A stretch of DNA of 46,715 nt, filler included, from Catajapyx aquilonaris (Eukaryota), in NCBI GenBank assembly GCA_000934665.2. It is 2 parts of 2 records of this genome, joined end to end, with 100 filler letters (N's around TTAATTAATTAA, not from the genome) between each part and the next. Parts side by side here need not be neighbours in the genome. Positions count along the whole stretch, not along the records: positions 1 to 23,179 come from JYFJ02005715.1; 1 more part is not named here. One strand, 5' to 3'. The number at the start of each line of letters is the position of its first letter. The first letter of the stretch is position 1. Of this stretch, positions 1 to 46,715 are shown in pieces. The position numbers were made by a program, and so were the translations under genes. Under the pieces are notes generated by a model, which saw only the letters and a program-made list of their open reading frames with translations, had not been told where the DNA came from and did no database searches.

Positions 1-526
1 GAGAGGTGCACAGGATCATGGCCCACTCCCCACCCGCCACCTCCCTCAGGCTAAAGGTCATGGTCACAGGGGATGGCCCCGATGGGCGGATCAAGGTTGA
101 TGGGACTCTGAACCACAAGTACCTCCAAGACGATAGATTTTCTGGTTATTCCTTTACTGCCACTTCGAAAGGCCAAACGCAGTTGTCTCACTTGTTCAGA
201 AAAATATTGTGAACCTCGGTGTGGAGTGCAATTTATTCTCCACGGCCATCGGGCAGGAGATGTACATGAACTTCCTCCGCAACCTGAGGAGGATCCTAGA
301 GGCGGAAGAGATCGCTGCCAAGACATACGTTCGAGATGAAGTGATGACAATGACCAAGTTGGAAGCCATCTTCAACATGTTGATGCTTGGCTTATTAGGT
401 TGTTTCCTGTTGTTGTTGGCGGAAATTGCAAATTTTTGTCGAATTAAATCCGGTGGAAGTCAGGGGAGGAGTGTTTATCCGAAACAGCAGGAAAATGCTA
501 CTCCCCCCCAATTCGGATATGTCTAA
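1..526 (+). pseudogene. 3' part of a divergent ionotropic receptor (S2 end plus M4) with an apparent frameshift near 200-210; 5' part lies outside the window
   Basis: ORF 209-526 ends in an iGluR/IR-type last TM helix (EVMTMTKLEAIFNMLMLGLLGCFLLLLAE) comparable to the ends of the two downstream IRs. The upstream coding-like frame 6-212 stops at the A-run in ttcagaaaaatattgtga, where the frame changes. This may be a real lesion or a sequencing error. Confidence 0.6.
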
Positions 527-1298
527 TTCACGAACTAACAATCGATTTATGCCTCAAACAATATTGGTTACGTACCTTCAGTGATAGTCATCCGGCTGAC
601 GCAACTGGAGATACTATTGGCAATAACAACACTTACGCCCACTTACGCGGCATTATCCATATGCAGTATTCTCATGCAGTGGCAATATTCTGGCCATTGA
701 AAGAGGGCTTCCTGGAAGGAGACGTCGCCAACCACGTTTATACCTAAGTGGCCTGTAATATGTTATAGTCCAGCGATGCCGATTTTCGACAGAATTATGC
801 ACTTCCTGTCAAAAACGATTTTGATTTTTTTTTCGTGTTCTAGACATGTACATTGTACAGTAGCCTACTGCACATACCTTATGTCATATTTTTGTATTGA
901 TACATCGTGTCCATCGCCATAATAAATATTATGAACAGCCCCCTAGTGTACAGCTTTATTTCCAAATATCAAAAACAATATGTATACGTACAGTGCATAT
1001 TCTAGGTGATTTAGAGAGTTTGAAGGAGGAATCAATATTGTTGCGATACTTGCGAAAGGTACTTGTTCACATCAAAGGACCCTTGATCACACCGACTCCG
1101 ACTGTCTGTTATTATAGGTTACGCACGGGGACGCACGGTTGATGTGAGGCCCACTTTTAGGTACTACAGGATAAACCATGGCCTGCCGATTTCCTACTTG
1201 GAAAATATCACGTGACTTTGTTGACATAAATGTAGCACAACAGTGTCGTAGTGTCAAAAGGGACAGTCTTGTTTCCGTATTGCGGTTGAACCTTTTTA

Positions 1299-3185
1299 AT
1301 GATGCTGCTTTCTGCATTTGTTGCTTACACTTGCTTCAACATTGCTGGGGCTGCCGTACATTTACACACGGTAAATGATGTGGACGATCAGATCCCTCGT
1401 TTCATCAACAATATTCTTGGCGGACATGTCCTCGTCATGGACATTGAGTGTCCACTGGCGGTCACTCACGACTCGGACGGACCAATCCCTCAGAGTCTGG
1501 ACACACTCCTGTCCAGCATGTCCTCTGCTGGACGACCCCTGGTCATCCGGACAAGTTCTCAGAGCACCTGGGATTGCCAGCCGACATCAAGAGACAATGC
1601 GGCCGTGTTCAGAGAGCCATACCGCGCATCCAAGTGTCTGGTGCACATGGTTGTGACATGCCAGGACACCTACGAGGACATGATGGACATCATTTTGGAC
1701 CCGGACGAAGGGATGCTCGGAGTGAGGAAGACAAAGGACCGGTTCGTGTTCTGGATACGGGACTCGACTCATCCGGATTTCATGCTGGACAAACCGGCCT
1801 CGCAGTTCAAGTACAAGGTGTCGGTCAGTACAGGAGGAGCCAACGGTGCTCTCAAGGCACACTCTGTGTGTCTCTTCTGCGACCAAGGAGAACCACAGAT
1901 CGAATCAGTGTCTGGGGACAGTTTGTTCATAGACACTGCAGAGGACTTACATGGGAAACGTCTGGAAGGTGTTTACACATGGAATAATAGCAACCACGAT
2001 TGCAGCTCCGTGGATATACTATGTGTTAATATGTGCTTTTTGGGCAAGGCAATGAATTTCAAATGGCAGATAATCCAAGTTGATTTCGACGCCATCCTTT
2101 CTGACACCGGCAGTGCCCTCGAACTTATGGAAGATTTTCGGTCAGGTGAAGTGTCGTTCATACCAAAGGCTCCTGTGTTGGACCTGATATACCAACTGTT
2201 TGATTGTGCTCCACCTCATGATGCATACAGATACACTTTCATTGCACGTAAGCCTCGTCCAATAATTACACCTCTCATTTTAGTGATGCCGTACTCGTAT
2301 TGGACTTGGTCCTTTTTGATCGCATCATTTTTGTTAGAGGTGGGTGTTTTCACACTTATCGCCAAGTTTCATAGGAGGCATGGAATATTTACTCCGTTCA
2401 ATTCCACTGTAGAAATTTTTAAATATTTGGGGAAATATCTTGTGGAGCAATGTTCTCCGTCTCCTTCGTCCTCGTCGTACAGAATGTTCTTGATGTTCTG
2501 GATATATTTTACCATCATTGTTTGCACCGCATACAAAAGCAAACTCTATAACATGTTGATTTTTCCTCCCTTGGAAAAAATTCCTGCAGATATTAACGAA
2601 CTGACTCATTCCAGTTTCTCCATAGAAACGACTACAATCGTAAAAATGTTTCTAGATGAAGCAAGTCATGTTAACGCTGACACATACTCCGACCTTCTGT
2701 CAAATATGCATGTTGTAAATGAGATCTACACCCACTACGGGGATCTCCTGACAGATGACATTGTGATCCTGGAAGCTGACTCTGTCTTGGAGGAAATCGC
2801 CTCCTGTGCCTTTGTTGAAGCAAATGGAGAAACATTCATATCCAGTGACGCTTGGGCTCTTGTGCACACGTCAATGCTTGTTTTGAAAGACAACATATTG
2901 GCCGAGAACATTAACAAATGGACGCATATATTCAACAGCATCGGTTTGGAGTTGCATCGGGTAGGAATGGAGAAACATGCGAATTCTCTGTATGCTGAGA
3001 AGAAGCGAAGGGAAAAGGCGTTCACTTCAGGAAGTGAACATGTGCAGTTCACCTGGCGTCATGTCGAAGGAACCTTCCTGATCCTGTTCATTGGATGCGT
3101 GGCTGGATTGGTTGCATTTTTTAGAGAAATATCCTCTGTGCATGGTTGTTGTAAGAGAAGAAGAAGGTACCCATTTCTTCTGTAA
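1299..3185 (+). CDS. Divergent ionotropic receptor (IR, iGluR-related chemoreceptor), intronless, 628 aa
   Basis: Signal peptide; CLFC motif then DLHGKRL at the S1 start; pre-M1/M1 LVMPYSYWTW; LVEQ pore region; M3 FWIYFTIIVCTAYKSKLYNMLIFP (SYTANLAAF equivalent); M4 FTWRHVEGTFLILFIGCVAGLVAFFRE. Confidence 0.9.
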   Translation: MMLLSAFVAYTCFNIAGAAVHLHTVNDVDDQIPRFINNILGGHVLVMDIECPLAVTHDSDGPIPQSLDTLLSSMSSAGRPLVIRTSSQSTWDCQPTSRDNAAVFREPYRASKCLVHMVVTCQDTYEDMMDIILDPDEGMLGVRKTKDRFVFWIRDSTHPDFMLDKPASQFKYKVSVSTGGANGALKAHSVCLFCDQGEPQIESVSGDSLFIDTAEDLHGKRLEGVYTWNNSNHDCSSVDILCVNMCFLGKAMNFKWQIIQVDFDAILSDTGSALELMEDFRSGEVSFIPKAPVLDLIYQLFDCAPPHDAYRYTFIARKPRPIITPLILVMPYSYWTWSFLIASFLLEVGVFTLIAKFHRRHGIFTPFNSTVEIFKYLGKYLVEQCSPSPSSSSYRMFLMFWIYFTIIVCTAYKSKLYNMLIFPPLEKIPADINELTHSSFSIETTTIVKMFLDEASHVNADTYSDLLSNMHVVNEIYTHYGDLLTDDIVILEADSVLEEIASCAFVEANGETFISSDAWALVHTSMLVLKDNILAENINKWTHIFNSIGLELHRVGMEKHANSLYAEKKRREKAFTSGSEHVQFTWRHVEGTFLILFIGCVAGLVAFFREISSVHGCCKRRRRYPFLL

Positions 3186-4185
3186 CCCTCGAGATGCACT
3201 TGGCACCTGTGTGTTGGTTTATTGCAACCATCTCGGATTTTTCTGAAAATAATCACAGCTGTACACACATATGCCGTATCACTGCATATCAAGTTTCAGC
3301 CAAATTACGAAATACCATAGGGAGGGAAAAAATCGCGAAAGTTTGAAAATTTGGAATTTTTTGGATATCAATTGGAGTATGACAGTCTGTTGTAATCAAT
3401 TTTATTGCGCTTCGACACACGGCGGGTTGCGCAACACTCTTGTTGACAGTCAGATGTCCCTTTGTTCTGTACATGTTCTGTTATTAAGATTCACGCACCA
3501 TAAGCCCCATGCTGCCCTGTTCAAAGAGAATATATCCATGTGTCTCAAACACCTGATGTGTCTGTACACCTATTATACGACATGATGGTCACCATTTTAC
3601 ATATGTTGCACATATGATGGTAAAATCACATTCAGAGATTATGTTATTATTATTTGCGGAGAAGCAAATTATTTGAAATAGTGAATCACTTTTTTGTTAA
3701 TTGATGTTATTAATTATATCATATTATTGTTAATTAATATTAATGTTGTCCGATCAGCATTGATCCTTTCGTCATTTACTGTTTCAATAACAGAATAAAC
3801 AAAAAATGGCAACAAAATAATATGAGGTGTTATACATAAGCGTTGGGTTGCATCGTGCCACATATGATGAAACAAAGCGTATATGTTCAAAGACCCTGTC
3901 AACAAACATCACACGTAGAATCTCGCTTTTGTTGTCTTTGGTGAAGGATATATATTCCTTTACAACCAAGGTGCTGACCTCAGAAGTCCCTTTGTGATGC
4001 ACCGTCCGACATTCAGTAATGACAAAGCATGCACCCACACGTCCACCAGTATAGCCTACTCCTTCGATTATTCGATACGAAATGGTACCACGATGTATAA
4101 TTTGTGACATATTCTCGTAGTGTCGAGGTTAACACCGCAAGTGTGAGTGGTGGTTGCAAAATAAGGATCACCATTTGAAGTCATT

Positions 4186-6051
4186 ATGTTACCAGCACTT
4201 GCTGTTTCTGCATTTCTCAACATAACATCGGGTCTCCTGATCTTATTACAACAAAACGATGCAGACGATCAGATCCCTAAGTTTGTCAACAATATTCTGC
4301 AAAGTGACCTCGTCATGGACATTGAGTGTCCACTGGCTGTCACCCACGACTCGGACGGACCAGTCCCTCAGAGTCTGGACACACTCCTGCCCAGCATGTC
4401 ATCTGCTGGACGACCATTGTTCATCAGGACAAGTTCTCGGAGCACCTGGGATTGCCAGCCGACATCTAGAGACAATGCGGCCGTGTTCTTCAGAGAGCCA
4501 TACCGCGCATCCAAGTGTCTGGTGCACATGGTTGTGACATGCCAGGACACCTACGAGGACATGATGGACATCATTTTGGACCCGGACGAAGGGATGCTCG
4601 GAGTGAGGAAGACAAAGGACCGGTTCGTGTTCTGGATACGGGACTCGACTCGTCCGGATTTCATGATGGACAAACCGGCCTCGCAGTTCAAGTACAAGGT
4701 GTCGCTGAGTGCAGGAGGAGCCAACGGTGCTCTCAAGGCACACTCGGTGTGTTTCTTCTGCGACCGAGGAAAACCACAGATCGAATCAGTGTCTGGGGAC
4801 AGTTTGTTCAAAGACACTGCAGAGGACTTACATGGGAAACATCTGGACGGTATATACATAGTAAATTCACACGATGAAGAATGTGTTTCGCACTCACCGC
4901 CACTTCACATATGCTACTTGGGAAATGCACTTAATTTCAAGTGGCGTATCACCGAAGTCGATTTTGATACCATCCTGTCCGATCCGGCCAAAAGTATCGA
5001 TATGATGAAAGATTTTCAATTAGGAAAAGTATCATTTATCCCCAAGGCTCCTGTCCTGGATCTGATTTACCAACTGTTTGATTGCGCCACACCTCACAAT
5101 ACCTACAGATTCACTTTCCTTTCACGTAACCCTCGCCCTGTGATAACACCTTTGATTTTAGTATTGCCTTACTCTCCTGTGACATGGTGCATATTTGTCA
5201 CATCGCTTTTAGTGTCAACAGTGTTTTATGCAATCCTCTCAAGGTTCCAAAATAGTCAGAAAGATTTACAGCTACTATATGCGTTAAAATACTTGGCGAA
5301 GATCGTTGTCGAGCAGTATCCTAGATCACCTTCCGCTTCATCCCTTAGAATGTTTTTAGCCTTGTGGATTCAATTTTGCATCATTTTCTGCACCGGATAC
5401 AAAAGCAAGCTGTATAACATCCTAATATTTCCACCCCTTGAAAAAGTCCCACGAAACATCCCTGAGCTGATGGACTCAAACTTTTCCATAGTGACGTCGT
5501 ATATTGTCAAAATGTTCATAGACGAAGCTCACAAAGATTTTCGCGACGCTTACATAAATCTGATATCGAAAATAAGAGTCGTGCCTTCAGTCTACGATTA
5601 CTACGATGACATCTTGACACACGACATTGTCATCTTAGAATCAGATTCGAGATTGAAAAGTGTAGCTTACTTCACTGACATTCAGCACAAATCGAAGCCC
5701 TTCACCTTCTCAGATGAGTTGGCCTTCGTGCCAGCCTCTCTGATAGTCCTGAAGAACAACATTATCGCAGAGAACATCAACCATTGGATGCACGTCTTCA
5801 ATAGTATTGGACTTGGAGTGTATAAAGACAGTATAAGCGACTTTCATTACCAGCTGAATGTTGAAAGAGAGAAGTCATACTTGGCTGAGTCTAAAGATGT
5901 CAAGTTCACATGGGATCATGTTGAAGGTCCCTTTGTTGTCCTTTTGGTTGGGAGCATAATGGGACTGCTGGAGTTTTTGAGAGAAATTATTTACTGGAAT
6001 GTTAGGCGACTACTCGACAAGAAAAGACATGAAAAAAGATTTCATCATTAA
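4186..6051 (+). CDS. Divergent ionotropic receptor paralog, intronless, 621 aa
   Basis: Same architecture as 1299-3185: CFFC, DLHGKHL, LVLPYSPVTW, LWIQFCIIFCTGYKSKLYNILIFP, FTWDHVEGPFVVLLVG. Collinear tandem paralog. Confidence 0.9.
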   Translation: MLPALAVSAFLNITSGLLILLQQNDADDQIPKFVNNILQSDLVMDIECPLAVTHDSDGPVPQSLDTLLPSMSSAGRPLFIRTSSRSTWDCQPTSRDNAAVFFREPYRASKCLVHMVVTCQDTYEDMMDIILDPDEGMLGVRKTKDRFVFWIRDSTRPDFMMDKPASQFKYKVSLSAGGANGALKAHSVCFFCDRGKPQIESVSGDSLFKDTAEDLHGKHLDGIYIVNSHDEECVSHSPPLHICYLGNALNFKWRITEVDFDTILSDPAKSIDMMKDFQLGKVSFIPKAPVLDLIYQLFDCATPHNTYRFTFLSRNPRPVITPLILVLPYSPVTWCIFVTSLLVSTVFYAILSRFQNSQKDLQLLYALKYLAKIVVEQYPRSPSASSLRMFLALWIQFCIIFCTGYKSKLYNILIFPPLEKVPRNIPELMDSNFSIVTSYIVKMFIDEAHKDFRDAYINLISKIRVVPSVYDYYDDILTHDIVILESDSRLKSVAYFTDIQHKSKPFTFSDELAFVPASLIVLKNNIIAENINHWMHVFNSIGLGVYKDSISDFHYQLNVEREKSYLAESKDVKFTWDHVEGPFVVLLVGSIMGLLEFLREIIYWNVRRLLDKKRHEKRFHH

Positions 6052-6629
6052 CATCGGGCAAGTCCATTGCCTTGAGGGACTGGAAGCGCTTCAAAGTGAG
6101 CCTGAGTTTCGACACACAGTCGTTAAAATGTACTTTAATCATGTAGAGTGGTAGACAATAAAACCTGTTGAATACTGCATTATTATGGGAATATTATATT
6201 TTCAAGTGTGTATGAGTAGTGTTAGCTTCAGGGCATAAATGACTGGGTCATCATGAAGCCTCATTAGAAGTAATAAACACCTTTACTCAATGCCCGCCTT
6301 TACTCAATGCAAACCTTAATTTTTCTATGAATTTCTGTTTTTTTAGGCCTTTATGCAACACAATATGTTATATATGAAATTTTTGTTCATGAGATGATTA
6401 AAAAATGGCCAGAGCTTCACATATTATACCGACACCACTGTGCACACATTGGTGATCGTTCTGAACGGCATCATTTTTTATCCATGAAAATAATGAGAGC
6501 TGGAATAGGATGACCTTAACATTTCTCGCAAATGTCAAGGCCGGTTCAGTCCACCTAACCTTCTGCCCATCGACTTGATATTAATGGTGTCGATGACTCT
6601 GAGCATAACAACTGTAGCTATAGAGTCAG

Positions 6630-6630
<1 letters not shown>

Positions 6631-6663
<33 letters not shown>
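6631..6663. repeat. (GTT)n microsatellite
   Basis: Directly visible run of gtt units. Confidence 0.9.
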
Positions 6664-7742
6664 ATTAAGTTAGGTCCTTTGATCATATCGCCCTTTCTGT
6701 GAATTCGGTATTGAGTTCAACACTCCAACATGACCTTCCACAGTGGCGTAAATATCATTGACAAGCGAATAGCATGACACAGACTGAATTTCATAGATGA
6801 CAACCATAGACCGAACCACACCGTAAGCAGATCCACATGGCAGATATTTAAAATTTAGCAATTATTGTCACTTCCCGGACGGATAATTAGCTAATTTTCA
6901 TATTTTCAATGAGAAATGATTCATTTAAACATGGACAGAAATATTTTCTGGCGGGATAATTTTGCACAAGGTTTACTACCAAATCACACTGGCAAATATA
7001 GGTGACAGGCTATGATAAATTTAAGCTTAATTGTTGTGTAATAAATAAGCATAAATAAGCATTATTCCAGCATAACACTGAGTAACATACCATTAACAAC
7101 TATCCAACACATTATCTAGTCGCACGTATACCTGAATCCAAGTTGCATGGTCACGACTGATATGGTGTGTTGGCAATGAGGCTTCTTCCGGCAGAGGAAA
7201 ACTGAATAGGGTAATTGCCGGGTCAGGGAAGTTTTAAAAAATAGTAGTAGGTATGCAGGAGAAAAAATTATGTGATTTTATTTCTGTAGTGTAAATGCTA
7301 CATAAACGTATTTTTTGTATCCATAAAATGTCACTTCATTTTTGACAAAAATATAGACCTTGCCCAACAGGTTTGACAATATTCGCTCTGAATTAATTGT
7401 GCTAATTGTCACTGGCAGTACAAAAATGGCAGTTGACAATCCCACTTACAATGCAAGCAACTATAGTTTCAGCATGCCTGTCTTGTACAATTGCGGACAA
7501 TTCCATGATAAATTAACATTTCCAAATGTGGAAGACAAAGGAAGGCAGTTTTCATGTTAGCAACAGATTTGGTTGTCCCTGAGTGGCAAGAGAAGAGGCC
7601 AAGAATCCTCCTGCCCTCCCACTCTCAGCCCACTTTCCCCGCCACTTGTGGACTCAGGCCAAATCCATTGTCGCTGCCAACAATGACAAGTGATGAATCA
7701 CCAATCAAAATGCTTCTCGTAACAGTAACACAATTTTTGCAC

Positions 7743-7910
7743 GTGTTGCTGGGCCGGTGTTGCTGGGCCAGTGGTGCTGGGCCGGTGCTGCTGGGCCAGT
7801 GCTGCTGGGCCAGTGGTGCTGGGCCGGTGGTGCTGGGCAGGTGGTGCTGGGCCGGTGCTGCTGAGCCGGTGCTGCTGAGCCGGTGGTGCTGGGCCGGTGT
7901 TGCTGGGCTC
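7743..7910. repeat. GC-rich minisatellite, 12 copies of a 14-nt unit gtg(g/t/c)tgctgggccg
   Basis: Units read in register from 7743 to 7910 (168 nt). The repeat explains the repetitive ORFs seen in several frames. Confidence 0.9.
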
Positions 7911-8792
7911 CACCGTCCACTGCTGGTGTAGAAATTTTTTGGAGATTCCATTGATGTCAGTATCTTGGGAGTCCTGAATAAGGGTTATCACATCTGGTGG
8001 CATCACAAGGAAGCACAGGCGTCCCCTTTCCATTGAATGGTGTCCAGGACTGAAATAAATCTTGGAAGGAAGAAAGGAGGCTGCTGGGTGGATAGCAGTT
8101 TACTATGTCATGGGTTTTGCTCTGGTTCGCATTTCCAACATATGCTTTTGTTGGCCCTGAAAAGGGCCGTTTTGCTTTCGGTGCTGTGATGCCAAGGGTG
8201 ATGCTCTGCCAGCTGAGGTAGTTTGTGTGGGTGATCAGCCGAGGAATAAATGCTGGCAGATGTGTCAACCCAGGCCAGCAAAATGCGGTCTTATCAAGGT
8301 TGTCATTTGCTGGTGTGTGGCATCATTTGATGGAAAATGACACCCAGCTGCAGAGGCAGCAGAAGCGTACAGGTGCTCATTCTTCTACCATCAATGTCGT
8401 AAGCTGTGCGTTACCCTCGCTTGGAATCGAACAAGCCCTAGTGGACACACTCACAGACCTGGAAAGAATTCTCAAACATACCTAGCAAGCAATACCTATG
8501 ACTCATCCCTAAAAGGAGGGTCACCACAAACGACAACATTACTATGATTTAAATCCTTCCACATAAAACATGCAAAGCATTATGGTTAGCAACACCATAC
8601 AAAAATCACCCACACACAAACAATCAAAGAAAACCCACGCATATCCACACAATAATTCCATCCTTACATGCACAAAACACATATTAAAACATATCATATC
8701 TTTCCTGATAAACATCTTACAGTTCCAAACTGAAGTCCTACTTTCTAATCTAATTCTAAATGAGTTCATTCCTTAGGTCAGTGTAACAAATT

Positions 8793-9037
8793 TCTTTCCT
8801 GATAAGCACCCAAGTTCCGAAATAAAAATGAATATGCTACAACCATTATTACAATAAACAGTCTCTTTCCTAATAAGCACCATCCAGTTCCGAAATTAAA
8901 ATACTCATGCTACAAACACATTAAAATAAAAAAGTTCTTTCCTGATAAGCACTCAAGTTCCGAAATAAAAATATACATGCTAGAAGCACATATTAAAATA
9001 AACACTCCCTGATAAGCACCGCTGAGTTCCGAAATAA
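8793..9037. repeat. ~71-72-nt tandem repeat, ~3.5 copies plus a degenerate copy near 8699
   Basis: Core tctttcctgataagcac...agttccgaaataaaa recurs at ~8793, 8864, 8936 and 9004. Confidence 0.8.
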
Positions 9038-9234
9038 AGTTGACTTACTTTGAAATACAGTCTTACGCAAGTGTATTCCTTACTGTCATGAAGCAGCCTT
9101 CGATGGCCTTGTCCTCGTAGATCCACCAGATTTCAACCTGAGTCACGGGTAGCCATGCAGTCACATGTTGTCTTCTCTTCCTTCGGGTGGCGAAGGGTGT
9201 CAGTGAACAAGTTGCAACCTATGCAAGTTAGACT

Positions 9235-11836
9235 TCAGGCTCCGCCTTCTTGGATGAATTTCATGCGAAGGGCATCTTGTGGAATTACACGGTGATCCTG
9301 GAATGTGAAAAAAAAAATACCATTAGCATTGTGGCATATTGTGCTGGACTGGCAATTAGGGGACGAAAGAACATTACCCCATTATTTAAAAAAATAAAAA
9401 ATACTGGACTGGCAATATAAATTGAGAAAATGGTACTTACAGGATCCATGTCTAGGCAGGCATGCAGAAACTCTGCACAGTCCTCATCCACCTTGTCCGA
9501 AAAGGATAAGATCCCGGCCTTGGTCAGGAGAGTGAGAGCAATGGCACGATCATTGGGGTCGCCCTTTAAAAAAATTACTTATTAGAATCAAATAGGCGAA
9601 CATAAATGCAGAATATGACAGTTCAGTGCTGGACAAATTAGCCGTCGCTGAATGTTTTTTTTCGGCGGCGACGGCGGCGGCGTTACCTGGCAACTCCCTC
9701 TGGCGGGCCAATTCAAACATCAGCCCATGGAGAGCGCTTCCATTATTGCCACTGTTTACAAATCGAGTGAGTGACGCGGACGACCCAGCGACGGGTCTCT
9801 TCTGCCTGCGCACTCACTCACTCCATTTGTAAACAGTGGCAACAATGGAAGCGCTCTCCATGGGCTGATGTTTGAATTGGCCCGCCAGACGGAGTTGCCA
9901 GGTAACGCCGCCGCCGCAGCCGCCGGAAAAAAACATTCAGCGACAGCTATTATGTCCAGCACTGTTCAAATTAGAGCAACAATCATACCTTGCTGAAGTA
10001 ATGCCTCAGAGCATACTTATTTTGGCCCATGTTCTGGCAGAAGTCTTTCGTGTGAGTTCCATGCATCAGAACCTTCTCCGGGATCTCTCCGCAAAGGACC
10101 CTCCACATGTGCAGGGTGACAAGTGGGGGCTGCGGGCTGAACACTTTGCACTTTGCTCCGAAGATCATGCCGCAGCACATGCACCCAAGCGACCAAACAT
10201 CTATGGCCTCGGTTATGTCTGCGCCTGTGAAAAGAAAAGCGATGTTACAATCTTGAAGGAAAATGAATCGTGCATTGGGGCCGGACAACTAATAGGCCTA
10301 CTTACCAAGAAATACTTCTGGGGCCTTATTTGGGTAAGGCTGGATGTCCACTCCCTTGTACTTCTTCACCTCATCAGTAAAAAAAGCCAGCCCAAAATCA
10401 GCCACCTTCACTCTCCAGTTGTCAGGGTCCGAGGCATCCACCAGAACATTGTCAAGTTTCAGATCCGCATGGATCATGCCCCAGTCCTAAAACAAGAATG
10501 GTTTTAATTAATGCAATTTTATTTAAGGCAATGGGGCACAAAATGTCGACGCCTAAGGATTATATTGTCGTATGTCCATTGTTAAAACGTGGACATACGA
10601 CAATATAATCCTTAGGCGTCGATGTGTCGACACACTTACCTTCATCCAATCCAAGGCAGTCAAAATTTGCTTTGCCACAACAGACGTCTGCCTTGACGTG
10701 AAGCATTGCTCGGGCTGCTCGTTCAGGAGTGTCCACAAGTCCTTTTGCATGATCTCCATCACCATACAGCAGTGGCCTCGGTACATGAAGTGGTCCAACA
10801 GTCTGATGATGTTGTGGTTGTAGCCATCATCAAAGCCATCCTCTTCCTGCAGCATGGTCATCATGTCCACCTCCTTGTTAAATTGACGACGTCTCCGACC
10901 ATCTTGTACCTTCAGCGCCACAACATCAGCAAAGCGACCATTCACCTGACCCAGCATGTTGGCAAACACACTGGTTGACTGCCTCTGGCATCTCCTCACC
11001 TCGCCATACACTCCCTTCCCCAAAATGCTCCCGATGACATACTCTGCACCATTAGTCACCCGGAAACGGTCACGATGAGCAAGAATCTCACCCTGCAAAA
11101 AGAAAGGAGCATATAAAAAACCTGCAACGTCATTAATTGGGAGATTTTATTTCAAAAGAATATACAGGCGCAGGAATTTGAGCTGTTCGCATTACTTGCT
11201 GAAGGTGTGAATATCAATTTTCAAATGCGGATCAAAGTATTTTGCATCCAGCATTGCTCACTCATAAAAACAATACAGCCGATGGACTATGCCTAAGGCT
11301 TGTACAAGTACCCCATAATGGCAATAGGCCTATTCTCATGAGTCAGTTCTTTGTTCTAGGCCTATATAGCTTTTGTTCTGCACTAGGCATAGCCCTGGTT
11401 CTGTTCTAGGCCTCAGCCTCAGGTCTGTACTAGGTCTAGCCTTGTTCTAGGCATGTAGCCTCGGCTCTTTGTGCTAGCCCTCGCCCAGTGCTTTCCTTTG
11501 GACCTAGGCCTAGTACCATACCCAGTATCGGCACTAGGCCTAGCTCAAGTACTAGGACTGGGCAATTGAAAATTTCTGTGCAAAATGCCCACATTCCCTC
11601 CTCAGCCCACCCGTCCCCATACTCATATTAGCGGGCAGCAGATTTTTCGCCATTTTCCGCATATATTTGCGTCCGAAAATAATGTTTCTCGAACGCAAAT
11701 ATACGCAGAAAATGACTTCGAAACTTGCTTCCCGCATGAGTATACAATCCTGCATCAAACTCACCCCATCCTCATCTTCCTCTCGCTTCCTCTTTCCCAA
11801 CATGCTGGCCGCCTTATTCATCTCCTGTTGAGCCAT
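9235..11836 (-). CDS. HIPK/DYRK-like (CMGC group) Ser/Thr protein kinase, six exons, ~375 aa
   Basis: Exons 11836-11765, 11092-10640, 10486-10306, 10224-9989, 9563-9441 and 9297-9235, all with GT-AG boundaries and compatible phases. Motifs: GKGVYGEV, VALK, alphaC KE, HNIIRLLDHF, IHADLKLDN, KVADFG, APE, IDVWSLGC, LDMDPDHR. N-terminal KRKR NLS-like motif. Exon 1 is the least certain. Confidence 0.85.
9624..9964. mobile_element. Foldback MITE in kinase intron 4
   Basis: Termini cagtgctggaca...tgtccagcactg. Arms of ~150 bp are near-perfect reverse complements around a short spacer. No clear TSD. Confidence 0.8.
10546..10622. repeat. Perfect 33-bp inverted repeat with 11-nt loop in kinase intron 2
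   Basis: tcgacgcctaaggattatattgtcgtatgtcca (10546-10578) and its exact reverse complement (10590-10622). Confidence 0.9.
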
Positions 11837-13310
11837 CGCGATTTAGCAAATCGTGGCAGAAAGTCTATCGCGTCGGTCTATCGTAAGCAGGAGCTATAGG
11901 CGGACGCGTCTATCCAGCAAGCGGGCAGGGGAGCGAGTGGGACGTGGCGATGGGAGAGAGATGGGGGAAAGTGGGGTTAGCGGGAGTACGACACGCTGAA
12001 GATGGCGGCGCTCCCTACATAGTCCGGGTAGTGGGTCTTTATAAACGGCCACTATAAGTCCGGGTGGCCGCTAAGGGACAAAGGCCGCATTTTGTGACAA
12101 AAGTATGAAATTCGGTACACTTATTCTTTGGACACTTCTGAACATCACATATGGACATGAGGCCACGATGGATGACCCCACCGCGCCGGGGGCCACTTTT
12201 GCTTGGTTGCCAGATCTAACATGCGCAACATAACATGCTGTATATTGAATTTATATTTGAATGTGAAGCTTGGATTCGGTGATAAAGACATGAAACTAAC
12301 AAGGGAATGACCAAGGGTCGTCGTCCCCTCTGATTAGGCTGAAACTCGCTTGAAGGGTAAATAATACGAGGGTGGCTGAATAATTTATCTACCTGAGTAT
12401 GAAAGCGTAGGGGTGCAAGTCCGAACTTGCACAGACAGCTATATACATTACTAGGGTGGATCGCGCTTGTATGGAGAAAAAATATATGGGTCATTCCATC
12501 TGAACTGAGTCAAAGTGTTGCTCGACCATCTCCGATTTGGCTGTAAAAAAATCGTGGTTGTACACGCCTAGGATCTAATGCGAAATATCTAATTTCAGCC
12601 ATATTGCGGGGGTGTCGGCCAGGAAGTCAGCTCTTCCTCGGCGAATTATTGGGTGTGGGAGTCGTACAAACCCATCAAACATATATATCAGAAGAAAGAG
12701 GAAGACTAGGAGAATGCATCTATGGAAGTGGTTTCACTCGCAAATGCAACCAGAAAAAAAAAAAACGACTGGCTTTACATCGGTCGAATTTCCAAGAATT
12801 TGGCCCTCCGAAAATTAGTGATGTAATTGCAGCACATAATTCATATTTAGTGACACGAATATACGTAGATCCACAGAAGTTGCAATGTGTCAAGTTTGAA
12901 GCTTGAGTCATGCATATTTCTGGAGATAAGAAATCGGAAACGTTGGATTTTTTGTCAATTTCGATACATTCGGCCCCGGTATTTTCGCTCTGTGGCACTT
13001 GTAGCATGTGACCAACATGTACCGTATATCACTGGAATCGTCGTTTCATGGCCAACGACATGATATATGTCCCATTGCGCTCATCCAAAGATCAAGGGCG
13101 TGGCGATTTTTTTTTGAAAAGGGGGTTGAGAGGCGCGTCGAATTAGCATAGTAAGCCATGCGTGGGGTTCCCCTCTCAGGTGAATTTCAAATATTGCGGT
13201 TCCAAATGTCTTGGGGTGACTCACACCAAGACATTTCACAATCAACTACCAAGAGTGGTGGCACTGAAGGTCCAGCTTGGTCAGCGATCAGGTCAGGTCT
13301 CAAAGGTGGT

Positions 13311-13480
13311 ATGAGGTCACTGCAGGAATCTGATGGGCGTCCGGAAAGTAGCTGCAATGAATGAAACAACCACAACATCGTCCGACTGGTCGAACACTTC
13401 CAGCACCGTGGCTACTGCTGCATGATGCTGGGGCTGCTGCCCAAGGACCTCTGGAAACTTCTGGAAACTTCTGAATGAGC
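13311..13480 (+). pseudogene. Pseudogene fragment of the adjacent HIPK-like kinase (subdomains III-V), opposite strand
   Basis: Reads MRSLQESDG...*NNHNIVRLVEHFQHRGYCCMMLGLLPKDLWKLL versus MTMLQEEDG...YNHNIIRLLDHFMYRGHCCMVMEIMQKDLWTLL in the intact gene. In-frame TGA at 13362-13364 and a frameshifting 10-nt duplication ctggaaactt. Confidence 0.85.
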
Positions 13481-14082
13481 TGCTGAGCTGCTCATGGTGT
13501 GTTAATTTTCTCTCTCTTTAGGATCGACGTATAACCAAGGAATGTGCTTGGGATGAAATTCATCTAGCAGGTTGTGCCTGAGGACAAGGTCATAGTACGA
13601 GTGGCAACTTGTTCCACGACATCCTCTGCTATGTGGAGGAAGAGAGGACAACATGCAACTGCATGGCAACCCTTGACTGGCACCAGAGCCTTTTGGATCT
13701 GCACTGACAGCAGTGGGACAGTGCATGATTTTATACAGTAAGGAATGAACTCATACTGGTCTGGACTGAAAAGTACGGATTTTAGAATCTAAAAATTAAA
13801 TTAGTACTTTGTGGTGCTTATCATGAAAAAAAATTGCACATGTAATGTAGCTTTAGCATGTGAGTTGTGTGACAGTATTGAATGATATGTTAGACTAGTG
13901 TATGACATGATGACAGGATGAAACGTTATTTGCTGGAATTATGTACAGTCTCGCTCATAAAGAATGGTACGACTCTATGGATGAAATGTTTATCCTGATT
14001 ATCGACACAGGATGCACTAATAGCCCAATAACTTAAAGCATGTAGAATTCTGCCACATAACTTTCAGTTTCTTGCAATAATA

Positions 14083-14420
14083 CAGTTGAATCCGGATATA
14101 ACAGCCTTTCGGTTATAACAGACTCGACAGGCCAGTACTCGGCTTCCTTTTCCACGTGAGGAAAGCACTGAATACTGGAGCCAGCGTGATTTTCCCACAT
14201 ACCACTGATCTAACACTTGCTGAAAAGGTCAAAATCATTGGACGACAGAAGAAAATTATGGATTTTTTTGGTCCTGCGTACGTTACAGGTGAGCTAATTA
14301 TGCATGTTTGTGGTTAGTTCCATTAATCAGCATGCAGTAGTGTGCATTATAAGCATAGGAAAGCAGAAAACTCGTGTATTCGGTGTAAATAGGCGATTTG
14401 GCTATAACAGACCTCGGTGT
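14083..14420 (+). mobile_element. Internally deleted pogo/Tigger-type element (right TIR not found)
   Basis: TA followed by cagttgaatccggatataac, the same TIR as the MITEs at 32932 and 44416. Internal frame reads LTLAEKVKII joined to QKKIMDFF, resembling the N- and C-terminal motifs of pogo/Tigger transposases. Confidence 0.7.
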
Positions 14421-14789
14421 AATAATTAATCAAATCATTGAAAATAACTGAAAGTTGTAATTACTTTTGCATAACCTGTTGGGATATGCCACAAATGTTT
14501 GTGCATACAAATAAAGTTTGTTTACTACACTGAACACATAAATACATTTGGGTCATCCAACATTATTTATTTATGAAAATAGCATTATCAAACAATATTC
14601 ACATCTGAATAACAAACCATAAAAAGGGCATTGTGTAATTCAGGTGATATGCAAAAATGTAGACACTTATCTTACACAACTGCTCAATATGGATAATGGT
14701 CCCATTTATTGCAGCAGTATTTTATCAATTGAACATGATTCCAGAATAACAGTACACATCAACACTGCATCAGTGCATGGAATCACATA

Positions 14790-15821
14790 CTACTTGATGG
14801 AGAAAGAACATACCACCTTTATGATCTCAGCATCATTACATCCCTTCCAAAACTGACTTGCCATTACCTCCGTCGCATTTGACTTGAAAAACTGCAAACA
14901 CACATTCTTCACTGTGGGAATATTATTTACGTTAGCAGCACTCAAAATGCAAAGTACATTTTCCACAGTCAATTTTTTTTCAAGGTGCTTCTCGCAGACA
15001 TGCTGAAGACATGGAATATCGTACTTCCCAGCAGCTACTATCAGACCTATAACAGATTCATCTGCTATCTCTAGTGGTATTTCATCAGTGTATAGGAAAT
15101 GAATTAGGGCTTTCAGTTCATCAGTATAAATATCCTCAATTACAACCCTTCCCGTGATTTTCTCCTTAGTGTCGTGCACAAACATGGCTGCAAAAACCGG
15201 ACTTCTAGCAGACAGAATGAATGAATGAACACGAAATTCATCTTTATCTGCCACCAACTTCACATCCTTGCCAACTTCTGATGTCAGCATGCGGCGTACA
15301 TCCAGAGATAATTGTGAGCAGTCATGAGTGACAACTTCATCATGCTTAATCTCCTCCTCCTCCATCACCTTCAAAATTTCACCTTGACAAATTATTGTCA
15401 AAGTATCATTGGGAAGAAGATGAGATGCCCCATCATGCAATTCTTTTAGAGCAATAAATTCAGGATACCCATGCCTGGATGCCTGCCTGTAGGAGTATGG
15501 GGAGTAATAAGAGCTAAATATCACAAGCGATGACCTCTCTCTAGAAAAATCATTGCCAGTGGCACTCTTAATGGTGAACTTTAATGAGGACGTGACAGTT
15601 TTACGTGGACGAGAAGCGAGCTGCAGATAAATTGAATTGTGTATTCCATCACCCACGAGATCGAGCTGTAGCTTCCAATTGTGTGAATAAAGTCCATTAG
15701 AGTAGATATTGGAAATGATAGGCTGCTGCATCTTTTGCATATAGCTGTACTTTTCAAGCGTCCACTTGAAAAAAAAAGGTTCCACTAGTGGTCTCAGAAG
15801 AGAATGATGCACTTCAGCCAT
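14790..15821 (-). CDS. MATH-BTB (speckle-type POZ / SPOP-like) Cullin-3 adaptor, 343 aa, no CDS introns
   Basis: MATH: FKWTLEKYS, WKLQL, SIYLQL, HGYPEFI, LLPNDTLTIIC. BTB: DVKLV, FRVHSFILSARSPVFAAMF, ALIHFLYTD, AAGKYDIPCLQHVCE. BACK-like tail LTVENVL. Confidence 0.93.
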   Translation of the reverse strand: MAEVHHSLLRPLVEPFFFKWTLEKYSYMQKMQQPIISNIYSNGLYSHNWKLQLDLVGDGIHNSIYLQLASRPRKTVTSSLKFTIKSATGNDFSRERSSLVIFSSYYSPYSYRQASRHGYPEFIALKELHDGASHLLPNDTLTIICQGEILKVMEEEEIKHDEVVTHDCSQLSLDVRRMLTSEVGKDVKLVADKDEFRVHSFILSARSPVFAAMFVHDTKEKITGRVVIEDIYTDELKALIHFLYTDEIPLEIADESVIGLIVAAGKYDIPCLQHVCEKHLEKKLTVENVLCILSAANVNNIPTVKNVCLQFFKSNATEVMASQFWKGCNDAEIIKVVCSFSIK

Positions 15822-16456
15822 TTTCCACTCAAAGCTGAACTGTTTGGGTCAAGGGATAGCAATCCTGGAAAAAAAAAAGGTCTACTGAAAGGAGCAGATA
15901 TTGGATTCACTTGTGTTGCACCAATTATCTTTGCTCTACTATGCTGCGTTTTGAGCTCATTAGAATATCTGCTTTTTCCTTGGATAGCTTTCAGTGAAGA
16001 CCTGTGCACTGTACAATCTCCATATCTCGGGGAAAGAATGTTAATGTTTTAACATTAACATACTACCATAGGGTAGTAGTACAAAACTTCTCCGGATTCT
16101 CCCATTTCTTTCCACTATCAACATCCATCTGCACCGCAATAATTCAATACCTGAATCATGCCTTTCTAAGCATATTTTACATAATTGACATGTTCCCACT
16201 ACATTGGACAATTATTTCTTACTTACTGTTATTAATAGCTCTGTAGACTTAGCTTAGGACAGCAAAATGAGTGCATGTCAGCAAAGTTTGACATAGGTGG
16301 GTTTGCAGAAGGAAACAAAAATGGAGTCCCCCCCCAGGCAGCATGTTCAGTGTACATTAATGCATTGCAACCTTGAGTCGAGGATTCAAGATGGACTCCT
16401 AGATTACCTTTCCTTTTGACTGAAGTTGGATCTAGTTAAAAATAAAGGTCTCTTCA

Positions 16457-18478
16457 CTGTCAAACACCCTCTTCCTAATACAGTAACTCACATCTATAAC
16501 CTGTGAAAATGGATCTAGATGAGTCAAGGTGTTATACATCAAGCTTTCAGATGTCACGAAAGTAAACCCTCATTAAAAAATCTTACCTGCAATCCAGATC
16601 CAAATAATGTCAAGGTGTGGACGCTTGTCTTGACAGGTGAGATTTTAACTGTCCACTTTCAGGTGTAAAGGTGATGTCTCAGTCTGCTTGTCTGGTGCCT
16701 ACCACTAGTTCAGAAAAACCTGAAAAGACAGACGGAAGTTCACTTAGTATGGTCTGGTTGCAGATGAAGTACAATGGCCAGAAAAAAATATTCAGACACG
16801 GCAAAACTGGTGACAGCTCTTTCTACACAGCATGAATATATGTCCTGTTAGAAGACATGCACCCATTTAACTACCTTGTCCAAAAGTACTAATTTGTAAT
16901 AACAATATTTAGGTACAATATTACTCTGAACAGTTTGTAATTTAAAAAAAAAAAAAAGTTTTGCTGATAATATTAGAGGCCAAATCCAACACTGAAGCTA
17001 GTGCAGGATTTACATGGAATGTGACAATGGCCTTACATTCATCTTCATCAGGGAAAGTGTTGCTAACATTTTGCAACAGGAACAAATTCTACATTGAATT
17101 GTGCTTATGGGCCTATGAATAAGACAAGAGCATGGCATTCGGGTCAGAGTGCAGTGATTTGCACATAGAATAATTGATTATTATCGATAGTTCAAAAAAT
17201 GGAGGTGCATGGCATGTGCGGGCATGTGATGTGTCAACAAGGTGCAGGCCGGGAAATTCAAACAAATATTTTGGGGAGTACTGAAGCAGAGTTCTTTAAT
17301 TGAGTAAATTGGTAAGGAAAGAAAATCACTACTCTTTTTGTTATTAATATGTTATTACTCTCTTAAAGTAATAATGTACACCAAAGGAGTCAGCTTAACT
17401 TTCTTGCCAGTGAAAAAAATTCAGCAACTCAATTTATTTTGGAATAATCTTTGGAGGGACTCAGGGAGTAAAAGTAATGTACTTTGAATAAGCACCAAGT
17501 TGACAATTTCAATTAGTAAATGTTTAAAAGGCTACTGCCTCCAAACTTTGTATGCATTCCACTTATTATCTCAATCTTTGGTTCCCGAGCAATCCAAAAC
17601 ATTGCATGTGCCATGATAAAAAGACATTTAACCTCGTTTTAAAGAGCATCAGGCGTGGCGGTGTAAGCAAACAATGGCCGTGAGCGCCAGGATAGGCATT
17701 GACTCCATTGTTGAAGTTAGTAATTACGATGCCACCTACAAGCATGTGACCATGTGCTGTCAAACACACCTGTTCTAAAAGTAACTCACATCTAACTTGT
17801 GAAAATGGATCTCTGAGATGAGTCAAGCTGTTACATCAAGCTTTCATGTGGCACAAAAGCAAAGCCTCATTAAAAATCTTACTTGCAACGCATTTACAGA
17901 TAATGTCAAGATGTGGACCCTTGATTTGACTGAAGATCAGATTGTAACTGTCCAAGTTCAGGCTGCAAAGGTGATGATTCAGTCTGCTCGTCTGGTGTGC
18001 GCCCTACCATTAGTTCAGAAAAGGCTGAAAGACACACAGGCATTAGGAAAAGGTTGCAGATGAAGTACAATGGACAGAAAAAATATTTCGACACTTATGC
18101 TTAGCATTGCATAATGTACGGAAACTATCTGACGTCATCGTTTCTTCCATTGTTGCTTTTTGCTGACACTGTTCTGTGGGGCTATTCCATGGAAGCCTTA
18201 ATGATGTCAGATCGTTCTCTAATTTTCTGTACATTTCATTGAGAAAACACAGCAAAACTGGTGACAATTCTTTGTACAACATATGTATCCTGTTACAATA
18301 ATAAGTCATGCGCCCATTTTACTACCTCCTCTAAAACTGATTATTTTGAAGTAATTTTGGTACAATATTACTCGAGGGCAGTTATCAAAAAGGCTTGGCT
18401 GATAACATTTATTCAAGCACTGAAGTCAGCGCAGGAATGTGACAATTGCCTTATGGGTACATCCGCATTGGAGAAAGT
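16457..18478. repeat. Diverged direct duplication (~16457-17058 vs ~17757-18478) upstream of the first MATH-BTB gene, containing a probable 5'-UTR exon
   Basis: Collinear shared blocks: taactcacatct, gtgaaaatggatct, cctcattaaaaa(a)tcttac, ttgcagatgaagtacaatgg, gcaaaactggtgaca, ggaatgtgacaat. Each copy has a minus-strand donor (cttac) and acceptor (ctgaaa). Copy 2 carries an extra ~155 bp. Confidence 0.8.
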
Positions 18479-20493
18479 ATAGGGACGGATCCAGGCTAGT
18501 GATTACTCTCCTTAGTATTGAACAATAACTGTAATGAAACTAATTATGCGTGCATGCATGATTCCCCAAATGGGTATTATTGGGGGTATTATTGATGTTG
18601 TAATACCCCAATAATACTGAGGTTTTGCCGCACTCACCCCTGTACCCTAAATTCGCCAGACCATGACCCACTCCTGCTGCTGCCAATCTGGGAGTAAAGA
18701 GGATGTAATTAGACGGGTATTGCGAGGCTCTTACTGTGCACCTCTGTACGTACCAGTTCGTAGAAGAGAAAGAACACGTGCAGCAGAAGCAGGCCTGGTG
18801 ACGCAATAAAAGGGCGCGTCCAAAACTCCAAATTCACCAGCCTAACAGTTCGTAATCTGGCCAGAAGAGGCGCTCTAAAAAGAAAAGAAAGTGTTTCAGT
18901 GTCCCCCTAGATGGCTCTGTACGACAGTCATCAATACAGTATGTTAATTACAGTACTTTATTTATGCTCTGATTTCAATAAAAAAAGGATATGAAAACAA
19001 TTGTGGCCCAGAAGGAGCAGTAATTCGTAATTAGCAACAATGCACGTGATTATGTCCATATTTTAAATTAATGTACAACCCAATTATGGAACATTGCCAA
19101 TATATGCGGAGGCAAGCCGCAGATAAGTATTGATTGAATTCTTGCAAAGTACCACGATTTCAGCAAATTCGTCTGGTAGTTCTCAATGTATATATTCGGT
19201 ATCATCATTCCGAAACCTGAATTTCTCATGAAATACTTTATTTATGTGGATTTTGACCTGTTTCCAGTAGTAATAAAGAATAAAAATGGCTTCAACCAAT
19301 GAGCATAAGATCAAAGATGGTCAACATTAAATTTATTGCAATTATTCATGCAATAGTGTGATACCCAGCATTAGCATATTTATGTTCAGTAACGATAATA
19401 AAGGTAACTGTTCAAAAATAATCCCTAAACAATAAGTATAGCTTAGTGCCAAAAAATGCTGCATAAGATAAAACAGTTCACTGGAACTGTTGTAGCCAAC
19501 ACAACAAAGTCATTACCATAAATATCTACATCTTCTGCTTTGGATGAACCTGCAGAGTCAAGTGTATCCTATGTCAGTGCAGTATATTAGTAGGCTACAG
19601 TCAACTCTGTGGCTGAAGATCTCTTATGAATGGATTGATTAAAATGGCAAGAATGCGCATTCACATGCATTAGTGGAGTTTAAAAATAATTTATTACATC
19701 CACATCTTACACAGCGTAAAACTACAATACATTTTATTCTTGCATTCACATCATTTATGGTCACATTCAAATCCATTTTGATAACAGCATGCAATCATAT
19801 TAGTACAAAGTGAGACAAAATACATACACACATAAGTTGAAACTTCATGATCAGTATCAGCCATTAATGAGTTTGTCTGCACACACTACATCAACACATG
19901 CTCGTGACAAGAAAAGAAGCTGATCAAGATCCAGTCGAGGATCCAAAACTTCTTACAATGCTGGGTTTGGATTTTTGGATTGAATATTAATACGACATTC
20001 CATTAGTCAATTAGTGGGTGGTTATATCAATAACAGTGGTCATCACCAGCAAAAGTAACGCTTGAGTAACATTTTCACATTTGCTTTAACTCAACATCAC
20101 CTTTCAAGGGGCCATTACTCCAGATCTTTGTCAGAGATGAGAGATATGTCTGGATATTTTCCCAAGAATTTTTAGTTCACTTGAGCTGTGAATCAGAAAA
20201 GTTGATCTTCCCAGCAACAGGGCATGAAATACTGATGGGTTCATACCTCTTGGCAATGGAAACATTGTTGGATTATGAGACAAAGCCATGTAAAGGCCTA
20301 AACTTCATGCTGAGTTTGAACTGGACTTTACATTCAACACAAGGGTTGCTGACAAAATGAGTCTTTCCGATCCCCATTGCTAGGCAGACACACACCCTCT
20401 AAAGATGTGATCTAAATTTTAACCACTTACGCAAGGGAATACAATGAAATAAATTGAAACTAATGTCTAAAACAAGATATCCTTAAAAATGAA

Positions 20494-21501
20494 CTAATCA
20501 ACCAGGAGCTTCACAACTTCAGCATTGGCACACTCTTTCCATGACTGAGACATCTTCACTGCTTTCACATTGGACTTGACAAATTTCACACATGCTTCCT
20601 TCAATATTGGTGAGTCATGCATAGTGGCCAAATCAAGAATGTCTAGTACAGTTTCTACAGTTACATGGCTTTGAAGATGAAGCCCACACAAGGACTTCAA
20701 ACGAAGAATCCGATACTTATCCGCAGCAGCCACGAGTTCCATTGCCATCTCAACTTGCATGTCTTCTGGGGCTTGATCAGTGTACAAAAAGTGTATGAGG
20801 CCTTGCACCACTTCCGGCTTGCAGTCCTTGATAATGATCTTCCCTGTCATTTTTTCCTCAGTCTCATGCCCAAACATGGCTGCAAATACTGGGCTTCGAG
20901 CACAAAGTAAATACTTGTGCACTGGAAACTCTGAACCATTTACCACCAATGTTACATCCCTACTTAAATCTGACGTCAAAGTATTCTGCACATCATCAGA
21001 TAATCCAGGGCCATAAATCTCAATCCTCTCTTTCACTTCCTCAGATTTTCTCTCCAAAAAAACCTCTCCCTCACAAACCACAGTCAGGGTATCATTAGGA
21101 AGGAGGTCAGATGCCCTCTTTGCCAACTCTTGGACGCAAATAAATTTATTATGACCCCAGGCTAGGGAGCTGTTTTCCTTGCCATATATCTTAACAAATT
21201 TGGCTACTGAATAGTCATTGTTGGTGGCACTCTTAATAGAGAACTTTCTTGATGCTGTAATGGCATCACCAACTCGATCAGGACAATAGCGGAGGTAAAG
21301 TGAGATATGGCCACTATTTTCCTTACCAGCACCTTTGGGATGAAGCTCCATCTCCCACTTTCTTGGTTCCGACCCACCCGTAGTAAATGGTTGGATTATA
21401 CGTTCGTCCTCCTCTACTGAAGAACTATACCTTTCAATAGTCCACTTGAAGCAAAATGGTTGAGTTTGTCGAGAAGACACTATGTGTTGGACATTAGACA
21501 T
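20494..21501 (-). CDS. MATH-BTB (SPOP-like) paralog, 335 aa, no CDS introns
   Basis: FKWTIERYS, KWEMELHPKG, HISLYL, AWGHNKFI, LLPNDTLTVVCE, DVTLVV, FPVHKYLLCARSPVFAAMF, AADKYRILRLKSLC. Splice acceptor just upstream of the ATG (~21517). Confidence 0.93.
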   Translation of the reverse strand: MSNVQHIVSSRQTQPFCFKWTIERYSSSVEEDERIIQPFTTGGSEPRKWEMELHPKGAGKENSGHISLYLRYCPDRVGDAITASRKFSIKSATNNDYSVAKFVKIYGKENSSLAWGHNKFICVQELAKRASDLLPNDTLTVVCEGEVFLERKSEEVKERIEIYGPGLSDDVQNTLTSDLSRDVTLVVNGSEFPVHKYLLCARSPVFAAMFGHETEEKMTGKIIIKDCKPEVVQGLIHFLYTDQAPEDMQVEMAMELVAAADKYRILRLKSLCGLHLQSHVTVETVLDILDLATMHDSPILKEACVKFVKSNVKAVKMSQSWKECANAEVVKLLVD

Positions 21502-21899
21502 TTCTCAGTTGGTGAGCTGTAGGGGAAAGGGTCATTGTATTAATGACCAATATATTGCAAATGCAGGAATTAACCAAGATGTAATTCTCCCCAAGAATTA
21601 TCTACCTCAACAACATCGTGAGGAATAATCTTCTGGATTATTTCCTCCAGTCATGCATACACATTGCCATTGGTCTATGAAAATATTCACATGACACTTG
21701 ACTGTAAATGACATGCATAACCCTGGTTCAACAGCTCCAGCCAATTGTGGATCGAAAATACAATGAGGTATTTTTTTAAATTCATTAGTTCCTTCAAGTA
21801 AATATACACATTTCGACCTTTGAGGTCCACCTGTGTGCTGTACAATCCCCATCTCTCTTGTGGAAAGAATGTACATGGGTTTTATTCTATGTTTGTGTT

Positions 21900-22329
21900 A
21901 AGCCCTTTGTGTTGGTGTGGCTGTTGTGTGACCACACCACAACTGTCCTTTGTTGTGGCCCTACCAAGCACAGTCTGTCACATTGCCCGATAATTTTAGA
22001 TAGTTGCGAGCATAGCAATATGAGCACGAGATGTGTGGGTTGTGAATCCGCCCACAATACTTGCTGCCTTATGCCAACAAATGTTATTATGGCTTTGCCA
22101 AGCACCTTCCAGCGATTGTCAATCGGCGAAGCCACAATAACATTCGTTGGCTTGGGGCGCACAGACACAGTATTGCTGGGCAGATACACAAGCCGCAATA
22201 AGCGCTCATCTCACTAAGGTCACACCTAACTAAAATTGACAGGCAATGCGACAGACTGTGCCTGGCAGGGCCACAACAAAGGAGTGTCCTAGCACGATCA
22301 ACCCAAAGCCATACCGACACAAAGTGCTT
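21900..22329. mobile_element. Diverged foldback MITE upstream of the second MATH-BTB gene
   Basis: aagccctttgtgttggtgtggct...agccataccgacacaaagtgctt. Inner arms such as tcctttgttgtggccct/agggccacaacaaagga pair throughout. Absent from the homologous flank of the first paralog. Confidence 0.75.
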
Positions 22330-23179
22330 CATCCATCTCCCCATCACCTCCGTATCCATAGGTATATATGAATAAGCAGTAATGACCAGAATTAGCTGTT
22401 GCTGTTTTAAAATGACCACAGGTAGGCCTGGATGTTTCAAACGGACCACACCTAGGTCTGGTCATTTTTTTTCGGCCAATGACCATTTTTGGGGTGCAAA
22501 ACTTTTTTGAATTCTCCCATTTCTTTCCAATCCATAAACATCTAAGCACCAAAATAGTTCAAGAGCTGAATCATTCCATTTTGCATTAATTTTCCATAAT
22601 GGACAAGTTTGCAGTACATATTGGACAGGTTTGCACTACATTGGCAAATTCTTTCTCACTGATGTCTGTATCCTCAACGCAGCTTCATCATTAATTTCAG
22701 AAATGAGTTAAATGCTGCAAAATTAATAAGGGCTGGGATCACTGAAATCATTGAATCAAATTTTTCACCTGTTGTTAATCCCAGCCAACAAAATAACCAG
22801 CAGCAGTTCATACCAATCATTCTGAAGAGAAAAAACGACTAAATTTAGTTTAACTGACTGTGAGTGAAGCACACCATGGGGTTAAAGTGTGGTTGCACCA
22901 CCTCCAGGGAAATTTTCCAGCAGTTGAAGCCACAAGTTGCTTTCAACGATGACTAACACAGAAGTCTCTTCTGACTCTTGCCCAGCTGGAAAATATGGTT
23001 GGAGTTGGTATAACCAGACCCTAATCCACCAACAATATTCCATTTAAAACTGCAATCTAATACATATTTCCATCTAATACTTTCCAGACCTATATCTGTC
23101 TGTCTGTCTCTCTGTCTGTCACCTAAACAGATCGATACGGAGGCCTCCACATATGCCCCATGGGTATCACCAGGGGTAG

Positions 23180-23279
23180 NNNNNNNNNNNNNNNNNNNNN
23201 NNNNNNNNNNNNNNNNNNNNNNNTTAATTAATTAANNNNNNNNNNNNNNNNNNNNNNNNNNNNNNNNNNNNNNNNNNNN
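23180..23279. other. Artificial assembly gap/contig linker
   Basis: 44 N + TTAATTAATTAA (stop codons in all six frames) + 44 N, exactly 100 nt. Confidence 0.95.
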
Positions 23280-24090
23280 CACATTTTAATTTATTAATAA
23301 ATAACACCGTTAAATGTGGTACAGCCAAGTGTATCAATTTCTGAAAAAATCCACTTGCAATAAATATTTTTTAATTGTGTGCTAGATTTTTTGTAATTAA
23401 TGTCATAACTGTTTTTGGGTTTGTGCGGCCCCTCAGGTTCATTATCAACATTTACATCCCGCTAAGTAAGAAATAAACATAGTGGCAGCAATTTTTACCA
23501 GACCCCACAGAAATTCACTGTCCAAGGTATAATCGTATTTATTTCAGTTGTTAACTGTCAAATGAACTTCAAATTTGGTATCCTCCTAGCTCAATTGTTA
23601 CTATTCATAATTATCCATTCTAAAGTCCAGATAATCTTAATGGAAACTTTTTATCACATCCTGTGTATAACCCCACCACTCCATTTTTTGGGGGTGTCCC
23701 AATATTTTCAGATCAGGGCAAGTATAAATTTGTGCAGTGATTTGTTTTTCCCAGACTGTTAAATGTCAGATTTGCCAGGGATTTTGTTGTGTCAACCACC
23801 AGGTTTGCATGCATTGTCACATAAAAACAGTGACAGCCAAGTTAAGACGTTTTTTTTTTTTAAATAGTATAACTGCCATGACTGTGTAACTTGTGGCAGT
23901 ACTAGAAGATAGTATACAAGCATATTCCACCAAATCTCCAGATGTGGAATCAATTTCCAGACACGCTACCTGGATTGGTTGGAGCGAACTGGTACCAAAC
24001 TTGTACATATTGCCCTGGAATACTAGTTGTACTATATTTATGTACCCTATGTCAATACACGGATTTTATGTTGTACAGATTTTGTTATTA

Positions 24091-24240
24091 CAGTGAAACC
24101 TGCCCATTACTGACCCTGGGTAGCGGAACCCTATCCATTGTGGGATATTTCTGGGAATGGGGCGTATGCATAGGACATGCAATGTATTTTTTGACGGATG
24201 TTACGGAACCTGCCCAATGCGGAAATGGAAGGGATTTTTG
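24091..24240 (+). mobile_element. Partial Tigger-like MITE end
   Basis: TA followed by cagtgaaacctgccca, with internally repeated ggaacc(t)gccca motifs. No partner TIR found. Confidence 0.35.
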
Positions 24241-25259
24241 TCTCTTCAGATAAAATCTCCGTTCATAATGGAAATCAAAAGGTTCACATTATCTCCTACG
24301 AGTCACAAAAATTTGTAGCCTTAATGATATTTGTGAGGAAAGGGGACTATTTTTGGTTGGAAAACAGAAAGACGGTTTGTTGGGGGGGGGGGNATTATTT
24401 TGTAGATGCCCTGCCTTCCAAGTTTAGTTCACCTGTTACATTTCACGGATCGCTAGAGATTTGCGAATCTGCATGGGAGTTGGGATAGGGATTAAGGATA
24501 GGTCAGGTGATCAGGATCTAGTAAGTTCAGTGCCAATTTTGTACTCCATGAAAGGAGGAGATCAGGGGCACTCGAATCACAGCGAGAGTTGATCATGTGC
24601 ACATTTATTATCAGGCAAATCAACAACCACTATAGGTACAGTATATACAGGACACTACATAGGATGACCACATTGCTTCTGGCCGGACATGCCAGGACCT
24701 GAAATCCGGGAGGCACTTGTTGGTGGGAATTGACTTCCCGAGACAGGAATGACGACGTGTGCTGATGAACTCTATTCTGTGGTTCAAACTTGGAGAGTCC
24801 AAGCTACACACTGGCAGGAGGGTGGCAGATGATGTGTTGATGTTTATTTGTTGGCTGTAACACCCCCTTGGTAGCACCCCAGCCAGGTCTGGAACACAAG
24901 ACCTGAACACTCCGTGAACTGGCCCAACTCCAACTGTGGGCCTCAACCGTCTTTTTTGGGTTCCCCCTCTCTACAGAACAAAGCGGTGTAAGGTGTGAGT
25001 GCAGTGCGAGGGAGGGAGGGAGGGAGGGAGAGAGAGCAAAAACCCCTGAACACGATTGGATCTAAGACCATGGTGTCACATGTCTACCTTAGATGTACCG
25101 GTATATTTAACGTCTGTAAGATATTCATATGGCTATACAGCATTTTTGTAGATCTGTTGTAGATACTGTATCTGCACAATGTCTTAAGAAGATGTGAGAT
25201 GTTCATGGTATGAAGATATCAGTCAGACGTAGACGAGGAGATGTCCGAACATCTGGATA

Positions 25260-25518
25260 ATAATGGATACCCCTTGATAGGCCTCCTTGGGCCTCTTAGG
25301 GGATCATCTTTTGAATAACCACCTTTAATCATTGCCTTTGCTGTGATGGATTTTGATTGCGGGAGGAAACGGGAGAACCCCGCGAAAACCCACGCGAACA
25401 CGGAGAGAACCCATCGAAACTCTATCCACATAAGTATCCTCCGTCCGACCCGGGGATCGAACTCGGGACCTTAGAGGTGGAATGCTGCGGCGCTAACCAC
25501 TCGGCCACCATCTCGCCC
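25260..25518 (-). mobile_element. tRNA-derived SINE with V-SINE-like core, copy 1
   Basis: Minus strand: A box tggccgagtgg, B box gagttcgatccc, then ttctctccgtgttcgcgtgggttttcgcggggttctcccgtttcctccc. Short (att) tail; degenerate TSD ga(a/t)catctggata-like. Confidence 0.8.
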
Positions 25519-25733
25519 TGATGAATATCTGGATATTTTCTACAGACGTCTACATATCTGTGCTACATTGTACAGATTTTCTGTGCTACCTGGAATAAGA
25601 CCATTTTGTCATTAAGATTCTATATTAGCTGGCAAGACAGGAATTTATGTAGGCCCTATTCACTTGCAAGTAAACAAGTGCAAGATCAAAATATGTTTGC
25701 CTTCCATTATCTCGAAACTGGTGTCTTAGAATC

Positions 25734-25953
25734 GTTTGTTTGTTGGTTGTGCCAACTGAGGCTATCTGACAATCGTATAGTGGGTTTTTGGTAGTGGGAG
25801 GAAACGGGATAACCCCGAGAAAACCCATGCAAACACGGCGAGAACCCATCGAAACTCATTCCACATAAGTGTCCTCCGCCCGACCCGGGGATCGAACTCG
25901 GGACCATAGAGGTGGAATGCTGCGGCGTTAACCACTACACCACCTTGTTGCCA
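25734..25953 (-). mobile_element. tRNA-derived SINE with V-SINE-like core, copy 2
   Basis: Same head and core as copy 1, with a (caaa)-type tail. Perfect 13-bp TSD gtgtcttagaatc at 25721-25733 and 25954-25966. Confidence 0.88.
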
Positions 25954-26483
25954 GTGTCTTAGAATCAGTGGGTTTCACTTGTAATACCCCAATAATGTAA
26001 GGGTGTAGGCATGTAGCAATAATGCCTTTTAGGCAAGTTGCAACATAACTACGTGCCACGAGGGGGTACTCACTCGACTGTAAAGTGTACACTGGAGTAC
26101 CAAATTCAAGGAGTACCTGGGAGTACCTAAGGAGTATATACAACCTTTGCNCCCCCCTATACCAGGTGAGGCAGAATTCCAAGTCAATTTCTCACTTGGT
26201 TTTATAAAATTATTTTTTGGTAGATCTGTCTAAAAATAGTGCCAAACATGACTTGGTAATTGCTTACCAAAAGTGGTAAGTTATTATAATCTCTATTTCA
26301 ACATATTGTGGAGTTCAGAATAATGGCTCAGGAAGCCCATCCAGAATTCACCGAGAGACATCAACAGTGAAAAGTACTCACTAGTCACTACATTGCCATA
26401 CAATAATCATATAGGCTGGTTGCACTTCTCACGATATAAAAACGCCTTTTTCTGCTGTCTTAAATTATTGTAGGCAACAACTA

Positions 26484-26528
26484 TCCCCTGCCCATTCGGC
26501 CTAGGCCTCAGGGTGGGGTTAATAAACC

Positions 26529-26580
<52 letters not shown>
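26484..26580 (+). mobile_element. 5'-truncated retroposon tail with (TTA)n end
   Basis: ~45 nt body with aataaa, then (tta)n. Flanked by direct repeat gtaggcaacaacta (26470-26483 and 26581-26594). Confidence 0.85.
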
Positions 26581-26707
26581 GTAGGCAACAACTAATCAAA
26601 AATCCATTACGAGAAAAAAATCCCTATGAGAAAAAATGCGCAATAATGTACCGGTATGTATCGCGAGCGTTACAATTGGACCGAAATAATTTAATTTATA
26701 AGCGTAT

Positions 26708-27245
26708 GTGGAAATGTTGCATCATCTGATGGATTTTGTGCATTTCCACAAGATCAGACACATAACAGGGCTAGTCAGAAAACCCAGGCAGCTCATGACT
26801 CCGCAAATTCTGGTTATGCCTTACTCCTATCTCACCTGGGTCTTATTTCTGCTGGCAGCGCTTTTGTCCCCGCGTTTTTCTCGGTGGTCTCAAAGGTTCA
26901 GGCAGTATTTAGGCAAAAGCATGAGTTGCTGCCTGTGCTCTCTGCATTCAAGCATTTAGCCAGGGTGTCCTTAGAACAGGTTCCCAAGTTTCACCGTGGC
27001 AACGCCTGCACTAACAGAGACGTTCAGATATTGGATCCAAGTGTACAATTCTATTGGCCTGGATGTAAAGAGGACTAGGTTAGTGAAACACCAGCAACTG
27101 CTACCATTACGTGAGAGTATAATCAAATATAGCATACGAGAGGCAGTGAAACTTGGTCACATACAGTTCCTGGGGTCGTACAAAATTTCGTTGGAAATCT
27201 TTTCTCCATGGTAGTCTTCACTTTCGAAATTGAACTCTTTTGTAA
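26708..27245 (+). pseudogene. Ionotropic receptor pseudogene (frameshifts and large internal deletion)
   Basis: Three frames match the intact IRs: RKPRQLMTPQILVMPYSYLTW (cf. RKPRPIITPLILVMPYSYWTW), FKHLARVSLEQVP (cf. LKYLAKIVVEQYP) and FRYWIQVYNSIGL (cf. INKWTHIFNSIGL). M3 and most of S2 are missing. Confidence 0.85.
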
Positions 27246-28461
27246 CAAATGATAGACATTCACCCTTGGGTTGACCAAATCCTTACGGACGCCTCTATAA
27301 TACTGTATTATACTGTAAACCTGACATGGACAATTCATCTCTATTGTAACGATAATTTTGTTCGTAGTAATTATATACATACACCCAGAGTAGAGTGTGT
27401 GAGGCATATATAGATGCACATTCTTAGCAAGCCATTCTTTTGCATGTTTTAAAAACTGAAGATGTCTGTGGCTTTAGTGTGCTTAGGATTAAAGTCTTCA
27501 TAGCTGTATGACCATTATTGTTGAATTTAGATTTGCAATCGGAAGAGGATCTATCAACTAGAACATGCATAAATATTGCAGTTAAACTATTAACATCAAT
27601 TAAAGTTCTGATTAAGATAATCACAAAATAAGTGCATTTGAACAGATGAAAGTTCATCTGGAGCTAATGATATTTAGTAATATTTGGACAGTATATTTGT
27701 GAATATAGTGAGCTTCACTGACAAAATGGTGGTGAATTAAGCTGGATTCCTGGAATCATATTTATATCATATTATGGCAATTAATTCATTGAATACTCTC
27801 AATGCACTGCAATCATTTTAGTTGAGGGGCACAAATTCAATGCCACAAAATTAATATATTCAGAGCATGGAAATATCTGGGAGTTCTGATACTCGGTTAT
27901 GTCTGACTGGATCACATCTTTACTGACAGGGTGCTTCGAGTCTGAATAATGAATATCAAGGATAATACTCTGGATCCATGCAGCTCTTAAGGTGCTGTTG
28001 CATTATGGTCATTTTTATACATGTAATGAGCTTATTACGTAATATATAGTTCAAAAAGATGGCGAATATTTTGCAATGAAAGCATCAGATAAAAAATTGT
28101 TGTCTTTGAAGACCAACTTGATATGCAATATTACATGAAGGTGCAGTCTGCCTTTGCTCGAGTGCTGTGTAAATAGCAAATAATTTGCATTTTTCCTGAA
28201 AATTTGGAGGTGTGTAATATCCCCTTTAGTTGGTACGAAATTGTACCCTTTACTGCTAAAAGACCCTGAACCCATTCCATAGTTTATTAGTAACTTGTTG
28301 CCTGACATTTTGATCTCATACAATCCGCCCTTTACAGAAGCAGCCTCAAACATCTGTGCTGCTCTGGAGACGTGACTGCATGCTACGATGGATAACTCAT
28401 TTGGCTGAGACACTCCCAACAACCAACATGGTCATCTCCTTTCATCGCCTGCCCCCAACGC

Positions 28462-28462
28462 A

Positions 28463-28523
<61 letters not shown>
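28462..28523. repeat. (TTA)n microsatellite
   Basis: Directly visible; the source of the poly-L/poly-I ORFs. Confidence 0.9.
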
Positions 28524-28525
<2 letters not shown>

Positions 28526-28649
28526 CTACGCCATTTACACCTATCCAAACAAACAACCCTAGCCTCAGCCACGTCCATGGGTAAATAGGTAAATATGTCT
28601 GAGGATAAGGTGATGTCTGAGGTGGGCAGGGGTGGGGGGTGGGACATGT

Positions 28650-28766
28650 TGTTTTTAGGTTTATTCTCATGAGTTTTATTAGTTCATATGTTGGGTTAGC
28701 TTGCGTCTCCCTTCATCGCTGACTACCCCTCATAGGGAAATGTCGTGATGTTGTTGTTGTTGTTGT
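28650..28766 (+). mobile_element. Dispersed ~115-bp retroposon-like 3' end with (GTT)n tail
   Basis: Near-identical inverted copy at ~41991-42110 (ctcatgagttttattagttcatatgttgggttagcttgc...ctacccctcatagggaaatgtcgtgatgttgttg). Confidence 0.75.
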
Positions 28767-29109
28767 ATTATTATTATTATTATTATTATTTTACGTTACC
28801 CCGTGATAAGGCTTAGCCTTTTTAGGGGGGTGGGATACCACCATTTTCACTCCTTAACTTCATACACTGGTGCAAGGAGACAAGGATGTAGGGTAGGGAT
28901 AGGGATTTTTGGGGAGGGAACATAGGTGCAAGTGCAATGGCGGTAAAGGGGTCATGTGCTGTCCCCCAGGAGGTTAGGTTGCCAGACACCTCCTTGGTGC
29001 AGGTCAGAGACCCTCCTGACGCAGGTGAAAGGAAAGTTCCCCAGGCGGGGATCGAACCTGGGGCCTTTCACTCAGCAAGCCGTGACGTTACCATCACGGT
29101 CACCACACC
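28767..29109 (-). mobile_element. tRNA-derived SINE of a second family with (TAA)n tail
   Basis: Minus-strand head ggtgtggtgaccgtgatggtaacgtcacggcttgctgagtgaaaggccccaggttcgatccccgcctgggga contains the B box. Body unrelated to the V-core SINEs. Abuts the (GTT)n tail of the previous element. Confidence 0.7.
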
Positions 29110-29450
29110 TCTCTCTCTCTCTCTCTCTCTCTCTCNCCCCAACGCAATTATGGTTCTTCGAGTGACTCGAGCTGCCAACTGCCGCACTTATTGGTGAGTC
29201 CTATTCACTTGCTTTCATTTATTGGTGCCTCGTCGTGTCTTGATGAGAAATGGGATAATCCACGTACAGTTTGAGCTGAAGAATCGAAATGTGAAGGCAA
29301 CTTAGGAGAAAGTGTAGAAGTGACATGTATGTCAGGTTCATTCAAACATAGGGCTGCAATCTGATTAGTGTTAGGTGGCTGCATCAATTAGGAATCACGG
29401 CTGAAAACTCGCCCTAGACATTCAGACCACTGCACTGGTGTGAAGCTTGT

Positions 29451-29613
29451 CTAGTGGGGATCACACATGTGTGGGACCCTAGCACCAGGAGGATGCGGAG
29501 GGTTCGGCATGAGTGGTGTAGTACGAGGAGCGTGATGGGCCGTGTATGGAGGGGGCAGGTCACCATACTCGGCCCGTTCATTAGGGGATGGTTGCTGATC
29601 ATAGTGGTGGTAA
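29451..29613 (-). other. Possible terminal coding exon with PPxY motif; parent gene not identified
   Basis: Acceptor tatttcag followed by YHHYDQQPSPNERAEYGDLPPPYTAHHAPRTTPLMPNPPHPP...*. GC-rich relative to flanks. Confidence 0.35.
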
Positions 29614-29986
29614 CTGAAATAATCAATAGGCAATGATTAATGAAAATAGCATAAAATTCGCATTTTTTAAAGGATGTTGTTTAAAAAGAATGGTGATAGA
29701 CCAGTTAAGTAAATGGGTATTTTGATTCCAGGAATGTATCAGATAGAGAGGAACTATTTGGGTGACAGGATGTTGGATCAACTGTCTACTCAATTATCGG
29801 TAAGGTAATATGTGGGAGGAGAGTGATGTTTTTAATGCCACACATGCACAAAAATTGTCTTTTAAAAATTATTTTTAAATCTTCCAAACTATAGGCATTC
29901 ACAGTTCTGCCCTTATGTCACAAAGGAGGGCTGCAAAGACTAATAAATATGCACCTGGCAGTTAGGAAATTTCAATTCAGATTTAA

Positions 29987-30257
29987 CCCTGGAACCGTGA
30001 CATGCGATGTGGGGTCCTTCAGGACCCCATCCATATTTTAATTTTTATACATTTTTATATAATACTTTTCAATGTATTGACTATATTCAATCATTCTTTG
30101 AACAATGCCTAAAATGATCGCTCATTCAAATTAATAAACATGCACTTCCTGTGTTATATTACTTTTAAAAAATGGCAAAAGTTCCTTGTAATAAATTATC
30201 ATTTTAATGCATTTTAATTCCTTTGGGCTCCTAAGTCCACGTCACGGTTCACAGTCG
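29987..30257. mobile_element. Degenerate piggyBac-like MITE
   Basis: TTAA followed by ccctggaaccgtgacatg, with a partial reverse complement cacgtcacggttcacag near 30238-30254. Confidence 0.4.
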
Positions 30258-31772
30258 TAACTCTGATGTAAGTTCAAAAAAATTGAAAATGTCCCTTGAT
30301 CTCAGCTGCTTGATTGTTGAATAATATTATTGATGGGCATAAATCAAAGAGTGTGTTATTCCGCATGTTATTATTTCCCTGTCATCTCCTTACTATGCTG
30401 CTACCCTAGTGCGTGCATTATAAACCTCGCCAAGACATTCAGCCACATTTTAAATGGAAAAGGAAAATTGCAAAGAAGGACGACGCAAATCTGCCATCGC
30501 ATCACATATTTTCATGGCCAGAATAATTATTAAGGCTTCTACTGTGCTGCGTACACTTTCGTTCAACCTGAAACTAGCAGCTCTAAGAGGTATACCTGCT
30601 TCGAATTAACTGCTTAAAACAAGCAGCTTGTGGCAACCAAAACCGCTAACCACGACGGAAATTTCAGTTGGAACACCCGGTAGTATATCAGGAGGGGTTG
30701 CGAAAGACTCCATCAGTTACAATGAAGCAAATTTTCCTAGATCCTAAAATGATTAGCAACGTACAGTATGAAATAATACTCAGTGTTTGATTATTATGGC
30801 AATTAGCTCTTGTTATGGCTCATGGTCTTTGTTATGAGTTATGACGTGCTGATGTGGAAATGTAATGACAGCTGGATGCAAAATGGTATGAAACTCGCCT
30901 TTGAACGTTTTCCACGTCATCACGTACGGAAAACCCTGCACACGCAGAGTATTATGGTATGTGACACGTGTGATGGCTTTTTGCCCTGCTTCAGCATATA
31001 GCCTTAGCCTTGAGGAAGACTGACATCCTTTTGCACGTTGCACTGCGCGGATTACGCATCCAACACACACTGTATACATACTCTATAATCGGAATCGATG
31101 CATTTCGTAAAAATGAAATCAATGCGGAACAAGTCACAAAATAATATTGAAGTTTACAATGTGCAATAAGAATGCATCCTCTGCCGCTGGGACCATGCTA
31201 ATTCAAGTTCCGCTGTGTATCGAGCAGTGACGGTCAGGTTTTACACCGCACTTATTTTATTAACATATATGCTACATCAATGCTGGCGTTTTTGGTGACA
31301 GTTACTATAGTTTGGATATTGATTAAGAACGACACACCAAATGCTGTCGTAACTAAATGCCTCTTATTGCGTGCATGGTAGTCATACATTGCTTATTCAA
31401 AGTGAGGAACATGCACTTTTGATGGACTTACACGTGCGTGACGACTTGCTGTAGCAGTGGCTGTGGTGCAGGTGGTGCCTGCAGGTGGTAATGCAGTACT
31501 GCAGCAGCCCCTACTCCTGCAGTGTTATTATTAATCTTTCTGATGGCCCCCTGTGATGCTGCTGCTGCCTCTGATTTCTGCTGCTCATACTTCGGAAGTG
31601 TAGTAGTTTACGCTCTGCAAGTTGTCCATCCACTGCCTGCTGTACACAGTGCACCAAGAACTCAGACTGATGGTAATAAACTGTTGTTCAGCGAATGTGT
31701 CGACATTACGCAATGTTTCATCGACTGACTCTGCATGAACTTGGGCTTATGACTGGATGCGCTTATCCACTG

Positions 31773-32218
31773 AGTTGCAATGTAAGGCCCGGGGGGGTGA
31801 TGGAGGCCTCCATCACCCCCCCGGGCCTTACATTGCAACTGTAGCCCAGCTGCTTCCCCAGTTCTATGAACTGTTTTTCCTTGCCAGCTGTGGAACCTAC
31901 TCCTGTAGGGCTGTAGGTACCCCGCCACTAACAGCCCCTGCCTCTTTTTGATAGTTTCTGTTGGTGGGGTGCCAAGTGACATCTCCGACAGACATGCCAT
32001 ATGGCATGTCTGTCGGAGATGTCACTTGGCGTCCCACCAACAGAAACTATCTGTTTCTGTTTCTGTTGGTGGGACGCCAAGTGACATCTCCCACCAACAG
32101 AAACTATCAAAAAGAGGCAGGGGCTGTTGGTGGCGGGGTACCTACAGCCCTATAGGAGTAGGTTCCACAGCTGGCAAGGAAAAACAGTTCATGGAACTGG
32201 GGAAGCAGCTGGGCTACA
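31773..32218. repeat. Compound palindrome cluster
   Basis: Perfect loop-less 68-bp palindrome 31773-31840; 102-bp near-perfect palindrome 31950-32051 centred on tgccat|atggca; outer inverted arms ~31840-31969 and ~32091-32218. Confidence 0.92.
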
Positions 32219-32722
32219 CAGTTATTGCAGCCCAGGATCAACAGAAGGCCAATGTAGCCACAGTCCAGGGACGAGCTGCCAGTAGGGAAGGTGCAAGGGG
32301 GGCAGCAGCTGGGGCGCAACCACAGCAGGGTGGAGGAAATAACAACACTGTTAAGAAAAAGATTGATGATTGCAAGTGGTTCATAACAGGAAGATGCTTC
32401 CGGGTTCGTACAGTCTGATAATAACCTGCAACACACACAGTTAATTAATGTACTTGTAACGAGCACGCCACACAGCTTTTTTCCCTTCAATTATTCGACA
32501 GCCTGACAAATGCCAGTACCGCCACCATTACCCTGCCAAGAGAGCTACAACGGTGTGTCCTCGCTGGTGGGAGGGCAAGTGTCACAACCACAAGTGCAAT
32601 ATGAGACATATATTCTGCTAGAATATGTTGGTGAGGAGGATGGCTCCGATGATGACAACAACGACTACGCTGGACACAGAGGGCGAGAAGAAAAGTCACA
32701 GGATGACTGCTGCTGCATGTGA
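32106..32722 (+). pseudogene. Tandem CCCH zinc-finger gene of ZC3H11A/C12orf50 type; 5' end rearranged, possible frameshift near 32610
   Basis: Splicing 32403 to 32502 (GT-AG, phase 0) gives DDCKWFITGRCFRPDKCQYRHHYPAKRATTVCPRWWEGKCHNHKCNMRH, two CCCH fingers spaced like the ZC3H11A N-terminus. TAG at 32619-32621, while an acidic coding-like tail continues in another frame to 32722. Confidence 0.7.
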
Positions 32723-32931
32723 GGATATTTTTTATGAAAGTAAGTCCACTGTTGCTTCCACACAATAAAACACCTGAAGTGACTATTGTTCTTTACAGAC
32801 TGTGAAGGGAAAAAAACGCACTACAGAAGCCAACATCCATATAAAAATAATGTCAGATACTCCATCTACTCCATCTTGCTGAGTCTGATTCAACGTCACG
32901 TGAAACATTTCTGAAGAACACAGTATAAATA

Positions 32932-33113
32932 CAGTTGACTCCGGATATAACAGCCTTGGCTATAACAGATTCTCATTGGTTATAGCAAACTGCAAAGGCT
33001 GGTCCCGCCATACTTACATATTATATGGCCTGTGTATTCGACTATATCAGACGTCGGTTATAACATACTGATTTCCTCAGTCCCTTGAAGTCTGTTATAA
33101 TGGGAGTCTACTG
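32932..33113. mobile_element. Tigger/pogo-type MITE
   Basis: TA-cagttgactccggatataacag...ctgttataatgggagtctactg-TA. Confidence 0.8.
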
Positions 33114-34349
33114 TATAATTATGCAGCATTAGAATATTTCAAGCCTGGGATTGGGTAAAATCTTTTCGCATAATAATAATAATAATAATCAGGGTAATAG
33201 TGGGAATAACAGACTGAATAATATTTGTATTTTTATCACCATGATACACCATATTCACAATACACACTTATGTGTAATGCCGTCATGGCATTTCACACCA
33301 CTCACTTAAATTCATGCCAGTAATAAAAATGATATAGACTCTGCATAAATATCCAGAGAGTTAATTTTAAGGCCACAATATACGTATATATTTAGAAGCA
33401 AAACTGAGCATGATGTCCATGGTATCATTAAAATCATTGATCTTTGACTGAAAAACTTGACTAGCACTGCCCTGCAAGTTTAATCTCATTTCCGCAGGAG
33501 GTTTTCCTTCTGTAACATGGCAGTGTGTGTTGTACTACTGAGTCAAATCTTGTGTGGCAGATCTGACCCACCTCCTCATCCTCATTCATTGCATACCCCG
33601 ACCCAAATGAAATAACTTAAGAGCAGCAAGACAATGTTGCTGCGGCTTGCATCTGATGAAACAGTATTCCCAGGTATCACGTGTCAAGAACAAGACGCGG
33701 CAATCACATGCCCTTGGGCAGGATTCATCCGCCTATTAGCTGTCTAATACCTTGTATTAATTGAAGGGGTCGGTGCAATACTGCCCTAACCCACCAAATG
33801 ACACAAATTGAGTTTCGCGCACTTCCATATACTACACTCAAATATCTAATAAAGTACACTGAGATTGTCCAGTTTCTGCCATTTGTTGGCGAGAAATCAA
33901 ACAATGTTTTTCTTGCTGCAAGGTTATGAATGCCTTTTCTGCAGCAAAACCGCCCTAACCCTCCATCTTCAAATATGGCAGCGCGTAGGTTGCAGCTGCG
34001 AGCAGCTGTGTCTCACGAGTCGGGCTTAAATAGTGAGCTTCTGCCTGATGACACCGATGTGGATGAGAGTACCTAAGATTCAGAGTTCGATCCTGCTAAT
34101 GATGATGTGCAAAGTAGTAGTCAATTGCAGCAAAATATAATAATAGTTGGGTCATTCCATGTCAAGACAGACAAGTTGGTGGCTCGACCATCTCATAATT
34201 TGATATATAAAAATCATTGAAGTGTTGCCAAAAATAAAGTTAAGAGCCTCCCAGGTGAAAATCCCACGGAGATATGGCAACGTCTTTCAGAAACAATGGA
34301 GATGGATTCGAAGGTCCATTTATTTCAGGTTAAGTTATTGTTGTACCCT

Positions 34350-35194
34350 CATGTTCATATTATATCAAATGAACTGTTGTGAGTTGAGGAACATTTTGTG
34401 GCAACGTGTTTAACCTAGATAGTAAAATAAAAATGCTAAAAAAAATCGCATTATTGTGCAAAACGGACCCATTTCATATGGTCCAATGTCATTGTTAAAC
34501 ACATGCTAAGTGTGTGGAATTAATGTGGTAGGTATCATCAGTCCAAAAAGAATTGTCCCTTGCGTCGAGCGGGCAGCCACGCGTCAGGATGAAAGGAACC
34601 AGTTAACTAGTTGCTTTCATCCTGACGCGTGGCTGCCCGCTCGACGCGAGGGACAATTCTTTTTGAACTGTTGATACATTGTCATCTGATCATTACTACT
34701 GTAGGGCAACATCAAGGTCAATCAGACTTGGACATAATAAATCATGAAATGTCTGGAAAAGCCCTCTATAGGCTACTCCATGTTATTTGATGTTGCGAGT
34801 GAACCATTTATGGTAAGTGAACAGTTCTTATACCGCTATGTTATGCACGAAAAGACGCTTCTGGTAACTTAAACCCAGCCCCACATTCAGAAAAATGACC
34901 CCAAAGATGACCAAATGAGTGGAAAACAGACATTTCAGAAGTTTTATTTCCAAGACTGCTTGACCTGTGATGTTGTCCTTCGACAGTATAGTAATGATCA
35001 GATGACAATGTATACCTACCATATTAATTCCACACGCTTAGCATGTGTTTAGCAATGACATTGGACCATATGAAATGTGTCCGTTTTGAACAATAATGCG
35101 TATTTTTAGCATTTTTATTTTACAATCTAGGTTATACCCGATTCCACCAAAATGTTCCTCATCTCACGACAGTTCATTTGATATAATTTACATG
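34350..35194. mobile_element. Long foldback element nested in the 33763-35510 element
   Basis: Arms pair over several hundred bp, e.g. catttcatatggtccaatgtcattg / caatgacattggaccatatgaaatg and cattgtcatctgatcattacta / tagtaatgatcagatgacaatg. Confidence 0.8.
34535..34674. mobile_element. 140-bp GC-rich palindromic insertion in the left arm of the foldback
   Basis: Near-perfect palindrome centred at cagtt|aacta; absent from the right arm. Confidence 0.8.
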
Positions 35195-35741
35195 ATCACT
35201 AAACTAACTAGTGATGCTTGTGATACGTTCGTGACCAAAATTTAGTTCGCATTACAAGTTGGGTGAAATACTGCCCTAACCCTTTTTTTCACACATGGCC
35301 ACCTTATTTTGTTCATTTTTAGAGCGGGTGGTGCATCATCATCATCATCATAATAGCACATAAATATCCCTTGTTAGTGCCTTGTACATTGGGGGAGATA
35401 TGAAAATTGTCCTATGGAAAATGTGATTTATGGGTCATCTCAAACTTTCAACTTCAGTTTTCTCAAAATCAGGTTTGGGAGGGTTAGGGCAGTATTGCAC
35501 CGATCCCTTCAATTATTAATATACATGATATTAGACAGCTAATCTTGGATGAAAAATTACTTACAAAAATAATTTATGACTAGGTGGAAGGCACTCCATC
35601 TTGCGCACACATGCTGCCAATATTTAAAACTCATTCATATCCATGATTTCTTACATGCATCATGTTGCAAAATTTTAAAATAGCACTGACATCAATAAAG
35701 GTACTGAATCTGAATAAAATAGTTATGTCGACAATGTAAGC

Positions 35742-37765
35742 TCACATGAAATAGTCACGCTTAAAATGCGCCTGGAGGTAGCGCAGTCTCTCACTGACAG
35801 GCTCAGCTGCTGGACAGGGTCCCCTTGTGATCCTTGCAGGAGAATTCTCCTTTTCTACCCCCATGGATTCTACGTTTCTCTTCATTACACCCATACGTTT
35901 CTTCCCTGTCACTACTGGTGACCATCCATACCGCTCAGGTTCTTTCAAGGGGCGTCCAAAGCACGACCGTTTCAAGCATCTCTCCTGTGCACGTCCATCC
36001 CGCTCAGGTTCTTTCAAGGGGCGTCCAAAGCACGACCGTTTTAAGCGTCTCTCCTGTGCAAGTTATCAAAATATTAAGACTTGAAATCATCTCACCACAC
36101 AAGCTCTACATTCAACCTGGAAGATGACAAGTTACCTGAAGCTGTTTGGAGTCCTCTCCAGGCCCTTTTTTCCCCTTCACCCAGTCATCAAGCAACTGAC
36201 TCCAATTCCATGGGAAGCCATTTCTGAAGCTCTCCGCAATGAACTGCGGGACGGAAGGGCCCCACTCTGGACGCCCCACCAATCTGACCCTCTCCTCCCC
36301 GGCAGTGATGAGTTCGCGTGGTGATATGGGCTTGTGAACCATAATCGACTGCAAGAACCTGTCCTCCTCCTCTTCTCCTTCTAGCCAAACCTCAGTCCCT
36401 CCACTGCTCTTAGTCACCTTCCTCAAGTACCAACGCTTCAGTGAATACTGAAATGCACACAGGAATGAAAATGTTGCAAAAATACATTATTCTCTCTGCA
36501 ATAGAATACCTGCTCCCTTGACTTCTGAAATGACACTGACGGTTTATCCTTTCCTTCTCCGCATGGTCCACTCGTCTGGGCCTTTTCTGCAGTCACTTGA
36601 CTTGAACCTTTAACTGCTGGTAACATGGCAGTCAAGTGGGTGGGAGTCAAGTTGGTGGGAGTCTTGTCACCAGAACTTTCTTCATTGCATGATGATATGT
36701 TTCCAAAAATGAAGGAATCGCATGATTCTATATCCCAATTGGCTGATGACAATGATGCACCCATGCTGCAATTTGATGACGGGACCAGCGTTGACTCAAC
36801 CTCTTCATCACCTCCGCCTGGAGCAGATTGCTGGCCTGATGCCTGCTTAAAACTGGTGTCTTGCCTTTCTTGCGCTTCATCAAGTTAATTAAGAGGGTCT
36901 CTTATTAACGGTGGGCCATTGCTAAAAACCCAATGCAGAATTGAAGCTGACAACTTACCTTGCTTAGCAATCTGACGGCTGATCTGGTCCCAGTCATTAA
37001 GCATCCATGAATCTGTACTAGAAACACCGGATGCTTCATCCCCCTCTGAAAATGTTCATTATTTACGTGTCATTAAAGAAGCACAGACACTCAACAACAA
37101 CAATCCCCTACCCAACCCTTTTTTGTACTTGTAGCTTACTATTAGCATGCTCTCCAGCAGTAGCCTGTGCCTGCTGAGAGTGGGCCAGGGAGGAGTCGAA
37201 ATCAGGGAGCTCAACTTTGTTGACGCTACCTGCTGCTGACGACGATGATGATGGGAATATGCTGTCCACGACAGCCTCGTATTTCTGTAAGCAGCAAGAT
37301 ACATATAATAATTATCACACACTTCCAATGGTTAATGCAAAGATGATTCCAAGACCAACCTTAGCTTCTGCAACGATGGTTTCCACCTTCTCCTTTGCAT
37401 GTGAATTTAACAGTGGTGCCTGCAGATAATAATACATTGGCAAACATTATTTTAACTCCCCTTGCACACACTACCATGGAAAACTATACCAGTGCAAAAG
37501 CCACCCGGCTGGTGAGAGAGGTGAAAGTGGCAGCAATGTCCCTGAGTACATGGGCAGCCACCTCCTCCACCACCACCAGGTTATGGCCTGCTGATGCTTC
37601 AGGTGGGGCGGCCCCTAATAGTTCCTGCTGGCCGCCACCACCACCACCTAGAGCCTCCTCCATCAGCCACTGGTAGTTGGCTTCCAGGTTGGTGATGTCC
37701 ATGGCCATGCGGACAGTCTCGGCCAGGGTCAGCGGGGGTCCACCACTCCCGCTCCTTCCCTCCAT
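35742..37765 (-). CDS. SANTA-domain protein, KNL2/M18BP1-like, seven exons, ~518 aa
   Basis: Exons 37765-37490, 37419-37360, 37284-37140, 37045-36959, 36874-36510, 36447-36136 and 36053-35742 join in phase with GT-AG boundaries. Exon 6 reads LKRWYLRK...VWLEG...QSIMVHKPISPRELITAGEERVRLVG...PQFIAESFRNGFPWNWSQLL, the SANTA pattern with its FxxGFPxxW signature. Confidence 0.8.
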
Positions 37766-38354
37766 GGTCAATACTCTCGTTTCGGTGGGCAGCTGCAGCC
37801 TATCGTGATTCAGCCGAGTCGTGATCGTCTGCTGACACTAGCTGTGCTCATGGAGAATGATTCCTGCTGGATACGACGAGGTTCGCATGCCTGATGCCTA
37901 TTACCACTAGCGACATCAGGAGGGGACCAGATGAGGCGCGACGCCGCGACCCATCCACCGCGCTCATTCAATTATTTCAGTCCATTGCCGGATTCCATCA
38001 ACGGCCAGCTGCGAGTGACGATAACTACTCAGCCCATGTCCGCTGCTCAATCACTTATCTGTGCCTGACAGACCCATCAGCACCAGCAGAATTATTAGAT
38101 TATACAGACAACTTTATTATTCCGCTGATGCTGCTGGTGAGTGGTGAAGGGCAATCGTCGTAGTTATCAGATATCAGGTGCTTAAAATTGAAATGAATCA
38201 AATAAGGTCAGTTGAAATGGGATATTCAGTTTGAGGGTTTCTCTCGTCAATAGCATATGTGCCTTGAATACTGTAATCTATTTTGACATTTGACAATCAA
38301 AAGTTAATTATTCTAACGCTTTGGGAAGTCACCTGTAATTTGTACATGGGTGTA

Positions 38355-39685
38355 TATTACCCCTGAAAAATGTCATGGCAATGCTAATTGGTAAAAAAGT
38401 CGCAGTGGACACGATAAATCTGGCAGATGGAATCTATGAGTTGAGTAGCATTTTACCTATTAAGCCTATATAGCCTATAATAGCCTTCTCACAAAATGTG
38501 GTGGTGCTTGTTGTGTATTCATTGCAAAGCACACTCATGCCTGGTTGCACCAACAAAATTACAGGTCCGATAGCTCCTAATGGACAGATAGGTAGACCTT
38601 TTAACATGTGCTATCGGTCCGTTAGGAGCTATCGGACCGGTAATTTTGTTGGTGCAACCAGGCATTAGACACTTGATTGAACATGTGAGGAAATGGTTAC
38701 TTGGCAAGATAACGAGCATTGTGACATTTGTGGTTTTGTTTTACTCCACGGCTTAATTTCGCGATGAATATATGCACGTACAGTACATTTGTCTTTCAGT
38801 TAAGTCTTCCCTTCAATGGCATTTTTCTCGTAACTACACTAATCTGCAGTGTCTTTTTAAGTGGTTATTTAAATCACCTGCATGCTCATCTGACAAATAT
38901 GAATTTGGTGAATCATGTTTTAATAACACCTTGTGGCCCCAACATCTCTTCCATATGCCTCATCAGAATATAAGTTGTATGATTATAACATTTGTTATTA
39001 GAATTAAGGTATAGATAGTAGACTATAGATAACATTAGAATATAGGTTTATGATTATAGCATTAGAATTAAGTATTGTTAGTAGACTATAAGATAACATT
39101 AGATTATAAGTGGTATAATATATTGTAACATTATTTTGTTATAATGTAATTTATATTCTAATGAGGCATATGGAAGAGATGTTGGGGCATACAAGTGTGT
39201 TATTAAAACATGATCATTTTCCACTAATTCATATTTGTGACATAGACATGCAGGTGATTTTCGGATAGGTGAACTTCAATGGCATTGGGCAAGTACAGTG
39301 GTGCCCTGATTATTGGGAAGAGACAGACTAGCCACTCAAGGTACTGCTAAATAATAAGCAGATTAGTTATGAGAAAAATGACATTGAAAGTAAGACTTGA
39401 CTAAAAGACTAATGCACAGTATGTCCATTTTCATCGCAAAATTGAGCCTTATTGGAGTAAAACCATAATGTCACAATGACCTTGTCATGCAAAGTTCGCA
39501 GGTTCAATCAAGTGTCGTATGCTTCGCAGTGAATACACAAGTAACACCATATTTTGTGAGAAGGCTACCACTTAATAGGTAAAATCCTAACTCAAACTCA
39601 TGGTATCCATCAGATTTAATGGTTTCAAAGCATTTAAACAAAAATACAAATGAGCACTGCGAGGCCATTTTCCAGGGGTGGTACA
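38355..39685. mobile_element. Old ~1.3-kb foldback element with AT-rich tandem core
   Basis: Paired arms such as gccccaacatctcttccatatgcctcat / atgaggcatatggaagagatgttggggc and tagccttctcacaaaat / attttgtgagaaggcta. Core 38970-39150 has repeated acattaga..ataag units. Confidence 0.75.
38537..38665. mobile_element. Palindromic MITE (Harbinger/Tourist-like ends) nested in the left arm of the foldback
   Basis: atgcctggttgcaccaacaaaattac...gtaattttgttggtgcaaccaggcat; absent from the right arm. Confidence 0.75.
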
Positions 39686-40869
39686 GCAGGAAACCCGACT
39701 GCCATTGGGCAAGTATATAGTGGGATGTGGCCTAGAAGAAAGGTGTAAATTCTTGCCTGACATGTACTAAAATGTAATGCTGGATATAGGCTTTGTTGTT
39801 AAATGTGGAAGAGGATTAGTCATGTCATTATTCACAATGCACTGTCCAAATCTGCAGTACAACAGTGAAGCTTATAGTCACTCTCTTCAGAGAATTGAAT
39901 GGAATTAAGGCGACTCGCATGCCTAGTTGTGCCAGTCATGATAACTTATTGTTGATCACCCATAGCTGTTTGTGATATCAGTGTCTCACAGTGTGGGCGC
40001 ATATTGGTCGTTTGGAACTTTTCTAATTGCTTTTGTACTGTCATATGTTGATCAAGTGACACTACTCCTGCATCACTGACCACCACGGTTTTTGATAATG
40101 TGCATCTGTTTATGCATGCTGCATTACCCTCAAGTGCCAAAAACTCATGGGATAGATATCCTCTAGCCGTGTGAAGTGCAGAAACTCATACGTGGCATTG
40201 ATTCCATAAGTTGAGCCATGCCATCTGGATGGATCTGGATAGCCACCTGCAGCTTCTTGGATTACTGAAGGTGCATGATTTTTGACCTCTTCACCACGTC
40301 TCATAAATGCTGGATAGGATTCAGTCTGGCCACATCATTCTCCATAATGCTGCTTGAACCAGTGGACCTGCTGATGAAACTGCATTAGCCTGCTGGAATT
40401 TCACATCGTCATAAAGCAGTGCCATGAGCTGTGTTCAGCACCCTGCCTCACGACAAAACCTGGCCATAGACGCCAGGGTGGTGTGATTTCAAAAGTTTCA
40501 TGTTTCGATCCCATGACTTTTGGCACTTGAGTCTTGCATAACAATGATTGCACAATCATGTGAACTGTTTCACCTGATTTACATTCTTGCATCTCTGTTG
40601 CTCTAACCAGGGTATTGTCTCCACGAGTCTCTGATTGGTTGACTCAGTCCCTTGCCCTTCCCCCTCTGCCTGCTGATGGGCGAGGCTTCGATGGATGGGG
40701 GTGAGTAGTACGGTTTAGTTAGGTGGTAGCAAGCCAACCTTGACCTTGTCAAGCTCATCCTGCTACCACCCCCACCAGATGAGGGCAGACAAATAGTCTC
40801 TATAGGTGGGCCAACCCAAATATGTGTGCTAATTGTTGTCACATGGATTGTTGGCATGATATGCATATG

Positions 40870-41703
40870 TGGGCCAATCCCCAAAATATGCATGCCATTG
40901 TAGTCACATGTGACACCTCAAGGATTGTTGCCGCCACGAGAAAACAATAGGAGAGGGCAGGATCCATCCATCTTGCCCTTGGGAGGAGCCATTGTATTGG
41001 AAGGCACAATAGACGAATGTGACATTTAAAACGAGGGGCACGCGATCCGAGTGTTATTGGGAAGGAAAATATATGTATTATTGAGAAGAAAAAATATGTA
41101 CAAATAAACTCTCCAGAGAAATTATGCCGCCGGTGTGCATAATCTTGCCCATTTTTATGCTATACCAGGCAAAACCAGGCAAAACTATCCAGCTTGGAAG
41201 GATGGAGGGAGGGAGTGAGGGGGTTCAGTTGGTGGGGGAAAAAAGAGAGGCTATGGTAAGCACATGTTATGCACAGGGAAGACACATGCATGCATGCCAT
41301 TGTTACCACGGAATATCATTGTTGACACCTCAAGGATTGTTGAGGCAACATGCGATCGGTGATAGAGGTCCTTTTGCAAGCTTATCCTCCCCAGAGAGCC
41401 AGATCCCCAGGTGGCCAAACAAACTCCAAATATGCATGCCATTGTTGTCACATGCATGCCAATTGTTGCCACGGAATATGTATTGTTGACACCTATAACT
41501 TTTTCAGCTTGGAAGGAGGGAGGGAGTGAGGGGGTTCAGCTGGTGGGAGAAATCAGAGAGGCTATGGTAAGCACATGTTATGCACAGGGAAAATAGGATT
41601 CTTGCGGGAGAGGAAAAAAGAATAAAAAAGAGGGCACAGAGTGTTATTGGGATGGGAAGAAAAATGTTAGTATTATTGAGAAGAAAAAATATGTACAAAT
41701 AAA
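40870..41703. repeat. Scrambled local duplications
   Basis: 41190-41280 matches 41505-41591; 41050-41108 matches 41639-41703; tgacacctcaaggattgttg and aaatatgcatgccattgt each recur. Confidence 0.75.
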
Positions 41704-41990
41704 TCTGGGTCACATATTGCATTTTGAAGCAAGACTCCATTTTCCAGCCCTTATAACATGGTAGATATTGCATTTAGAGATGTCACACAATCACACACAC
41801 GTAGACCCGAGCCTCAAGGACTTGCTACCACCTATAACTCGATTTTGAAAATTTTGGCGCTTGTTGCGTTTTGATTGGTCACTCCACACATCATATGCTC
41901 TGGATATTTTTTCTGAGACACATAATGGCATGACTTAAGCTACAATCAAATGGGGTAACGTTGGCCGACCGGTTGAACTTGCCACAATTC

Positions 41991-42110
41991 CAACAACAAC
42001 AACAACAACAACATCACGACATTTCCCTATGAGGGGTAGTCAGCGATGAAGGGAGATGCAAGCTAACCCAACATATGAACTAATAAAACTCATGAGAAAG
42101 AACCTGAAAA
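41991..42110 (-). mobile_element. Second copy of the (GTT)n-tailed retroposon end
   Basis: Reverse complement of 28650-28766. Confidence 0.75.
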
Positions 42111-42791
42111 AAAAACATTCCACACAATTCCAAAAATGTCATTAATGAATATTTAAGGTAACGTGTCATAAAAATGGGGCTTTCAATGACGTCATCATGC
42201 CATTACTGCAGCACAATTATTTAGCATGCTGTAGACAAAAAAAATCACCTGTGCCAAAATAGGTGAGCAAGGAGATAAAATATGTTAAAGTCCACCACAT
42301 GAAACCACCCAATTTTCATAGTGTGCAAACTTTATTTTGCAAATCAAGAAATTGAGAACCAATGGTATTGTCCATTTTTAAGAGATGAAGGTGAACTTTT
42401 CCAGTGGTGGTATTGTTTATTACTGCTTATGAACGTCGTTCCTTGAAAACACATTAAAAATTCCTATCAGAACTCGTTTCCCACAGTGCATTTGTAATGG
42501 GAAAATTCATTGACTTCATCAAAAAATGGTACCTCATGGTGTGGATAATTTTGTCATTTAGAACCTTCAAATACTTTGTGATTCATAGTTCCTGTACAGT
42601 TACAACATTTCTGTACAGAACCTATGAATCACATAAAGTACTTGAAGGTGCTAGGTGAATGATTTTCAGGTGCCAAATTCAACCTGTATAAATATTATTT
42701 CAACCTAGGACTGGCAGCTTATAGCTTGTCAGTACTGTAGGTATGGCAATTCAATAGTAATATTGAGTTATCAAAACATATTAGACTTGTA

Positions 42792-43447
42792 CAGGGTGTC
42801 CCACAAATTACGCTACCCAGAATTACTTCCATAACATCAACACAAATGAAGATATTGTGGTAACGAAATTTGAACTGAACTAACCTTGTCATGTGTGATT
42901 TGAAATGGTATCACAACATGTGTTGGAAATGGCCACCATTAGCGGCCAGGCAGGTCTCAACACGGCGCGACATATTTTGGAATGTTCTGGCCAGCATATC
43001 CTGTGGTACTGCCTGAATTTCCTGGACGATGTTTTTCCTTCAAGGCCTGGATGGACCGTGGATTGTTGCGGTACACTCTTCCTATCAGAAAGCCCCATAA
43101 GAAGTAATCAGGTGGCCACAGTCCCTTCGAAATGACTCGGTCGCCGAAGAAGGACTTGATTTCGGCCATGCTGACATGTGATGTGTGGCATGTCGTCCCA
43201 TCCTGTTGACAGGCTTGGGCCACGTTTGGATCAGGAAGCAAGGACATCCGCCGCGCACCACTGCTCAGGTGTCGTCTGGCCGATTCGTCGCTCCAGCGTC
43301 AGTATTACACCACCCACATTTGACAGACCCATTCCAATTCCTTTCTCACGTGTTGAGGTTGCTTGAGTTCAAATTCCGTTGCAATATCTTCATTTGTGTT
43401 ACAGTTATTAATGTAATTCTGGGTAGCGTAATTTGTGGGACACCCGG
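42792..43447 (-). mobile_element. Internally deleted Tc1/mariner (maT/rosa-like) transposon
   Basis: TA TSDs; long TIRs cagggtgtcccacaaattacgctacccagaattac. Transposase remnant QQDGTTCHT...FFGDRVISKGLWPP-DYFLWG...VYRNNP and C-terminal NGGHFQH. Confidence 0.9.
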
Positions 43448-44171
43448 TATAATATTCTAGAATAGAAGTAAGGCATTCATGTGGACCTGTTCAGTGTCAA
43501 AAAATCCACCATTATTTTGCTACAAATATGTAGGCCCTTACTGTATGTCACAGTATAATGTGAAACAAATTTTCACTATTTTTACTTTCCCAAAATCAGT
43601 GCTAGATATTTTTGTCATTTAATTCACGGTGTAATTGACTTACCTACTAGTAAGGCCTGTCACTGACTGTAAGCTGAAAGGAAAATGTCAAAATACTGTA
43701 TCCTCTTTACTTCTGTTTTATATTGCACATTGCTGACTGAGATATTCTAAACATTCTGCAAAGTTTTCTTATATTATCCACCATACATAATTATCTGAGT
43801 TCACCTCCAAACAAGCCAATTGGCTTGGGAATGGGATAATATTATATGGTAGCCTACATTTAAAAAAATAAAATAATTTGCCACACATTTTGACTTAGGT
43901 AAACAAGTTATACCTAAATAAGTGTAATCCAAAACATTATTGGGATGTCTTATCATACTAAAATAATCCCTAAATAAATTATTGTGCCATGGATGGCCTT
44001 TATGAAGTCACAGAAAAACTCCTGTTTTCTTATTCTTTATTCAGTAGCACCATATGTCTATTGATTGATACAAGAGTGCAGGTCACAAATTTCGAGAAAA
44101 AAACGAAAAAAACAGCTGGCATTTGGGAATAATGGGAACATAAATTGAATGACCTTTCTGAGTCAACGTGG

Positions 44172-45388
44172 CTATCCTGGTCGTCCTTTTACAACAGGCA
44201 CCATCCCATAGTCTTCATAAGCCAAAGAAAGGTTCTCCATGGGCTCAACGACCTGGAAAGAGACACAACATCAGCAAGTTTAGTAGTTATAATATGTAAC
44301 AATTTCCACAAAAGAATTTGTAAATACTAACTGGTTAATCACTTTCTGGAGCACATCATTGCTTTCATTGACCCATCAGCAGATACTTATTTATTTAATA
44401 ATTAATTAATTACTACAGTTGAATCCGGATATAACAGACCTCAAGGGACCACGGAAAAATCAGTCCGTTGTAACCAATGTCTGTTATAGCCGAACACAAA
44501 AGCCATATCTGGACGTGTGCCGGGACCAGCCTTTCGAGTCTGTTATAAGCGAAAGTCTGTTATAGCCGAGGTTGTTATTATATCCCGATTCAACTGCAGT
44601 TAATTTCTGGTGCCTTTTGGTCACCTGTCTCTCCATCCGAGTTCATCATTTTCACTATAGTGACTAACACCTTATTAATACGGGTGTGTGGATATCCTGC
44701 AAGTGATTTTACCTCATCGTTGGGATCACAAAGCGTGTACAGGCTCTCGGCATAGAGCATCACCTTCTTCCTCATGTTCCCCATAATCTCTGACTTGCTC
44801 ATGGGCGTATTTTCGGGCTTTCGCTCCTCATCACCCTTATCCTCGGCCTTTTCCTTATCACCCTTCTCCTTGCCACGTCCCTCCACTTCTTCATCAGATG
44901 AGGACGAGTCGTCAACCAGGCTGATAACTATCTCCTTGCCTGGCTTATTGGTAGGGTTAGAGCGGGTCGGGGCCAGGTTCCAGCTGATGTCTTCTGGCTC
45001 ATCCTTCTGTTCAATCGGAGGCCGCCTCCTGCGCCACTTTGCCATGGGATTCTGCTGGACCTCTTCTGGTGGGGGGGCAGGTCCCTCTGGATTTGGCCAG
45101 TACCTGACATACTCCTTCATGAGTGGGTAAAATTCATCCTTCTTCGCCTGGTTGGCATCCTTGGGCTTGGCCATGGGCCGCCTGACCGATCCCTTCCCAT
45201 GCCACTATAAAATGGAACGTGACTATAATATTGCTCTCTTTGGGTGCAAAATGTGAGTTATTTACCTCCCGTTGAGCCAACGAGTTGTCCTCTTCCTTGT
45301 CCTTGTTTGGGGTCACGCATTTGACCAGGAGAGACGAGGCCTCGTCCTCAGATCTACCTGCCCAGCTCCCTTCACCTGATGCAGCCAT
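44172..45388 (-). CDS. Hypothetical three-exon protein (~245 aa), disordered and charged, with NLS- and SIM-like motifs
   Basis: Exons 45388-45266, 45204-44671 and 44252-44172 join in phase 0 with GT-AG boundaries. Contains KWRRRR and EIVISLVDDSSSSDEE. No family recognised; start codon uncertain. Confidence 0.6.
44416..44596. mobile_element. Tigger/pogo-type MITE in an intron
   Basis: TA-cagttgaatccggatataac...tatatcccgattcaactg; same family as 14083 and 32932. Confidence 0.8.
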
Positions 45389-45698
45389 TTTCCTATTCTC
45401 CAGTTCTCCTTCGATGTTGCCAGCAGGAAAAGGGTGGCCAACAGGACATGGATTTCACAATGAGAAAGCAGGGTTGCCAATAACAAGTGTTTCCCAAAAT
45501 GGCCGTACGAGGGCGCTTTTGGAGGCGCCAAAATTCAAAGTGTTAGTAGACGAGAGTGGTGGGATGTAGGCCTCTTTCTCACAGTAATTTAATTGCCCAT
45601 ATGTGGCCTTGTGTGAAGAGGAAAAAACATGACTCTGGTTAGGCAAAATTTTATTGTGGAGAATTTTCTCTCATGTGAGGTTACAATCAATCAATCAA

Positions 45699-45707
45699 AA
45701 TAATAAC

Positions 45708-45768
<61 letters not shown>
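45699..45768. repeat. (AAT)n microsatellite
   Basis: Directly visible. Confidence 0.9.
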
Positions 45769-45772
<4 letters not shown>

Positions 45773-45979
45773 TATGTGGGTAATGCTTTCACCCCTTCCG
45801 GGGTATATAGCATGGACCTTTATTGTATTTTAAAGTTGTTAAGTAGCCTTCATGGTGCCTATTTAATGAAAGCCCGGGCCCACGGGCAGGGTGACATGAG
45901 GGGTTGTGCAAGGTGCAGTGCAATGTCGTAGCTGTGGTCATTTTGTGAACTCCCCCGGGTGGTTTAGTCTATATTGGAA

Positions 45980-46045
45980 ATTAGAATTGCTTGAGAAGAG
46001 AGGGGGGTATTCAGAATACCCCCTCTCTTCTCAAGCAATTCTAAT
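45980..46045. repeat. Near-perfect ~32-bp-arm palindrome
   Basis: attagaattgcttgagaagagaggggggtattc-a-gaataccccctctcttctcaagcaattctaat, with one G bulge. Confidence 0.85.
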
Positions 46046-46715
46046 ACTTTTACTCCTCTCCATGGCGCGTATCTTGTAGCCATTGACTCCGATTTCGGTG
46101 ATCTTACCAGAGTGGAGATTGACTATGAGCCTGTACTGAAGTGCCTATACCATTGAGAAGCTTCTCTAATTTATAAGAGACAGTTATTTAATATAGGCTA
46201 AGTGGACAGCCTGTTACAGGTGTTCCTTAGGATATATTTTGGTAAGAGTATGTGCCTGATTATCTCACGGCCGCTTGAGAGAGATTCCTAACTAGTATGG
46301 CTGGTTCACTAGGCATACTAGAAGCTTTTCTGACGTCAGCTCCACCCTCCCTCTTCTCTTCTCAGAACTGTGACGTACCCACGGCCATTCCCTGCGGGCA
46401 CGTCCTTTTTCTTATGGAAAAGTGGAATTTTCAAACTTTAATTACAAATTCCTGGATGCGGTGAAAAATATGCAGATTTTTTTCCAGATTCCTCGACACA
46501 CTGTCATTGACATATATAATCCAATCCAACGACATGTACGGGTCGCATTCTTCTATTGCACCTACCAATGGCCTCACAATGCATGTGACAGCAATTAGCA
46601 CACATATTTGTTTGGCCCGGATGCATATTAACAAACTGTACATGGCTAGAGAGACAGGCGGCCTGAGCCCCGCCCTCCCTCGCCCCAATTGGTCCTGCGT
46701 CTGGCGCGCTTTTAA

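Follow-up and report, generated by a model that had tools for sequence, protein, structure and literature searches.

A homogenised N-terminal half-domain in divergent ionotropic receptor genes of Catajapyx aquilonaris as a probable island of gene conversion

Two genes, A and B, lie on the part of our window (the whole stretch of 46,715 nt that was analysed) that comes from JYFJ02005715.1 (positions 1-23,179) of Catajapyx aquilonaris, assembly GCA_000934665.2. How can one part of two receptor genes stay nearly identical while the remainder drifts apart? A first-pass annotation had proposed that recurrent, domain-limited and GC-biased gene conversion holds an assembly domain constant in tandem receptors with variable ligand-binding parts. 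We followed up this proposal by comparisons within this one genome, using PHI-type, AU, Mantel and permutation tests for conversion. The features are collected in Table 1.

Table 1. Features of genes A and B in the window.
Feature	Position	Strand	Basis
Gene A, predicted intronless divergent (tuning-type) ionotropic receptor (IR), 628 aa	1299..3185	+	ORF, Pfam Lig_chan, fold
Gene B, predicted intronless divergent IR, 621 aa	4186..6051	+	ORF, Pfam Lig_chan
Signal-peptide-like helix and linker of A, diverged from B	1299..1429	+	A/B comparison, model
N-terminal domain of A, residues 26-217; predicted lower (R2-like) lobe of iGluR amino-terminal domain, upper lobe absent	1374..1949	+	fold match
Homogenised tract in A, residues 45-224	1430..1970	+	pairwise and multi-copy comparison
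Homogenised tract in B	4308..4851	+	pairwise and genome-wide comparison
Tract core, residues 101-170 of A; pS 0.02 among 14 paralogues, GC3 0.78	1599..1808	+	
163-nt run in A (= 4489-4651)	1608..1770	+	exact match
163-nt run in B (= 1608-1770)	4489..4651	+	exact match
S1 half of ligand-binding domain (LBD) of A, diverged	1950..2258	+	model, divergence by domain
M1-pore-M3 of A, synonymous sites diverged	2259..2564	+	model, divergence by domain
S2 half of LBD of A, diverged	2565..3038	+	model, divergence by domain
5' flank and leader of B, 86% like broken copy on C2685	3881..4307	+	flank comparison

The sequence pattern was as first described. Between A and B, nucleotide identity was 0.957 in the tract (pS 0.072, GC3 0.66) and 0.600 in codons 225-628 of A (pS 0.709, GC3 0.46), the 163-nt run was exact and is the longest exact match between the two genes, and the G+C counts agreed (35/60 at 1501-1560, 20/60 at 2401-2460). 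Where a degenerate codon specifies the same amino acid in both genes, it was identical in 149 of 157 cases in the tract but in only 86 of 189 cases downstream (Fisher p 2e-25), and the identical run of 49 codons has a probability of ~2e-17 at the downstream rate. The leader had diverged as reported (codons 1-44, identity 0.561, pS 0.63), but the 5' flank of B is not unique: a copy on contig C2685 matches it at 86% over a length of 450 nt. A candidate second A/B conversion island at residues 287-312 was discarded: only 12 of its 22 codons are identical, and therefore it reflects protein conservation, not conversion.

Both genes scored above the cut-off of Pfam PF00060 (Lig_chan), and a profile search matched GluD1 at 1e-21. 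In the model of gene A, the LBD starts at residue 217-220 and aligns with that of GluA2 (Z 18.3, rmsd 3.0, 228 aligned); the N-terminal domain model aligns with the second part of the amino-terminal domains (ATDs) of GluD2, GluD1, GluK3 and GluA1 (Z 9.8-11.7, rmsd 3.3-3.5, 151-159 aligned), the GluD2 match covering residues 124-406 (Z 11.7, rmsd 3.4, 158 aligned). With the N-terminal domain alone, Foldseek gave no match at E 0.001 and the Pfam search no match. According to the model, the tract encodes a half-ATD made of R2 only and ends 5-7 codons into S1. With the LBD beginning at residue 217-220, the switch between alike and diverged sequence in A and B (residue 224) falls only slightly beyond the start of S1, so that the ATD/S1 boundary claimed for the switch holds for this pair, but the edges are gradients across 14 paralogues, pS being ~0 at residues 151-170, 0.19 at 191-210, 0.37 at 211-230 and 0.74 at 231-250. 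Profile alignment to GluD1 placed a hydrophobic residue opposite the S1 arginine of TPERE, which we take to be the glutamate-binding one, and tgYkskLfdl opposite SYTANLAAF, indicating a degenerate glutamate-binding position and a degenerate M3 motif. Both genes are single intronless ORFs, and their family is expanded in the genome (150 of 150 scored candidates matched, out of 1035 first-look candidates). A word-index homologue search that scored 7995 candidates had no match at E 0.001, and an exhaustive search returned distant matches only, the closest public proteins being 20-44% identical over short parts. Judged by sequence and model, A and B are predicted to be divergent (tuning) IRs.

Divergent arthropod IRs, as described in PMC2924276 and bioRxiv 10.64898/2026.09.30.755715, likewise have a single exon, an N-terminal region of ~200 aa forming an R2-only ATD, an iGluR-type LBD plus channel, and a degenerate M3 motif. 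The former source adds that they are intronless and thought to be retroposed; the latter, that the R2-only ATD of tuning IRs packs on the co-receptor ATD, R2 touching it and helping to set IR8a/IR25a specificity. The N-terminal region of Drosophila IRs is described as highly divergent, whereas this region is the best-conserved part in the Catajapyx family. The reverse pattern noticed in A and B is not peculiar to them, since at the protein level it extends to 80 other family members (amino-acid identity 0.40-0.43 in the N-terminal domain versus 0.30-0.33 downstream).

A genome-wide search for the tract recovered 18 near-full copies with 92-96% identity on 9 contigs. Among the 14 intact genes, pS was 0.02 in the tract core versus 0.52-0.61 (about 0.6) downstream in the ligand-binding and channel parts, and four-fold sites diverged by 0.025 in the tract versus 0.529 downstream; with a downstream dS of ~1 in both halves, the ~20 IR paralogues are old. 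Separate trees of tract and downstream parts rejected each other (AU p 1.6e-4 and 1e-38), with ingroup lengths of 0.57 and 3.10, and core distances were independent of downstream distances (Mantel rho -0.005). Uniform dS with congruent trees, the outcome named beforehand as speaking against conversion, was therefore not what the genes display. Within the tract, 52% of the pairs among 67 informative sites were incompatible (28% at up to 10 nt, 55% beyond 30 nt) and the PHI-type test was significant (p 0.0005), as it also was downstream (p 0.0005), where saturation and codon structure can produce this result. Minor alleles in the tract were common to different subclades and contigs, and the 163-nt run was present exactly in 5 of the 18 copies. 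Three broken copies carried the same core with 2-3 differences and were as homogenised as the intact genes, while residues 26-44 of the N-terminal domain were not homogenised. An internal control, L021 on C9669, is as close downstream as the other copies, but its tract is only 73% identical, with a dS of 0.64.

Core versus downstream pS, the mutually rejecting trees and the site incompatibility all bear out recurrent domain-limited conversion in a constant-plus-variable array. We consider it very probable, from the pattern and not from direct observation, that the tract evolves in concert as an island, through recurrent, region-limited interlocus gene conversion that mostly spares the ligand lobes. 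The emphasis on tandem genes did not survive: at the scale of contigs, copies on different contigs resemble each other in the tract no less than copies on one contig do (0.071 vs 0.072), 20 same-contig pairs being no closer than 133 other pairs, and therefore the tandem arrangement is incidental. Outside the tract we found three islands of high identity, two covering M1-M3 and sparing both lobes and one in S2. Since one of the three is in S2 and M1-M3 is not homogenised clade-wide, the sparing of the ligand lobes is only suggestive.

Collapse or consensus smoothing during assembly could also make copies look identical; the assembly is a fragmented short-read one (20,583 contigs), and the whole tract is spanned by no read-derived piece. 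Nevertheless, the copies carry private as well as shared variants, and the summed core read depth equals 18-22 times that of a single copy (three runs, one sample), compared to 20 assembled full or contig-end copies. One read-derived core contig of 209-225 nt had a depth of 10-11 x versus 13-14 assembled copies per 31-mer, and unique read-derived contigs cross both 3' junctions with 71 nt inside the tract. The assembly may have been built from these read runs, although the runs were assembled separately; run X5 had almost no coverage. As the reads yield ~20 copies, we find it hardly credible that the identity is a collapse.

A different way of homogenising the tract is repeated unequal crossover within it, which would create young chimeric genes and do more than non-crossover conversion. 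The copy on C2685 shares the 5' flank of B while its 3' half belongs to another subclade, which would make one of the two a 5'/3' chimera with its junction inside the tract. Strongly supported conflicts between 5' and 3' trees also involve L003/L011, L014/L018 and L017, and L014 and L018 have ~1.4 kb of upstream sequence in common (87-93%). Mis-joins over the identical run of 160-240 nt could imitate some of these chimeras. However, an overall correlation between the 5' and 3' flanks persists (Mantel rho 0.36, p 0.009), the core follows the history of neither side, and incompatibility saturates within ~30-100 nt, which makes crossover an improbable main agent. Copying from a master donor or an RNA/cDNA template onto dispersed loci, which we rate lower still, would fit the lack of a proximity effect, the star-like core with gene A as the majority sequence of the 18 copies, and the presumed retroposed origin of intronless divergent IRs (PMC2924276). 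With a mean of ~2.4 differences per copy, though, one zero-difference copy among 18 is expected, the mosaic of shared alleles indicates many donors, cDNA-mediated replacement is 3'-biased while the tract is 5', and the contigs may all belong to one chromosomal region.

Selection could also have kept the tract uniform. Adaptive constancy, that is, selection for one identical R2 docking domain for common co-receptor assembly and trafficking, is compatible with conversion and agrees with the coincidence of tract and R2 lobe, with the reported R2 contacts and with the family-wide conservation given above. It is nonetheless on the unlikely side: dN/dS in the tract was 0.50 among copies and 0.39 versus L021, against 0.21-0.40 downstream (young variants raise dN/dS, which keeps the comparison from being conclusive), polymorphic changes (67 N/36 S) matched fixed ones (59/37, p 0.66), and neither the broken copies nor residues 26-44 behave as it predicts. 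As dN/dS in the tract is not below that of the rest, the domain shows no extra purifying selection, and the idea that conversion persists in order to keep the assembly domain constant gained no support. Constraint on the nucleotides themselves (antisense ORF, RNA structure or regulatory element) might freeze synonymous sites, given an antisense open frame of 245-261 aa over the tract in two copies and a long hairpin on C991 with tract-derived sequence beside one copy. Yet all three antisense frames contain stops across the tract in 18 of 18 copies, L021 has other bases at 31-57% of the four-fold sites there, broken copies are equally homogenised and the hairpin is single-copy, and we regard this explanation as highly improbable. 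A transposon was rejected: the inverted repeat upstream of one copy, with a 30-nt tract-like motif, is single-copy and the motif is confined to the tract copies and that element (19 matches), so it is no MITE or transposase site.

That conversion is GC-biased is suggested by a raised GC3 and a clade-level correlation, while the allele-frequency test gave no significant result. GC3 is raised in the tract (0.64 vs 0.45, p 4e-5), and likewise in the N-terminal part of 74 of 80 other family genes versus only 4 of 27 control intronless BTB-MATH genes. A weaker synonymous dip was seen in the same domain in 5 of 7 other clades, and its depth tracks the GC3 excess (rho -0.85, n 8, clades chosen by eye from one tree). 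Skewed composition by itself lowers synonymous differences. On the other hand, the derived-allele test was not significant (p 0.38 for all sites; p 0.07 for synonymous ones, 6 vs 9 sites), fixed third-position changes were balanced (10 W>S vs 9 S>W), and L021, although not homogenised, has a core GC3 of 0.75. The core dip among 18 non-focal sister pairs was not significant (13/18, p 0.07). Candidate sources of the GC3 excess that were rejected are a general 5' GC3 gradient, absent in the 27 BTB-MATH genes; a link between codon choice and residue conservation, since four-fold GC stays flat over conservation classes downstream (0.42, 0.44, 0.43); and a CpG island, the CpG o/e of the tract (0.68) being no higher than that of the downstream part (0.73). 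We lean slightly towards raised GC3 being, most simply, a long-term footprint of conversion.

Under region-limited conversion, the ~20 old paralogues would exchange short stretches of R2-only domain sequence by non-allelic gene conversion. The loop may be self-reinforcing: the R2 domain, as the best-conserved part of the family, would have remained similar enough for recombination, whereas the leader and the ligand-binding lobes dropped under the identity required. Conversions reaching S1 would not persist, whether because homology is lacking or because ligand tuning would be erased, and tracts of varied length would cover the middle most often, hence the symmetrical gradient. Homogenisation of R2 may be tolerated because, by analogy with solved IR complexes in the literature, R2 packs on the shared co-receptor and does not bind ligand. 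An occasional crossover in the island may bring the promoter and leader of one gene together with another gene's ligand half. A bolder version is doubtful in our judgement: an R2 cassette homogenised in trans, independently of distance, among genome-scattered IR loci, forming a recombination hub that re-pairs promoters and leaders with ligand-binding halves under a constant co-receptor docking face, i.e. a germline combinatorial generator of receptor-by-neuron pairings.

Region-limited homogenisation as a pattern is already on record in bird gamma-c odorant receptors and in protocadherins. The avian study (bioRxiv 10.1101/2025.11.14.688425) lists as conversion signatures a near-identical subregion beside diverse ones, incongruent trees, GC enrichment, chromosomal closeness and species-specific clustering; the avian gamma-c genes are vertebrate GPCRs compared across species and clustered on dot chromosomes with chromosome-specific substitutions, whereas the Catajapyx case concerns an invertebrate ion-channel family in which one tract matches one folded domain, with a near-saturated background and no contig-scale proximity effect. 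Clustered protocadherins (fugu, PMC1852091; Noonan et al. 2004, reviewed in PMC3966226) similarly combine homogenisation limited to the ectodomain, a higher GC3 where conversion has acted and spared specificity domains, but there conversion is confined to neighbours of a subcluster, each with its own sequence, while Catajapyx has one sequence pool over 9-12 contigs. The conversion-versus-selection model for RHCE/RHD (Innan 2003, in the review's summary) is similar in keeping divergence where selection blocks conversion, with shared polymorphism elsewhere; it involves two loci, compared to ~20 in Catajapyx, where selection on the lobes is only putative. The known conversion cases have a proximity effect, and the absence of one among the Catajapyx contigs speaks against the conversion reading. 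Drosophila IRs follow birth-and-death with only minor conversion, in a few IR orthologue groups (PMC4122928), unlike the Catajapyx tract. Our search of the open-access literature for domain-limited homogenisation in IRs found no report; the PMC4122928 supplements on converted IR groups may bear on this.

The finding would carry "partitioned" gene conversion over into the largest family of invertebrate chemoreceptor channels. Its contrast is unusually sharp, at ~30-fold in pS, and its boundary coincides with that of a structural domain for which cryo-EM now shows a role. In such genes, the 5' third misleads trees, probes, RNAi and short-read expression counts. The 14 receptors, which have one N-terminal domain in common but each a ligand domain of its own, form together with a non-homogenised relative a natural set suited to testing the role of R2 in co-receptor choice.

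A shared N-terminal tract had been noticed in two intronless ionotropic receptor (IR) genes, A and B (1430-1970 in A, 4308-4851 in B), and codon alignment confirmed that they are nearly identical there and diverged in the rest, with an identity of 0.957 and a pS of 0.072 in codons 45-224 (gene A numbering) versus 0.600 and 0.709 in codons 225-628. The exact run (1608-1770 = 4489-4651) and the G+C counts of 35/60 and 20/60 were reproduced. Since degenerate codons for the same amino acid were identical in 149 of 157 cases in the tract versus 86 of 189 downstream (p 2e-25), protein conservation does not explain the likeness.

Both A and B exceeded the Pfam cut-off for Lig_chan, and GluD1 was the best match of a profile built from 91 family members. 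As predicted by AlphaFold (pLDDT 88), the structure of A matched the ligand-binding cores of iGluRs between residues 217-220 and 567. Folded alone, its N-terminal domain (pLDDT 84) matched GluD2 124-406 (Z 11.7, rmsd 3.4, 158 aligned), the second part of iGluR ATDs; as modelled, it is an R2-like half-domain. Given the domain boundaries in the models, the tract comprises most of R2 (residues 45-217 of 26-217) and the first S1 strand. Among the distant relatives, six of ten matches looked up carry names, all springtail proteins with 22-27% identity; A and B are taken as arthropod-type divergent IRs. Window 1-526 holds the 3' end of another gene, more distantly related, for a membrane protein that has an M4-like helix; the gene is cut where the contig begins and seems to be split over two frames. 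It had no Pfam match and is probably another divergent IR.

Features annotated in the window
Feature	Position	Strand	Remark
Gene A	1299-3185	+	single ORF
Gene B	4186-6051	+	single ORF
14-nt tandem repeat	7715-7936
Protein-kinase fragment	10556-11146	-
MATH-BTB (SPOP-like) gene, intronless	14790-15821	-
MATH-BTB (SPOP-like) gene, intronless	20494-21501	-

Only window 1-23179 bears on the tract. The N runs around the TTAATTAATTAA spacer (23180-23279) join two contigs, so that 23280-46715 need not be linked to the IR genes. Directly 3' of gene A (~3226-3340) lies a very high-copy repeat, with a bin depth of ~14,000 versus 35. The MATH-BTB family has at least 123 matches across the genome.

A genome search with the tract gave 39 matches. 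Near-full copies numbered 18 with A (92-96% identity, nine contigs), 14 having an intact ORF, three being broken and one running off a contig end, while partial copies were found on three further contigs and C991. One full-length relative, L021, has 73% identity in the tract; the remaining matches are weaker. The copies reside in 23-103-kb contigs with differing neighbours (LRR, DENN, gustatory-receptor and BTB-MATH genes); these contigs could still come from a single stretch spanning a few hundred kb. The family set of 94 ORFs of at least 540 aa, from regions of 150 scored matches with long open frames, samples a larger family, for which 1035 first-look candidates were counted. In the IR copy L024 (G000:C2196, ~15072-15890), adjoining a gustatory-receptor-type gene, an in-frame internal deletion joins residue ~71 straight to S2, leaving an ORF of 281 aa. 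L019 (C14159) and L002 (C1255) are 95-98% identical over 1.2 kb, upstream gene included, and are either haplotigs or recent segmental duplicates.

The tract is not an assembly artefact, and read depth fits ~20 copies. In one sample, sequenced in three runs that are possibly the source of the assembly, depth summed over two core positions (residues 101-170) reached 20.6, 18.4 and 22.5 times the single-copy level. One read-derived contig of 209-225 nt had 10-11x depth, against 13-14 copies per 31-mer expected there from the assembly. For both A and B, the 3' junction was bridged by single-copy contigs that reach 71 nt into the tract with 0 differences; at the 5' junction of A the bridging contig covers only 30 nt. 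Since no read-derived piece spans the tract, the pairing of 5' flanks with 3' halves in the assembly is provisional. The tandem position of A and B, named in the first-pass annotation, made no difference at contig scale: same-contig pairs (n=20) differed by 0.072 versus 0.071 for other pairs (n=133). The longest exact runs of A were with copies on C991 (227 nt), C13187, C1203 and C11039, all exceeding the A-B run.

Among the 14 intact paralogues, pS was 0.13 in residues 45-100, 0.02 in 101-170, 0.20 in 171-224 and 0.52-0.61 downstream, with smooth tract edges. Uniform divergence with congruent trees would speak against the recurrent gene conversion originally proposed; instead, divergence was non-uniform, and tract and remainder trees rejected each other (AU p 1.6e-4 and 1e-38). 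Core distances were unrelated to downstream distances (rho -0.005), while the 5' part of the tract retains some history (rho 0.51). Site incompatibility in the tract climbs with distance within tens of bases, a mark of many short exchanges and not of one sweep. Downstream, L021 differs from the 14 roughly as much as these differ among themselves, but its tract dS against them is 0.64, versus 0.11 among the 14; the region is capable of diverging and the 14 are being levelled. Homogenisation of the tract is well supported as real, and the alignments show a domain-sized island, apparently levelled over ~20 old paralogues through repeated short exchanges.

Three islands lie outside the tract. Two cover M1-M3, sparing S1 and S2 (L005/L008 on C1203, residues 336-423; L012/L004, residues 324-391), and this cassette is a second type of conversion island; the third, shared by close sister copies, lies in S2. 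In the 5' flank, B is nearest L011, a broken copy (0.91 over 200 nt, bootstrap 100), and in the 3' half it is nearest L014/L017 (bootstrap 100); L014, L017 and L018 are likewise discordant, and overall both flanks are correlated (rho 0.36). Crossovers inside the island would explain the discordance, some of which could come from assembly mis-joins. A single-copy long hairpin was observed on C991 (L017:830-1180; G000:C991, ~32063-32413; stem ~110 bp, -176.5 kcal/mol, z -17), flanked by a truncated copy of the tract and an intact IR; its stem and loop repeats contain a tract-like motif of 30 nt, present in both orientations. It is a local inverted duplication and might possibly be a source of hairpin RNA acting against the IR family.

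For the proposal that conversion is GC-biased, the results were mixed. GC3 is raised in the tract (0.64; core 0.77) versus downstream (0.45; p 4e-5), but L021 is equally GC-rich (0.75) and the allele-frequency test was not significant (p 0.38 for all sites, 0.07 for synonymous ones). A general 5' GC3 gradient was ruled out, being seen in 4 of 27 control BTB-MATH genes, and none of these 27 has a homogenised island. N-terminal GC3 is raised family-wide (74 of 80 other IR genes). In six of eight clades chosen by eye, the focal one included, a synonymous dip in the N-terminal domain was significant, and over the eight it followed the GC3 excess (rho -0.85, p 0.007; -0.79 minus the focal clade). 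Skewed composition adds to such dips, and in 18 non-focal sister pairs the dip was not significant. Long-running biased conversion would be the simplest, still tentative, reading of the raised GC3.

The IR 5' region is called 'highly divergent' in PMC2924276, opposite to this family, where the N-terminal domain is best conserved among 80 other members (identity 0.40-0.43 versus 0.30-0.33). That conversion is upheld to keep the domain constant found no support: focal-clade dN/dS was not lower in the tract (0.50; 0.39 versus L021) than downstream (0.21-0.40), a McDonald-Kreitman-style table was flat, and broken copies were homogenised to the same degree as intact ones. Recombination therefore seems to produce the constancy, and selection to tolerate it.

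Homology feedback would maintain exchange in the tract, and the ligand lobes would be kept out by lost homology or by selection, GC being the putative conversion footprint; a homogenised R2 may be tolerated since it would dock on a co-receptor that the receptors share. Among published cases, avian gamma-c odorant receptors come closest: according to 10.1101/2025.11.14.688425, a GC-rich, near-identical 5' stretch of ~300 bp stands beside diverse ligand-contacting parts. PMC1852091 and PMC3966226 describe the same pattern, GC3 included, in fugu protocadherins. In Drosophila IRs, conversion was detected but minor, according to PMC4122928, and searches of open-access literature listings turned up no report of such domain-limited homogenisation in IRs. 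Partitioned homogenisation is a pattern already known elsewhere, of which the tract is a further instance, in IRs.
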